From: an uncultured Planctomycetales bacterium
GTDB lineage: Bacteria > Omnitrophota > Gorgyraeia > Gygaellales > Profunditerraquicolaceae
Assembly (NCBI GenBank): GCA_964588175.1
Contig: CAZPNW010000074.1
Coordinates: 1 to 44,294, forward strand
Direction of reading: 5' to 3'
DNA: 44,294 nt
A program made the position numbers and the translations under genes. How positions within the stretch are numbered: position 1 is the first letter of the stretch; every line of letters starts with the position of its first letter. Below are positions 1 through 44,294 of the stretch, piece after piece. Below the pieces are notes generated by a model. That model saw only the letters and a list, made by a program, of their open reading frames with translations. It searched no databases and was not told where the DNA came from.

Positions 1-561
1 TTTAAAGCTCAGCTTGCCTCTCAGTTTGGCAAGTATGGCGATGATGCCCGTCGGGCTATGGGTGGATATGGGTTCGTTACCAGGGATTTCAAGAAGGCTA
101 TGTTCTCTCCTGTCGTCAATGCCGGTTATATGTATTTGTCAGGCGATGACCGCGATTCATCTACCAATGAATCCTGGAATCCCGTATTTTCCCGTTGGCC
201 GATCATGTCAGATGTTTATTCAGAACTGTATTATCTGACGTATAATAACGAAGCGGGCGCGCTTGGTTATTGGACAAATCTACAATTGTATAAGATCGGC
301 TTGGGGTTGTCTCCTACAAAAAAGACAAAATTGAGCCTCGCATATTATTATTTAAGAGCTAATGAAACTATTACTCCGACGAGTGATACCTTCGGTACGG
401 GAAAAAACAGGGGTACGCTTACTCAGGCAAAGTTCGATTACACCTTTAATAAAAATCTTTCCGCGTATGTCATGGGTGAATATTTACATGCCGGTGATTT
501 TTATGTGGCCAGCGCCGATGATGCTTGTTTCTTGAGGACGCAGCTCGAACTGAAATTCTAA
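1..561 (+). CDS. Outer-membrane beta-barrel protein (porin / alginate-export-like), C-terminal part; 5' end lies outside the window
   Basis: Frame 1 is open from base 1 to TAA at 559-561. Alternating beta-strand-like pattern rich in Tyr/Gly/Asn. C-terminus ...RTQLELKF ends in Phe, as in BAM-dependent barrels. Confidence 0.5.
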   Translation, partial: FKAQLASQFGKYGDDARRAMGGYGFVTRDFKKAMFSPVVNAGYMYLSGDDRDSSTNESWNPVFSRWPIMSDVYSELYYLTYNNEAGALGYWTNLQLYKIGLGLSPTKKTKLSLAYYYLRANETITPTSDTFGTGKNRGTLTQAKFDYTFNKNLSAYVMGEYLHAGDFYVASADDACFLRTQLELKF

Positions 562-577
562 AGTAATTATTTTTGCT

Positions 578-611
578 CAAAGGGGAGGATAGGTTCGTGT
601 CCTCCCCTTTG
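578..611 (+). terminator. Perfect 12-bp hairpin downstream of the barrel gene (no clear U-tract)
   Basis: CAAAGGGGAGGA (578-589) pairs perfectly with TCCTCCCCTTTG (600-611) around a 10-nt loop. It lies 17 nt after the stop codon. Confidence 0.5.
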
Positions 612-673
612 ATAACAGCGTTGTTGGATTTTAAAGTTTGCGTCGTCAAGGGCAAAGATTTATTAAAAAAATC

Positions 674-702
674 TTGACAAAAAATTTATATTCTTTATTA
701 TA
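674..702 (+). promoter_or_regulatory. Sigma70-like promoter upstream of the binding-protein/MCP operon
   Basis: TTGACA (674-679), 17-nt spacer, ATTATA (697-702), in an AT-rich intergenic region. Confidence 0.45.
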
Positions 703-761
703 GAGTTAATGCAAATGAAAAATCTAAATTCCAATCATTATTCTTGCGGAACATTTTTTAA

Positions 762-791
762 AGCGAAAGAAAGGTCACTTTCGCTTTTTTT
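762..791 (+). terminator. Intrinsic terminator-like hairpin with U-tract inside the leader of the 815 gene (candidate attenuator or end of a small RNA)
   Basis: AGCGAAAG (762-769) pairs with CTTTCGCT (778-785) around an 8-nt loop, followed by TTTTTTT (786-791). It sits between the 674-702 promoter and the GGAGG RBS of the 815 gene. Confidence 0.55.
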
Positions 792-814
792 ATTATCATT
801 TAAGGAGGTGTAGT

Positions 815-2095
815 ATGAAGGGAAAAGTCTTTATTTTTTTACTCGCGTTAAGCCTGGTGGTATCGGGGATGAGTTTATTTGTTCCTGTCGGCCATGCTGA
901 AGAAGATACTTTAACCATTGGCATAAATGTTCCTTTGACCGGTTCTTATTCTGAGCAGGGTGCAGATGAGCGCAAAGCGGATAAATTAGCGAGTGATGAA
1001 GTCAATGCTGCCGGCGGATTGTTAGGCAAGCGCGTTGTGTATGTGGAAAAAGATTCAGAAACAAACGCGCAGGTATCCGCAAAGAACGCCGCTGAATTAT
1101 ACGATACCTATAACGCGGTAATGGTTACGGGTGGTTCTGCCAGCAGCGAAGCTGTCGCGCAGGCGAAAGTCGCGGCAGAAAAAGGTAAGATCTTTATGGT
1201 ATGTTTGAGCCATTCAGACGCGACAACCGGTTATGAAATCGACGCAAAGACGGGTGAGCCTACCTATCAGGCGCTCAACCGCTATATATTCCGCTGGTAT
1301 CATCACGCGTGGATGTCTGCTCATGCAGCCAGTGAGTATCTGATCAACAAATTCGGAAAAAGCGCTAAATATTATTATGTGACCGCAGATTATACCTGGG
1401 GCCATACGGTTGAAAAATCTTTCCGTCAGGTCTTGGAAGCTGCAGGATGCCAAACCATCGGCGCGGTACGCTCTCCTTTAGGTGAGAAAAGTTTTGTGAA
1501 ATATCTTTTGGATGCTAAAGCTGCGAAGCCGGATGTATTGGTTTTAGTCCAGTTTGGCAAAGATATGGTCAATTCCTTGAAGCAAGCCACAGCAATGGGT
1601 ATTAAGAAAGATATGAAGATCGTTGTTCCTCTGATGGAGCTTTATATGGCAAAAGGTGCCGGCCCTGAAGCTATGGAAGGGGTCATTTGTACTTCTCCCT
1701 GGGAATGGCAGTTACAGGATAAATATCCCGGATCCAAAACTTTTGTTGAGAAGTTCAAAGCGCGGTATGGAACGTATCCCGGTAATGCTGCGGCTGCCGC
1801 CTGGGTAGCGATCATGGAATATACCGACGCGGTTAAAAGAGCGGGGACTATTGATGCCAAAACTGTGATCAAGGCGCTCGAAGGGCATAAGTTCACGGTC
1901 CTTAAGGGTGAGGAATCCTGGAGAGAATGGGACCATCAGGCAATGACCTCGACATTGATCCTTGAAGGAAAAGCAGCCGGCGAAATGAACGGCGAATGGG
2001 ATCTGGTTAAGATCATTGATGAAGTGCCCGGAGAAAAAGTTGCTCCGACCAAGAAGGATAATCCGGTAAAGTGGGATGATAAAGAGAAATTTTAA
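815..2095 (+). CDS. Periplasmic binding protein, type 1 (LivJ/LivK-like, branched-chain amino acid/amide family), with signal peptide
   Basis: RBS AAGGAGG 6 nt upstream. N-terminal signal peptide. TIGINVPLTGSYSEQG...AAGGLLGKRV motif typical of Peripla_BP_6-type binding proteins. Confidence 0.8.
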   Translation: MKGKVFIFLLALSLVVSGMSLFVPVGHAEEDTLTIGINVPLTGSYSEQGADERKADKLASDEVNAAGGLLGKRVVYVEKDSETNAQVSAKNAAELYDTYNAVMVTGGSASSEAVAQAKVAAEKGKIFMVCLSHSDATTGYEIDAKTGEPTYQALNRYIFRWYHHAWMSAHAASEYLINKFGKSAKYYYVTADYTWGHTVEKSFRQVLEAAGCQTIGAVRSPLGEKSFVKYLLDAKAAKPDVLVLVQFGKDMVNSLKQATAMGIKKDMKIVVPLMELYMAKGAGPEAMEGVICTSPWEWQLQDKYPGSKTFVEKFKARYGTYPGNAAAAAWVAIMEYTDAVKRAGTIDAKTVIKALEGHKFTVLKGEESWREWDHQAMTSTLILEGKAAGEMNGEWDLVKIIDEVPGEKVAPTKKDNPVKWDDKEKF

Positions 2096-2100
2096 TCGGG

Positions 2101-3084
2101 GTGCGTACTCGTTTAAATATGAAAAATCAAAGATCAGTTTTTAAGGCGTACATAATCGCAGCAATGGTTTTTCTGGGGACCTTAAGCGCTTTTGCTCAAC
2201 AAGAGGAATATCGCTTCCGTGTAGGCGTTATGCCTCTTGTTGAGCATATCCCGTTGCTCGTGGCGCAGGGAGAAATAGCTTCTAGTAACGCGAAAGAAAA
2301 AGTCCAATTGGATGTGTATAATTCCTGGACCGCGCTTGAAGCTGCTTTCCGCACGGGCGCAATCGATGGGGCCGCTATTACCCTGCCTAAGGCATTATTG
2401 ATGGCATATGAGGGGATCCCGTTAAAGATACTTTTGAACGTGGGAAGGAACGGCAGTGTGATCGTTGTTAATAATGATTCGGCAGATGCGTTAAAAGGAA
2501 AGATCATGGGCGGTTCCGGCAATGATACCATGGATCTCCTGGTTTTTGCCCGCTTTTTGAAAGACAAGAAGCTGCGCTTGGGCCGTGATGTGCGTTATTT
2601 GCTCATTCCTTTTAGCAGGACCATATCTCTTATGAAAGAGGAAAGGATCTTCGGTTTCTGTCTTTCAGAGCCTTATGGCGCGCTGGCAGAAAAAGAAGCG
2701 GTAGCAAAAAGGGTCATCTTGAGTAAAGATGTGTACCCGAATCATATAAATAGTGTTTTTATCGTCAGCCCTAAGGCGCTGAAAGAGCATCCTGATGTGG
2801 TTAAGGCCTTTGTAAAGAGTTTGATCAAAGCAGGGACTTTTATTGAAAAAGATAAAGATGATTCGGGCGGCAGGCAGACAGCGATGTCCCAGGTGAATAT
2901 TTTCAAAATGGACCCTGAATTAGTCGCCAGGGCACTAACGATGCCTAAGGATAGGATGGTTTTTAAGAATTTTGTCCCGCAGGTCGCAGAGATAGAAGAG
3001 ATAGCTAAAAGCCTGATGTCGTTGAATGTTTTAAGCGGGATGGTGAATCTAAAAGAAATCATAGATACGCGGTATAGCGAATAA
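2101..3084 (+). CDS. Periplasmic binding protein, NMT1/SsuA-like (NitT/TauT family)
   Basis: Signal peptide ...LSAFAQQ, then [18 protein letters not shown], typical of NMT1-type binding proteins. The start may be GTG 2101 or ATG 2119. It lies 5 nt after the preceding gene. Confidence 0.6.
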
Positions 3085-3094
3085 AAATATAACT

Positions 3095-5455
3095 ATGAGC
3101 GAAAACATTATCATGGAAGAAAAAAAAGGATTTAAGTTAAGGCTTTCTCATAAGATATTAGGTCTTGTTATTTTAATCTTTTTTCTTTGCAGCAGCGGCG
3201 CGATCATCTCCGGCATTCTTTCTAATCAGCGGCTTGAGCGGGATATCAGTAAGAATGTCACTGATTCCTTTGATAATGTTTTTAATGATGTTAAAAATCT
3301 TTTTAAGAATTTTCAGAATATAGCGGAAGAGAGTGTCAAGAAAACCAGCGGTTTAGTTGCCTTGGGGGAGATAAAAGAAATCGCCCAGAAGAGCCAGGGG
3401 AAATTCCAGGGGTATACCCAGGAAATGATCACCAAAACCGGTACGGATGTCGCGCTTTCTTTGAAAGAACTTGAAACTTCCATGGCAGAAGGGTTCAATT
3501 CCAGCTTGGCGGTCGCCTCTGAAGCGGTAGGGCAGACGATCGAAGAAGCGACAAAATCTCAGGATGTTTTGACTCAATTGGCCTATTTTCGCGTTGAAGG
3601 CCTGATCCAGGCAAGTTTGGACGGATTCGGTAAAATAGAAGAAGTGTTGGTGATATTAGGGCATCAATTAGAAGATATCACGGGAGGTCTTAACGATCAG
3701 GTTGATGATAATACGATCCAGATGATGACGATCTTAGGGGAAGCTGCGGCGGCTGCTCCGGGTTTTAGCTCTGATAAAGCTATGGAAAAGATCATGCCTT
3801 TGCAGGAGAGCCTTAAAAATAATATCAAAAAAGGCTACGGCCGGGCATATTCCACTACGCAAAGGGAAATTCAGCGCGTTATCGGCGTTATTAAGGAACA
3901 GATGCGCCTCATGGACCTCAAGATCAAGACAGATGCCGATAAAGAAAAGATCATGACCTCTCAGGTATTGCAGGCTTTATTTGAAGAATCGATCGCTAAA
4001 GTCATTAATATTCAATCTGAAGCGCGTGAAAAGATCGCAACGGTTGAAAATACGCTATCAGGCAAGATCGATCGTTTAAATACTGAAGTGCCGAAAGAGC
4101 TTTCAGCATTTGGCGACGAGATGCGCAAAGAGATCGATACCAAGACAGCAGAAACCGTCAAGGGGGCGGCTGCGGTCATTGAAGAATCCCGGAATGCTTT
4201 AAATCAATCTCAGGAATCTGCGGCTAAGCGTATTGAGGAAATTAAAGTTTCTTCAGTTGAACAAGTTAAGAAAGGCATCGTTGAAGTCGGGAAGAGTTCT
4301 TTGATCTATTTATTCGGGTCAATGATCATCATCGCCGTCGTTTTTGTCATTGTTTCTTTGATCATTGTCCGCACCATTACCAAGCCGAGCACGCTCATGT
4401 TAGCTATGCTGAAGGCATTGGCTAAAGGAAAAGGCGACCTGACAAACAGGATCTCGATCAAATCTTCCGATGAGATCGGGGACCTCGCGAACTGGTTTAA
4501 TGTTTTTCTAGAGCAGATGCGTAATATGATCTCCCAGATCCTGGTTAATACCGAACAGGTTTCAAATGCCGCCCAGCAGTTTTCTGCGAATGCGGAGGAA
4601 ACGAACGCTTCAATGGTGCAGATCAGTAATGGTATTCAGGATATTTCTAAAGGCGCCTCTACCCAGCTGGATAAGGTCCGTGAGGTCGAGAAGATATTCG
4701 ATGAATTGGCCTCAAGGCTGAAGCTGGTCGCTACCAATGCCGAAGTTGCCAAAGACAGCTCTGTTAAGTCGGCGGAACACGCGGCACAGGGTAAAGAATC
4801 CACGATCCAGTTGATCGACAAGATCAATAAGATAGTTGAGGCGGCTAATTTATCATCGACCGCTATTCAGGAATTGAAAGATAGCTCTAAAGAGATCGGG
4901 GACATTATTGTCACCATTACCTCTTTTGCCGACCAGACAAATCTTTTGTCTTTAAACGCCGCTATTGAAGCAGCGCGCGCGGGTGACGCGGGAAGAGGTT
5001 TTGCCGTTGTTGCTGAAGAAGTCAGGAAGCTTGCTGAAGGTTCTGCGCACGCAGCCAACCGGATCGCGCAACTGGTCCAAAAGATCATTAATGAGATCGA
5101 TAGGGCTGTCGGATTGGTTGTCAGCGAAAAAGAACAGGCTGAAGACGGCAGGAAGATCGTGCAGGTCACCAGTAAAGTACAAGAAAGTATCCTTACTGTG
5201 GCAAATAAAGCAAAAGATTTGATGATCACGATCTCAGAATCAGTTCCTGCGCAGATCCGTGCGACGGAGAAGGTTATGGATGTGGTTAAACAAGTCGCCC
5301 AGGTCGCAGAACAGAATGCCGCGTCAACCCAGCAATTCTCAGCCAGTACCGAGGAAATGACCGCGTCAATGGAAGAAATGAGCGCGGGGGCGGCTGAATT
5401 AGCAAAGACCTCTTCTGAATTAAGGGAATTGGTAGGCCAATTCAAAGTAAAATAA
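3095..5455 (+). CDS. Methyl-accepting chemotaxis protein (2 TM, long helical periplasmic region, HAMP, MCP signalling domain)
   Basis: TM segments near aa 22-42 and 403-425. HAMP-like ...[17 protein letters not shown]. Highly conserved hairpin tip motif [34 protein letters not shown]. Confidence 0.9.
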
Positions 5456-5479
5456 GTTTACAACAGGTGTTATAATACT

Positions 5480-5779
5480 TTGGACGAGAGAAGAAAATAT
5501 AGCCGCTGGCAGATTGAGAATAAAAAAGCGTCGTTCGGTAAAGGTCATGAGAAAAAGGAAGTTCCCATCGCTGATCTGAGTAGCGGCGGGATGAGGGTTT
5601 TCCTCAATGAAACAGTTCCTGTAGGAAGTAAAGTGACAGGAGAATTTAAGGTTTCGCCGCAATTTGGCACTTATTTTGTCGAAGGCAAGGTTGTTTGGGT
5701 AAAAGAATCGGCGAAACATGCTTCGCATGAAGTAGGTGTCATGTTTGAAAAGATCAACACCATCATGAATCCTTTGTAA
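5480..5779 (+). CDS. PilZ domain protein (c-di-GMP receptor family)
   Basis: RRKYSR (RxxxR) followed by DLSSGG (D/NxSxxG), the PilZ signatures. TTG start, with AGGTG 10 nt upstream. It lies 24 nt after the MCP gene. Confidence 0.7.
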   Translation: MDERRKYSRWQIENKKASFGKGHEKKEVPIADLSSGGMRVFLNETVPVGSKVTGEFKVSPQFGTYFVEGKVVWVKESAKHASHEVGVMFEKINTIMNPL

Positions 5780-5859
5780 GCCCAGCCTTTTTCCGCAAAT
5801 AAGTATCCCTTAACCAGATAAGTGAACGTAAGGTCAGAGAAAAACTAATTTTTAATTCA

Positions 5860-6840
5860 TTAAAGAGGTGAAGGTCCTTGTGAAGGGGTGGCGTCTGGTT
5901 TTTGCCGTCTGTCCTTTAAGTAGATGCTCCCGCCGTAGGTCTTCGCAAAGTGTTTCAGCTCTGTGGCGTTTTGTATAATGGCGGCAATGTGGGTAAACTT
6001 AAGGTGTTCATTGGTCGTAACTCCGATGGAAATACTTAAGAGGGGGATCTTTGTCATTTCGCCTTTTCTGTTGCGCGCGATAATATAACCATTAGCAAGG
6101 TCTTCTTGTTCGTAATATGAGGTGACCGTTTTATCGAAGTCCGCGATAATATATTTACAAACTTCATCAACACATGCCGGGGTAGAGATTAAAATAAAAT
6201 CATCCCCTCCGATGTGCCCGAGAAAATCAGTCCGCGAGCCGTTTTTCTCTAAAGCATTCATGATAATGACCGCGGTATGCGAAATGATGGTGTCGCCGCG
6301 TTCAAACCCATAGCGGTCGTCAAATTCTTTGAATTTATTTAAGTCGACATATCCTACCGCCAGCGGCACATTGGTTTTGACCCGCTCTTCGAGTTCTTTC
6401 ATTACCGAGACGTTTCCGGGGAGTTTGGTTAAAGGGTTGGCATCTAAGTCCCTGGTCAGCCGCACGAGTGACGCTTTTATCCGTACTAATAGTTCTCCCG
6501 GGTCAAAGGGGGTTTCAATATAGTCATCCGCCCCTGCGTAAATGCCCTTGATCTTATTCAGGGGGTCTTTTGAATTCATGAGCATAATGACACTGATATG
6601 GCGAATGCGGTAATTGCTGCGGATAAATTTGCAGATCTCAATGCCGTTCATCTGATGAGCTTCGAAATCAGCGATAACCAGGTTAAACTGTTCTTGGAGC
6701 AAGATCTCTTTTGCTTCTGCCTGGGTTGAACAGCTTTTGACCTTATATCCTTCTCCGCTTAATAATTCTGATAAGAAATTGGTATTTTGAAGGTCAGCGC
6801 AGACAATTAATATTGAATTTTCATTCTTGCTGTCAGTCAT
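5860..6840 (-). CDS. Response-regulator receiver fused to a non-canonical GGDEF-family domain (GGDDF)
   Basis: N-terminal CheY-like fold (LIVCAD..., VIADFE acceptor Asp). C-terminal PLTKLPGN...[19 protein letters not shown]...[11 protein letters not shown] matches the GGDEF palm-domain layout with substitutions. Confidence 0.8.
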
Positions 6841-6842
6841 GG

Positions 6843-7451
6843 TTAGCTTTGGTTAATGTTTTCAAGCATTTTTTTACATGCGGCCTGGATAAATTGGACT
6901 GTTTGCGGTGTCAATACCAGGTAAAAACATCCGGTGATCTTCTGTTGTGGTTCTTCAAAGGTCGTTTCTATAAAGAGTACATATTCATTATCAGAGGCGA
7001 GTATCATGTTTAAGATCTGCTTGATCGGGCCGTTTACTAAGGTCGGGATAGAAGGAATGATCAGGGATTGCAAAAGAATACTTAAGGCTCCGACAAAAGA
7101 AGAAATTACCACATTTCCCACTTCTTTCATCAATGACATCCCCATTTCAGTGAATACGCCGCATTGTTTTTCGTCGGGCTTCCTGCCGTAGCACATGTCG
7201 ATCAATTTATATGCGCTTTTTTCGTCAAGAAGGAATAAGATCTTCCCTTCGAGCCCGGTCAGCAGGTTCCCTAAGATACTGACCACGATCTGGTTTTCGC
7301 TAAAACGGTTCAGGATGTCAGCGCTGGAGACAAACGTTAAGGCGGGGACTTTAAGGTTTATTTTTCGCCCGATTATTTCTGAAAGGGCAATACTTCCCTG
7401 GCCGGCTGAAATCGTGCCCATCTCCCTTAAAATGTCCATTTCGTCTTTCAT
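6843..7451 (-). CDS. cheC: CheC/CheX-family chemotaxis phosphatase
   Basis: [24 protein letters not shown] and [18 protein letters not shown] match the duplicated CheC E-x2-N helices. The first site is degenerate (EMGT). It lies 2 nt upstream of the REC-GGDEF gene on the same strand. Confidence 0.65.
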
Positions 7452-7852
7452 ATGATTCCTCCCCGTGTTTCGGGACTATTGTGCAAAGAAGGCATGGTTT
7501 TTTTTATAAACATAATAATTTTGAAAATGAGCATAAAAAATGCTATACTTATAACATTCTTTTGCTGCGAGTATTTTTAGTGCTTTGCAGGAGTACAAAA
7601 TATAAACCGGGAGAATAACTATTCTTCCGGAACGCTCAGCTAGATAAATAATAACATAATTTATTTTAAGGTCAAGCGAAATATGGCGGTATTTGTCTTG
7701 CGTAATAAAAACCTTGACCATTTCATGAACTTGTGCTAAATTTTAATGATACCCCAAGGTAAAATCCTTTTCTTGTAACCTTATCTCTATGAACTTGATT
7801 TATTCCAAATACAATGGTATTATATACTACTAATTTAACTCAAGGAGGCTGG

Positions 7853-9187
7853 ATGAAAGTCAGTATAGAAAAAGTAATAATGAACAAATTCTCACTCGGT
7901 GTGGTGGCCTTGTTTCTGTTCTCTTGTTTTTTGGGTATCACCGGTTGTGCTTCGAAGAAACACGAGTCGAAACCTACTATTACGATCTGGCATTGGATGA
8001 CTGACCGCCAGCCTGCTTTTGAAGAATTGGCAAAGCGATATGAAGCAAAAACCGGGACAAAAGTGTTCTTTGAGTTGTATGCGCCTTCGGATGCGTATTC
8101 CCAGAAAGTACGGGCAGCCGCTCAAGGGGCTAATCTGCCCGATATTTTCGGCATATTGGGTGAGAAAAGGGATTTTTCTTCATTTATAAAAGCCGGGCAT
8201 ATCCTTGATTTAACCCCTTATATGAAAGCTGATAATGCACAATGGGAAAACAGCCTTTTTAGTAAAGCCTTGGCTGTCAATGAATTCACGCCTTCTAATA
8301 GCTATGGTATCAATCCGGGTATTTACGGCGTGCCTATTGATATTATGACCATACAGATGGTCTATAATAAGGATTTAATGAAAGAACTCGGGCTTGACCC
8401 GGAGAAAGCGCCGGCGACATTTGAAGAGTTTATAGCTATCGGCAAGAAGATCAAAGAGAAAAATATCCAGGGCCTCGTTTCGGGGTGGGCTGAGTTATGG
8501 ATGATCGACTGCCTGGCGAATAATTATGCCTTCAATATTATGGGTAGGGATAAGGTGCTCGCGACTATTAAAGGGGAGAGCCCGTATACCGATCCTGACT
8601 GGATCAAGGTGCTTACCCTTTTTAAACAGATGCAGGATTCGGGAATTTTGGCAGGCGGTGTCGTGACTATGGTTAATAAGACTGCTGAACAACTTTTTGC
8701 GACTGATAAAGCGGTCTTTGCTTTTAACGGTTCCTGGTGTGTCAATGTTTACCAGGGGATGAATCCTCAGTTGAACTATGCGGCGATGCTGCCTCCTCTG
8801 GCGTCTGATAAATATCCCATGGCGATATGGGGCGGTGCGGGGTCTTCGTTTATGGTCAACGCGAATTCGCCGAAAAAAGAAGAAGCGGTGAAATTCCTGC
8901 AATGGCTTACCTCAAAAGACCAGGAAGTATATTTAGCTGAAGCGACAAAAAATCTTCCTTCAAACAAGGAAAGTTTAGCGAATATACCTGCGATCCTTTC
9001 TCAGTTCGCGGATGATATGGAACAGACAACACACCCGAATATCTGGGGAGTATCGGAATTCCCGGCGGTGATCGAGGCTTTCGATAAGGGGATACAGTTG
9101 ATCATTATCGGCAAAAAGACCCCTGAGCAGGTAGCAGATGAAGTTCAAAAGATCAAAGAGAGAGAATTAAATAAAAAAAGGAAATAG
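7853..9187 (+). CDS. Sugar ABC transporter substrate-binding lipoprotein (solute-binding family 1)
   Basis: AGGAGG (7843-7848) precedes ATG 7853. Lipobox LGITGC. ITIWHWM...FEELAKRYE pattern of MalE/UgpB-type binding proteins. The longer 7814 ORF start lacks an RBS. Confidence 0.85.
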   Translation: MKVSIEKVIMNKFSLGVVALFLFSCFLGITGCASKKHESKPTITIWHWMTDRQPAFEELAKRYEAKTGTKVFFELYAPSDAYSQKVRAAAQGANLPDIFGILGEKRDFSSFIKAGHILDLTPYMKADNAQWENSLFSKALAVNEFTPSNSYGINPGIYGVPIDIMTIQMVYNKDLMKELGLDPEKAPATFEEFIAIGKKIKEKNIQGLVSGWAELWMIDCLANNYAFNIMGRDKVLATIKGESPYTDPDWIKVLTLFKQMQDSGILAGGVVTMVNKTAEQLFATDKAVFAFNGSWCVNVYQGMNPQLNYAAMLPPLASDKYPMAIWGGAGSSFMVNANSPKKEEAVKFLQWLTSKDQEVYLAEATKNLPSNKESLANIPAILSQFADDMEQTTHPNIWGVSEFPAVIEAFDKGIQLIIIGKKTPEQVADEVQKIKERELNKKRK

Positions 9188-9304
9188 GTCCGCCTCCTAT
9201 GCCCATCGATAAGAAAGATGATGGTAGGGTTACGGAGGATCGTGTTGGATAAAAGCGTGTGGAGCTTGATTTCCTCCCTGTTTTCATAAAACGAGACAGA
9301 TACT

Positions 9305-10189
9305 ATGAAGATCAAAGATACTTTAGAAAATTATATTTTTGTGCTCCCCGCGGTACTTATTTTTACGATATTTTATATTGTTCCTTTCTTGTGGGTGTTC
9401 CAGTTGAGCAGGTTCGAATGGGACGGTATTATGCCGACGAAGGTATTTGTCGGTATGGGGAATTTTATAGAAATAATCACTCAGGATAAATCCTGGTGGC
9501 AGGCGATGTGGAACGCCGGATATATTACATTAATAGCCCTTACCTTTCAGAATATTTTCGCGTTTCTCCTGGCTATGGCGTGCGACCGGGAAATACGGCT
9601 CAAGAACTATTACCGGCTTATTTTCTTTATCCCGCCGGTATTGTCTGAGATCGTCGTCGGTATGGTATGGAGGTATGTTATCAATGATATTGACGGCGCG
9701 AATATGATAAATCGTATGTTATCCGCCATAGGGTTGTCAGGATGGACGCAGCATTGGCTCTATGACCCGAAAACCGCTTTGACAACGGTTGCGTTGGTGC
9801 ATTGCTGGAAAGGATTTGGGTGGGGGTTCCTCATCTTCCTGGCGGGGTTACAGACTATCCCTCGGGAGCTCTATGAGGCGGCCCGGGTTGATGGGGCTAA
9901 TGCCTGGCATAGCTTTAAGAATATTACGGTTCCCTTAATGATCCCGGTCACCGTTTTGGTCGCGATACTCACGGTCCTGGGAACTATGCAGGCGTTTGTC
10001 TTGATCATCGGTTTAGTGGGAGGTGAAGTCGGGGGGTATACTTCGGTACCTGTTTTACGTATTTTAGCTTCGATGCGGGGCTCTTCCCGGTTCGGGTATG
10101 CCTGCGCTCAGGGGCTGACCTTCGGTGTAGTCTTGATGGCGATATCATTTGTTCAATACCAGTTCTCCCGTAAATTCCGTCAGACGTAA
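9305..10189 (+). CDS. Sugar ABC transporter permease (MalF/UgpA-like)
   Basis: Six predicted TM segments. EAA loop-like LYEAARVDGANAWHSFKNITVPL. Confidence 0.85.
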   Translation: MKIKDTLENYIFVLPAVLIFTIFYIVPFLWVFQLSRFEWDGIMPTKVFVGMGNFIEIITQDKSWWQAMWNAGYITLIALTFQNIFAFLLAMACDREIRLKNYYRLIFFIPPVLSEIVVGMVWRYVINDIDGANMINRMLSAIGLSGWTQHWLYDPKTALTTVALVHCWKGFGWGFLIFLAGLQTIPRELYEAARVDGANAWHSFKNITVPLMIPVTVLVAILTVLGTMQAFVLIIGLVGGEVGGYTSVPVLRILASMRGSSRFGYACAQGLTFGVVLMAISFVQYQFSRKFRQT

Positions 10190-10212
10190 CTTATAAGTAA
10201 GGATAGACTATA

Positions 10213-11061
10213 ATGAAAAGCACAGCTTATTATACGACGAAAAAAATCGCTTTGAATACGCTTATCCATCTTTTCTTGATATCGGTTTCCGTTACATGCC
10301 TTTTTCCTCTGTTTTGGATGATCTCTTCCAGCCTGAAAACCCAGGAAACAATATTTAAAGACATGTCTTTAATCCCCCATGAGTTCCATTTTGAAAATTA
10401 CTATTTGGCCTGGCAGGAGGGTGGATTCGGAAGGTATTTTCTCAATAGTATATTTTATACGGTTTCGGTTGTTGCCGGTATAGTGATTATTTCTTCCATG
10501 GCAGCGTACGCATTCTCCCGTTTTCGTTTTCCGGGCCGCGGGATCCTTTTCTCGGTCTTTATGGTCGCTATGATGATCCCTATTCCCGGCAGCTTTGTCG
10601 CGCTTTATGTTTTATTAAATAAGCTCCATCTGAGGAATACCCCTATCGGGTATATCCTTTGCATGATCAATGTGGGATTATCAACGAGCATATTTCTTTT
10701 AAAGACATTTTTTGATAAGATGCCGAAAGAGCTTGAAGATGCCGCTCGAATAGATGGTTGTTCAAAAATGGGGATATGGTGGCATGTGGCTCTGCCTTTA
10801 GCAAAGCCCGTGCTTGCGGTTGTGGTTGTATTTAACGCTCTTAATGTTTGGAATGAATATGTGTTAGCGTTGATCATTTTTGATTCAAAGCCTCTTATGC
10901 CGCTGCAGGTCGCGTTACAGACTTTTCAGGGGGAATTTATCACGAAATATCCTCTTTTAATGGCTGGTTTGACCATTACCGCATTACCGATCATTATCGT
11001 CTATATCCTTATGCAAAAATATATCGTTAAAGGGGTTACCCAAGGAGCATTAGTGGGATGA
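10213..11061 (+). CDS. Sugar ABC transporter permease (MalG/UgpE-like)
   Basis: Multi-TM protein. EAA motif LEDAARIDGCSKMGIWWHVALPLAKP. Confidence 0.85.
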   Translation: MKSTAYYTTKKIALNTLIHLFLISVSVTCLFPLFWMISSSLKTQETIFKDMSLIPHEFHFENYYLAWQEGGFGRYFLNSIFYTVSVVAGIVIISSMAAYAFSRFRFPGRGILFSVFMVAMMIPIPGSFVALYVLLNKLHLRNTPIGYILCMINVGLSTSIFLLKTFFDKMPKELEDAARIDGCSKMGIWWHVALPLAKPVLAVVVVFNALNVWNEYVLALIIFDSKPLMPLQVALQTFQGEFITKYPLLMAGLTITALPIIIVYILMQKYIVKGVTQGALVG

Positions 11062-13451
11062 TTGAGAAGCCAGGGGTCCTCAAATACAGGGTTTCGGCAA
11101 AAATACTATTGTATGCCGCATGTCTTTTCGTACTTTCTTCCGACAGCTTTGTTTTGGCGGCAGAGCCGGTGACTATTCCTGCCGATACGGCTCCCGTTGT
11201 CCCTGAAGCCGCGCAAATCACCGCTACTGAAAAAAAGCTTTCTTCGTCGGAATTAGTCGATAAGGCATGGGAAGCCCATGGCCAGAAAGATGCCGTTCTT
11301 ACCTTTGAGTATACCAATCAATGCATTGACCTCTATAAAGATGAAGCTGCCAGGCTGCAGGGGGCTTTAAAAGAGCTGCCCCGCGGCAAGAAGGAAATCG
11401 AAGCTGTCCAGGTTTTAAACGATGTGGCGACCGCGTATTTTATACAAGGGGAATCCTACCGTAACCAGGGAAAAAAAGAGGATGCCATAAAGACTTTTCA
11501 GATTATTGCCGATAAGTATTCTTTTGCCCAGGCATGGGACCAGCGGGGGTGGTTCTGGGTCATCGCTAAAACCGCCCAGGAAGCTATCGCTCAACTTAAA
11601 GATGTGCCTGCAGCAGCGAAACCGGCCGCAGTAAAGAAAGTAAGCCAGCTTCCTACGAAAATCACGTTATATGACCCCGGGAAAGAAGATTTTGTCGATT
11701 ATTTGAAATACGGGGAATTCAAAAATGTCGGAACAAAGGATTACCAATATGTGGTCAAAGACCAGGATGGATTAAGCGTGGCTGTCGGAGAAGGGGTGTA
11801 CCCGAATACTTCTTCTATCCGGTGGGACCCTGAATATAAGAAAACACAGAAAACAGGCCGGCTCGAAGGCAGCCATTGGGATTTTGTCAATTCGCCTGAT
11901 CTGGAGGCTGCGTTCTTGAAGTGGGCGACTGCTCCCGAGCCTCAGGGAGTAAAACTGTTTTATACGGGCTTACTTTTGGAGAAATCGGGCTTAATTAAAC
12001 ATGCGATCAAATGTTACTATTCGATCGTGGTGCATTTTCCCGGAAGCTACGGATGGACCTATTGGCATACGCCGTGGTATGTGGGCCAGGCAGCTATCGC
12101 TAAGATCAATTTTTTATTGCGCAATAATCCTCAGCTGGGCTACCGGCTTATTGATGCCGATATTACTATTACCAATGGTTTTGATCATGACCTTGCCAAC
12201 GACGTGATCATGACTAACCCCGGGAGATTCGTGAAGCTCGGGCTGTTGGATAAAATAAAACCAAAAGTCCAGCAGGATTCGATCAATATAAAACGGACAC
12301 TGGGTAAGGGTAATGTCCATCTGGCGCAATATGAGAATGGCGATTGGCAGTTGATCGTCGATGATAAGCCGTTTGTCGTAAAAGCGATCACCTATTCTCC
12401 TACTAAAATAGGGCAATCTCCCGACGAGCATACCTTAGGCGATTGGCAGTTCGAAGATTTTAATAAAAACGGCAAGATCGACGGCCCCTATGATTCGTTT
12501 GTAGACGCCAATAAAAATAACTCCCAGGATCCCGATGAGCCGGCGGTGGGGGACTTTAAATTAATGCAGGATATGGGGGTTAATTCAATACGGTTGTATC
12601 ATCATCCGCTTAAGATGAATAAAGAATTATTGCGCGATCTCTATAAGACATACGGCATCCGGGTTATTATGGGAGATTTTTTCGGCAAGTACGCTATCGG
12701 CTCAGGAGCAAAATGGAATCCCGGTACTGATTATACGAATGAAGAACAGAAAAAGAATATGCTTGATTCTGTCTTGAAGATGGTTACAGAATATAAGGAT
12801 GAGCCGTTTATTTTGTTCTGGCTTTTGGGGAATGAGAATGTATACGGTTATGCCTGTAACGCAGATAAAGAGCCGGATGCGTTCTTTGCCTTTGCCAATG
12901 AAGCGGCCCGGCAGATCAAAGCGATCGACCCGGATCATCCTGTTGCCATCTGCAGCGGTGATGTCCTTTTTCTGGATAAATTCGGCAAAGGCTCGCCTGA
13001 TATTGATATATTCGGGACAAACGCCTACCGGGGGAATTACGGCTTTGGCTTCTTATGGAAACAAGTTAAAGAGCAGGCTGATAAACCGGTATTTATCACT
13101 GAATATGGATGCCCCGCTTTTGCCGAAGGCAAATCTTCAGACGAAGCAGAGGAGTTCCAATCAGAATATCATCGCGGCACCTGGGAGGATATAGAGAATA
13201 ATATGGCGTTTGCCGACGGAGCCGGTAATTCTATCGGTGGGGTTGTTTTTGAGTGGATCGATGAATGGTGGAAAGCCTATGAACCATTTATGCATGATAC
13301 GAAAGGATTGTTTACCGGGCCGTTCCCTGATGGTTTTATGCATGAGGAATGGCTTGGCATCAGCGGACAAGGTAAGGGTAAGTTAAGCCCGTTTTTGCGG
13401 CAGTTGCGCAAAGCATATTTTATGTATAAGAAAAAATGGAAAGTGAAATAA
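11058..13451 (+). CDS. Secreted TPR-like N-terminal region fused to a clan GH-A (GH2-TIM-barrel-like) glycoside hydrolase
   Basis: Signal peptide. The start overlaps the previous stop by 4 nt. Ordered motifs FVVKAITYSP, MGVNSIRLYHH, WLLGNENVYG (acid/base NE), IDIFGTNAYRG, PVFITEYGCPAF (nucleophile E), GGVVFEWIDEWWK. Confidence 0.65.
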   Translation: MIEKPGVLKYRVSAKILLYAACLFVLSSDSFVLAAEPVTIPADTAPVVPEAAQITATEKKLSSSELVDKAWEAHGQKDAVLTFEYTNQCIDLYKDEAARLQGALKELPRGKKEIEAVQVLNDVATAYFIQGESYRNQGKKEDAIKTFQIIADKYSFAQAWDQRGWFWVIAKTAQEAIAQLKDVPAAAKPAAVKKVSQLPTKITLYDPGKEDFVDYLKYGEFKNVGTKDYQYVVKDQDGLSVAVGEGVYPNTSSIRWDPEYKKTQKTGRLEGSHWDFVNSPDLEAAFLKWATAPEPQGVKLFYTGLLLEKSGLIKHAIKCYYSIVVHFPGSYGWTYWHTPWYVGQAAIAKINFLLRNNPQLGYRLIDADITITNGFDHDLANDVIMTNPGRFVKLGLLDKIKPKVQQDSINIKRTLGKGNVHLAQYENGDWQLIVDDKPFVVKAITYSPTKIGQSPDEHTLGDWQFEDFNKNGKIDGPYDSFVDANKNNSQDPDEPAVGDFKLMQDMGVNSIRLYHHPLKMNKELLRDLYKTYGIRVIMGDFFGKYAIGSGAKWNPGTDYTNEEQKKNMLDSVLKMVTEYKDEPFILFWLLGNENVYGYACNADKEPDAFFAFANEAARQIKAIDPDHPVAICSGDVLFLDKFGKGSPDIDIFGTNAYRGNYGFGFLWKQVKEQADKPVFITEYGCPAFAEGKSSDEAEEFQSEYHRGTWEDIENNMAFADGAGNSIGGVVFEWIDEWWKAYEPFMHDTKGLFTGPFPDGFMHEEWLGISGQGKGKLSPFLRQLRKAYFMYKKKWKVK

Positions 13452-13596
13452 TATGCAAGGAGGGAGAAAGGAGGTCGTCGTAGGCGAATCAGAAAAACTT
13501 AAAAATAAATTATAGGGCCGTGTTTTTTATAAAGGACTTCTTAAGCCCTTTGTAAATATTTTTTCAATGGAACGGCAATTAATAAGGAGGAGAGAT

Positions 13597-14754
13597 ATGA
13601 AAAAGTTGGTGCTGGTGGTAATGGCGGTCTGTGCCTGCTTATCCTTAGCTTTCGCTCAGGAAAAAGCTGCCGATAAGGCTGCCGCGGTAAAAGAGTTTGT
13701 TGTTTATTCGGATAAAGGAGCGCGTGACAATCATTATATCCCTTCGGGATGGATGGGTGATTACGGCGATATTAAACTTAATGATCAGGCGACTGATAAG
13801 CCTTATTCCGGAACTACCTGTTTGCAGTTTATTTATTCCGCAAAGAAAACGCAAGGCCAGGGATGGGCGGGTGTTTATTGGCAGAATCCCGCGAATAACT
13901 GGGGTACTAAAAAAGGCGGGTTTGACCTGACCGGTATGACTAAGCTTACCTTCTGGGCGCGCGGTGCCAAAGGTGGAGAAGTTCTGCAGAAGGTTGTTGT
14001 CGGCGGTATAAAAGGGACGTACCCGGATTCTACATCGGTAGAATTCGGCCCGATTGAATTGACTGATAACTGGAAACAATTTACCGTTAATGTGGCGGGG
14101 AAAGACCTTTCGTATATAAACGGCGGTTTTGGCTGGGTTGCGACAAATGATCTTTCTCCTGAAGGCTGTACTTTTTATCTGGATGATATTAAGTTTGAAG
14201 CCGATCCTACCATGAAACCTGCGAGTAAGAAGCAGGAAGCAGTGCCGTTTTATATTTACTCAGACCGGTCCTCGGCGAATAATCATTTTATTCCTTCGGG
14301 CTGGATGGGTGATTACGGCGATTTAAAATATGATGGTGCTTCCAAAGAAGACCCGTATTTAGGCGATACCTGTATTAAGATCCTGTACAGCGGTAAGGCG
14401 ACTCAAGGAGCCCGTTGGGCAGGTATCTACTGGCAGAATCCCGCGAATAACTGGGGTACTGTTGACGGAGGGTTTGACCTTTCTAAAGCTACCAAATTCA
14501 CTTTTTGGGCACGGGGTGCCAAGGGCGGTGAAAGGATCGAAGAATTCAAAGTCGGCGGCATTATGGGAGAATATTCCGACTCAGATACTGCCAGTATCGG
14601 CCCGGTCATCCTGAATAAGGAATGGACACAATACACTATCGACTTAAAAGGAAAAGACCTTTCTTTTATTATCGGTGGGTTTGCGTGGGCGACCAACATC
14701 GATGTGAATCCGGAAGGCGCTGTTCTTTATCTGGATGAACTCAAATACGAATAA
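13597..14754 (+). CDS. Secreted protein made of two tandem ~168-aa homologous domains (carbohydrate-binding-like)
   Basis: AAGGAGGAG RBS before ATG 13597. Signal peptide. Two repeats share HYIPSGWMGDYGD...YWQNPANNWGT..GGFDL...FWARGAKGGE...LDD/ELK(F/Y)E. Confidence 0.7.
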   Translation: MKKLVLVVMAVCACLSLAFAQEKAADKAAAVKEFVVYSDKGARDNHYIPSGWMGDYGDIKLNDQATDKPYSGTTCLQFIYSAKKTQGQGWAGVYWQNPANNWGTKKGGFDLTGMTKLTFWARGAKGGEVLQKVVVGGIKGTYPDSTSVEFGPIELTDNWKQFTVNVAGKDLSYINGGFGWVATNDLSPEGCTFYLDDIKFEADPTMKPASKKQEAVPFYIYSDRSSANNHFIPSGWMGDYGDLKYDGASKEDPYLGDTCIKILYSGKATQGARWAGIYWQNPANNWGTVDGGFDLSKATKFTFWARGAKGGERIEEFKVGGIMGEYSDSDTASIGPVILNKEWTQYTIDLKGKDLSFIIGGFAWATNIDVNPEGAVLYLDELKYE

Positions 14755-14802
14755 TAATCCTTTGGCGCCTGTTTTTCATAGCCGGAGAGAAAAGCGTTAA
14801 TT

Positions 14803-14847
14803 CACTTGAGTCCGTTATCAAAATGATAACGGACTCAAGTGTTTTTT
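14803..14847 (+). terminator. Strong rho-independent terminator
   Basis: Perfect 18-bp stem CACTTGAGTCCGTTATCA (14803-14820) / TGATAACGGACTCAAGTG (14824-14841), 3-nt loop, then TTTTTT (14842-14847). Confidence 0.9.
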
Positions 14848-14868
14848 AAACAATCCCGAGAAATCATA

Positions 14869-16119
14869 ATGAAAAAACAAAGTATTCTTTATTCCGTTAT
14901 CATTCTTTCGCTTTTCTTAATGGGGATGAGCGCGAAAATCAATCCCCGTGTCTATATAAAACAGTTTAAAAACGGCCATTATCAATTGATCGTTAATAAA
15001 AAACCCTATCTTATCAAGGGCGTTTGTTATAATCCTATTCCTATCGGAGAAACCTACAATTATGATTGGTGGTCTAATCAGTATAAACCGTGGCTTGTCG
15101 ACGGGAAACTTATGAAAGCCATGGGCGTTAATACCGTCAGGTTTTACCAGCCTGGCGAGAATCCTGATGCGGTCAAGGCTGTTATCAAGGATTTGTATGA
15201 GCAATATGGGATCCGTTCAGTCATGGGCCATTGGCTTGGGTTTTGGGAATATCCGTGCCCTTTTTACGGCGATAAGGCGTTCCAGGATAAAGTCAGAAAA
15301 GAAGTCCTGGAAATGGTAAACGCCTATAAGGATGAGCCGGGGATCCTGATGTGGGTCTTAGGAAATGAGAATAACTATTCATGTTTGAACCTCGTTCATC
15401 CCTGGTCGAATGATGAGATCGATAAAGAACCCGATCCGCAGAAACAAAAGAATATGCGCGCGCGGATCTATTATTCTTTTGTGAATGACCTGGCCAAAGA
15501 GATACACGCGATAGACCCGCATCATCCGGTAGCATTAGGCAATGGGGAGCTTATCGGCTTAGAGGTTGCCAATGAGGTCTGCCGGGAGGTAGATCTTGTC
15601 GCCTGTATTATTTATCGCGGTAAGACTTTTGGGAATTTATTTAACTCTTTAAAATTGACTTTTGATAAGCCGCTTTTCCTCTCGGAATTCGGCGCGGATT
15701 GTTATGACGCTTTTGCGAAGAAAGAAGACCAGAATATGCAGGCGTTCTTTATGGAGTCGCAATGGCGGCAGATTTACCTCAATGTGGCAAAGAGCCCTGA
15801 GGGGCCGGGTAATTGCATCGGCGGGACCATGTTTGAGTGGAATGATGAGTGGTGGAAGCATAATGAATACAGCCCTGACGGATGGGGCGTACATGATACG
15901 GAATCAAACTGGTCCAACGGCAGCTATTACTTTGATATTAAGGCGGAAAGAAATATGAACATGAATGAAGAATGGTTTGGTATTGTCGCTTTGTCCTCAG
16001 AGGAGAAAGAGGAAGGATTGGATAAGCGGATACCTCGTAAGGCATATTATGTTATCCGGGAATTCTGGAAGAAACCTGTTCTTGAAATTAAAAGTATTCG
16101 GGGGAAAAAGGCAAAATGA
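14869..16119 (+). CDS. Clan GH-A glycoside hydrolase, paralog of the catalytic part of 11058-13451
   Basis: Signal peptide. Motifs YLIKGVCYNP, MGVNTVRFYQP, WVLGNENNYS, PLFLSEFGADCY, GGTMFEWNDEWWKH in the same order as the upstream paralog. The GTG 14839 start is rejected because it lies inside the terminator stem. Confidence 0.7.
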   Translation: MKKQSILYSVIILSLFLMGMSAKINPRVYIKQFKNGHYQLIVNKKPYLIKGVCYNPIPIGETYNYDWWSNQYKPWLVDGKLMKAMGVNTVRFYQPGENPDAVKAVIKDLYEQYGIRSVMGHWLGFWEYPCPFYGDKAFQDKVRKEVLEMVNAYKDEPGILMWVLGNENNYSCLNLVHPWSNDEIDKEPDPQKQKNMRARIYYSFVNDLAKEIHAIDPHHPVALGNGELIGLEVANEVCREVDLVACIIYRGKTFGNLFNSLKLTFDKPLFLSEFGADCYDAFAKKEDQNMQAFFMESQWRQIYLNVAKSPEGPGNCIGGTMFEWNDEWWKHNEYSPDGWGVHDTESNWSNGSYYFDIKAERNMNMNEEWFGIVALSSEEKEEGLDKRIPRKAYYVIREFWKKPVLEIKSIRGKKAK

Positions 16120-17765
16120 AAAAACATACGAGTGATTCGAGACAAAGATTTATTGAAAGATCCCGCCTGGGTTTTATTATCTGTGTTTTGTGGGTTTGCG
16201 CATCGGCAATAGTGCCGCCTGCGCGCGCGCAGCAGAATGATACGGCGGTGGCCCTGACAAAAGAGATCATGGATGCCAAGACCCCCGAGAGCCTTTTTAA
16301 GAGTTTTGAGGCTTTAGCAAGCCAATACGCCGAGAGCCATGCCTATTCTGATTTTGTGGTGTTCTTAAGGTCTTTAGCCCAGAAAAAACAATCACTTGAT
16401 GCGTATATTCATTATCATATCGCTTTCACCCGCTATCAACAACTGAAATACCTTGAAGAAACGCTCGCCTGGGATGAATATTTCAGCCAAGGCAATACCT
16501 ATCGGGAAGATCTTATGTTGAGCGCGCAGAAAGTTATTGAGGTGGCTTCCGTTAACGATTCCCTGAGAGTTTATGCCCGGTTGGTCCTCTGGCAGTTCCA
16601 TTATGACCAGCAGGACGCGTTTCATGAACAGGCGCTTGTTGATTTGATGAATGATGTTGCCGCGTACGCAGGAGGCGCGCCGGATATGCGGCCGGTCAGG
16701 AAAGCTGCGGATACCTTGTTATCGTACGGCCAGAAAGGTAAGTCGCGCGAATTATATAAGCTATATGTGGAAAAAACCATTGCTACGGTCGCCAAAACAG
16801 ATGAGCTTATGACGGCAGCGCTTGATTTTTATAAACAAAACAATTCCGAACTGGCAGAGCTTATGTTTGACGCGTACATCGGGCGGATCACGAATGCCCT
16901 GCCGAAAGAAGAAGCGATCCCTCTTTTAAGGAAAATAGCTTTCTTATTTGTTTATAGAACTCAAGCCGGTTTTCAGGATTTATTATACGCTGAAAGTGTT
17001 TTCGCAAAGATGTCCGCTCTCGGCGGTAAAGATATATTTGATGCCGAATTGCTTTATCAGCGGGCATTGAACGTTGAGAAAGCAAAAGAGTACGCATTAG
17101 CGCGAGCCTATTATGAAGAATTAGTCCAGCGGTATCCCGATGCGCCGTATATTGATGCGGCATGTTTTAAGCTGGGGGCCATGTGCCTGTATGCTTTCCG
17201 GGATCTCAAGACGGGTAAAGAGTACCTTCAGAAAACCGCTCAAAAAGGGTCCGGCAATCCTTATTGCCTGGCGAGCCTTTATCAGCTGGGGCTTTTAAGC
17301 CAATGGGAAGAGGACTATGATGCGGCAAAGAAATATTACGCGGATTGCCTGGAGAAAGCAAAGGGTGATTTCCCGCAGACAGAGTCTATGATACATGAGC
17401 GTATGAAAGAGATCGAGGGGCAGAAACCCCTTGAATATAACCTGAAAACATTTTTAGATACGTCATTAAAACAAGGGTATGAAAATTTCGAAATGAATAA
17501 GCTGGAATTAAAAGTTTCACCGTTAACAGCCCAAAAGGATTCTTCGGTGGCAGTAAGCGCTATGCCCTTCCTGTCGGAAAGCGGCTGCATGCAGGTTTCT
17601 GTCGAATACCTCTGGTCAGGCAACCTCGGTAAAGAATTGCCTGCTTCCGAGCAAGCTTCTTTTCAAACCTCTTATAATGAACTTGGGCCTCAACTGATCA
17701 ATGTGGTCGCGGTTACTGCAAGCGGCATTATTGACCGATGTTTTGTTATCGTTGATATTGAATAA
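16116..17765 (+). CDS. Secreted TPR-repeat protein with a beta-rich C-terminal domain
   Basis: ATGA start/stop overlap with the preceding gene. Signal peptide ...PPARAQQ. Repeated TPR-like A..YY....Y helices, e.g. EYALARAYYEELVQRYPDAPYIDAACFKLG. Confidence 0.6.
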   Translation: MKKHTSDSRQRFIERSRLGFIICVLWVCASAIVPPARAQQNDTAVALTKEIMDAKTPESLFKSFEALASQYAESHAYSDFVVFLRSLAQKKQSLDAYIHYHIAFTRYQQLKYLEETLAWDEYFSQGNTYREDLMLSAQKVIEVASVNDSLRVYARLVLWQFHYDQQDAFHEQALVDLMNDVAAYAGGAPDMRPVRKAADTLLSYGQKGKSRELYKLYVEKTIATVAKTDELMTAALDFYKQNNSELAELMFDAYIGRITNALPKEEAIPLLRKIAFLFVYRTQAGFQDLLYAESVFAKMSALGGKDIFDAELLYQRALNVEKAKEYALARAYYEELVQRYPDAPYIDAACFKLGAMCLYAFRDLKTGKEYLQKTAQKGSGNPYCLASLYQLGLLSQWEEDYDAAKKYYADCLEKAKGDFPQTESMIHERMKEIEGQKPLEYNLKTFLDTSLKQGYENFEMNKLELKVSPLTAQKDSSVAVSAMPFLSESGCMQVSVEYLWSGNLGKELPASEQASFQTSYNELGPQLINVVAVTASGIIDRCFVIVDIE

Positions 17766-17796
17766 AAAAATTTTATAGAGCGTTATAAACAAAAAA

Positions 17797-17834
17797 GCGA
17801 AGACTCTATTTTCTAGAATCTTCGCTTTCTTTTT
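17797..17834 (+). terminator. Rho-independent terminator of the glycan locus
   Basis: GCGAAGACTCTA / TAGAATCTTCGC stem (1 mismatch) followed by TTTCTTTTT. Confidence 0.75.
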
Positions 17835-17838
17835 ATAC

Positions 17839-17915
17839 TGGTTGCGGGGAGAGGATTTGAACCTCTGACCTTTAGGTTATGAGCCTAACGAGCTACCAGG
17901 CTGCTCCACCCCGCG
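17839..17915 (-). tRNA. Initiator tRNA-fMet (anticodon CAT), CCA encoded
   Basis: Reverse complement CGCGGGGTGGAGCAGCCTGGTAGCTCGTTAGGCTCATAACCTAAAGGTCAGAGGTTCAAATCCTCTCCCCGCAACCA is 77 nt with a cloverleaf. C1-A72 mismatch. The first 27 nt are identical to E. coli tRNA-fMet as I recall it. Confidence 0.9.
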
Positions 17916-17920
17916 ATCAT

Positions 17921-18193
17921 TTATTCATCTTGAGGGATTATCCGGACAGGGACTTCGTTTTTACGGACAACTCCCATTTTTTCACGGATGATCTTCTCTT
18001 GATAGAAGGAATCGTTTTCGATCCGTTTTATTTCTTTTTGGAGGAAAATATTCTCCGCCGCCAAGCGTTTAATCTTTACTTCCAGGTCAAAGTTTTTTTC
18101 TTTGAGTTCTTGAAGTTTTGTATAGCCGGGAAGAAAGAGGATCAATACCAGAAATATCCCCCCCCAGAGGTACAAGGTTTTCTTTAATAACAT
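17921..18193 (-). CDS. ftsB: Cell division protein FtsB/DivIC (septum formation initiator)
   Basis: Single N-terminal TM, then a leucine-zipper-like coiled coil and ...EKIIREKMGVVRKNE, typical of the FtsB/DivIC family. It lies immediately downstream of eno. Confidence 0.7.
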   Translation of the reverse strand: MLLKKTLYLWGGIFLVLILFLPGYTKLQELKEKNFDLEVKIKRLAAENIFLQKEIKRIENDSFYQEKIIREKMGVVRKNEVPVRIIPQDE

Positions 18194-18196
18194 GTA

Positions 18197-19579
<1,383 letters not shown>

Positions 19580-19624
19580 TTATGTATACTCTTATGATAT
19601 CTTATTTCTCTAAAGGGAGTTACT

Positions 19625-21283
19625 ATGAATTGGAAAAAGGTAAGATTTTATCTTAAGCTTTATTGGATACGGGGTGTTGTCGCTATTTTCATCACCATCA
19701 TATTCATCATTTTATGCATGATCATTGTCAGCGGGTTGCGTGAATGGCGTACTGCCGATCCCTACCTGCGCCAGTCACAGCTGGCAACCGCGCCACTCCA
19801 GATGTTTATCTGGGGGGTCATGGGTATTGTCCAGGGTGCGGTCTATGTTTTTATGATGTATTGGATGTTTTACAAAAAAGGCGGGCAGTCATTTACGCAT
19901 GTTTCCAAGAAATCGACTTCGGGTGCGAGTATCGGGATCCATTGGGATGATGTTATCGGGATGGACGAGGCAAAGCAGGAGGCTTTGGAAGTCGTTAAGC
20001 TTATCCTTGACCGCGCTCAATTACAGCGTATCGGCGGCAAGATCTTGCGCGGTATACTTATGCTGGGGGCACCCGGCTGCGGCAAGACCTATCTTGCCAA
20101 GGCTATCGCAACCGAAGCAAAGATCCCTTTTATCGCCATGTCGGGCTCTGAATTCGTGGAAATGTTCGTCGGGGTGGGCGCCGGGCGTATCCGCAGCCTT
20201 TTCCAAAGGGCGCGGCAGCTGGCGTCGCTTGAAGGGGGATGTATCATTTTTATCGATGAAATAGACGCTGTCGGCGCGCAGCGCTCAAGTGATACCGGTT
20301 TTGGCGGACAAACAGAAACCAATACGACCTTGAACCAGCTGTTGGTTGAGATGGATGGTTTGAAAGAAAAAGATACGAATGTTGTCGTTATCGGCGCAAC
20401 GAATATGTCAGAGCGTTTTCTTGATGCGGCATTGCTGCGCCCGGGAAGGTTCGACCGTAAGATCTATGTCGATAAGCCGAACCTGGACGACCGTCAAAAG
20501 CTGTTCAGTTATTACCTCAAGAGCGTGCAATTTGATGCAGAGAGCATTAAGATCGACCGCCTGGCGCGTATCACCGTGGGGCAGACTCCTGCGGATATAT
20601 CAAATATTGTGCGTGAAGCCGCCTTGATCGCGGTGAGAAATGATAAAGCGTTAATATCCATGAAGGAGATCGATGAAGCGCGGGAACGCATCGCTTTAGG
20701 TATTAAGCGGCGGATCAAAGTACGCGATGAAGAAAAATGGCAGACTGCGTATCATGAGGCGGGACACGCGATCGTTACCTATCTTTTGGTCCCCACGCAG
20801 GATGTTTTTAAGATCACCATTACTCCCCGCGGACATACAGGCGGGGTTACCTGGACACCGGAGAAAGAAGAGATCTTTATCCGCGATAAGAATAAACTTT
20901 TAAGCGAGATCAAAACCTGCGTGGGTTCGTTTGCCGCTGAAAAGCTGAAATTAGGCACGACGACCGCGGGTGTCGATATGGATTTCCGCGAAGCGATGTA
21001 TATCGCTCATAATATGGTCTGGCGCTGGGGTATGGGCAAGTCCGGTACTATCGGTAATTTTTATGGTATTGAAGGTTCCTGGTTTATTTCCGATGAAACG
21101 AAAGTCCGCCTGGATACCGATGTCCAGGAAATATTGCAGACCTGCTTAAAAGAAGTAGAAGCGCTCCTGAAAAAAGAAGAGCTTCTTTTAGAGCGTTTAG
21201 CTAAAGAATTAGTCGCAAAGGAAGAGCTTAATTATGATGAAATCGAGGCTATTTTTAACGAATTTGGCAAGAAAAGGCCTTAA
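19625..21283 (+). CDS. ftsH: FtsH-family ATP-dependent zinc metalloprotease (short form)
   Basis: Two N-terminal TM segments. Walker A GAPGCGKT. Walker B IIFIDEIDA. Second region of homology LLRPGRFDR. Zinc motif HEAGHAI. Confidence 0.85.
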   Translation: MNWKKVRFYLKLYWIRGVVAIFITIIFIILCMIIVSGLREWRTADPYLRQSQLATAPLQMFIWGVMGIVQGAVYVFMMYWMFYKKGGQSFTHVSKKSTSGASIGIHWDDVIGMDEAKQEALEVVKLILDRAQLQRIGGKILRGILMLGAPGCGKTYLAKAIATEAKIPFIAMSGSEFVEMFVGVGAGRIRSLFQRARQLASLEGGCIIFIDEIDAVGAQRSSDTGFGGQTETNTTLNQLLVEMDGLKEKDTNVVVIGATNMSERFLDAALLRPGRFDRKIYVDKPNLDDRQKLFSYYLKSVQFDAESIKIDRLARITVGQTPADISNIVREAALIAVRNDKALISMKEIDEARERIALGIKRRIKVRDEEKWQTAYHEAGHAIVTYLLVPTQDVFKITITPRGHTGGVTWTPEKEEIFIRDKNKLLSEIKTCVGSFAAEKLKLGTTTAGVDMDFREAMYIAHNMVWRWGMGKSGTIGNFYGIEGSWFISDETKVRLDTDVQEILQTCLKEVEALLKKEELLLERLAKELVAKEELNYDEIEAIFNEFGKKRP

Positions 21284-22118
21284 CCTCTTCATCATACTGA
21301 TCTTTCTGTGCGGCTGTTCTGCTCCCGTTGTCCCTCCCCTTTACGATGATATCGTATCCGCGATAACCAATATTGCCCTGAATGAATATAAGATCGAAAT
21401 TAAGGTAAGGCAAGTCGGCTCGACCTTATGGATCTATATGCCGGTAGAGAATATCTTCGAAAAGACGGATAAGCCGGATAAATACACGGAAAAATTCGAG
21501 ATCTTGAATAATCATAATGAATTCGCCGGCAGCACCTTAAAGCTTGAGTATCAGATAAAGCTTAAGAAAGAGGAAGAGAAGAGCCAGGAATATAAATATA
21601 AAAAAGATATCCTGGAGAAAATGAACAATCTCTGGATGGTGCTGCGAAGGGTGCTTTTCAGCATGGACCGCAGCCGCCAGGAAGAGCCAAAGTTTTTTTC
21701 TATTGTTACTGCCGATATAAAGAATGGGATCGAGATGCGCGAGACTTTTTACTATTTGGATTTAAAGAAAGTATCGTATGGTTTTATTTCCTGGGGGGAA
21801 TACCAGCATCGGGTCATCCAGAGTACGGCGATCGCCCCCGAAGCGATCGGTGATAAAAAGGGCAAATATATCCGTTACCAAAATATCACTTTAGATGAGT
21901 TTATATCCGGCCAGATCGAACACCGTATCAGGCTTAAGTTCCAAAAGCCGGAAGTCGATAAAAATGCCGATATCGATAAAGAAATAGTTGATGTGGCAGT
22001 TGCGACCGTCAAGATCTATAATTTCCGCGATTTTTCGAGTGTCGAGTTCAATAACCAAGTGACCAATAAACGCGTTATTTTAAATAAAGCGGCAGTTTGG
22101 TCGCGGGCGAGTGATTAA
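21234..22118 (+). CDS. Hypothetical lipoprotein (Lys/Glu-rich)
   Basis: Signal peptide with lipobox IFLCGC. Overlaps the ftsH 3' end by 50 nt. I recognise no family signature. Confidence 0.5.
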   Translation: MMKSRLFLTNLARKGLNLFIILIFLCGCSAPVVPPLYDDIVSAITNIALNEYKIEIKVRQVGSTLWIYMPVENIFEKTDKPDKYTEKFEILNNHNEFAGSTLKLEYQIKLKKEEEKSQEYKYKKDILEKMNNLWMVLRRVLFSMDRSRQEEPKFFSIVTADIKNGIEMRETFYYLDLKKVSYGFISWGEYQHRVIQSTAIAPEAIGDKKGKYIRYQNITLDEFISGQIEHRIRLKFQKPEVDKNADIDKEIVDVAVATVKIYNFRDFSSVEFNNQVTNKRVILNKAAVWSRASD

Positions 22119-22720
22119 CTGTTCTTGACTTTCCTTCCCGAGAGTTTTAATTTCCCGTGTAATAATAATTGAATAGCTTTGGGGTAGAGGGTATGTTCGA
22201 GGGAGTGTATTTTATCTTCCAATGAGCGCAGGGTATCTGCCGCGGTGATCCTGATCGGTTCTTGAAGTATGATCGGCCCGTGATCGACCTGTTCATCGAC
22301 AAAATGTACCGTCACCCCGGTAAGTTTTGCCCCATAGCCAAAAGCCTCTTTAATAGCATGCCCTCCTTTAAAGGAGGGCAAGAGGGAAGGATGGATATTG
22401 ATGATGCGGTTTTTATAACGGCGCACAAAAGAGGGGCTTAAGATACGCATAAAGCCCGCCAGGACGATCAAACTGATCTTTTCTTTCTTGAGGGCCTGGA
22501 TGATCTGTGCTTCGAAATCGCCTCTTGTTGTGAAATCTTCGCGCGCTACTAAGAGGGTTTTGATCCCGAAGCGTCCGGCTTTTTTGATAACAGGAGCTTC
22601 GGGGTTATCGCATACTAATACCGCGATGCGGGCATTAAGCAGTTTCCGGGAAACTGCTGTAACGATCGCTGCAAAGTTCGTTCCTCTTCCTGAAGCAAAG
22701 ATCGCAATATTCTTTATCAT
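22115..22720 (-). CDS. purN: Phosphoribosylglycinamide formyltransferase
   Basis: IAIFASGRGTNFAAI, NIHPSLLPSFKG and TGVTVHFVDEQVDHGPII are classic PurN motifs. Confidence 0.9.
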   Translation of the reverse strand: MIKNIAIFASGRGTNFAAIVTAVSRKLLNARIAVLVCDNPEAPVIKKAGRFGIKTLLVAREDFTTRGDFEAQIIQALKKEKISLIVLAGFMRILSPSFVRRYKNRIINIHPSLLPSFKGGHAIKEAFGYGAKLTGVTVHFVDEQVDHGPIILQEPIRITAADTLRSLEDKIHSLEHTLYPKAIQLLLHGKLKLSGRKVKNS

Positions 22721-22721
22721 T

Positions 22722-23534
22722 TTATGGTTTCTTTTTCGGCGGTAATTGCCGGATCAGTATAGTCTTTGCGGGGCAGCTCTTTACGCATGCTCCGCAGGAA
22801 GTGCATTTGGTGTAGTCAATAACCGAAAGGTTATTCGTGACATGGATGGCATCAAATTTACAGGTTTTCTCGCAGATCTTACAGGCGATACAGCCGACAG
22901 GGCAGACAGCTTTTGTGTCTTTTCCTGTGTCATGTGAACTACAGGCAACGGTAACAATGCTTGCCGCAGGGGTAAGGATAAATAATTTCTTAGGGCATAC
23001 AGCGACGCATTTTCCGCAGGCCGTACATTTTTTTCCATTTACCTGTGGCAGATTGTCTGCGTCCATCGTAATAGCCCCGAAGGGGCAAACCGCAACACAG
23101 CTTCCATAGCCGATACAGCCGTAGGCGCAGGCCTTAGGGCCGCCTAACACCGCGTTGGCGGCAATACAATCATGGATCCCTGAGTAGAGCAGCTTATTTT
23201 TAACGCGGTTACTGCCGCCGTGGCAGAGTAAAACCGCTATTTTCTTGAGCTTGGCCTTTGCTTCTATTCCGAGAATGTTTGCGATTTCTTTCCGGGACTC
23301 TTCTTGTGTAACAGCGCATTTCTCCACGGTACAAGTTCCCTTGATCAGGCCTTCGGCAAATCCCATGCATCCGGGCATCCCGCAGGCCCCGCAGTTCGCC
23401 CCGGGAAGCTTATCGTAGATCTTTTCCAGCCGCGGATCGCTTACTACGCAGAATTTCTTGGACGCTGCCGCTAATCCAATCCCGAAAATGACCCCTAAAC
23501 CAGTAACCGTTAAAATGGGAGCTATAATGTTCAT
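22722..23534 (-). CDS. rnfB: Rnf electron-transport complex subunit B (polyferredoxin)
   Basis: N-terminal TM. CGACGMPGC cluster motif. Several CxxCxxCxxxCP 4Fe-4S motifs. Last gene of the rnf operon. Confidence 0.85.
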   Translation of the reverse strand: MNIIAPILTVTGLGVIFGIGLAAASKKFCVVSDPRLEKIYDKLPGANCGACGMPGCMGFAEGLIKGTCTVEKCAVTQEESRKEIANILGIEAKAKLKKIAVLLCHGGSNRVKNKLLYSGIHDCIAANAVLGGPKACAYGCIGYGSCVAVCPFGAITMDADNLPQVNGKKCTACGKCVAVCPKKLFILTPAASIVTVACSSHDTGKDTKAVCPVGCIACKICEKTCKFDAIHVTNNLSVIDYTKCTSCGACVKSCPAKTILIRQLPPKKKP

Positions 23535-23536
23535 TT

Positions 23537-24148
23537 TTAGAAACGAAAGCCGTTAAACCCCATAAATGCCAGGCTCATAAGCGAAGCAACAATGAAAGCT
23601 AACGGCACATCTTTAAAAGGTTTGGGAACATTTGTCAGCTCTAAACGTTCTCTGATACCTGACATCAGGATCATTGCCAATAAAAAGCCGATACCGGCAA
23701 AGAATCCTTGTGCAGCACTAAACCAAAAGCTTTCCATGGTGGTATATCCTTCTTGAAAGAATGTTTCCGAATTTAAGACTGCTACCCCCAAGACTGCACA
23801 GTTTACGGTAATAAGCGGCAGGTAGATCCCAAACAGGCGATACAGCCCCGGGGAAGTCTTTCGTACGACCATTTCTACAAATTGAACAAAGCTTGCAATG
23901 ACAAGGATAAATGAAATGGTGCGTAAATAAGTAATATTAAAAGGGATCAGAAGGAAGTGGTATATAAGCCAGGTGATCATACTGGATAACGTAGTGACGA
24001 AAGTCACCGCAAAACCCATAGAAATTGCCGGTTTTGTTTCTTTTGAGACGCCGATAAAAGCGCATAATCCTAAGAACTTCGAAAGGATAAAGTTATTTAT
24101 GAATACCATGGAGATCATAATGACCATGAATTTACTTACATCCATCAC
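23537..24148 (-). CDS. rnfA: Rnf complex subunit A
   Basis: Polytopic ~200-aa membrane protein with NNFILSKFLGLC... and YLPLITVNCAVLG motifs of RnfA/NqrE. Confidence 0.85.
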   Translation of the reverse strand: MMDVSKFMVIMISMVFINNFILSKFLGLCAFIGVSKETKPAISMGFAVTFVTTLSSMITWLIYHFLLIPFNITYLRTISFILVIASFVQFVEMVVRKTSPGLYRLFGIYLPLITVNCAVLGVAVLNSETFFQEGYTTMESFWFSAAQGFFAGIGFLLAMILMSGIRERLELTNVPKPFKDVPLAFIVASLMSLAFMGFNGFRF

Positions 24149-24767
24149 ATCCTACCTTTGTTATTTCTTTATTGGTTTTTCGTTTAATGTGGAAATAATT
24201 GACAAGCCCGATCAACAGCCCCAGTGTTAATAATGCCCCGGGAGCCAGGATCATCATGGTAACCGGAGCAAAGTTTTTAATGACAATTAATCCCAGCAGT
24301 TTTCCTGTGCCTAAAAGCTCTCTGATTGTAGCTATGATGACCAGAGCTATGGTAAAGCCAACGCCCATTCCCAGGGCATCGAAAATCGAATTAACAATAG
24401 GGTTCTTACAGGCGAAAGCTTCCGCTCGGCCCAAGACAATGCAATTGACGACGATCAGGGGCACAAATATCCCCAGTGAAGCGTTGAGCGCCGGCAGGTA
24501 TGCTTTCATGACCAATTCATTAATAGTGACAAATGTGGCGATAATAACTATGTAACAGGGGATGCGGATCTCTTTGGGGATTATTTTGCGTATGGCGGAA
24601 ATAATGATATTAGAACCAAGCAGGACAAACGTTGCCGCAGCCCCCATTCCGAGAGCATTAGAAACTGAAGTTGAAACTGCCAGTGTCGGGCATAACCCCA
24701 GGACGAGTCCGAAAGTGGGGTTTTCAATGATGATCCCTTTGGTAAATTCTTTGATCAATTTCTTCAT
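24132..24767 (-). CDS. rnfE: Rnf complex subunit E
   Basis: IIENPTFGLVLGLCPTLAVS and FVPLIVVNCIVLGRAEAFA are typical of RnfE/NqrD. Confidence 0.85.
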   Translation of the reverse strand: MKKLIKEFTKGIIIENPTFGLVLGLCPTLAVSTSVSNALGMGAAATFVLLGSNIIISAIRKIIPKEIRIPCYIVIIATFVTINELVMKAYLPALNASLGIFVPLIVVNCIVLGRAEAFACKNPIVNSIFDALGMGVGFTIALVIIATIRELLGTGKLLGLIVIKNFAPVTMMILAPGALLTLGLLIGLVNYFHIKRKTNKEITKVGCDGCK

Positions 24768-24773
24768 TTTTTC

Positions 24774-25775
24774 TTACGCTGCTGTCAATTTTGTACCGTA
24801 TTTACGCGGCCGCAGATAACGGTCAATAAGCGGGCTAAAGGCATTCATGATCAGGATGGAATACGATACTCCTTCAGGATAGCCGCCAAATCTGCGAATA
24901 ATAAAAGCTATTATACCGCAGGATATTCCGAATACTAATTGTCCGTTCTTAGTAATCGGGGTTGTTACATAATCAGTGGCCATAAAGAAGGCGCCTAGAA
25001 CCAACCCTCCTGATAGAATGCTGAATAAGAAATCTCCTTTAAAGAATCCGGTTGTTCCAAATACCCAACTTAATCCTCCTAAAGTAAGGATGAATCCCGC
25101 AGGCGTCTGCCACCAGATATAACCCTTCCATAATAAATATGCCGCTCCGATCAAAAGGGCAATAATGCAGACTTCGCCGAGGCATCCGCCGCGTTTGCCA
25201 ATAAACAAATCCCAGTATGAAATGCCGATTTGTGTTATGTCATGGAATTTTCCCTCTTTTAAAAGCATAAGGGGAGTAGCTTGAGTAACTGCGTCAGGGC
25301 TGAGCGGACTGACAAAGTCAGTCATTTGTTTGGGCCAGGATGCCAGGAGGAATGCGCGCGCAGCCAACGCGGGATTAAAAATATTAGCCCCTAATCCTCC
25401 AAATACCTGTTTGGCGATGGCGATGGCAAAGATGCCGCCAACCAGCGGTACCCAGAAAGGGACGCTTGAAGAAAGATTATAGGCCAGGAGGATCCCGGTG
25501 AGCGCTGCAGAGCCATCTAAGATGCTGACCTTCTTGTGGTTAAGCCTCTGGATGAGCGCTTCTGTTATAACGCAACTGAGTATGGAAATGATGATAACTT
25601 TAAGCGCGGGGAATCCGAAGAAGTATATTCCGGCAATACCGGCGGGTACCAATGCCAGGAATACCGACCACATGGTTTTAGAGACAGTTTCACGGCTGTG
25701 GATGTGCGGTGAAGTAAAGACGTGCAGTTGGCTGACGGCTTCGGCTGTATTTTCTTGCTCAGGTTTATCGGGCAC
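24774..25775 (-). CDS. rnfD: Rnf complex subunit D
   Basis: Polytopic membrane protein. SPHIHS near the N-terminus. FMATDYVTTP FMN-attachment region typical of RnfD/NqrB. Confidence 0.85.
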   Translation of the reverse strand: MPDKPEQENTAEAVSQLHVFTSPHIHSRETVSKTMWSVFLALVPAGIAGIYFFGFPALKVIIISILSCVITEALIQRLNHKKVSILDGSAALTGILLAYNLSSSVPFWVPLVGGIFAIAIAKQVFGGLGANIFNPALAARAFLLASWPKQMTDFVSPLSPDAVTQATPLMLLKEGKFHDITQIGISYWDLFIGKRGGCLGEVCIIALLIGAAYLLWKGYIWWQTPAGFILTLGGLSWVFGTTGFFKGDFLFSILSGGLVLGAFFMATDYVTTPITKNGQLVFGISCGIIAFIIRRFGGYPEGVSYSILIMNAFSPLIDRYLRPRKYGTKLTAA

Positions 25776-26301
25776 TCTTTATTTCTCCTGATAATTGTTC
25801 GTTTAGTTCAGTTATCTTTGTTTTTATGGAATTAATTACTCCTCCGGAGGAGATAGTCGCTCCGGTAATAGCCTGGACCTGGTCAAAAGTTGCCAGGGAT
25901 TTTCCCGTAAACTGCCCAATAAACGCCGGTTCTGTAATGCGCGTCCCTAAGCCGGGTGTTTCATTCTGAGATAATATTTTAATGTTAGTTATTTCCAGGT
26001 TAAGATTTAACCCTGTTAAGGCTTCAATGGTAGAAGAATAGCCCTTGGTTTGCGTCTTGAGCACAAAACCGATGAGTTTGTTTGAGGGATCATAAGCGGT
26101 ATAGTAATCGGTTGTTTCCCCTTGTTTATGCGGTTTGAATGCCGCGGCCGCGGGAAGTACTTCTTTCAATCCGGCCTTTTCTTCAAGGTTTTTTTGTTCG
26201 TTGATCTTTGGCGCGGTAACGTTATTGACTACCGCCAATACTCCGCTGGCTAAAAAACAGATGAATCCCAAAATAAACCCGAATCGTATCATTTCTTTCA
26301 T
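25765..26301 (-). CDS. rnfG: Rnf complex subunit G (FMN-binding)
   Basis: N-terminal anchor, ETPGLG and AITGATISS FMN-binding motifs. Confidence 0.85.
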   Translation of the reverse strand: MKEMIRFGFILGFICFLASGVLAVVNNVTAPKINEQKNLEEKAGLKEVLPAAAAFKPHKQGETTDYYTAYDPSNKLIGFVLKTQTKGYSSTIEALTGLNLNLEITNIKILSQNETPGLGTRITEPAFIGQFTGKSLATFDQVQAITGATISSGGVINSIKTKITELNEQLSGEIKSAR

Positions 26302-27578
26302 TTGGGTATCCTTATTTTAGAAGTTTTGATCGTTTGCACGATATTTCTTTTTTGCGGGCAGACATAATTACAGAGCCCGCATTCCATGCAATCAAGGCAG
26401 CCGTAGCTTTTTGCCAGGTCCCATTTTTCTTTTTCACCGGCCATGCTCATCAAGCAGGGCATTAATCCCAGCGGGCAATATTCCACGCAGCGGCCGCAAC
26501 GGATACAGGTATTCTCTTGTGATTCCTTTACTTGCGCTTCTGATAAAAGAAGGATGCCGTTGGTATTTTTAATGACCGGGACATCCTGGGTATACTGGGC
26601 AATTCCCATCATGGGCCCCCCGAAAATGATCTGTTGGGGTTGCTTGATCAATGGGCCGCATTGCGCGATCAGGTCTTTGATCGGTGTCCCTAATCTGACC
26701 AGGAGATTCCCGGGATTCTGCAGGCAGTCACCGCTTATGGTCATGACCCGTTCATATAAAGGTTTCCTTAAATAGAGCGCTTCATAGATAGCATAGGTGG
26801 TAGCGACATTTTGCACTACAACCCCGATATCAAAAGGGAATTTTCCCTGCGGTACCTGCCGTTTCAAGACGCTTTGAATTAATTGTTTTTCTCCTCCTTG
26901 CGGATATTGAGACCTTAAAACATGCAGCTTATAGCCTGTACTGATGAGGAGCTCTTTAAATATTTTTATGGCATGGGGCTTGTTGTTTTCAATGGCAATA
27001 TAAACATTTTTAGCCCCGAGGCATTTTTCAATTAATCGTATCCCTGCGATGATCTCTTGGGTTCTTTCCACCATTAACCTGTCGTCGCTGGTCAAGTACG
27101 GTTCGCATTCCGCGCCGTTAATGATCAGGTTGTCGATAGGCCTGGGGGGTGTCAATTTGATATGGGTAGGAAAACTCGCTCCGCCTAAGCCGACGATCCC
27201 CGCAAGAAAAACTTCGGTTTTGATCTGTTCCGGGGTTAAGGCGTCTATTTCGGCGCTCTGCCGGGGTGTTTGAGTCGCGATAGTTTTATCTGCCAGGTCG
27301 CTTTCAATAACGATAGCTTGGCAGCGCCCTAAAAGCGGATGCGGCCATTCCTTGATCGCCGTAACCTTTCCCGATAGAGAGGCGTGAATGGGGGCGTATA
27401 CGCCGGCATTCGCCGCGGCGACCCGTTGGCCTTTTAATACGGTATCCCCAATGGCAACTTCCGGAGAGCAGATCTTGCCGATATGCTGGCTTAACGGCAG
27501 GTAGATGCGCGCGGGCACCAATGATGCCTGTATCGCTTTATGTTCGGTTTGAGATTTATGTTCGGCTAATTTAATCAC
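26298..27578 (-). CDS. rnfC: Rnf complex subunit C
   Basis: GTG start. LPLSQHIG, GLGGASFPTHIKL, and two ferredoxin motifs CIRCGRCVEYCP and CMECGLCNYVCP. Confidence 0.9.
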   Translation of the reverse strand: MIKLAEHKSQTEHKAIQASLVPARIYLPLSQHIGKICSPEVAIGDTVLKGQRVAAANAGVYAPIHASLSGKVTAIKEWPHPLLGRCQAIVIESDLADKTIATQTPRQSAEIDALTPEQIKTEVFLAGIVGLGGASFPTHIKLTPPRPIDNLIINGAECEPYLTSDDRLMVERTQEIIAGIRLIEKCLGAKNVYIAIENNKPHAIKIFKELLISTGYKLHVLRSQYPQGGEKQLIQSVLKRQVPQGKFPFDIGVVVQNVATTYAIYEALYLRKPLYERVMTISGDCLQNPGNLLVRLGTPIKDLIAQCGPLIKQPQQIIFGGPMMGIAQYTQDVPVIKNTNGILLLSEAQVKESQENTCIRCGRCVEYCPLGLMPCLMSMAGEKEKWDLAKSYGCLDCMECGLCNYVCPQKRNIVQTIKTSKIRIPK

Positions 27579-27629
27579 GATATTCTTTCGTCATACTTAC
27601 ACTTCTATAGTATAGCATATAATTCTTTT

Positions 27630-28892
27630 TCAGGAAATACCATTGAGCCAGGGGATCTTCCGGTCAAGGATGAGATTGATCGTCCCAATGATACTAATGA
27701 TACCGCCTACAAAGATAAGAATAAATAACGGCGGGATCTTTTCCGCCAGGATGCTGCTTAAAAACATGAATAATAAGAATCCCAGGTGCATGATGATCTC
27801 TAAAGAGCTGAATATTTTCCCCAGCATATGATTTTGGCTTACTTTATGAATAATGGTGTTTGTGGCGATCATGATCGGAGCGATTGTCAACCCTAAAACC
27901 AATGAAAGCGTAGCGGCAACCGAGAAAAAGGGGTAACGGTTGATCCCCAAGGCAAAGCATACGACCATAAGCCCGCTTAAGATCAAAGCGGAAAAGATCG
28001 TTTTATAGTGAGAGATCTTGTGGCCGAAACGGCCGTAGGCAAGAGAGCCCAGGAATAAACCGATACCCAGGAACATGATCAAAAGGCCTAAATCTTTTGT
28101 CGCTGAGTGAAGTGTTTTTTGGACGAATACAATGATGACGACATACACCGCTCCCAGGGCTGCCCATAAAATGAACATGATCCCCGCGGTGAATCTGATA
28201 TCCTTTTCCTTTATAAAGTAGAGGATGCCGTCTTTTATTTCATGTAATACCGATTTTCTGATATGCAGCAGTGGATGATCGTTTGTTTTTTTGGCCGCAG
28301 ATGTGCCGCCCTGTTTTTTTATAATGGCAAAGATCAAGAGCCCTGAGATCAAGAAGCTCAGGGAATCTAAATAAAAACCGCTTTTTGCCCCCAGCCATTC
28401 AACGATAACTCCGCTGATCCCGAATCCCAGGATCGCCGCGATCATGCCGGTTGTATTGATCAGGGAGTTGGCAATGAGGAGGTCTTTTTCTTCTACTACT
28501 TCCGGGATGATCGATAATTTTGCCGGCACAAAAAAACGCCCTACGGAGAAGAGGATGAATATAATAAAGTATATAGAGGTTAAATTCTTGCTATAAAAAA
28601 GGAAGGCGGGAATGGTTACTACCAATGCCGCTCGTATGAAATCACAAAAGTACATGGTTTTACGCCTGTCCCAGCGGTCAACGTATACGCCGGCAAGCGG
28701 GCCGATCAAAAACACCGGCAAAATAGTGAAAGAAAGGGTTTTGGCTATTTCAAAAGAAGATCCGGGCGATCGTAAATAGACAAAGGCGATCAATGCCATT
28801 TGTCCAAGCCTGTCGCCTAATTGGGAGATGATCTGCCCCAGCCACAAGAGAAAAAAATTACGGTTGCCCAGGATCTGGGTGAATTTGGCCAT
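27630..28892 (-). CDS. MFS transporter
   Basis: About 12 predicted TM helices. GVYVDRWDRRK loop between TM2 and TM3, typical of the major facilitator superfamily. Confidence 0.75.
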   Translation of the reverse strand: MAKFTQILGNRNFFLLWLGQIISQLGDRLGQMALIAFVYLRSPGSSFEIAKTLSFTILPVFLIGPLAGVYVDRWDRRKTMYFCDFIRAALVVTIPAFLFYSKNLTSIYFIIFILFSVGRFFVPAKLSIIPEVVEEKDLLIANSLINTTGMIAAILGFGISGVIVEWLGAKSGFYLDSLSFLISGLLIFAIIKKQGGTSAAKKTNDHPLLHIRKSVLHEIKDGILYFIKEKDIRFTAGIMFILWAALGAVYVVIIVFVQKTLHSATKDLGLLIMFLGIGLFLGSLAYGRFGHKISHYKTIFSALILSGLMVVCFALGINRYPFFSVAATLSLVLGLTIAPIMIATNTIIHKVSQNHMLGKIFSSLEIIMHLGFLLFMFLSSILAEKIPPLFILIFVGGIISIIGTINLILDRKIPWLNGIS

Positions 28893-28918
28893 GGTGCATA
28901 CGCGGATAGATAGAAAAA

Positions 28919-28990
28919 GCTGGCGAGAGGAATTGAACCTCCGACCCGCGCTTTACGAAAGCGCTGCTCTACCAACTGAGCTACGCCAGC
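28919..28990 (-). tRNA. tRNA-Thr (anticodon CGT), CCA not encoded
   Basis: Reverse complement GCTGGCGTAGCTCAGTTGGTAGAGCAGCGCTTTCGTAAAGCGCGGGTCGGAGGTTCAATTCCTCTCGCCAGC folds as a 72-nt cloverleaf with anticodon loop TTCGTAA. Confidence 0.9.
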
Positions 28991-29000
28991 GATTTTAATA

Positions 29001-29028
29001 ATTATACCAATTTTTTCATAATAGTCAA
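29001..29028 (-). promoter_or_regulatory. Sigma70-like promoter of tRNA-Thr
   Basis: On the minus strand: TTGACT (29028-29023), 16-nt spacer, TATAAT (29006-29001), about 10 nt before the mature tRNA 5' end. Confidence 0.6.
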
Positions 29029-29245
29029 TGTTTGGCTGCGGGAAAGCTTATGGGGTTTTAAAGCCCGGTTTTCCCGCTGCCCGGGGTTACCGGTACCCCA
29101 GTGCCCCAGCGTTTTAGTCACAGGTCACATGACACAATGACACAAGCCACAGGACACAGGTCACACGTAGTCCATGGTCCACGGTCCATAGTTAAGGAAA
29201 ACCCAGAGGAACCGGAAAGCCAGGGCTAGGTGATCAGGGGATCTG

Positions 29246-29432
29246 GTGAACGGGTGGCTTGGACTGTTTACGAGCGGGGCATAAAGGCAAGCCTGCCTGA
29301 CGGCAGTCAGGGAGCGGGCACGGATGCCCCTCGTTATACGAAGTCGGGCAGAGCGACGCAGCCGACCTGAGTGCAGCCCCGCCACGTCGGGGCGGGGCAA
29401 ACCTGCCTGACGGCAGTCAGGGAGCCGTTCAC
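29246..29432 (-). ncRNA. Candidate structured RNA core of unknown family (strand inferred, not proven)
   Basis: Closing helix GTGAACGG (29246-29253) / CCGTTCAC (29425-29432). Internal helices at 29270-29282/29324-29334, 29343-29349/29361-29366 and 29376-29383/29391-29398. Exact 24-nt duplicate CCTGCCTGACGGCAGTCAGGGAGC at 29292-29315 and 29402-29425. One compensatory base-pair change relative to the copy at 44262-44294. Confidence 0.4.
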
Positions 29433-29514
29433 TAATAAAGACACTAGGTCTCATGTCGCAAGTCACAAGTAGTTCATGGACTGTTGACTATTTGCGACAT
29501 GTGACCTTTTATGT

Positions 29515-29616
29515 AATGAAGCTGGCGGTTTTGTCGCTTCGCTCCACCGGGATACTCTCAATGCTCAAGCTGCTTTGCCTAAAATCTACATTCGCTCAAA
29601 AACCGCCAGCTTCATT
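29515..29616. other. Perfect 18-bp inverted repeat enclosing a 66-nt loop
   Basis: AATGAAGCTGGCGGTTTT (29515-29532) is the exact reverse complement of AAAACCGCCAGCTTCATT (29599-29616). Confidence 0.8.
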
Positions 29617-29904
29617 TATAGCAATCCATCTACTTGTATCCTGTAACTGTGACTCTTTACTCCTGATCTCCCAATTCCCTGATACCCTGCGACTTGTGTC
29701 TTGTGACCTGTGACTATTGACCGTGGACTATGGACCATAGACTATGGACTAACTTGCGGTTTTAAGAGTATATGACAGAAAGAGGCAAGGCTAGGGCTTG
29801 AATAGGGTTAAGTTATTTTTAATGTTTTTAGTAAGAAAAGCGCGGCAATAGTGCTTATTAACCAGGCATTTATGAAAAATCAGTAGCTTACTTATTAAAA
29901 ACAC

Positions 29905-29933
29905 TTGACTTAAGGTGCTATTGGTAGTATAAA
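29905..29933 (+). promoter_or_regulatory. Sigma70-like promoter of the ROK regulator gene
   Basis: TTGACT (29905-29910), 17-nt spacer, TATAAA (29928-29933), about 50 nt upstream of ATG 29982. Confidence 0.5.
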
Positions 29934-29981
29934 TAAATCCAATAATAATTTTTTTCTAGAGCCACGGGGAAAGGCATTGAC

Positions 29982-31214
29982 ATGAAGTTCAATAATTTTC
30001 AGAAAGAGGAATTTTCGGAAAAAGAAAAACGAAATATTGACATTTTTGAGATCCTGCGCAGGCTCGGGCCTATCAGCCGGCCGGAAATCTCTAAGGAGAT
30101 CGGCATAAACGTAGTAACCATATCTAATTATATTGATGAATTCATAAAATATAATCTCGTGTATGAAAAAGAATTAGACCGTTCTGAAGGCGGCAGGCGC
30201 CCGACACTCCTGGACCTGAATCCTCAAGGAGGCTATGTCATCGGCGTAGGCTTAAACCTTATGAATATTGTCGGTGTCTTGATCGATTTAAAAGGCAATA
30301 TTATTACTAAAACTCAGATCGCCCGCCCCCGCCCATCGGTAAAAGAGATCACGGAGTGCCTCTTGCAGATCATTCGCGAGATCATCAGGCGTTCTAAAGA
30401 ATATACTTCTCAGATCAAAGGGATCGGCATCGGCATCGCCGGCTTGATCAATAAAAAAGACGGCTCTATCCATTGGCCGCAAAAGATGGACCATTATTAC
30501 ACATATGCGTCGGTAGACTTGCCGTTAAAAGATTTGATCGAGCGGGAATTCAATCTTCCGGCGATGATAGAGAACGATGCCACCAGCGCCTGTTTTGGAG
30601 AATATTGGCTGGGTTCGGGTTTCGGGCTGAAGAATGTTATTTATATGTTTTCCGGAGTCGGCTGCGGGATGATGGTCAACGGCGAGATCTATCGGGGCAC
30701 CCAGGGGTACGCAGGCGAGGTGTCTATTTATAATTATAAGGAACAAGACGCGTTTAATTGCGAATTAGGCAATAGTTGTTTCATGAAACGCTGGGAAATA
30801 GACCTGGGGATTGTTGAAGATGTTAAATCTTTGATGAATAAAGACAAGCAGGGGGCTGATAGGTTCCTGAAATTGACTTCAGCCACTCTTGATAATGTTG
30901 ACTTAAAAAGCGTTTTTATCGCTGCACGCGCTAAAGACCCGATCGCTTGTTCCGCGTTAGACCTGGCCGCCAAGCGCCTGGGGATCAAGATCGCCTCCAT
31001 TGTTAATTTCCTGAATCCTGAGATGGTTGTTATCGGCGGCGGTTTAGAAGAGGCGGGAGACGATTTCCTTAATAAAGTTACTTCAACGGTCAAAGAGTGG
31101 GCGTTCAGGGAGATCGTTGAAGATTTAAAAATCGTTTATTCTCAGTTGAGGGAGAATTCCGTTGCCTTGGGCGCGGCAAGCTTGGTTATGCAGCGGGTGT
31201 TCGCGAAATTATAA
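29982..31214 (+). CDS. ROK-family transcriptional regulator (NagC/XylR-like, N-terminal wHTH plus sugar-kinase fold)
   Basis: N-terminal HTH ILRRLGPISRPEISKEIGINVVTISNYIDEF. ROK core GIGIGIAGLINKKDG...ENDATSACFGE...GVGCGMMVNGEIYRG..GYAGE. Confidence 0.8.
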   Translation: MKFNNFQKEEFSEKEKRNIDIFEILRRLGPISRPEISKEIGINVVTISNYIDEFIKYNLVYEKELDRSEGGRRPTLLDLNPQGGYVIGVGLNLMNIVGVLIDLKGNIITKTQIARPRPSVKEITECLLQIIREIIRRSKEYTSQIKGIGIGIAGLINKKDGSIHWPQKMDHYYTYASVDLPLKDLIEREFNLPAMIENDATSACFGEYWLGSGFGLKNVIYMFSGVGCGMMVNGEIYRGTQGYAGEVSIYNYKEQDAFNCELGNSCFMKRWEIDLGIVEDVKSLMNKDKQGADRFLKLTSATLDNVDLKSVFIAARAKDPIACSALDLAAKRLGIKIASIVNFLNPEMVVIGGGLEEAGDDFLNKVTSTVKEWAFREIVEDLKIVYSQLRENSVALGAASLVMQRVFAKL

Positions 31215-31315
31215 AGAATGACAGCGGCGGGATTATCGCCCCATATCAGTTCGACTCGGTTAGAGTAAAGAAAACATGAATTCCCGGTTTTATTTATTTT
31301 ACTAAGGAGGAATGA

Positions 31316-32503
31316 ATGCTGCAAAAAACAAAAGTGATACTTATTGCTCTGGCAGCTTTTTTGGTGATCAGTGTTTTTGTGAATTTGCAAACGATGCGTT
31401 CGCAAAAGATCACTGAAGATGAGCTCAATAGCGCCAAGAAGGAAAATGCAGCATTAAATAAACAGGTTGATGATCTCAGCCAAAGGATCAGCGGTTTAGA
31501 ACAGAAAAACCGTTCTTTGGGGAATGATGTTGAGAGGGTGAATAAAGAAAAAGAAGCGATTAATAAGAGGTATGAAGTACTGATCCAAGAAAAAGAAGAT
31601 TTAACGAAGAGGCTGGTAAAAGCCGCCGCTGAGAAAACGGAAGTTAAAAAACAGGATACGCCTCAACAGTCGTCTGTTGGAGGAGGGGCAGCAGGGGATT
31701 CCTATTGGGCGGGCATTTTAAAGGCAAAGGCGGCTTTAGAGCTCCAGATGGAAACGGTCCGTATTGAATTGAAAAAAGTCCAGATCAGTAATGAACAATT
31801 ACTGCGGGAAAAGAATAATATGAATTTTGATATTAAAGATCTGGAGCGTAAGAACCAGGAGTTAAAACAGCAGTTAGATTATAATCAAAAGATCACGGAT
31901 AGTTTGACCCAGGAAATGGTGCGGGAAAAGAATGAGAAAATGGTTAATGAAAATGCGACTAAAGTTATCAAAGGCGAGAATTTAACTTTGCGCCGGCAGT
32001 TGAAGGCGTTAACCGACCATAAGATCTCGTTGGAAAGAAAGGTCGCTGAGGTGCAGGAAAAGAGCGTTCTTTTGCAGGATAACTATAATAGATTAGAAAA
32101 CACGGTCAAAGATAAGTTGAACCAGATCGATGAAGTAAAGGAACAGTTGGGGATAGGGGCTCAATCGCCGGGAGGGATCGAGATTCCGAAATCCGTTCCG
32201 GAAGCCAAAGAGTCGGTAGAATTGCCTCCTATTATTGTGCGTCCTCAATCGGCGATGGAATCGATGCCTTCTCTTGGCGCTGTTGCCCAAAAAGGCGAAG
32301 TCTTGCTGGTGAATAGAGAAAATAATTTTGTCATTGTTAATTTGGGAGAAGATTCCGGGATCAAGGTCGGAGATATCTTGACCGTGTATCGGGAAGACAG
32401 CGCAGTTGCCGTGCTGGAAGCTATTCAGATACGCAAGAACTTCTCCGCTTGCGATATAAAACAGGAAAATTCACCGGTTAAAGTAGGCGATAGAGTAAAA
32501 TAA
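31316..32503 (+). CDS. Membrane-anchored long coiled-coil protein with a small beta-rich C-terminal domain, unknown function
   Basis: AAGGAGG RBS. N-terminal TM. About 250 aa of heptad-like E/K/Q/L-rich sequence. C-terminal GEVLLVNRENNFVIVNLGEDSGIKVGDILTVYRE. Confidence 0.55.
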   Translation: MLQKTKVILIALAAFLVISVFVNLQTMRSQKITEDELNSAKKENAALNKQVDDLSQRISGLEQKNRSLGNDVERVNKEKEAINKRYEVLIQEKEDLTKRLVKAAAEKTEVKKQDTPQQSSVGGGAAGDSYWAGILKAKAALELQMETVRIELKKVQISNEQLLREKNNMNFDIKDLERKNQELKQQLDYNQKITDSLTQEMVREKNEKMVNENATKVIKGENLTLRRQLKALTDHKISLERKVAEVQEKSVLLQDNYNRLENTVKDKLNQIDEVKEQLGIGAQSPGGIEIPKSVPEAKESVELPPIIVRPQSAMESMPSLGAVAQKGEVLLVNRENNFVIVNLGEDSGIKVGDILTVYREDSAVAVLEAIQIRKNFSACDIKQENSPVKVGDRVK

Positions 32504-32534
32504 TCTGATTTTCTTAGAATAAGCTTTAATAGAT

Positions 32535-33557
32535 ATGGTACGCGGAAAAAAAGCACCCTCTTCTAATCAAGTTGTTTCCATCACTGATATCGCTCGGGCA
32601 GCAGGGGTATCGATCAGTACTGTCTCCCGGGTTATCAATAACGCCTCGTGCGTCAAAGAAAAAAACCGCATTAAAGTCAAGGAAGCCGTTAGAAAATTCA
32701 AATTTCAACCTTCGGTCTACGCGCAGCGGCTGGCATCCGGCAAAAGCAATGTCGTTGCCCTGGTCATGCCCCGGTATGAAGGTATCTTTTATTCATTCTA
32801 CGCTTTAGAATTGATCCGTGGTATCGGTACGCTCTGCAGTATATTAAAATTGGACCTTTTGCTGCATTTGACTGATGCGCGTTCCCCCTTGAACCTGAAA
32901 GGTATCGGCGGAGTCATCTTTGCCGATGTGATCGGTAACCGGCATCAATTAGAAGAAGCGATTCTTGCCGCTATTCCCACTATCGTTATCAATAACCGCG
33001 TTGAAGACCTGGAAGTAAGCAGTATTTCTGTCGATAATGTAAAAGGAGCGGAGGACGCTGTTGATTATCTGGTAGGGTTAGGCCACCGTAAGATCGCGCA
33101 TATCTGCGGAGATCTGATCACGCAGGCTGCCATCCAGCGCCTTGAAGGGTATAAGCGGTCATTGAAGAAAAACGATATCGCGTTCAATGAAAGCTATGTT
33201 ATTAAAACAGACTATTCCCGCGGGCAGGCGCGCCTGGCGGCGGAAAAACTGCTTAAAATGGATCAGCCTCCGACCGCGATCTTTATCGCCTCCGATTCCA
33301 TGGCCCTTGAAGTAATGACCGTCGTTAAAGAATCGGGTAAACATGTGCCTGCTGATGTATCGATCGTTGGCTTTGACGATAATCCTTCCGGGCTTTACGG
33401 TCCGGTCGCATTAACTACCGTGCGGCAGCCTTTGATCAAAATGGCCGAAGAAAGTGTCAAGCGGCTTGATCAGATCATGTCAAAAAAGAAAACTAAGATA
33501 GAAAAACTAATGCTTCCTGCAGAATTGGTTGTCAGGGATTCTTGCCAGCCTCTTTAG
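32535..33557 (+). CDS. LacI-family transcriptional regulator
   Basis: N-terminal HTH ITDIARAAGVSISTVSRVINN. Periplasmic-binding-protein-like effector domain. VGFDD motif. Confidence 0.85.
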   Translation: MVRGKKAPSSNQVVSITDIARAAGVSISTVSRVINNASCVKEKNRIKVKEAVRKFKFQPSVYAQRLASGKSNVVALVMPRYEGIFYSFYALELIRGIGTLCSILKLDLLLHLTDARSPLNLKGIGGVIFADVIGNRHQLEEAILAAIPTIVINNRVEDLEVSSISVDNVKGAEDAVDYLVGLGHRKIAHICGDLITQAAIQRLEGYKRSLKKNDIAFNESYVIKTDYSRGQARLAAEKLLKMDQPPTAIFIASDSMALEVMTVVKESGKHVPADVSIVGFDDNPSGLYGPVALTTVRQPLIKMAEESVKRLDQIMSKKKTKIEKLMLPAELVVRDSCQPL

Positions 33558-33623
33558 CTCCTCGTAACTTAAGTCAGTTGCTTTATAATCGCGCAACGAA
33601 CAAATAGTAAGCCCGGGAATATA

Positions 33624-33670
33624 ATACTACATATTGTATTATCCTATTCGCTGTATACTATATATTGTAT
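33624..33670 (+). promoter_or_regulatory. Two NrdR boxes upstream of nrdJ
   Basis: ATACTACATATTGTAT (33624-33639) and ATACTATATATTGTAT (33655-33670) are near-identical AT-rich palindromes resembling the NrdR box consensus. Centre-to-centre spacing is 31 bp. Confidence 0.7.
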
Positions 33671-33678
33671 CTTTTTTC

Positions 33679-33706
33679 TTGACAAGATATGCGGCAGTGT
33701 TATACT
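33679..33706 (+). promoter_or_regulatory. Sigma70-like promoter of nrdJ
   Basis: TTGACA (33679-33684), 16-nt spacer, TATACT (33701-33706), directly abutting the proximal NrdR box. Confidence 0.6.
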
Positions 33707-33781
33707 GATTTTTAAAGCAGGCGGTATTATTTAATAATCGTGGGAGATAGGAAAAGATTTCCTATTAAAGCTGGAGGGAAC

Positions 33782-36073
33782 ATGGGGATAAAGCTTTCCG
33801 AGAATTCCTTGAAGGTATTAGAAAGAAGATATCTTAAAAGAGACCCGTCAGGAAAAGTTATTGAAACTCCAGAGGAAATGTTTCACCGTGTGGCCAAGGC
33901 GATCGCTTCTGCTGATAAGGATTATGGCCAGGATGAGAAAGAGATCTCAAAGCTGGAGGATGATTTTTACCGGGTGATGTCTTCTTTAGAATTTGTGCCG
34001 AATTCTCCCTGTCTTATGAATGCCGGCAAGGAGTTGGGGCAGCTCAGCGCTTGTTTTACGCTTCCTATTGAGGACGCGATGGAGTCGATCTTTGAAACGC
34101 TTAAATCTACCAGCCTCATCCACAAGTCAGGCGGGGGTACCGGTTTTTCTTTTTCCCGCCTTCGCCCGAAGAACGCCGTGGTAAAAACAACCGGAGGTGT
34201 CGCCTCCGGGCCGATATCATTCATGAAAGTTTATGACGCCGCCACTGAAGCGGTCAAGCAGGGGGGCACGCGCCGGGGCGCTAATATGGGTATTTTACGG
34301 GTCGACCATCCGGATATCCTCGAGTTTATAACCTGCAAAGAAAATAACAAGCTCATTACAAATTTTAATATTTCCGTCGCTATTACCGATGAATTCATGG
34401 AAAGCCTGGAAGCCGGCAAGTCGTTCGATCTTATGGATCCTCATACGAATAAGCCGGTCCAGAAAGTGAGCTCCAAAGATGTTTTTGATTTGATCGTAAA
34501 ACAGGCGCATAAGAACGGAGAACCGGGAGTTATTTTTATTGACCGTATTAATGAATATAATCCGACGCCGAAATTGGGAAATATCGAAAGTACTAACCCC
34601 TGCGGTGAACAGCCGCTCCTGCCGTATGAAAGCTGCGATCTGGGTTCTATTAATCTGGACCGTATGTATAAAAAGAAAAATGCCGGTTATGAGGTGGATT
34701 GGGTTAAATTAAGAGAAGTTACCCGCCTTGCGGTGTATTTTCTCGATAATCTTATCGATGTCAATAAATTCCCCCTGCCGCAGATAGAGAAAGCGACGAA
34801 ATTGACCCGTAAGATCGGTTTAGGGGTTATGGGATGGGCAAGCCTGCTTATCCGCCTGGGCATACCGTATAATAGCGATGAAGCAGTTCTCCTCGCGGAG
34901 AAATTGATGGCGTTTATTCTTGATGAGTCAGTTAAGAAATCACAGGAATTAGCCCGTGAAAAAGGCGTTTTCCCCGCATATAAAGGAAGTACCTGGGAAA
35001 AAGAAGGTGTTTCTATCCGTAACGCGACCTTGACCACCATTGCTCCGACGGGAACGATCAGTATTATCGCCGGCCCTTGTTCGTCGGGGGTGGAGCCGCT
35101 TTTTGCGATCGTCTATTACCGTAATGTTATGGATAATGATAAGCTGGTTGAAGTAGAGCCTTTGTTTGAGGAAGTTGCCCGTCAACGAGGGTTTTACAGC
35201 CGTGAATTGATGGAAAAGATCGCTGAAACCGGCTCTTTGCATAATATCGAAGGTATCCCGGAAGATGTTAAAAAACTATTTGTTACCGCGCATGATATCG
35301 CTCCTGAATGGCATGTTAAGATGCAGGCGGCATTTCAGAAATATACCCATAACGCGGTTTCCAAGACCATTAACTTCCCTCATGAGGCTACCCTTGAGGA
35401 TGTGCGTAAAGCTTACTTGTTAGCCTATACGTTAGACTGTAAAGGGATCACGGTTTACCGTGACAGAAGCAGAGAAGAGCAGGTCCTTAATATCTCATAT
35501 AAACAGCCGGCGGTTGTTGTCCAGGAATCAAAGCTGGAAGTAGGAAAGATCGCCCCGCGGCCCCGTCCGGAGGTGATCACCGGTACGACGACGAAAGTAT
35601 CTACCGGCTGCGGTAATTTATATGTGACGATCAATATTGATGAAGAAGGCAAGCCTTTTGAGCTTTTTACTCAGATGGGTAAAGCCGGCGGATGTGCCGC
35701 GTCTCAGCTGGAGGCGCTCGGCCGTCTGGTGTCGCTTGCCTTTCGTTCAGGGATAGAGGTTAAATCGATCATTGAACAGCTGCGGAATATCCGTTGCCCT
35801 TCTCCTTCCTGGGAGAAAGGCCAGAGGATATTTTCCTGTTCCGATGCTATTGCCCGGGTGGTTGAGCGAAGGCTGGTAAACGGCCATCTTCATGTTCACG
35901 CGGCTCCGATGGAGATCGAAAGCAAGGCGATGAAGCATTCCTATACTGAAGAATCCAATAGTGATACGAAATCGCGCGGAGATATTGTCGGTGTCTGCCC
36001 GGATTGCGGGGGGGCGCTCCGTCATGAAGAAGGTTGTGTGAAATGTCAAGCGTGCGGTTTTTCTAAATGTTAA
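33782..36073 (+). CDS. nrdJ: Class II (adenosylcobalamin-dependent) ribonucleotide reductase with C-terminal zinc ribbon
   Basis: GGAGGGA RBS before ATG 33782. LKVLERRYL, NSPCLMNAG, NPCGEQPLLPYESCDLGSINL and TIAPTGTIS signatures. C-terminal CPDCGG...CVKCQACG. Confidence 0.9.
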   Translation: MGIKLSENSLKVLERRYLKRDPSGKVIETPEEMFHRVAKAIASADKDYGQDEKEISKLEDDFYRVMSSLEFVPNSPCLMNAGKELGQLSACFTLPIEDAMESIFETLKSTSLIHKSGGGTGFSFSRLRPKNAVVKTTGGVASGPISFMKVYDAATEAVKQGGTRRGANMGILRVDHPDILEFITCKENNKLITNFNISVAITDEFMESLEAGKSFDLMDPHTNKPVQKVSSKDVFDLIVKQAHKNGEPGVIFIDRINEYNPTPKLGNIESTNPCGEQPLLPYESCDLGSINLDRMYKKKNAGYEVDWVKLREVTRLAVYFLDNLIDVNKFPLPQIEKATKLTRKIGLGVMGWASLLIRLGIPYNSDEAVLLAEKLMAFILDESVKKSQELAREKGVFPAYKGSTWEKEGVSIRNATLTTIAPTGTISIIAGPCSSGVEPLFAIVYYRNVMDNDKLVEVEPLFEEVARQRGFYSRELMEKIAETGSLHNIEGIPEDVKKLFVTAHDIAPEWHVKMQAAFQKYTHNAVSKTINFPHEATLEDVRKAYLLAYTLDCKGITVYRDRSREEQVLNISYKQPAVVVQESKLEVGKIAPRPRPEVITGTTTKVSTGCGNLYVTINIDEEGKPFELFTQMGKAGGCAASQLEALGRLVSLAFRSGIEVKSIIEQLRNIRCPSPSWEKGQRIFSCSDAIARVVERRLVNGHLHVHAAPMEIESKAMKHSYTEESNSDTKSRGDIVGVCPDCGGALRHEEGCVKCQACGFSKC

Positions 36074-36093
36074 ATAAACTTTGATGTTCGAAA

Positions 36094-36137
36094 GCGCAAA
36101 GGACAAGGCAAAGAATAGCCTTGTCCTTTACGCTTTT
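36094..36137 (+). terminator. Rho-independent terminator of nrdJ
   Basis: AAAGGACAAGG (36098-36108) pairs with CCTTGTCCTTT (36119-36129). The stem is extended by GCG/CGC and followed by TTTT. Confidence 0.75.
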
Positions 36138-36244
36138 GAGTATATTATCGGTGCGCGCTTGCTGCCCAGAAGGGGCGCACCCAGCATTCCTATTAAGCTG
36201 GGGTGCTGCGCAGCCGATAACCTAGTATCTAATACGTATCCCCT

Positions 36245-37528
36245 ATGAAAAAGATCATCTACATCATTCTCGACGGTATCGCTGATCAGGCGCTTAAAGA
36301 ATTAGATAATAAAACCCCGCTTGAAGCGGCGCTTACTCCTCAGATGGACCGCCTGGCGCAAAAGGGTATAACGGGCATGGTTTATCCTATGGGAAAGAAT
36401 ATTGTCCCGCAATCTGATACCGCGGTGATCAGTATTTTAGGTTATGATTATCAACGTTATTATACCGGAAGAGGCCCTTTGGAAGCTTTTGCGGAAGGTG
36501 TACCGATGAGCGCGGGAAATTTAGCGTTACGGGTGACCTTTGCATGTGTAGAACCTGATGGCGTAACGCTCAAAGACCGCAGGATGGGGAGAAATCTGAC
36601 GTCTGATGAAGCGAGTGCTCTTGCGCAGGAGATCAATGCCAAGGTTTCTTTGTCGAATGCGACATTTGAATTTAAACATACGGTCGGCCGCTGGGGTGTC
36701 CTGGTTATCCGCGGAATGCATTCAAAGTTGTCAGGATGGGTCACGAATACCGATCCTGCTTATGAACGTGTCGGAAGCTTTAGCCGCCCGTGGGAAAAAG
36801 CACTGCTTCATGTCCCTCAAGCCGTTCCCATGACAGGGCATGAGAATTCTCCGGAAGCGCAGGAAGCAGCAAGCCTTTTGAATGAATTTACGCGGGAATC
36901 ACAGAGGGTCCTCATGGAATCAGCGATAAACAAAAGAAGAATAAACGAGAATAAAATGCCCGCAAATATTATTTTGTCCCGTGATGCGGGCGATCGCCTG
37001 CCTGAGTTTCCCGATATTAATAGTAAGTATAAGATGAAGTTTGGTTGTTTTGTACAAATGCCGGTAGAGCGGGGGATCGCCCTTTTGACGGGAATGCAGA
37101 TCATCGCGATGCCTTCTTCGACCGGCCATTTAGATGTGGATTATCAGATCTGGGCAAAGATAGCCCTCGATGCGCTCCCCCGGTATGACGGGATCTATAT
37201 TCATATTAAAGGCCCTGATGAAGCTGGCCACGACGGAGACCATGTAAGGAAAAAGGAAGTCATTGAGTTGATAGATAAATTCTTTTTCGCCAACCTTATT
37301 GCCCACCTGAATCTAAAAGATTGTATTGTCGCGGTGACCGCTGATCATGCGACGCTTTGTTCCCGTCGGGCTCACTCGGTTGATCCTGTGCCGATCTTGA
37401 TCTCGGGAGGGAAGATCCCTCCTGATGGCTCGATGAGTTTTTCCGAAAAGGCCGCGTTCTTGGGATCTTGCGGAGAAATGATGGGCACGGATATAATTCC
37501 TCTCCTGGTGAAGTCAGCGCAAAAATAG
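36245..37528 (+). CDS. apgM: Cofactor-independent phosphoglycerate mutase, archaeal type
   Basis: IILDGIADQ...TPLEAA.TP.MDRLA N-terminus and IHIKGPDEAGHDGD, VTADHAT metal-site motifs of the ApgM / alkaline-phosphatase superfamily. Confidence 0.8.
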   Translation: MKKIIYIILDGIADQALKELDNKTPLEAALTPQMDRLAQKGITGMVYPMGKNIVPQSDTAVISILGYDYQRYYTGRGPLEAFAEGVPMSAGNLALRVTFACVEPDGVTLKDRRMGRNLTSDEASALAQEINAKVSLSNATFEFKHTVGRWGVLVIRGMHSKLSGWVTNTDPAYERVGSFSRPWEKALLHVPQAVPMTGHENSPEAQEAASLLNEFTRESQRVLMESAINKRRINENKMPANIILSRDAGDRLPEFPDINSKYKMKFGCFVQMPVERGIALLTGMQIIAMPSSTGHLDVDYQIWAKIALDALPRYDGIYIHIKGPDEAGHDGDHVRKKEVIELIDKFFFANLIAHLNLKDCIVAVTADHATLCSRRAHSVDPVPILISGGKIPPDGSMSFSEKAAFLGSCGEMMGTDIIPLLVKSAQK

Positions 37529-37558
37529 CACGTTAATGATAAAGGTTAAAGATTATAT

Positions 37559-37680
37559 GTAGTTAGGTTATGGTTAAGCAGTTAGTTTAGTGGTTAGGTA
37601 AAGTAGTTTGGTTCTAAAACCCAATTACTTTACCCAACAACCAAACAAATAACTTGACCCTAACCTAACTACCATTTTTT
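37559..37680 (+). terminator. Very long (~115 nt) imperfect hairpin with strand-asymmetric arms followed by a T-run; probable terminator or REP-like element
   Basis: The G/T/A-only left arm GTAGTTAGGTTATGGTTAAG...GGTAAAGTAGTTTGG (37559-37611) pairs with the A/C/T-only right arm CCAATTACTTTACC...CCCTAACCTAACTAC (37621-37672). ATTTTTT follows at 37674-37680. Confidence 0.6.
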
Positions 37681-37682
37681 GA

Positions 37683-39563
37683 ATGAAGGTAATAACAATG
37701 GACAGTTACGATATTATAGTTGTGGGAGCGGGGCATGCCGGTATTGAAGCCGCGCTTGCTTGCGCGCGGATGGGGGTAAAGACGCTTATGGTGACCTTGA
37801 ATGAGCGCACCATCGGCCTGATGAGTTGTAATCCCGCTATCGGCGGAGTAGGAAAGGGCCAGTTAGTGAAAGAAATCGACGCCCTAGGCGGCCAGATGGG
37901 GAAAGCTGCTGATGCCTGCGGTATTCAATTCAGGATGCTGAATGCTTCTAAAGGCCCGGCAGTGCAGTCCAGCCGCGCGCAGATCGATATGGAGCTTTAT
38001 AATAATTATATGTGTTCGGTTGTTAAGGAGCAGGAACATTTGACTGTTATTGAGGGAGAGGTTGTCCGTTTATTGGTCGAGAATGCGGTTGTTAAAGGAG
38101 TTTTACTGGCGCCTCAAGGGCCTCTTGCCGCGCGGGCAGTTATTATTTGTCCCGGGACGTTTCTCAACGGTTTGATCCATGTGGGGTTAACGCATACGAG
38201 CGGCGGCAGGATCGCTGAAAAGGCAAGTGTTGATCTGGCAATACATTTTAAAGAATTAGGTTTAAAACTCTTACGTTTTAAAACCGGCACCTGCCCCCGG
38301 CTGGATAAGCGTTCAATCGACCTTTCAAAGTTAATGCTTCAGCATGGAGATGAGCCTCCGCGTCCATTTTCATTTTCCACTGCGTCAATAACGCAAAAAC
38401 AGGTCCCCTGTTATATTACGTATACCAATAAGAAAACCCATAAGATTATCAAGGATAACCTGGATAAATCGCCGTTATATGCCGGGATCATTAAAGCGAC
38501 AGGCGTACGGTATTGCCCTTCTATCGAGGATAAAGTCGTTAAATTCGAGGATCGCCTGCGCCATCAGGTTTTTCTGGAACCGCAAGGATATGAAAGCGAT
38601 GCGGTTTATCCTAATGGGTTATCTACCAGTTTACCTCAGGATGTGCAGCTTGAAATCTTGCATTCTATTGAGGGTTTGGAGAAAGCAGCGGTCATCCGTT
38701 TCGGGTATGGGATAGAACATTCGGTTGTCGAGTCCACGCAACTTTATCCGACAATGGAAACAAAACTGGTCAAGAATCTCTATCTTGCCGGACAGATAAA
38801 CGGTACTACCGGTTATGAAGAAGCAGCCGCGCAAGGCTTGATCGCCGGTATAAACGCAGCGTTGCGGATAAAAGATGAAGAGCCGTTGGTACTTGACCGT
38901 TCTACCGGTTATATCGGAGTATTGCTTGATGATTTAACGACTAAAGGGACTCCTGAGCCGTACCGTATGTTCACCTCGCGCGTTGAATACCGCCTTATTG
39001 TGCGTGAAGATAATGCTGATCTGCGGCTCTGTGAGGACGGTTATCGGATAGGTTTGGTATCAAGAGAGCAACGGGAGCAGACACAAGAGAAAGCCGCGGC
39101 GATCAGCAGGGGGTACAAACTTCTGAAAGTTACTAAAGTCAAGCCTTCTCTTGAGACTAATGCCTGTCTTGAACGTTTTAAGATATCTGCGATCAAGAAA
39201 GTCTTTACACTGGAAGCGCTGCTCAAGCGGCCGCAAATAGATATAGAGAGGCTTAAAAGCCTGGGGCTGGATAAATTAGAAATACCAGAGAATGCTTTAA
39301 AACAAATAGAAATTGAGGTAAAATATAGTGGATTTATAGAGCGGCAGATCTCGGAAGTAGAGAAATTCAAACATTTGGAAAAAATAAGGCTGCCTGAGAG
39401 CCTGGTTTTTACGGATATCCCCGGCTTGTCGCGGGAGATCAGGGAAAAGCTTGCCGGTTTTAAACCTTCGAATTTAGGCCAGGCTTCCCGTATTTCCGGG
39501 GTGACTCCGGCGGCGATCTCCCTTTTGATGGTGTACTTGAAGAAATTCAGGGCAGGAAAATAA
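37683..39563 (+). CDS. mnmG: tRNA uridine 5-carboxymethylaminomethyl modification enzyme MnmG (GidA)
   Basis: YDIIVVGAGHAGIEAALA FAD motif. SCNPAIGG..KG.LV.EIDALGG and other GidA signatures. An alternative start is ATG 37698. Confidence 0.9.
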   Translation: MKVITMDSYDIIVVGAGHAGIEAALACARMGVKTLMVTLNERTIGLMSCNPAIGGVGKGQLVKEIDALGGQMGKAADACGIQFRMLNASKGPAVQSSRAQIDMELYNNYMCSVVKEQEHLTVIEGEVVRLLVENAVVKGVLLAPQGPLAARAVIICPGTFLNGLIHVGLTHTSGGRIAEKASVDLAIHFKELGLKLLRFKTGTCPRLDKRSIDLSKLMLQHGDEPPRPFSFSTASITQKQVPCYITYTNKKTHKIIKDNLDKSPLYAGIIKATGVRYCPSIEDKVVKFEDRLRHQVFLEPQGYESDAVYPNGLSTSLPQDVQLEILHSIEGLEKAAVIRFGYGIEHSVVESTQLYPTMETKLVKNLYLAGQINGTTGYEEAAAQGLIAGINAALRIKDEEPLVLDRSTGYIGVLLDDLTTKGTPEPYRMFTSRVEYRLIVREDNADLRLCEDGYRIGLVSREQREQTQEKAAAISRGYKLLKVTKVKPSLETNACLERFKISAIKKVFTLEALLKRPQIDIERLKSLGLDKLEIPENALKQIEIEVKYSGFIERQISEVEKFKHLEKIRLPESLVFTDIPGLSREIREKLAGFKPSNLGQASRISGVTPAAISLLMVYLKKFRAGK

Positions 39564-39566
39564 GGC

Positions 39567-40238
39567 ATGAAGAAAACAAATGATCATTATCCGCAGCTTA
39601 AAAAATTCTCTTTAGAGAAAGGTTTCGATCTCTTCGGGGTTGCCGATATTACGGAGGTCAAAAAGGAATTCGCGCTTTCTCAGGAAGTAATAAAGGGAAT
39701 GGATCGGGCGGTTTCTGTCGCGGTGAGGCTATCTTCCGGCATCTTGGAAGAGATCATTGATGCTCCCACGCGGCTGTATTTTCATCACTATCGTTGCGCC
39801 AATACTTTTCTTGATCAGGCGGCATTTCAGCTGAGCCAGTATATCCAAAGAAAAGGGTACCGGGCCCTGCCCATCCCTGCTTCACAGATAGTCGATTGGC
39901 AGAAACAATCCGCGCACCTCTCGCATAAAAAGGTCGCGGTACTGGCAGGCTTAGGCTGGTTGGGCAGAAATAACCTGGTAGTCAACAAAAAGCTGGGGGC
40001 GCAATTCCGGCTGGCGACTATTTTGACCGATATGCCGCTTAAGGCTGATAAGCCTGCCGCTGATACCTGCGGGAATTGCCGGGCTTGCGTAGCCGCTTGT
40101 CCTGCCGGGGCGATCAAAGAAAACGCGATTGGCTTTGATCACCAGAGATGTTTTGAGAAATTAAAGGATTTTCAGAAACAGAGGCTCGTGGACCAGTTTA
40201 TTTGCGGGGTATGTGTCACAAACTGCAAGGGAAAATAA
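39567..40238 (+). CDS. Short QueG-like 4Fe-4S protein (epoxyqueuosine-reductase-related)
   Basis: AVLAGLGWLGRNNLVVNKKLGAQFRLATILTDMPL, then CGNCRACVAACPAGAI and CGVCVTNC resemble the QueG core. At 223 aa it is much shorter than canonical QueG. Confidence 0.5.
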   Translation: MKKTNDHYPQLKKFSLEKGFDLFGVADITEVKKEFALSQEVIKGMDRAVSVAVRLSSGILEEIIDAPTRLYFHHYRCANTFLDQAAFQLSQYIQRKGYRALPIPASQIVDWQKQSAHLSHKKVAVLAGLGWLGRNNLVVNKKLGAQFRLATILTDMPLKADKPAADTCGNCRACVAACPAGAIKENAIGFDHQRCFEKLKDFQKQRLVDQFICGVCVTNCKGK

Positions 40239-40241
40239 CCG

Positions 40242-41222
40242 ATGTATTTATTTCTTGTTTTTTTGGTCTTGTTGATGGGAGTCGCGGTCGGTTGGTCGAT
40301 CGGGGCAAATGACGCGGCAAATTCTTTGGGAACCGCCGTCGGATCCCGGGTTTTGAATTTAAAACAAGCGATCCTTTTGATCGTGGTTTTCGGCTTTCTC
40401 GGGGCTTCTTTGCAGGGCTCATATGTAACGCATACCATTGGAAAAGGGATCATTGCGATCGATAAATTAGATAAAACCCTGGCTTTATATGTGGCGATGG
40501 TCGCCATGTTCTCCGCCTGTTTCTGGGTTGTCTTAGCAACCTATCGGAAAATGCCGATTTCAACGAGCCATTCCATTGTCGGTGCAGTTGCCGGGGCCGG
40601 GTTAGCGCTTCAGTCTCCGATCAAGTGGAAAATAATGCTGGATATATTCCTCTGTTGGATCTTTACTCCCCTGGGAGCCGCTATTTTAGGGTATGTGTTT
40701 TACCTTGCCCTAAAGCAAATAGCGCCTTTGATCATTCCTGCGCGTCATTTTCGCGCTACCGTTGCAACTTTGGTTATTTTAAGCGGTTGTTATGTCGCCT
40801 ATACCTGGGGAGCAAACGATGTTGCCAATGCTACCGGTGTTATCGCGGGCGCAGGAATACTTTCCCCCAAAATGAGTGTTGTTTTCGGCGGCCTGGCAAT
40901 CGTCCTGGGGATCATGACGTGGGGATATAAAGTTATAGAAACCATAGGATCAGATATTACCCATCTTCTGCCGCTCATGGCTTTTGCGGCGCAATTAGCC
41001 AGCGCTATTAATGTGCATGTGTACACGTTGTTCGGTATTCCAGTCTCGACAAGCCATTCTATTGTTGGAGCGATCTTCGGCGTGGGTTTGGTTAAAGGTG
41101 TAAAGGTGGTGAACCTGCGGATCATGCGGGAGATCATTATCTGTTGGCTGGCGACACCTTTTATTTCCGGGTTGGTCAGTTTTATTGTTTTGAAGATAAT
41201 TGTATCGTGCATAAAAGTATAA
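40242..41222 (+). CDS. pit: Inorganic phosphate transporter, PiT (PHO4) family
   Basis: Duplicated GANDAANS/GANDVANA signature motifs and PISTSHSIVGA / PVSTSHSIVGA repeats. Confidence 0.9.
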   Translation: MYLFLVFLVLLMGVAVGWSIGANDAANSLGTAVGSRVLNLKQAILLIVVFGFLGASLQGSYVTHTIGKGIIAIDKLDKTLALYVAMVAMFSACFWVVLATYRKMPISTSHSIVGAVAGAGLALQSPIKWKIMLDIFLCWIFTPLGAAILGYVFYLALKQIAPLIIPARHFRATVATLVILSGCYVAYTWGANDVANATGVIAGAGILSPKMSVVFGGLAIVLGIMTWGYKVIETIGSDITHLLPLMAFAAQLASAINVHVYTLFGIPVSTSHSIVGAIFGVGLVKGVKVVNLRIMREIIICWLATPFISGLVSFIVLKIIVSCIKV

Positions 41223-41234
41223 AGGAGGTTTATT

Positions 41235-41903
41235 ATGAAAGAAGTCCGTAATATTTTAGGTTGGTTAGGCATGGCAGAAGAGCATTCTATTTTGCAGGAT
41301 GCTCAAAAACATGTCGATGAGACGTTTAAATGCGTGACGTATTTTGCCGAAGCGGTCAGCGCGTTCATTAAAGGAGACTTGGAGGCAAAAACAATCGCTA
41401 TCGAAAAAGTCAGGGAAAGCGAGCATCAGGCCGATCTCTTGCGTACAAAAATGATCAGCGAGCTTTCCGAGAGCCTGCTTTTGGCTCCTGACCGGGAAGA
41501 CCTGATGCATTTTGTGAAATCATTGGATAAGATCGCTGATTGGACGAATGGCTCCGCCCGCCTCTTGGGGTTTATCGAACAAAAGCTTCCCGATGCTATC
41601 CTGAAAAATATTTCATCCAGCACTGAGTCGATCGTCGCTTCGATCACGAAACTCAAAGACGCCATACAGGCGGTGGTAAAGAACGATCTAAAGAAAACAC
41701 TGCTTGATTGCGCTGATGTCGACCGCTTTGAGCATGAAGCAGACGAGAAAAAGAAGACCTTGATAGAATCGATCATTCACGCCAAACTTGAACCGGCGAC
41801 ATTGTTGTTAAGCTATCAGCTGGCGGAGTATCTTGAAGGCGTAACGGATAAGATCGAGGGTGCCGCTGATTTTATCAAAGTCGTCGCGATAAGGTCGAAA
41901 TAG
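41235..41903 (+). CDS. PhoU-like / DUF47-family phosphate transport regulator (Pit accessory protein)
   Basis: AAGGAGG RBS. All-helical ~220-aa protein with E.EAD motifs (ESEHQADLLR, FEHEADEKK), typical of DUF47/PhoU-related proteins encoded next to pit. Confidence 0.65.
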   Translation: MKEVRNILGWLGMAEEHSILQDAQKHVDETFKCVTYFAEAVSAFIKGDLEAKTIAIEKVRESEHQADLLRTKMISELSESLLLAPDREDLMHFVKSLDKIADWTNGSARLLGFIEQKLPDAILKNISSSTESIVASITKLKDAIQAVVKNDLKKTLLDCADVDRFEHEADEKKKTLIESIIHAKLEPATLLLSYQLAEYLEGVTDKIEGAADFIKVVAIRSK

Positions 41904-41950
41904 GAGCGTATTTTAAAGCCTTTGGCCCCCTGTTTGCCCTTAAAAGCCTT

Positions 41951-42646
41951 ATGAAAGATAAGATCCTTATTGTTGATGATGAGAAGGACATCGTGCGTAT
42001 GCTTGAATACAACCTGAAAAAAGAAGGATTCAGGGTTTTGTGCGCTTTTGACGGTGAATCAGCAGTGCGTTTAGCCCGCCATGACCACCCGGATATTATT
42101 ATCTTGGATTTAATGCTCCCTGGTATTGACGGCTTTGAGGTTTGCCGGCAGCTCAAGAGAGACGATGCGACTCATGCGATCCCCCTGGTTATGCTCAGCG
42201 CGAAAGTCCAGGAATCCGATAAGATAGTTGGCCTTGAACTCGGAGCTGACGATTATGTCACGAAGCCTTTCAGCCCGAGAGAATTGATCGCGCGCATAAA
42301 AGCGGTATTGCGGCGCGTGAAAGAAAAAGAATCTTTGGCGCCCCCTGTCGCAATGAAGGGCCTGGTTATTGATCTTGCCCGGGTCATGGTAGAGTCAGAC
42401 GGCAAGCCGGTTACGCTCACTGCGAAAGAATTCGAGCTGCTCAAGAATCTGGTAGCCGCAAGGGGGAGGGTTTTATCGCGGGATTATCTTTTGGATGCTG
42501 TTTGGGGTTTCGACCATGCTGAGCGGATCCAGACCCGCACCGTTGATGTGCATGTCAGGACGCTGCGTAAGAAACTCAAACACCAGGCCAAACGTATTAT
42601 TACCGTGAAAAGTTACGGGTACCGTTTTCTTTTCGATGAGGAATAA
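41951..42646 (+). CDS. phoB: OmpR/PhoB-family response regulator
   Basis: ILIVDDE...IIILDLMLPGIDG...DDYVTKPFSPREL receiver, plus winged-helix LTAKEFELLKNL...VDVHVRTLRKKL. It sits in a phosphate gene cluster. Confidence 0.7.
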   Translation: MKDKILIVDDEKDIVRMLEYNLKKEGFRVLCAFDGESAVRLARHDHPDIIILDLMLPGIDGFEVCRQLKRDDATHAIPLVMLSAKVQESDKIVGLELGADDYVTKPFSPRELIARIKAVLRRVKEKESLAPPVAMKGLVIDLARVMVESDGKPVTLTAKEFELLKNLVAARGRVLSRDYLLDAVWGFDHAERIQTRTVDVHVRTLRKKLKHQAKRIITVKSYGYRFLFDEE

Positions 42647-42649
42647 TCC

Positions 42650-43849
42650 TTGATATTCTTAGCCGGCAGCCAAATTAAAGAAATTACCAGGATCTTAGAG
42701 AAAGTTCTAACCGGAGATTATCATGTCCGGATCCCTGCGTATTACGCTTCTGTTGCGATAAAACGATTAGTACATGTTTTAAATGAACTTCTGGCAAAAG
42801 TAGAATCTCATGTCGGTCTGCTTGAAAAAGAGAACAGGCAGCATCAAGCTATTCTGGGTAATATGGCAGAAGCGGTGATCGCGGTTGATAAAGATACCCG
42901 GATCATTTCAGTTAATCCTTCGGGAGAAAAGATGCTGAATATCCCGGGGCGCCAGATCGTCGGTAAATTGTTCCTTGAGGTGTTCCCTAATAATGATATT
43001 GGAGAGATCATAACGGATGTCTTACGCAGCGGCAAGTTCCTGCCGAAAGAGTTGAGTGTCATTTGGCCCCTGCAAAAGACATTCCAGGTGAACGCGGCCC
43101 CGTTATTTGAGAACAGCGCGGTAAACGGCTGTGTCCTGGTGATCCATGATATTACCGAGATGAGGAGGCTGGAGAAAGTGCGCTCTGATTTTGTGGCAAA
43201 TGTCTCCCATGAATTAAAGACACCGCTTACCTCGATCAAAGGTTTTGTCGAGACGCTTTTAGAAGGAGCCATCGATGATAAAGAAGAAAGCCGGAACTTC
43301 TTAAAGATCGTTCAGGAGCATGCGGAACGTTTAGACAGGCTGACCAGCGATTTATTAAGCCTCTCGAGCCTGGAGTCGCGCCAGGCGGAAATAAAGAAAG
43401 AAAAGGTCGCGGTCAGGCAACTTGTTGAACAGATCGCCTCAGGATTCAGCGTTCAGTTAAAAAAGAAGTCTTTGCGATTCGAAAATAAAGTGTCTGATGA
43501 TGTTTCTGCCCATGCGGATAAGAACAGGATAGAACAGGTATTCACCAATCTTATCGATAATGCTATTAAATTTAACCGTGAAAGCGGTTTGGTAGAAGTC
43601 TCTGCGCTTATGCAGGGAGGGTTTGTGAAGTTTATCGTTAAGGATACCGGCAGCGGTATTCCTGAAAAAGATATTCCCCGTATCTTTGAACGTTTTTACC
43701 GCGTTGATAAAGGGCGTTCCCGCGAACTCGGAGGAACCGGCCTTGGCCTTTCTATCGTTAAGCACATAATCGAATCGCACGACGGAAGTGTAGGGGTGGT
43801 AAGCACCGAAGGCCTGGGTTCAGAGTTTTGGTTTACCCTGAGCGTCTGA
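42650..43849 (+). CDS. phoR: PhoR-like sensor histidine kinase without transmembrane region (HAMP-like, PAS, HisKA, HATPase)
   Basis: TTG start 3 nt after phoB. DFVANVSHELKTPLTSIKGF H-box. N, G1 and G2 boxes (NLIDNAIKF, DTGSGIP, GGTGLGLSIVKH). RFYRVDKGRSR is typical of PhoR. Confidence 0.7.
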   Translation: MIFLAGSQIKEITRILEKVLTGDYHVRIPAYYASVAIKRLVHVLNELLAKVESHVGLLEKENRQHQAILGNMAEAVIAVDKDTRIISVNPSGEKMLNIPGRQIVGKLFLEVFPNNDIGEIITDVLRSGKFLPKELSVIWPLQKTFQVNAAPLFENSAVNGCVLVIHDITEMRRLEKVRSDFVANVSHELKTPLTSIKGFVETLLEGAIDDKEESRNFLKIVQEHAERLDRLTSDLLSLSSLESRQAEIKKEKVAVRQLVEQIASGFSVQLKKKSLRFENKVSDDVSAHADKNRIEQVFTNLIDNAIKFNRESGLVEVSALMQGGFVKFIVKDTGSGIPEKDIPRIFERFYRVDKGRSRELGGTGLGLSIVKHIIESHDGSVGVVSTEGLGSEFWFTLSV

Positions 43850-43945
43850 TAGCTTTAGTGTTGGTTAAGTCGAAGGGTTTACCCTGAGCGCCTGATAGCT
43901 TTACCTGTTAATTCAGTCGAAGGGCTTACCCTGAGCGTGTAGCTT
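43831..43945 (+). repeat. Three tandem copies (46-47-bp period) of the last codons and stop of phoR
   Basis: GTTTACCCTGAGCGTCTGATAGCTTTA (43831-43857, includes the phoR stop), GTTTACCCTGAGCGCCTGATAGCTTTA (43877-43903) and GCTTACCCTGAGCGTGTAGCTT (43924-43945). The last two are each preceded by GTCGAAGG. Confidence 0.8.
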
Positions 43946-43993
43946 CCTAATTTCGAAATCTCCGGATATCCCATTTTCCTCTAATTTTATGAT

Positions 43994-44178
43994 GTAACTT
44001 TACGGTCATGCTTACGCGCACTGAAAACTTTCGCCGTGCACTGCGGTTTACGGCTCGTTTACGCTATAGACTTACGTAAAGAGCGCGCTTCAACTCGCCG
44101 TAATCCCTTGTGCACTCCAGGTAAAACTCAGTGCCGAAAGTTTTCTAATGTGCGCTCCAGCATAACCGTAAAGTTTAC
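43994..44178. repeat. Long imperfect hairpin (~40-bp stem) built from reiterated TTACG/CGTAA motifs
   Basis: GTAACTTTACGGTCATGCT...GAAAACTTTCG (43994-44033) against CGAAAGTTTTC...AGCATAACCGTAAAGTTTAC (44135-44178). TTACG occurs at 44000, 44012, 44048, 44059 and 44072; CGTAA at 44075, 44099 and 44167. Confidence 0.7.
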
Positions 44179-44181
44179 CAC

Positions 44182-44294
44182 CAACCATGGACTATCGACC
44201 ATTGACCATCGACTCTTTGCGACATGGGACCTGCGACTTGTGTCCGGTTAATGTCCTTATGAGTGAACGGGTCCCTGCCTACCGGCAGGCAGGC
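44182..44294 (+). repeat. Second copy (inverted relative to the first, truncated by the window end) of the 29117-29753 element: heptad GAC block plus the start of the structured core
   Basis: GAC at 44190, 44197, 44204, 44211, then 44221, 44228, 44235. GCGACATGGGACCT...GAGTGAACGGGTCCCTGCCTACCGGCAGGCAGG aligns with the reverse complement of 29401-29500. Confidence 0.7.

Follow-up and report, generated by a model that had tools for sequence, protein, structure and literature searches.

Introduction

The REP, BIME and REPIN elements of Proteobacteria are mobilised by RAYT transposases, Y1/HUH enzymes whose genes are usually flanked by their own REP or REPIN repeats. REP and BIME elements bind gyrase and IHF. 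Elhai et al. (2008) reportedly described hairpin repeats of 21-27 nt (SDR) that insert into heptamer arrays and into each other. REPINs form hairpins as single-stranded DNA or in mRNA; compensatory changes are common in them and they cluster by insertion into or next to each other (PMC3116915). In REP palindromes the 5′ end carries a conserved tetranucleotide, GTAG or CGTC (PMC3733652). The STRRs of cyanobacteria are 7-bp repeats, intergenic and hairpin-forming, whose function is not known; possible roles in transcript stability have been suggested (PMC2670836). Imperfect palindromes mutate by template switching (PMC7202029). No report of such repeat elements in the Omnitrophota, which are ultra-small uncultured bacteria, was found in the literature searched.

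Here we analyse a spacer between a tRNA-Thr gene and a ROK gene of a Candidatus Omnitrophota host, in a stretch of 44,294 nt (the window). The region is a patchwork of small, multi-copy, hairpin-forming repeats, a recent accumulation between two promoters that is confined to a single narrow group of uncultured Omnitrophota. We favour, with a probability of roughly 0.65, its being a clade-specific nested cluster of mobile palindromic repeats similar to REPIN/BIME and STRR/SDR elements, selfish or near-neutral, and not a single gene.

Results and discussion

The features of the locus are collected in Table 1. The gap between the tRNA-Thr and ROK promoters is 856 nt in the window, as against 10 nt in the related locus L022 and 25-45 nt in L024 and L025. 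Window positions 29000-29028 align with L022 5860-5888 and positions 29885-29948 with L022 5899-5962. The ROK proteins of L022/L023, L024 and L025 are 79-86% identical, and the gene order Rnf-MFS-tRNA/ROK-LacI-RNR is shared. The original prediction, made from the letters of the window, had placed the element at 29117-29753; the unit proves larger and composite. In the closest relative, L034 (86% nucleotide identity), the site is partly filled: a 340-nt skeleton is kept and blocks 1 and 2 are missing. Window 29129 is there joined to 29438 through a single AAGTCACA heptamer and, judged against L034, block 1 sits within a CACA array. The position of block 2 is occupied by 23 nt (7179-7201), beyond which window 29733-29999 and L034 7202-7470 are 91% identical. 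Parts of the insertion are independently present or absent in relatives at 82-86% nucleotide identity, and the entire insertion is missing from relatives at 75%.

Table 1 Features of the tRNA-Thr/ROK spacer and of the second copy in the window
Feature	Position	Strand	Basis or remark
tRNA-Thr(CGT) gene	28918-28990	-	left of insertion
tRNA-Thr(CGT) with promoter TTGACT-16-TATAAT (29028-29001)	28918-29028	-	left boundary, outside element; conserved in relatives
Complete insertion, non-coding and lineage-specific, separating the divergent promoters of tRNA-Thr and ROK	29029-29884	.	comparison with L022, L024, L025
CCC-type degenerate heptamer array with CCCCAGT units	29067-29109	+	direct sequence reading
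CACA-type heptamer array (NGNCACA, 7 units), left arm of long-range inverted repeat	29115-29167	+	inverted repeat I3
Block 1: CACA and GTCCA heptamer arrays, inverted CCC array, GC-rich core	29130-29437	+	missing from closest relative L034
GTCCA-type heptamer array (NNGTCCA, 3 units)	29168-29191	+	sequence reading, periodicity
CCC-type heptamer array, inverted; linker to core	29192-29244	-	direct sequence reading
GC-rich core, long form, 189 nt	29245-29433	+	closed by GTGAACGG(G)/CCGTTCAC; 66% GC
B hairpin cassette, copy one (CCTGCCTGACGGCAGTCAGG + GAGC)	29292-29315	+	duplicate at 29402-29425; covarying pair
H3 hairpin GCCCCGCC-ACGTCGG-GGCGGGGC	29376-29398	+	within ~85-nt module exclusive to long-form cores
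B hairpin cassette, copy two	29402-29425	+	24-nt identity with copy one
Hairpin 1, 15-bp arms GGTCTCATGTCGCAA/TTGCGACATGTGACC, in ancestral skeleton	29447-29506	.	94% identity to L034 7110-7178
Block 2: 100-nt hairpin with perfect 17-bp arms (29516-29615), CCC and TGTG arrays	29508-29732	.	missing from L034
TGTG-type and TGGAC-type arrays, reverse complements of left-hand arrays	29690-29753	+	inverted repeat I3
AT-rich unique segment of insertion	29754-29884	.	common to L034 only; absent from L022, L024, L025
ROK promoter TTGACT-N17-TATAAA	29905-29933	+	right boundary, outside element; conserved in L022, L024, L025, L034
ROK gene	29982-31214	+	right of insertion
Copy 2, cut by contig end: 'TTACG' long-hairpin module (43996-44175), heptamer arrays, start of inverted 91-nt core	43996-44294	-	continues in L015:1-430

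The insertion is non-coding, and the expectation that the spacer holds no credible ORF was borne out. Only read-throughs of 101 aa (29161-29466, minus strand) and 86 aa (29453-29713, plus strand) lie between tRNA-Thr and ROK; these cannot be coding, because the core lengths in different copies (71, 79, 91, 120, 189 and 228 nt) differ by non-multiples of three. Within 29029-29884 neither a promoter nor a terminator of the insertion's own was found. This copy (copy 1) is upstream of both divergent promoters, and of both -35 boxes, and is therefore probably not transcribed.

Three kinds of module make up the insertion: degenerate 7-nt arrays, small GC-rich palindromic cassettes and larger hairpin modules. 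The arrays are of the types NGNCACA, NNGTCCA and NNNNCCC, and their inverted layout turns them into the arms of long hairpins. At a lag of 7 nt the sequence matches itself at 0.38 in the left flank of the core (29030-29244; z = 4.2) and at 0.42 in the right (29434-29753; z = 6.7), against 0.25 expected in both; within the 44-kb window a 7-nt period is confined to the repeat elements of this family. Heptamer positions 4-7 (CACA, TCCA, CCC) look conserved and positions 1-3 variable by eye, the quantified property being the overall periodicity. Homologues of the CACA array with differing numbers of units occur in L015, L017, L009 and L032, and the motif CAGGTCTCATGTCGCAA, related to hairpin 1, recurs beside other copies. 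A related long hairpin is located at 37559-37672 and is followed by a run of T.

The arrays might instead bind a nucleoid-associated or sequence-specific protein, and the palindromes, as cruciforms or as sites for gyrase, would then buffer supercoiling in the stretch between the divergent promoters. The apparent conservation of heptamer positions 4-7 and the placement of the element would suit such a DNA-level role, as would the known binding of gyrase and IHF by REP and BIME elements. The same modules, however, occur in very different contexts and are dispensable in close relatives, and the arrays are homologous copies with whole-unit indels, which resemble slippage rather than independently maintained sites. 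A regulatory or architectural region of this kind is scarcely probable.

Inverted repeats of 23, 17 and 11 nt are present in the insertion. In inverted repeat I3, positions 29115-29137 and 29694-29716 are complementary at 22 of 23 positions; the shorter pairs are the arms of 29516-29615 (17 nt) and AGTGAACGGGT/ACCCGTTCACT (11 nt). In a classical MITE, or a nest of them, these would be the short terminal repeats on which a DDE transposase from another locus acts, such as one of the TA-duplicating IS630/Tc1 type. The strength of the repeats, the TA dinucleotides on either side of GTCACAGG...CCTGTGAC and the multi-copy, exclusively intergenic distribution of the family are consistent with this idea. 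The copies, however, have no common fixed length or ends, the candidate terminal repeats are low-complexity heptamer arrays of variable unit number, and the outer repeat is already present in L034, where the inner blocks are absent. The 2-bp TA match counts for little; a clean terminal inverted repeat with a target duplication was not found at the insertion, where flank matches are limited to the TA dinucleotide or an imperfect heptamer, and only imperfect heptamers (AGGTCACA ... AAGACACT) mark the ends of block 1. The 44-kb window contains no integrase, transposase or reverse transcriptase gene, in line with the original prediction, which saw none near the element. A cognate transposase was likewise not found in the window or in some 100 kb of related loci, nor was any RAYT/HUH enzyme, integrase or reverse transcriptase. 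We regard a MITE origin as quite unlikely. The original prediction had itself named an IS or MITE database hit as something that would explain the region away; the explanation reached here is of that general kind but came without a database hit.

The core at 29246-29432 is 66% GC, compared with 45% for the whole window and 34-56% for the remaining spacer. The 8-bp helix GTGAACGG/CCGTTCAC that closes it and its exact 24-nt duplication, both predicted along with the GC-rich core itself, are all present in the sequence. Small GC-rich palindromic cassettes (the B hairpin, the H3 hairpin and others) are stacked in variable number within a 9-11-bp inverted repeat (GTGAACGGG...CCCGTTCAC), giving cores of 71-228 nt built from shared, interchangeable parts. 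The 20-nt B hairpin has the consensus CCTGCCTG-N-CGG-N-AG-N-CAGG and at least 13 instances in about 100 kb of Omnitrophota sequence, every one of them intergenic; its 5′ flanks read GCAAG, GCAAA or GACAG before CCTGCC. B cassettes are also found alone, at the tips of other, AT-rich hairpins, and at one place (L033) one hairpin cassette can substitute for another.

Cores occur at at least seven unrelated housekeeping loci, flanked by degenerate 7-nt arrays, so membership of a multi-copy family, inferred originally from two copies, holds. The neighbouring genes are ROK, pstS, purH, RlpA-like and radical-SAM genes, a GT4 glycosyltransferase with a UDP-GlcNAc epimerase, a GATase gene, and a gene with no Pfam match that appears glutamate-synthase-like by eye. 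The family is restricted to intergenic DNA, with many copies between co-directional genes, and with respect to the adjacent genes the cores point either way about equally often. The adjacent tRNA, taken originally as a clue, is coincidental, because only one of the at least seven loci has one. The inverted second copy proposed at the window end is real: the sequence at 44195-44294 continues past base 44294 into contig L015, whose 91-nt core lies upstream of pstS. The orthologue of this copy in the phoR-pstS spacer of L033 (3456-3683) has a 228-nt core, and in L032 the same spacer has arrays together with hairpins of another family and lacks a core.

The comparison rests on about ten copies, all from metagenome assemblies. 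L003 is chimeric; L001, L004, L005, L009, L015, L020 and the window contig end inside family members, and part of what looks like mosaicism (L009b versus L010, L003) may have arisen by chimeric assembly. The pattern used in searching for cores was strict (19-20 fixed bases), such that more diverged relatives in other taxa would escape it. Among GTDB species genomes its sole match, in a GAF-domain coding region of an Anaerolineae MAG, is a chance one. Of the 15 loci from a metagenome scan, six truly belong to the family and come from the same sediment populations; the remaining nine match by chance, within coding DNA, on contigs that are unrelated and mostly GC-rich. Viral contigs (searched with two patterns), plasmids and phages yielded nothing, or only chance matches in coding DNA.

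Several familiar classes of element were rejected. An invertible promoter switch (inverton) does not fit, as core orientation relative to the flanks is fixed: among copies readable on both flanks, it is constant with respect to the CACA array, the GTCCA array and the YAATAARGACA flanks in window copies 1 and 2, L017a, L009b and L033. One copy lies 80 nt upstream of purH; a riboswitch or leader was nevertheless discarded given the unrelated contexts, mixed orientation and lack of an Rfam family. A retron msr-msd was set aside since the neighbours are housekeeping genes with no adjacent reverse transcriptase, and an integron attC site since there is no adjacent integrase and GTTCACT, the sequence at the 3′ end, departs from GTTRRRY.

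Pairing within single hairpins persists where both sides have changed; the copies do not share a conserved architecture of several helices. In ten distinct instances of the B hairpin the varying pair is C-G in five, A-U in four and a mismatch in one, and 95% of cells are paired. The compensatory change from A-T to C-G that had first drawn attention to this hairpin is thus real. The overlapping alternative register, however, which the change was held to have broken, is weakened and not abolished, with a central mismatch in 5/10 B hairpins. In the H3 hairpin 97% of cells are paired; four pairs change from C-G to U-A in L033 (CCCC/GGGG to UUUU/AAAA; helix 8), and differences among the other copies are confined to the loop. 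In the 'TTACG' module the change from GTGCAC/GTGCAC to GTGCGC/GCGCAC is a candidate compensatory one, but the predicted folds of the two copies differ. The window core has ten helices. Helices 3, 6 and the outer part of 7 form in only two of the four long cores, and short cores are entirely without them.

Both strands of the whole insertion fold to the same degree (z = -5.4 and -5.6). For the core alone z is -5.0 on the plus strand and -3.0 on the minus strand, and in three of four long copies folding of the core favours one sense by 10-16 kcal/mol. G-U versus A-C mismatches, taken as a strand indicator, reveal no bias, and no U-tract follows the core in either sense. Rfam at the gathering score identified only tRNAs in the window and eight related loci; at E ≤ 10 only noise-level miRNA or snoRNA matches were obtained for 28990-29990 and 43800-44294, in keeping with the prediction that no known RNA family could be assigned.

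The lead of the original prediction was a single ornate orphan RNA gene of about 0.63 kb, reminiscent of ROOL or GOLLD, with paralogous copies. The region is indeed strongly structured and without an ORF, has one copy beside a tRNA and shows some compensatory pairs. Against such a gene, an 86%-identical relative lacks half of the ~0.6 kb and the 75%-identical relatives lack it altogether, and helices 3, 6 and outer 7 form in only half of the long cores. It has no Rfam match even at E ≤ 10 and no promoter or terminator, the two strands of the insertion fold equally and orientation is mixed; what the other copies have in common with it is limited to sub-modules, and no tRNA lies near them. What was taken for one RNA is a nested mosaic, and a large RNA gene is highly improbable.

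The repeats could alternatively act at the RNA level in a REP-like manner, as bidirectional terminators or attenuators, as barriers to 3′-exonucleases that stabilise mRNA, or as insulators, and be maintained by host selection. The survival of single hairpins through double-sided changes, the many copies between co-directional genes, the related long hairpin that precedes a T run and the transcript-stability roles proposed for STRR hairpins (PMC2670836) all point this way. Copy 1, however, is probably untranscribed, the closest relatives lack the core at the same loci, and there is neither an orientation preference nor a U-tract after the core in either sense. We consider such a role rather unlikely as the main explanation.

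Given the better folding of the core in one sense and the covariation of single hairpins, the cassettes may have a function as RNA or single-stranded DNA. The family might be an undescribed self-propagating system of this Omnitrophota clade. Cassettes would home into 7-nt arrays and the tips of hairpins with no conventional transposase involved, by template switching primed by array microhomology or through an unrecognised enzyme acting on single-stranded hairpins; or the 70-230-nt core would itself be a mobile, strand-specific structured RNA. Both versions are kept because the core folds better in one sense and the hairpins covary, although we judge a system of this sort unlikely.

In the preferred reading, that of a nested cluster of mobile palindromic repeats, blocks would be gained and lost at heptamer arrays and hairpin tips. 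The repeats most likely lack a cellular function, and their mobilisation most likely follows one of two routes. A single-stranded hairpin intermediate could be handled by an enzyme whose gene lies elsewhere, in the way that RAYT acts on REPINs; alternatively, template switching and recombination could take place between dispersed arrays. The complementarity of the arms would be kept because propagation needs the hairpin, because template-switch correction restores imperfect palindromes, or both. Copies would persist where they are harmless, here upstream of both -35 boxes, and any RNA-level effect, as a terminator or stabiliser where co-transcribed, would be secondary.

If this is true, a candidate 'new giant RNA' is removed from the list, and what is described instead, for the first time in Omnitrophota, is a family of nested hairpin and heptamer repeats that is dense and evolves fast. 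The family would be a separate case, in a host that belongs neither to the cyanobacteria nor to the Proteobacteria, of small mobile palindromes occurring together with 7-nt arrays, and would bear on the movement of REPIN- and SDR-like elements and on the reasons for the conservation of their hairpins. It causes breaks and chimeras in metagenome assemblies (L003, contig ends), inflates intergenic spacers three- to four-fold and supplies presence/absence markers that differ between genomes at 82-86% identity.

Comparison with known systems

The likeness to ROOL and GOLLD lies in the size class of about 0.6 kb, the strong predicted structure, the absence of an ORF and the one copy beside a tRNA. 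Unlike these RNAs, the region has no covariance-model match and no conserved architecture, and close relatives have it only in fragments or not at all; the whole insertion folds alike on its two strands, and the family belongs to a single narrow clade. The unit is not inherited or moved as one gene, L034 being without 29130-29437 and 29508-29732 with the rest kept.

With MITEs such as Correia/NEMIS, ERIC, RUP and BOX the family shares its non-coding, intergenic and multi-copy nature, inverted ends, strong hairpins and association with assembly breaks; BOX-type elements are also modular. It differs in its variable length, and we found neither clearly defined termini with a target duplication nor a parent IS element.

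The tandem, intergenic, hairpin-capable 7-nt arrays resemble STRRs, and CCCCAGT units are found here too. Of the units seen here, this alone resembles STRR1. Nesting recalls the SDRs: block 1 lies in a CACA array, B hairpins sit at hairpin tips and a cassette is replaced in L033. The arrays here are degenerate, however (by eye, positions 4-7 conserved and 1-3 free), and are arranged as inverted arms, and the GC-rich cassettes, apparently unrelated in sequence, stack within an inverted repeat that closes the core. The Omnitrophota host lineage is non-photosynthetic, and the likeness seen here is one of layout.

REP, BIME and REPIN elements differ from the present family in several respects. The B hairpin has no terminal GTAG or CGTC tag, and no RAYT gene was found in about 44 kb of the host genome and about 100 kb of relatives. 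The elements here, from the phylum Omnitrophota, are embedded in degenerate heptamer arrays, as REPs are not, and the cores vary from 71 to 228 nt where REP doublets are fixed. In size and composition the 20-nt B hairpin nevertheless agrees with a REP, that is, an imperfect GC-rich palindrome of 20-40 nt, extragenic and multi-copy. As in REP, BIME and REPIN elements, short GC-rich extragenic palindromes in many copies are combined into larger hairpin units and mosaic clusters, with nested insertion, hairpins kept by compensatory changes, and folding as single-stranded DNA or RNA on either strand.

The insertion at the ROK locus

Gene order Rnf operon-MFS-tRNA-Thr | ROK-coiled coil-LacI-RNR is common to the window and three relatives (L022, L024 and L025; ROK proteins 86, 82 and 79% identical, DNA around 70-77% identical), in which only 10-45 nt separate the tRNA from the ROK promoter. 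The names that sources attach to ROK homologues put the organism in Candidatus Omnitrophota. In the alignment to L022, window 29000-29028 matches 5860-5888 and 29885-29948 matches 5899-5962; the flanks are thus near-adjacent in the relative, locating an 856-nt insertion in the window. A metagenome contig (L002) is 99.9% identical to the window over 1500 nt spanning the element, whose sequence is therefore not an assembly artefact. The original prediction saw no credible ORF here, and the MFS-ROK interval (1089 nt) indeed holds short ORFs only, both of those it listed among them. The GC-rich core it described is also present (66% GC against 45% window-wide), with its closing helix GTGAACGG/CCGTTCAC and an exact 24-nt internal duplication (29292-29315 = 29402-29425).

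The insertion sits between the -35 box of the tRNA-Thr promoter and the UP-like stretch and promoter of ROK, thus this copy is probably not transcribed from either; no promoter or terminator was found inside the insertion. The AT-rich AGCTTACTTATTAAAAA preceding the ROK promoter (together 29885-29933) is kept in L022:5899-5950, L024, L025 and the closest relative, L034 (70-86% DNA identity), and might serve as an UP element or as an operator for the ROK regulator.

Features of the window and cassettes of the family cores
Feature	Position	Strand	Remarks
ORF	13567-14754		internal 200-nt direct repeat, 13729-13928 vs 14281-14480, 72% identity; one of three neighbouring large ORFs (13567-17765), all without Pfam match
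Hairpin of second repeat family	37559-37672		between apgM and mnmG, followed by T run; 55-nt arms, one almost only G, T, A, the other only C, A, T
tRNA-Thr(CGT)	28918-28990	minus	left neighbour of spacer
tRNA-Thr promoter, TTGACT-16-TATAAT	29028-29001	minus	-35 box bounds insertion on left
Insertion	29029-29884
Block 1	29130-29437		arrays and GC core
GC-rich core	29246-29432
Block 2	29508-29732		17-bp-arm hairpin and arrays
ROK promoter, TTGACT-N17-TATAAA, with conserved UP-like stretch	29905-29933	plus	bounds insertion on right
ROK-family regulator gene	29982-31214	plus	right neighbour of spacer
46-nt tandem repeat	43813-43937		first unit is the last codons and stop codon of phoR (GGTTTACCCTGAGCG-YCTGATAG)
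TTACG-rich long-hairpin module, ~180 nt	43996-44175		90%-identical copy upstream of purH (L020/L003)
A arm, GGCTTGGACTGTTTACGAGCGGGGCA			core cassette; inverted partner sometimes present to pair with
B hairpin, 20 nt			core cassette; 1-3 per core
~85-nt module including hairpin H3			core cassette; long-form cores only

Gain and loss of modules

Over 11 kb, L034 shares 86% DNA identity with the window; at the insertion site it carries a 340-nt skeleton. Window segments 28900-29129 (85% identity), 29438-29507 (94%) and 29733-29999 (91%) have counterparts in it; blocks 1 and 2 are both missing. The edges of block 1 are CACA-type heptamers, and L034 has one AAGTCACA at that point. The public call of the L034 MFS gene (5620-7071, 483 aa) spans the tRNA-Thr gene (6909-6981); as the window homologue has 420 aa, its start is probably over-extended.

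The predicted inverted copy at the window end is real. It starts at about 44195, is truncated by the contig end and continues in L015, which matches the final 100 nt of the window at 99% identity; a 91-nt core is followed by heptamer arrays and then the pstS operon. The orthologous phoR-pstS spacer of L033 (82% nucleotide identity) has a 228-nt core, and that of L032 (86%) lacks a core and holds arrays plus another hairpin family. Such differing module sets in orthologous spacers of close relatives indicate rapid module gain and loss. The contigs behind this presence/absence evidence measure 10-435 kb, and an independent assembly confirms the window sequence.

Other repeats were seen alongside. 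The 46-nt unit occurs three times in the window, twice in L033 (3269-3324) and about six times in L032 (11181-11433); the phoR 3′ end has thus been copied repeatedly into the spacer. In the TTACG-rich module, the change GTGCAC/GTGCAC to GTGCGC/GCGCAC may be compensatory, and the predicted folds of the two copies differ. The apgM-mnmG hairpin has homologues at L017:2335-2455, L032:11460-11740 and L032:20848-20950, and internally it differs from the orthologous spacer in the 86%-identical relative.

Family members and neighbours

Exact look-up of the ROK protein led to five metagenome contigs (L001-L005), all from the window's population; L001, L004 and L005 begin within the element and L003 changes to other sequence within it. 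Scanning metagenomes with a core pattern gave 15 loci. Nine were discarded as fortuitous hits in coding DNA, on unrelated and mostly GC-rich contigs, leaving six true-member loci (L009, two copies; L010; L015; L017, two copies; L020) and bearing out the idea of a multi-copy family. The same pattern gave a single match, by chance in coding DNA, in 185,579 GTDB species genomes, and no family member in viral contigs, plasmids and phages.

The minus strand of L020 gives the true place of the 71-nt core seen in L003, 80 nt upstream of purH, and so exposes L003 as a chimera with its joint inside the repeat. Comparison of this contig (Ga0105099_10012353; L003:1-724) with L020 and with window 29392 onward shows the purH-locus copy fused to the ROK-locus copy within a common CCCGTTCACTAATAAA. 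Several further contigs, and the window contig itself, terminate within family members. Our sample is around ten copies from short-read metagenome assemblies, which this one proven chimera shows can mislead, and differences between L009b and L010 may be due to chimerism. The main value of the element lies in documenting an Omnitrophota repeat family and in cautioning metagenome assemblers and screens for new non-coding RNAs.

Other copies adjoin housekeeping genes: RlpA-like and radical-SAM, GT4 glycosyltransferase and UDP-GlcNAc 2-epimerase, and GATase; a further neighbour without Pfam match was judged glutamate-synthase-like by eye. A tRNA neighbours one locus only, so tRNA adjacency is not a family trait. 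A cis-regulator tied to a pathway is not the best-supported reading, since the neighbours are unrelated and orientation is mixed, around half of the cores being sense to the neighbouring gene and half antisense.

At gathering score, Rfam 15 found only two tRNAs in the window and one further tRNA in eight related loci; at E <= 10 it gave only noise-level miRNA/snoRNA matches in 28990-29990 and none at the window end, in agreement with the predicted lack of a known family. Neither the window nor around 100 kb of related loci contains a transposase, integrase, reverse transcriptase or HUH gene. The modules may alternatively be classical MITEs.

Mosaic cores and arrays

Cores of 71, 79, 91, 120, 189 and 228 nt, with ends (A/G)TGAACGGG...CCCGTTCA, are assembled from common cassettes. 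A cassette's place can be taken by another hairpin: L033 has CCCCGTTAGAAA-ACGTGG-TTTCTAACGGGG at the position of the window's first B hairpin. Solitary B hairpins cap long AT-rich hairpins (L033:8074-8093, L032:11597-11612). The closing repeat is missing from L009a (3′ end only) and L017b (entirely). Cores are flanked by degenerate 7-nt arrays NGNCACA, NNGTCCA and NNNNCCC in conserved order, with their reverse complements on the opposite side. Lag-7 matches of 0.38 and 0.42 (0.25 expected; z = 4.2, 6.7) confirm the periodicity, and within the 44-kb window such arrays are confined to these elements. The outer arrays, 556 nt apart, are complementary at 22/23 positions. CCC-type arrays include CCCCAGT units (window 29093-29109, L003:72-110), which we take to be the cyanobacterial STRR1 heptamer sequence.

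Structure and strand

As RNA, the core folds better than chance (z = -5.0 on the plus strand, -3.0 on the minus). When its minimum-free-energy fold was projected on an alignment of four long cores, 82% of cells were paired and seven pairs showed double-sided changes (1.9 in shuffles), mostly within single hairpins. Only two of the four sequences form helices 3, 6 and the outer part of helix 7. H3 is 97% paired, with four C-G to U-A changes, every one in L033. The predicted compensatory change in the B hairpin is real: among ten distinct instances that register is 95% paired, one pair being C-G in five, A-U in four and mismatched in one. The overlapping register, held to be broken, is still 91% paired, with a central mismatch in 5/10.

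Hairpin complementarity is maintained, as had been proposed, but the case for RNA is weakened. Each of the two B-hairpin variants recurs in several copies and may trace to a single event. Since a single sequence holds all four changed H3 pairs, one templated event would explain them more simply than four separately selected substitutions; imperfect palindromes are known template-switch mutation hotspots (PMC7202029). REPINs, which are mobile DNA, also maintain hairpin complementarity (PMC3116915).

The two strands of the whole insertion fold alike (z = -5.4, -5.6), without strand bias in G-U use. One sense of the core is favoured by 10-16 kcal/mol in three of the four long copies, a weak hint of a preferred strand. 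Module gain and loss, non-conserved helices and strand-symmetric folding lead us to reject a single large RNA gene, and with it the orphan RNA of ~0.63 kb likened to ROOL/GOLLD; the observation itself is confirmed and its interpretation partly supported. A mobile structured small RNA has low probability, and a REP-like role at the RNA level may exist where copies are co-transcribed.

Comparison with known systems

We favour, as best supported, a nested cluster: clade-specific interspersed palindromic repeats together with heptamer arrays. Its modules would be DNA spreading and turning over at permissive intergenic sites. We only liken these repeats to known systems, membership of which is not demonstrated. 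The cluster would work like REPIN/BIME clusters, although its palindromes lack the REP tag GTAG/CGTC. Our second comparison is based on small dispersed repeats reportedly paired to STRR heptamers by Elhai et al. in 2008. STRRs are 7-bp, hairpin-forming repeats without known function (PMC2670836). The Omnitrophota arrays and cassettes would resemble this cyanobacterial pairing of heptamers and small dispersed repeats.

What the first reader, a model, noticed from the sequence alone, without database searches (positions are those of the whole stretch)
29691..29749. Strict 7-nt periodic G(A/T)C arrays flanking the structured core
GAC (once GTC) starts at 29691, 29698, 29705, 29712, 29719, 29726, 29733, 29740 and 29747, which is nine consecutive heptads (TGTGACC TGTGACT ATTGACC GTGGACT ATGGACC ATAGACT ATGGACT). 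On the other side of the core the complementary-type block has G-N-C at 29117, 29124, 29131, (29139), 29146, 29153, 29160 and 29167, then GTC at 29170, 29177 and 29184 after a 3-nt phase shift. The copy at the window end shows the same layout: GAC at 44190/197/204/211, a 3-nt phase shift, then 44221/228/235. A 7-nt period fits neither coding (3 nt) nor the DNA helical repeat (10.5 bp). The two motif sub-blocks (GTGAC-type and GGACC-type) occur in swapped order on the two sides, so the flanks are not simple terminal inverted repeats, although they could pair block by block. The arrays could be binding sites for a modular nucleic-acid-binding protein, or arms of alternative long-range helices.
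Basis: seen in the sequence. Interest (0 to 1): 0.65.

Follow-up and report, generated by a model that had tools for sequence, protein, structure and literature searches.

The report
Heptamer-repeat arrays in mosaic intergenic element
The 7-base-periodic GAC/GTC arrays are real; they are modules of a multi-copy, non-coding mosaic repeat family in one clade of uncultured Omnitrophota bacteria, the same general kind as the still-unexplained intergenic heptamer repeats of cyanobacteria and Xanthomonas.

Summary
G(A/T)C recurs nine times at exactly 7-nt spacing from 29691; shuffled sequence never gives more than three, and no other period does this.

The arrays are not special flanks of one core. 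They are polar, two-part heptamer modules, (GWCRCAN)n – GTA – (GTCNAYR)n. The modules recur at many intergenic sites in this Omnitrophota lineage and in one related genome (JBAZKL01), often with no core nearby. They usually abut an ORF boundary and point away from it.

The window copy (about 29029–29873) is a lineage-specific insertion of about 0.84 kb between the tRNA-Thr and ROK promoters. It is absent from four relatives. It contains four arrays, GGGNATC-type heptamers, hairpin modules and a degenerate structured core.

Long-range pairing of the arrays is not conserved: other copies carry them in direct orientation or alone. Four of seven positions are nearly invariant across 146 units. An orthologous array in another species changed only at the variable positions and by whole units.

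Best reading: a heptameric tandem-repeat/mosaic interspersed repeat that changes length by slippage. It is under sequence constraint, possibly from an unidentified factor with a 7-nt footprint. Function is unproven.

The parts
29029..29873 (+). Whole non-coding mosaic insertion (copy 1), sitting between the divergent -35 boxes of the tRNA-Thr promoter and the ROK-gene promoter
   Evidence: Relatives L005, L009, L028 and L029 have only about 250-330 bp between the flanking genes (about 200 nt from the tRNA to ROK in L029, whose MFS gene is off the contig) and lack this block. The tRNA promoter TTGACT-16-TATAAT lies at 29028-29001 on the minus strand. The 844-nt block has RNA MFE -329 kcal/mol (z -8.1) on the + strand against -308 (z -4.3) on the - strand.
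29034..29081 (.). Hairpin module GGCTGCGGGAAA...TTTCCCGCTGCC, followed at 29082-29116 by CCCCAGT-like units
   Evidence: Inverted repeat I18; sequence
29117..29166 (+). Left array, A block: 7 units of GWCRCAN, one of them 8 nt long
29167..29169 (+). GTA spacer giving the conserved 3-nt phase shift between the A and B blocks
   Evidence: Present at the A/B junction of all 13 complete A-B arrays compared, as GTA, or AGA in the 3' arrays of type-2 copies
29170..29192 (+). Left array, B block: 3 units of GTCNAYR
29228..29245 (+). GGGNATC-type heptamers (AGGTGATC AGGGGATC); the reverse-complement set lies at 29660-29690
   Evidence: This is the same unit type as the Xanthomonas/Nostoc repeats of PMC4692102. 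Longer runs occur in L018 and L026.
29246..29432 (+). Structured core, degenerate copy. The P1 helix (GTGAACGG / CCGTTCAC) is kept, but the 3' strands of P2 and P3 are missing.
   Evidence: Alignment of 7 cores. Folds: full-length cores L023 and L024 form a closing stem of about 30 bp plus a multibranch junction, z -7.9 and -9.4. Helices covary: GCGGGG/CCCCGC against GCAGGG/CCCTGC, and GCCCCGCC/GGCGGGGC against GTTTTGCC/GGCAAAAC. No Rfam match.
29292..29311 (+). 20-nt palindrome CCTGCCTGACGGCAGTCAGG, first copy, a precise insertion relative to L023 and L024
   Evidence: (D1)
29402..29421 (+). 20-nt palindrome, second copy, a precise insertion relative to L024
29448..29478 (+). Middle array M1: 3 A units, GTA, 1 B unit
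29475..29507 (-). Middle array M2: the inverted continuation (GAC type on the + strand), which forms a hairpin with M1
   Evidence: I10, 16 nt at 94% complementary
29515..29616 (.). Hairpin module H: 18-bp perfect stem with a 66-nt loop
   Evidence: I8. The homologue in L024 carries a compensatory change, GAAGCTGG/CCAGCTTC against GAACCTGG/CCAGGTTC.
29687..29716 (-). Right array, A-type units (the flagged finding, first half)
29717..29751 (-). Right array, B-type units (the flagged finding, second half). Read in the GTC sense the order is B then A with no GTA spacer, so this is not a simple inverted copy of the left array.
43996..44175 (-). Copy 2: long hairpin module
   Evidence: Self-complementary. 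90% identical copies in L014 and L020. More stable on the element's sense strand in both copies.
44186..44244 (-). Copy 2: 3' array on the minus strand, with 4 A units, AGA, then 4 B units
   Evidence: Near-identical arrays in L018 and L019.
44245..44294 (-). Copy 2: conserved linker TCATAAGGACATTAACCG and the 3' part of the core, cut by the contig end
   Evidence: L018 supplies the missing half: the core, then another A-GTA-B array, then GGGNATC units, then the divergent pstS gene.

Best explanation
The arrays are modules of a lineage-specific, multi-copy, non-coding mosaic interspersed repeat in a clade of Candidatus Omnitrophota.

Each canonical module is a polar, two-part tandem heptamer repeat. 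It has 2-7 units of G-W-C-R-C-A-N, then a 3-nt GTA spacer, then 1-5 units of G-T-C-N-A-Y-R. Modules are combined with other heptamer classes (GGGNATC, CCCCAGT-like), hairpin modules, a tiny 20-nt palindrome and a structured core.

Shown:
- The modules are dispersed in many intergenic regions of housekeeping operons.
- They sit next to ORF boundaries and point away from them.
- They occur with or without the core.
- The window copy is a 0.84-kb insertion absent from relatives.
- Array length changes by whole units.
- Four of seven positions per unit are almost invariant, also between species.

Inferred:
- The arrays grow and shrink by replication slippage or unequal recombination in 7-nt steps. 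This is the explanation proposed in the literature for the general excess of heptamer repeats in bacteria.
- The modules spread by an unidentified copying or recombination process.
- They are mostly co-transcribed with neighbouring genes.
- The invariant positions are held by recognition in a 7-nt register by an unidentified factor, or by gene conversion among copies.

The complementarity between the left and right arrays of copy 1 is a by-product of having modules in both orientations. It is not the conserved feature.
For: Periodicity is real and confined to two loci in the window.

Distribution:
- The A/B-junction pattern CACANGWCACANGTAGTCNNNNGTC hit 9 sites in 596 Gb of genomes. All were in one Omnitrophota MAG, with zero chance hits elsewhere.
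- A core pattern found 4 further metagenome loci.
- The same A-GTA-B layout appears at argG-argH, after lexA, at pstB-phoU, upstream of pstS and purD, and after a wecB-like gene. No mobile-element genes are nearby.
[quoted passage not shown] Five lie upstream of a divergent gene on the antisense strand. One is antisense between genes.
- This matches the location rule reported for GGGNATC heptamer repeats (PMC4692102).

Mobility and copy number:
- The orthologous tRNA-Thr/ROK spacer is empty in four relatives.
- Three of five metagenome contigs break inside the element.

Constraint:
- Unit logos and a chi-square test on adjacent-unit differences give p = 1.7e-38.
- In the orthologous pstS-upstream array (L018 against L026, flanks 84% identical), all 7 substitutions fall at variable positions and the indels are unit-sized.

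Several unrelated heptamer classes share period 7 in the same elements. This points to a generic 7-nt process.
Against: - Pure slippage predicts near-identical neighbouring units. Here 73 of 104 adjacent pairs differ at position 7, while positions 1, 3 and 5 almost never differ. Slippage alone is therefore insufficient, and some constraint or templating must be added.
- No mobilising enzyme, target-site duplication or terminal inverted repeat was found at the insertion ends.
- No transcription data exist, and no promoters or terminators were detected inside the element.
- The orientation statistics rest on about 13 independent arrays.
- Only one orthologous array pair could be compared.
Confidence: 0.6

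Rival explanations
1. The arrays are functional multi-site binding platforms. An oligomeric or filament-forming protein binds one unit per subunit in a 7-nt register, either on the transcript (HutP/TRAP-like, Csp/S1-like) or on double-stranded DNA (ribbon-helix-helix omega-like). It thereby regulates the neighbouring genes or organises the DNA. This overlaps with the best explanation rather than excluding it.
For: - Positions 1, 3, 5, 6 (A units) and 1, 2, 3, 5 (B units) are nearly invariant in 146 units, while positions 2/4/7 vary freely.
- In orthologous arrays, 7 of 7 substitutions fall at variable positions; (3/7)^7 is about 0.003.
- The polarity and the 3-nt phase shift are fixed at every locus.
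- Placement within 3-30 nt of stop codons inside operons is consistent.
- Arrays alone are unstructured, as a single-strand platform would be.
- 7-nt registers are known for HutP (NAG-N4), omega (WATCACW) and Csp heptanucleotide sites (own knowledge; Csp also discussed in PMC4679880).
Against: - At least four or five unrelated heptamer classes share period 7 in the same elements, which would need several binders.
- No candidate binder gene lies next to any array.
- Copies are mosaic and partly degenerate.
- The associated genes have unrelated functions.
- Gene conversion among hundreds of copies could mimic the constraint.
Confidence: 0.3
2. The arrays are arms of long-range or alternative RNA (or single-stranded DNA) helices that enclose the core, pairing block by block as a structural switch.
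For: In copy 1, 29115-29137 pairs with 29694-29716 (23 nt, 96%), 29168-29192 pairs with 29727-29751 (25 nt, 88%), and M1 pairs with M2. The MFE of the 844-nt block uses the A/A' pairing, with z -8.1.
Against: - The second element type has the same arrays in direct orientation on both sides of the core.
- Many arrays are solo.
- The swapped block order makes simultaneous A-A' and B-B' pairing a crossing (pseudoknot) topology.
- There are no compensatory changes between arms; mismatches are a mix of G.U and C.A.
- Arrays alone have z about 0.
Confidence: 0.07
3. The arrays are subterminal transposase-binding repeats of a non-autonomous transposon (MITE-like). Solo arrays are remnants of such elements.
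For: - Presence/absence polymorphism at the tRNA-Thr/ROK locus.
- Inverted arrays near both sides of copy 1.
- Assemblies break in the element.
- Full-length cores have about 30-bp TIR-like closing stems.
Against: - The arrays are 85 and 122 nt inside the insertion boundaries.
- No terminal inverted repeat or target-site duplication is present at the boundaries.
- No transposase lies in 44 kb of window or near any of about 15 arrays.
- The right array is not an inverted copy of the left one.
- An orthologous array has been retained across species with constrained substitutions.
Confidence: 0.1
4. The arrays are omega-type (ribbon-helix-helix ParB) heptad iterons that act as a centromere or operator.
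For: The period is 7 bp, units occur in direct and inverted orientation, and A units read NGTCACA against the omega heptad WATCACW, sharing the TCAC core (sequence; omega motif from own knowledge).
Against: - The setting is chromosomal, with an estimated tens to hundreds of sites inside housekeeping operons.
- There is no partition or RHH gene nearby.
- Position 4 of the putative TCAC core varies (A/G/T).
- B units do not resemble the omega motif.
Confidence: 0.03

Closest known systems
GGGNATC / GGGGA(C/T)T intergenic heptameric repeats of Xanthomonas and Nostoc (Rehm et al. 2015, PMC4692102)
   Same: Both are tandem 7-nt units that are dispersed, intergenic and variable in unit number. Inverted sets occur. 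Both are preferentially placed just after stop codons on the sense strand or just upstream of ORFs on the antisense strand. The associated genes have unrelated functions, and the function of the repeats is unknown. GGGNATC-type units are themselves present in this element (29228-29245, 29660-29690; longer runs in L018 and L026).
   Different: The flagged arrays are not G-rich and cannot form G-quadruplexes. Their units are degenerate at 3 of 7 positions. Two unit classes occur in a fixed polar order with a 3-nt phase shift. They are embedded in a larger mosaic with hairpins and a structured core.
STRR heptanucleotide repeats of heterocystous cyanobacteria and TAACTGA repeats of Beggiatoaceae, cyanobacteria and Bacteroidetes (MacGregor 2015, PMC4679880; STRR from own knowledge and as cited in PMC4692102)
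   Same: Both are lineage-restricted families of tandem heptamers in intergenic DNA, often right next to ORFs. Several heptamer classes can occur in one genome. Contigs break in the arrays. Binding by Csp, S1 or CsrA-type proteins has been proposed but is untested.
   Different: Those repeats are mostly perfect copies of one heptamer. Here the units are degenerate and the arrays are two-part and polar. The phylum (Omnitrophota) is also different.
REP/BIME and REPIN elements of proteobacteria (REPINs: PMC3116915)
   Same: Both are high-copy, species-specific, non-coding mosaics of short modules. Both lie between co-transcribed genes or at 3' ends, and inverted pairs form hairpins.
   Different: REP units are 20-40-nt imperfect palindromes, not tandem heptamers. 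They are tied to a RAYT transposase, and none was found here. A GTAG tetranucleotide does occur at the A/B junction (GTAGTC), but that is only a resemblance.
Small dispersed repeats (SDR) of Nostoc (Elhai et al. 2008, cited in PMC3116915; content from own knowledge, paper not held)
   Same: Both are very small (about 20-nt) palindromic sequences found as precise insertions in otherwise homologous repeats. By recollection, the Nostoc elements are associated with tandem heptamer arrays. Compare the 20-nt CCTGCCTGACGGCAGTCAGG inserted at three different sites.
   Different: The sequences are different and the phylum is different. Mobility here is inferred from only three insertion sites.
Omega (RHH) heptad iterons of inc18 plasmids, and HutP NAG-N4 RNA sites (own knowledge)
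   Same: Both show a 7-nt register of repeated protein-binding units, in direct or inverted orientation for omega.
   Different: Those systems have a handful of sites next to the genes they regulate and a dedicated binder gene. Here there are many chromosomal sites and no binder is known. More positions are conserved per unit than a triplet.

Membership tests
Prokaryotic intergenic heptameric tandem repeats (STRR / GGGNATC / TAACTGA kind) | Head-to-tail units of 7 nt, two or more per array | tested here: met
   Arrays have 3-12 units, with one 8-nt unit and a fixed 3-nt spacer between blocks.
Prokaryotic intergenic heptameric tandem repeats (STRR / GGGNATC / TAACTGA kind) | Many dispersed intergenic copies in one genome, with variable unit number between loci and between related genomes | tested here: met
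   There are 2 loci in the 44-kb window and at least 15 arrays in 56 kb of JBAZKL01 pieces, which were selected around 9 pattern hits. Unit-sized indels separate the orthologous arrays in L018 and L026.
Prokaryotic intergenic heptameric tandem repeats (STRR / GGGNATC / TAACTGA kind) | [quoted passage not shown] | tested here: met
   This holds for 11 of 12 arrays with clear context. The sample is small and there is no genome-wide control.
Prokaryotic intergenic heptameric tandem repeats (STRR / GGGNATC / TAACTGA kind) | Units are (near-)identical copies of a single heptamer | tested here: not met
   Units are degenerate at positions 2, 4 and 7, and two unit classes occur in a fixed order. For this reason the arrays are filed as a variant, not a plain member.
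REP / BIME / REPIN | Unit is a 20-40-nt imperfect palindrome with a conserved 5' GT(A/G)G | tested here: not met
   A-B arrays are not palindromic and fold no better than shuffles. GTAG occurs only at the A/B junction.
REP / BIME / REPIN | A RAYT (Y1 HUH transposase) gene in the genome flanked by the repeats | not testable with these tools
   No whole genome of the clade could be scanned. None is present in the window or in the 8-kb loci examined.
MITE (non-autonomous DNA transposon) | Terminal inverted repeats at the element ends plus a target-site duplication | tested here: not met
   The boundaries of the 29029-29873 insertion, compared with the empty sites, show neither feature. Core P1-P3 resembles TIRs, but conserved element sequence continues outside it.
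Omega-type RHH heptad iterons | Units match WATCACW and lie next to an RHH/partition gene | tested here: not met
   Only A units share TCAC, and position 4 varies. There is no such gene nearby.
HutP/TRAP-type RNA triplet arrays | A conserved triplet (NAG / GAG) with non-conserved spacers, located in a leader upstream of a terminator | tested here: not met
   Four to five positions per unit are conserved, there is no NAG or GAG, and no terminators are present.
Any Rfam family (structured core or arrays) | Covariance-model score at or above the gathering threshold | tested here: not met
   Only two tRNAs were found in the window. Nothing was found in 28990-29990 at E up to 10 beyond noise, and nothing in five related loci.

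The most novel reading that the evidence does not exclude
The two-part heptamer arrays are the cis sites of a clade-wide system in which an oligomeric protein reads RNA or DNA in a strict 7-nt register. Separate A-type and B-type subsites would be offset by a fixed 3 nt. In this reading, the associated multibranch core with a 30-bp closing stem is a new mobile structured RNA. The shared placement rule with the Xanthomonas and Nostoc heptamers would then reflect a general, still unknown function of bacterial heptamer repeats.
Probability: 0.18. Interest if true: 0.75.

Novelty: new variant of a known kind. Interest (0 to 1): 0.45.

Why it matters
Intergenic heptamer repeats have been known since 1990 in cyanobacteria. 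They were later found in Xanthomonas, Beggiatoaceae and Bacteroidetes, and they still have no established function or origin.

This finding adds a fourth, very distant lineage, the uncultured Omnitrophota. The same placement next to ORF ends recurs. There is also an unusually informative signature: degenerate units with four invariant positions, a fixed two-part polarity, and constrained substitutions between species. That pattern argues that the arrays are read by some factor and are not merely slippage debris.

Practically, these elements break metagenome assemblies, including this contig end. They can also create chimeric joins.

Tried and rejected
- **Rfam.** At gathering and permissive thresholds, on the window and on five related loci, only tRNAs were found.
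- **Viral-contig scans.** The linker pattern gave four chance hits inside phage coding genes. The array-junction pattern gave none. A phage origin is rejected.
- **First genome scan.** The core/linker pattern gave nothing, so the window's species is not in that collection.
- **Exact-protein look-ups.** Three window proteins near the contig end were not on record, so copy 2 could not be extended directly. It was reconstructed from L018 and L019 instead.
- **Promoter and terminator scans.** Only the flanking tRNA promoter was found, and nothing inside the elements.
- **Small ORFs in the element** (42-101 aa) overlap hairpins and arrays and are absent from relatives. They were treated as non-coding.
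- **Strand test by folding energy.** The core and the long hairpin favour the GTC-sense strand, in 6 of 7 and 2 of 2 copies. Hairpin H and the AT-rich hairpin do not. This was too mixed to decide between RNA and DNA.
- **Ideas considered and dropped:** pho-box resemblance of CTGTGAC units, Rho rut sites, CsrA GGA sites, and DNA uptake sequences. None fitted the motif or the distribution.
- **Literature.** The Elhai 2008 paper could not be read.

Full report
**Observation.** The sequence shows exactly what was described.
- G(A/T)C occurs at nine consecutive 7-nt steps from 29691.
- A GTC/GNC series lies on the other side (29117-29160, with one 8-nt unit), followed after a 3-nt shift by GTC at 29170/177/184.
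- A second set lies at 44190-44244 with the same 3-nt shift.
- The only slip is that 29167 is GTA, the spacer itself, not G-N-C.
- A chain of nine is far beyond chance. The longest chain in 300 Markov shuffles was three, and no period from 4 to 12 other than 7 gives more than three.
- Tandem Repeats Finder reports period-7 arrays only at these two loci.
- An independent metagenome contig reproduces the 1.2-kb region at 99.9% identity, so it is not an assembly artefact.

**Context.** The window is an ordinary chromosomal segment of a Candidatus Omnitrophota bacterium.
- It encodes transporters, enolase, FtsH, Rnf, NrdJ, MnmG, PitA and PhoU/PnpRS, with no mobile-element genes.
- Copy 1 lies in a 1.09-kb spacer between tRNA-Thr (minus strand) and a ROK regulator gene.
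- In four relatives with 79-86% identical ROK proteins, the corresponding intergenic region is only about 250-330 bp (MFS gene to ROK; about 200 nt from the tRNA to ROK in L029), tRNA included, and has none of this sequence.
- The window therefore carries an insertion of about 0.84 kb (about 29029-29873), placed exactly between the two divergent promoters.
- The window is a whole contig. Its end falls inside copy 2, and three of five other contigs of the same organism break inside copy 1. This is the signature of a multi-copy repeat.

**Anatomy of copy 1**. In order it contains:
- a small hairpin and CCCCAGT-like units;
- the left array, with seven A units of GWCRCAN, GTA, then three B units of GTCNAYR;
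- GGGNATC-type units;
- the core;
- a middle A-GTA-B array that turns directly into its inverted form, making a hairpin;
- an 18-bp hairpin module;
- reverse-complement GGGNATC units;
- the flagged right array;
- 122 nt of further inserted sequence.

Read in the GTC sense, the right array is B then A with no spacer.

**Other copies.**
- A core pattern found four more metagenome loci.
- The A/B-junction pattern, searched in 596 Gb of genomes, hit nine times, all in one Omnitrophota MAG (JBAZKL01) and nowhere else.
- These copies change the picture. The A-GTA-B module recurs with the same polarity and the same 3-nt shift at argG-argH, after lexA, at pstB-phoU, upstream of pstS, purD and an MGMT-like gene (read from the sequence, not scanned), and after a wecB-like gene. 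It often has no core.
- In the element type that includes copy 2 (completed by L018 and L019), A-B arrays flank the core on both sides in direct orientation.
- Pairing between arrays is therefore not conserved, and neither is a strict link to the core.
- Isolated arrays fold no better than shuffles.
- The strong fold of the whole 844-nt block (z -8.1) comes from the hairpin modules and from the incidental presence of arrays in both orientations.

**Placement.** Of the arrays with clear context:
- five lie upstream of a divergently transcribed gene on the antisense strand;
- one is antisense between co-directional genes.

In both main cases, the start of the A block abuts the ORF boundary and the array points away from it. 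Rehm et al. reported the same rule for GGGNATC heptamer repeats of Xanthomonas and Nostoc. Those repeats are transcribed and of unknown function (PMC4692102). GGGNATC-type units are themselves part of these elements.

**Constraint.**
- In 79 A and 67 B units from about 20 arrays, positions 1, 3, 5, 6 (A) and 1, 2, 3, 5 (B) are 96-100% invariant. Positions 2/4/7 (A) and 4/7 (B) vary freely (B position 6 is mostly T).
- Differences between adjacent units are concentrated at positions 7, 4 and 2 (chi-square p = 1.7e-38).
- The pstS-upstream array is orthologous between the window-type organism (L018) and JBAZKL01 (L026), and the flanking DNA is 84% identical.
- Both species have the same GGGNATC + A + B layout.
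- All seven substitutions in the A and B blocks fall at variable positions; (3/7)^7 is about 0.003.
- The indels are whole units, and homology ends right after the B block.
- Change by whole units fits slippage or unequal recombination. The literature offers this explanation for the general excess of heptamer repeats in bacteria (PMC4679880, PMC4692102).
- The position-specific invariance is not explained by slippage alone. It needs selection or conversion.

**The core and other modules.**
- Full-length cores (L023, L024) form a closing stem of about 30 bp (P1-P3) around a multibranch junction, with z -7.9 and -9.4.
- Helices covary between copies. Examples are GCCCCGCC/GGCGGGGC against GUUUUGCC/GGCAAAAC, GCGGGG/CCCCGC against GCAGGG/CCCTGC, and CCTGAC-GGCA-GTCAGG against CCTGCC-GGTA-GGCAGG.
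- The core of copy 1 has lost the 3' strands of P2 and P3 and is degenerate.
- A 20-nt palindrome is a precise insertion at three different sites within cores.
- Modules occur in different combinations at different loci.
- No Rfam family matches any of this.
- Folding-energy asymmetry favours the GTC-sense strand for the core (6 of 7) and the long hairpin (2 of 2), but not for two other hairpin modules. The RNA-versus-DNA question stays open.

**Interpretation.**
- Best supported: the flagged arrays are modules of a lineage-specific mosaic interspersed repeat built largely from tandem heptamers. It is a variant of the known but unexplained class of bacterial intergenic heptamer repeats.
- The modules change length by whole units, are dispersed to many intergenic sites, and are under sequence constraint.
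- I consider it likely, but unproven, that a factor with a 7-nt footprint reads them. Against a single binder, several unrelated heptamer classes share the period.
- The long-range-helix idea is not supported.
- Transposon-end and omega-iteron readings fail their defining tests: no TIR, TSD or transposase, and no RHH gene or matching motif.

**Limits.**
- No whole genome of the clade could be scanned.
- Array statistics rest on about 13 independent contexts and one orthologous pair.
- There are no expression data.
- STRR, SDR, omega and HutP details come from my own knowledge, apart from what PMC4692102, PMC4679880 and PMC3116915 state.
- A full-text search found no prior description of such arrays in Omnitrophota.

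Noticed in passing
window 43830-43937: A 47-bp tandem repeat (2.3 copies) duplicates the last codons and the stop codon of the PnpS-type histidine kinase gene. The syntenic locus in JBAZKL01 (L026 about 7810-8000) has at least 3 copies at 84-88% identity. A related short module, CCCTYGACAA-N5-GGGTAAAC, occurs inside elements at unrelated loci (L014, L017).
   Followed up: partly
window 29292-29311 and 29402-29421; also L017, L018, L014: The 20-nt palindrome CCTGCCTGACGGCAGTCAGG (variant CCTGCCTGCCGGTAGGCAGG, with a compensatory stem change) is a precise insertion at three different positions of otherwise homologous cores. It behaves like a very small mobile or templated insertion.
   Followed up: partly
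L023:4736-4908, L024:5885-6090; degenerate copy at window 29246-29432: This is a structured core family: a closing stem of about 30 bp plus a 3-4-way junction. Helices covary between copies, and an 80-nt segment is 95% identical between species whose pstS-region DNA (the only cross-species comparison made) is about 84% identical. There is no Rfam match. It could be an undescribed structured RNA or a MITE-like hairpin.
   Followed up: partly
L014:1-700 against window 29392-30000: Contig L014 joins the left half of a different element copy (the one upstream of purH in L020) to the right half of copy 1. The join runs through a shared repeat of about 50 nt. It is either an assembly chimera or a real recombinant.
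   Followed up: no
window 29228-29245; L018/L026 upstream of pstS: GGTGATC/AGGTGATC units are complementary to the 3' end of 16S rRNA (the extended Shine-Dalgarno GGAGGTGATC, from own knowledge). Arrays of them lie in non-coding DNA and are not followed by start codons.
   Followed up: no
window 29515-29616 and L024:5585-5840: The 18-bp hairpin module is conserved in JBAZKL01 with a compensatory base-pair change and an extra insertion of about 140 nt in its loop.
   Followed up: partly
L023:4320-4660, L026:7495-7800, L022:6738-6780, L025:3945-4089: This is another repeat module: long AT-rich hairpins built from GGTTAAG/CTTTAAT-type 7-nt units, with a CCTGCC-NNNN-GGCAGG apex. It replaces the core at the pstS locus of JBAZKL01.
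   Followed up: no
window 13567-17765, 58-561, 6843-7451, 21234-22118, 39567-40238: Several sizeable ORFs (167-549 aa), including three consecutive ones at 13567-17765, have no Pfam match at E <= 1e-8.
   Followed up: no

Follow-up and report, generated by a model that had tools for sequence, protein, structure and literature searches.

A remnant of a dispersed palindromic repeat at the end of an Omnitrophota contig

What is the short sequence at the right-hand edge of this contig, downstream of phoR, that resembles a second stretch of the same contig in inverted orientation? The window that we analysed is 44,294 nt long and makes up the entire contig C74 of a 2.37-Mb, 233-contig MAG (genome G000), which we compare with two congeneric genomes, G001 and G002. 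A preliminary description of the sequence saw in the two stretches diverged copies of one dispersed family, either of RNA genes or of non-autonomous mobile elements. Here we ask whether the resemblance is real, how the edge copy continues and what kind of element it represents; the name ‘X element’ is coined here, and the family is defined by a covariance model, R1.

The copy at the contig edge and its continuation

A blastn search of the whole 2.37-Mb assembly aligned 44222-44293 (within copy 2) with the reverse complement of 29402-29470 (within copy 1) at 77.8% over 72 nt (E 1e-9). An inverted-repeat search paired 29402-29446 with 44249-44293 (45 nt, 84% complementary) and, separately, 29291-29313 with 44272-44294. 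The covariance model gives minus-strand copy 1 a score of 92 bits; for copy 2, the plus strand scores 25 bits and the opposite strand 11 bits. The blastn score and the opposite-strand model matches thus bear out the earlier view that a second, inverted and diverged copy lies at the window edge. The features of the two loci are as follows, in window coordinates unless prefixed by a contig name.

43831..43945, plus strand: tandem 46-47-nt reiteration of the phoR 3′ end, three units, the first module of the spacer
43994..44178, unstranded: TTACG-rich hairpin module, 185 nt, multi-copy
44185..44215, plus strand: A-type heptamer array CCATGGACTATCGACCATTGACCATCGACTC, a direct repeat of the array at C148:170-199
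44216..44245, plus strand: B-type heptamer array TTTGCGACATGGGACCTGCGACTTGTGTCC, with a similar array after the element at C148:200-230
44246..44262, plus strand: outer 5′ extension GGTTAATGTCCTTATGA, a variant of the GGTTAGTATTTTTATTA that precedes intact copies, identified by comparing the flanks of 30 copies
44263..44273, plus strand: 5′ terminal inverted repeat of X, GTGAACGGGTC, located by regular expression and blast module map; the 5′ terminus of the model aligns here
44274..44293, unstranded: H module, a 20-nt palindrome CCTGCCTACCGGCAGGCAGG in the 5′ bulge of the outer stem
C148:103-159: continuation of copy 2
C148:151-159: partner terminal repeat of copy 2, CCCGTTCAC
29241..29437, minus strand: copy 1, an X element with its centre and without the 5′ arm of the outer stem (92.2 bits, E 2.5e-18, model positions 1-183)
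29402-29422 and 29292-29312: the two H modules of copy 1
29432-29425 and 29254-29246: terminal inverted repeats of copy 1

The assembly of C74 halts one base past the palindrome at 44274-44293 and, as the window is the whole contig, the edge at which copy 2 had seemed to begin is simply the point where the assembler stopped. A second contig, C148 (1,864 nt), opens with 102 nt that reproduce 44193-44294 with a single mismatch, G44227A. Past this overlap, C148 contains 27 nt that are absent from copy 1 and then GCTCGTAAACAGTCCAAGCCACCCGTTCAC, which is identical to the copy-1 3′ end (29275-29246) and supplies the final 30 nt of copy 2. Read across the join, copy 2 spans 89 nt and consists of GTGAACGGGTC, the palindrome CCTGCCTACCGGCAGGCAGG, CTGCCTTGGCTGATTCCCTCGCAGGGACG and then CTCGTAAACAGTCCAAGCCACCCGTTCAC. 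An ORF on C148 encodes a PstS-type binding protein (PBP_like_2, PF12849, E 5e-48) and is followed by a membrane-protein ORF. In G001, a congeneric MAG, a single contig carries phoB-phoR, the spacer, pstS and the gene after it, at 81-88% identity to C74 plus C148; the closest relative of the window PhoR (81% identity) comes from a MAG labelled Candidatus Omnitrophota bacterium, which establishes the phylum. Because the 102-nt overlap and the phoB-phoR-pstS synteny in G001 both support the join, we conclude that C74 continues into C148 and that the contig broke inside the repeat. C198:2929-3025, which is 97% identical to the contig end, is ruled out as the continuation by its own left flank and its different gene context. 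Position 44227 itself is G at the end of C74 and A at the start of C148, with A also in C198; the difference may reflect strain heterogeneity, or reads of another copy collapsed into the contig end.

Two earlier expectations can be judged against the joined sequence. First, immediate divergence beyond 44294 had been named as the outcome that would undo the similarity; instead the sequence returns to the copy-1 3′ end, and the similarity therefore stands. Second, having GTGAACGG first had been taken to mark the strand, a reading that fails: GTGAACGG forms a terminal inverted repeat, present at either end, which leaves the internal asymmetry of the element as the only marker of strand. Although the aligned stretch in the window is short (72 nt) and contains a simple palindrome, the idea that GC-rich low-complexity sequence matches here by chance is already refuted by the E value of 1e-9, the collinearity of three blocks once C148 is added, the identical 30 nt at the 3′ end and the family model matching both copies.

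Copy 2 sits in a phoR-pstS spacer of ~775 nt, in which tandem copies of the phoR 3′ end are followed by the TTACG hairpin, heptamer arrays, the shell of an X element and further arrays. The phoR 3′-end units number three in G000 and six in G001. Partial copies of the TTACG hairpin recur at ~9 other places (on C4, C14, C20, C39, C86, C135, C147, C165 and C210), with 72-85% of the module covered and 84-94% identity in each case; some of them adjoin X shells. In the G001 spacer another palindrome replaces the TTACG hairpin and the X shell, and the right-hand arrays and pstS promoter are shared with G000. This palindrome belongs to another repeat type, a long one of GGTTAAG/GGTAGTT-like words, often with a CCTGCCTGCAGTCAGG centre, that is also found in the window at 37559-37672 and in G000 at C76:14310-14600. 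A third heptamer type, the CCCCAGT-like array (GTGCCCCAG / CACCAGT ...) beside tRNA-Thr at window 29000-29130 and in its G001 ortholog, is reminiscent of cyanobacterial STRR repeats.

In ~10 other Omnitrophota genera, the interval between phoR and pstS holds a gene of ~220 aa for a secreted DUF2490 protein (PF10677) with a Pho-box-like promoter (loci L064, L067, L069, L070, L074, L078, L079 and L082). The window genus has no such gene at this locus (43850-44294 plus C148:1-432, L001), where repeat mosaic takes up the space, and a tblastn search of the G000 assembly found no DUF2490 remnant or copy.

Architecture, distribution and turnover of the X family

Comparison of copies from G000, G001 and G002 defines the full X unit as an imperfect palindrome of ~180 nt. 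Intact copies are bounded by a terminal inverted repeat, GTGAACGGG...CCCGTTCAC, whose pairing continues into P1, an outer stem of at least 30 bp with a conserved TC/TC internal loop. Within this stem lie P2, a 9-bp hairpin with the conserved loop CCRGCGT; a conserved, unpaired 21-nt segment, CTCAGGTCGGCTGCGTCGCTC; P3, a variable hairpin; and a second conserved unpaired segment, CACCGTGCCCGCTCCTTGCCTTTATG. Units ‘framed’ as GTGAACGG...CCGTTCAC occur only 4 times in the assembly, and their modules occur at >25 loci. Long-range pairing of the two conserved segments, as suggested by RNAalifold, was dropped from the model because changes in the divergent subfamily do not compensate.

The stems, by contrast, covary strongly. 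In a 61-sequence alignment, 94.4% of stem cells are paired, compared with 38-45% when the partners are slid, and double changes are seen in 32 of the 38 stem pairs. Double-change cells number 408 against 117 in shuffles, and none of 500 shuffles reaches 408. An intact copy folds at −92 kcal/mol (z −6.8). The covariation proves that X is under hairpin constraint, yet it does not discriminate a folded RNA from a folded DNA.

A separate 20-nt palindrome, H (CCTGCCTGCCGGCAGGCAGG and variants), is present at ~59 sites in G000 (118 matches over both strands), and it is shared without change by many genera in the order. Alignment with copies that lack H (GGGTC|CTGTC) reveals it as a precise insertion of 20 nt, found at three fixed points of X. 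Inside X elements this insert comes without a duplication; some solitary H palindromes at loci of other genera (L007, L010 and L020) are flanked by direct repeats that vary in length, for example CTTATC on both sides in L010 and AAAAGTTTAAA in L007. At L008, L012 and L062, H lies at the tip of a longer, locus-specific hairpin. An additional nested hairpin, CCCGTTAGAAACCACGTTTTCTAACGGGG, interrupts the conserved GTGCCCGC|TCC segment in G001 (L168, L169 and L171) and in G000 (C13:13030-13060), and the C76 short form of X seems to derive from a variant with this nested hairpin.

Measured against this architecture, both window copies are damaged. In copy 1 (92 bits), the outer stem is missing its 5′ arm, and the centre and two H modules remain. 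What survives of copy 2 is the terminal repeats of the family, a single H, the 5′ arm and a portion of the 3′ arm. Its alignment to R1 lacks 110 of 183 positions, among them the entire conserved centre (P2 hairpin, CTCAGGTCGGCTGCGTCGCTC, P3 and GTGCCCGCTCCTTGCCTTTA), and scores 25 bits, compared with 90-212 bits for intact copies. Because the centre is absent, we regard copy 2 as a deletion remnant rather than an intact member, and its loss therefore makes copy 2 most likely inert, or ‘dead’. The two strands of the remaining shell fold at −39 and −44 kcal/mol (z −3.0 and −3.8). At most, copy 2 would fold into a stable hairpin, either as DNA or within a transcript that reads through it. In other shortened forms (C198:2994, C63, C146, C210 and C76), the junctions lie at H modules or other internal repeats, which fits deletion through recombination between nested repeats.

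The dispersed family proposed at the outset proved to be far larger than the two copies in the window. R1, with 183 positions and built from 19 copies, matches full-length copies at 90-212 bits in G000, G001 and G002 and at 27 loci in other genera, and more full-length copies in 20 additional metagenome contigs from other samples. Within one Omnitrophota family, it finds matches in 109 of 139 genomes and 58 of 71 genera, up to at least 19 per genome and about 670 or more over the 109 genomes. G000 itself has at least 19 matches; the genome-wide count and flank survey that had been suggested places them in short intergenic spacers, in both orientations. Outside this family but in the same order, X was detected in only a few genomes at the blastn level. 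Two viral contigs that share a 17-mer give no R1 match, and a phage origin was rejected. Searches of Rfam 15 with both copies and an intact copy, at gathering and at permissive E-value thresholds, returned only tRNAs and noise, and a text search of the literature found no paper on repeats in the phylum Omnitrophota; the X family appears to be undescribed.

Orthologous sites reveal extensive insertion polymorphism. The locus of copy 1 is a plain ~160-nt spacer in G002, contains no more than heptamer arrays and a short hairpin in G001, and in G000 holds a block of ~320 nt (arrays plus X) with a second block inserted into those arrays. The copy at C198:1318 is missing from G002 and is represented in G001 by a strongly diverged, AT-richer version with compensated stems. 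The whole C76 cluster is absent in G002. Copies of one subfamily, 96-99% identical, occupy the C198:5187 site in both G000 and G002, whereas the G001 element there belongs to a second subfamily and shows 93% identity to an X copy from an unrelated G000 locus. This single intergenic site (G000 C198:5172-5351, G001:C3:49846-50024 and G002:C9:13219-13398) has stem differences that are fully compensated. The differing subfamilies suggest replacement or gene conversion at a fixed site. Near-identical copies also occupy non-orthologous sites within each genome, and a small clade is private to G002.

The segments that distinguish filled from empty sites exceed X in size and lie within periodic arrays, and no consistent target duplication is seen; the flanks of 30 copies share no direct repeat. 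Because what is gained in the genus is a block of heptamer arrays together with X rather than a lone X, the turnover could be due to recombination or gene conversion with no transposition involved, and array recombination explains the gained blocks as well as transposition does. Heptamer arrays flank X only in the window genus, and we therefore rejected them as a general feature of the element.

Repeat, transposon derivative or RNA

Beyond the observed family membership, architecture, distribution, covariation, insertion polymorphism and contig join, we consider it likely that X is a non-autonomous DNA repeat of the ERIC/MITE/BIME kind rather than an RNA gene, and that 44185-44294 is the left part of a decayed member. 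In such a family, the constraint would act on DNA hairpins, through a putative trans-acting enzyme or through recombination. X copies sit in short intergenic spacers in either orientation, and orthologous sites gain and lose copies and exchange one subfamily for another. The H palindrome invades X at its three fixed points; the short forms could then arise where nested H copies recombine and through further deletions inside the element. The unpaired segments conserved in >50 genera and the covarying stems limit how far the evidence favours DNA, as they also fit a functional RNA.

Could X be a classical MITE, the deletion derivative of an IS element, with a DDE transposase binding the terminal repeats TGAACGGG/CCCGTTCA and possibly a TA target? 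X resembles MITEs in its terminal inverted repeats, small size (<300 nt), multiple copies, lack of an ORF and insertion polymorphism, and many copies are flanked by ...TTA|GTGAAC and GTTCAC|TAA.... The flanking TTA/TAA, however, is a portion of a more extended inverted repeat, many copies have it on one side only, no direct target duplication is demonstrable at the sites compared, and no longer element with the same termini was seen. Moreover, X combines a freely covarying stem interior with a conserved centre, the reverse of the pattern in a typical MITE. We therefore judge this origin unlikely. No pair of terminal repeats up to 600 nt apart in G000 encloses an ORF. A transposase between paired inverted X copies was also sought and rejected, as the enclosed genes encode a small secreted protein (with a c-di-GMP riboswitch) and a hypothetical membrane protein. 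The riboswitch, of class c-di-GMP-I (RF01051, 81 bits), is at G000 C128:3760-3847 (L155:1361-1448), upstream of a gene for a 178-aa secreted protein that is bracketed by two inverted X elements, an arrangement that recurs in metagenome contigs L239 and L240.

A different possibility is that X represents an undescribed class of structured nucleic acid in one Omnitrophota family, acting either as a functional RNA or as a folded single-stranded DNA substrate for a recombinase or HUH enzyme. We regard this idea as doubtful. As an RNA it would have two conserved single-stranded segments and might, for instance, bind proteins or catalyse a reaction from within operon transcripts. Were it correct, presence in ~80% of genomes and genera would signify function and not parasitism alone, and the window copies would be pseudogenes of that class.

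Somewhat more specifically, X could be a family of functional structured RNAs, either sRNAs or cis-elements in operon transcripts, with the window copies as paralogous genes or pseudogenes. Very strong stem covariation, unpaired segments conserved across 58 genera, the z-score of −6.8 for an intact copy and the location of X within probable operon transcripts are all features that such a family would share. Four other lines of evidence speak against it, and we hold it to be improbable. First, functional RNA is normally far more tolerant of G:U than of A:C pairs; in X stems the two are equally rare, with G:U in 41 cells and A:C in 34, each ~2%. Second, orientation relative to co-directional neighbours, judged from ORF proxies, is nearly balanced, with 7 sense and 10 antisense copies in G000, 20 and 14 in other genera and thus 27 and 24 in total. 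The preliminary suggestion that orientation hints at the transcribed strand does not survive these counts. Third, X copies start 0-60 nt past the upstream stop codon and end 3-110 nt ahead of the next start codon; by filling such short spacers, they therefore leave no room for a separate promoter, and the family has no terminator and no Rfam match. Finally, orthologous sites in sister species are empty or subfamily-swapped, and copy 2 lacks the whole conserved centre. A scan of the sequence surrounding copy 2 found no promoter-like or terminator-like site there; the sole promoter-like site nearby is the pstS promoter at C148:364-392, beside a Pho-box-like CTTTACATAGATTTAACA. We also considered the −10-like TATAAG/TATTAG boxes that precede GTGAACGG as promoters and rejected them, as they belong to the extended inverted repeat.

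Together, the G:U count, orientation, spacing and turnover point to DNA, or at least to the lack of a single functional RNA strand. With respect to the original pair of choices, a non-autonomous mobile element is thus favoured by the empty sites, the near-identical non-orthologous copies and the lack of promoter room, and a dispersed RNA gene family is disfavoured by the absence of an Rfam match, the G:U and A:C counts (41 and 34) and the random orientation.

If X is a DNA repeat, one must ask whether it is of the REPIN type, moved by a RAYT (Y1/HUH) transposase that works on hairpins of single-stranded DNA. Insertion apparently without target duplications and a requirement for Watson-Crick hairpins would suit this mode, and Y1_Tnp genes are available, with 5 in G000 and representatives in 31 of 41 relatives. 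Each G000 Y1_Tnp gene is, however, flanked by its own, different inverted repeats, and among 35 Y1_Tnp loci none has X in its flanks and one has H within 1.5 kb. Moreover, the real REP family of G000 is the AAGACCGGGTCTT repeat, whose ~110 sites fit the definition of REPs as 20-40-nt units in >100 copies, whereas X (at least 19) and H (~59) do not. As Y1_Tnp genes carry their own flanking repeats and none of the 35 loci has X, we rejected RAYT as the X mobiliser and consider a REPIN identity very improbable. The AAGACCGGGTCTT hairpins are usually paired 37 nt apart and are unrelated to X and H. A REP-RAYT pair is evident at G000 C23:4848-5877, where arrays of 129-nt units with AAGACCGGGTCTT hairpins surround a Y1_Tnp gene (C23:5145-5846, minus strand).

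Relation to known repeats and significance

The likeness of X to known repeats is one of behaviour. Part of the ERIC properties used in our comparison reportedly stems from work by Hulton in 1991 and by Wilson and Sharp in 2006. Like ERIC/IRU elements, X is a non-coding imperfect palindrome in the 100-200-nt range with tens of copies per genome (PMC3184786 and general background). Both are found in transcribed intergenic regions in either orientation, are conserved between genera, have size variants that arise by internal insertions or deletions and have no known dedicated transposase. X nevertheless appears unrelated to ERICs in sequence, is longer (~180 nt against a 127-bp enterobacterial consensus), occurs in another phylum, Omnitrophota, and differs in its non-palindromic centre, two conserved unpaired segments and two covarying hairpins; we liken it to ERICs by behaviour without assigning it to them. 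ERIC-type elements also have TA-flanked termini and target duplications (PMC3184786), which are not demonstrable for X at the sites compared.

With REP, BIME and REPIN sequences, X shares GC-rich palindromic units, intergenic mosaic clusters, nesting, alternating orientations and compensatory evolution of hairpin arms (PMC3116915, PMC2817692). It differs from REPs and REPINs in that X and H do not flank RAYT genes at the loci examined, copies number 10-20 rather than hundreds and G000 has a separate REP-RAYT pair. The modular BOX elements of Streptococcus pneumoniae provide another parallel, with conserved pairing ends, variable internal modules and short forms produced by module loss (PMC3184786). 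BOX sequences are unrelated to X, however, and contain tandem boxB units, whereas the variable parts of X are nested palindromes and deletions. In Neisseria, NIMEs consist of 20-bp dRS3 inverted repeats interspersed with longer repeats, and dRS3 is a target of phage integration. The 20-nt H within intergenic mosaics is comparable to dRS3. Correia elements are 100-150 nt long and bounded by terminal inverted repeats (PMC3184786). X has no sequence similarity to NIMEs or Correia elements, and the TA duplication and IHF site are Correia features.

At this locus, the object in the window looks like an ordinary relic in the style of selfish DNA, not a gene. Recognizing the X repeat explains where C74 ends and joins it to C148, and it makes the phoR-pstS spacer a stretch of repeat debris rather than a regulatory RNA. 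The family breaks assemblies, with this kind of repeat mosaic ~3× enriched at contig ends, and its recognition guards against false calls of RNA genes.

More broadly, the parent family is an apparently undescribed, family-wide element of ERIC/BIME-like character, with a conserved unpaired core that leaves a small chance of something more. A usable covariance model is now available for a repeat family found in most genomes of one family of an uncultured phylum. X could serve as a marker for strain-level comparison, and it offers a tractable case for understanding how ERIC-like palindromes spread without a known transposase.
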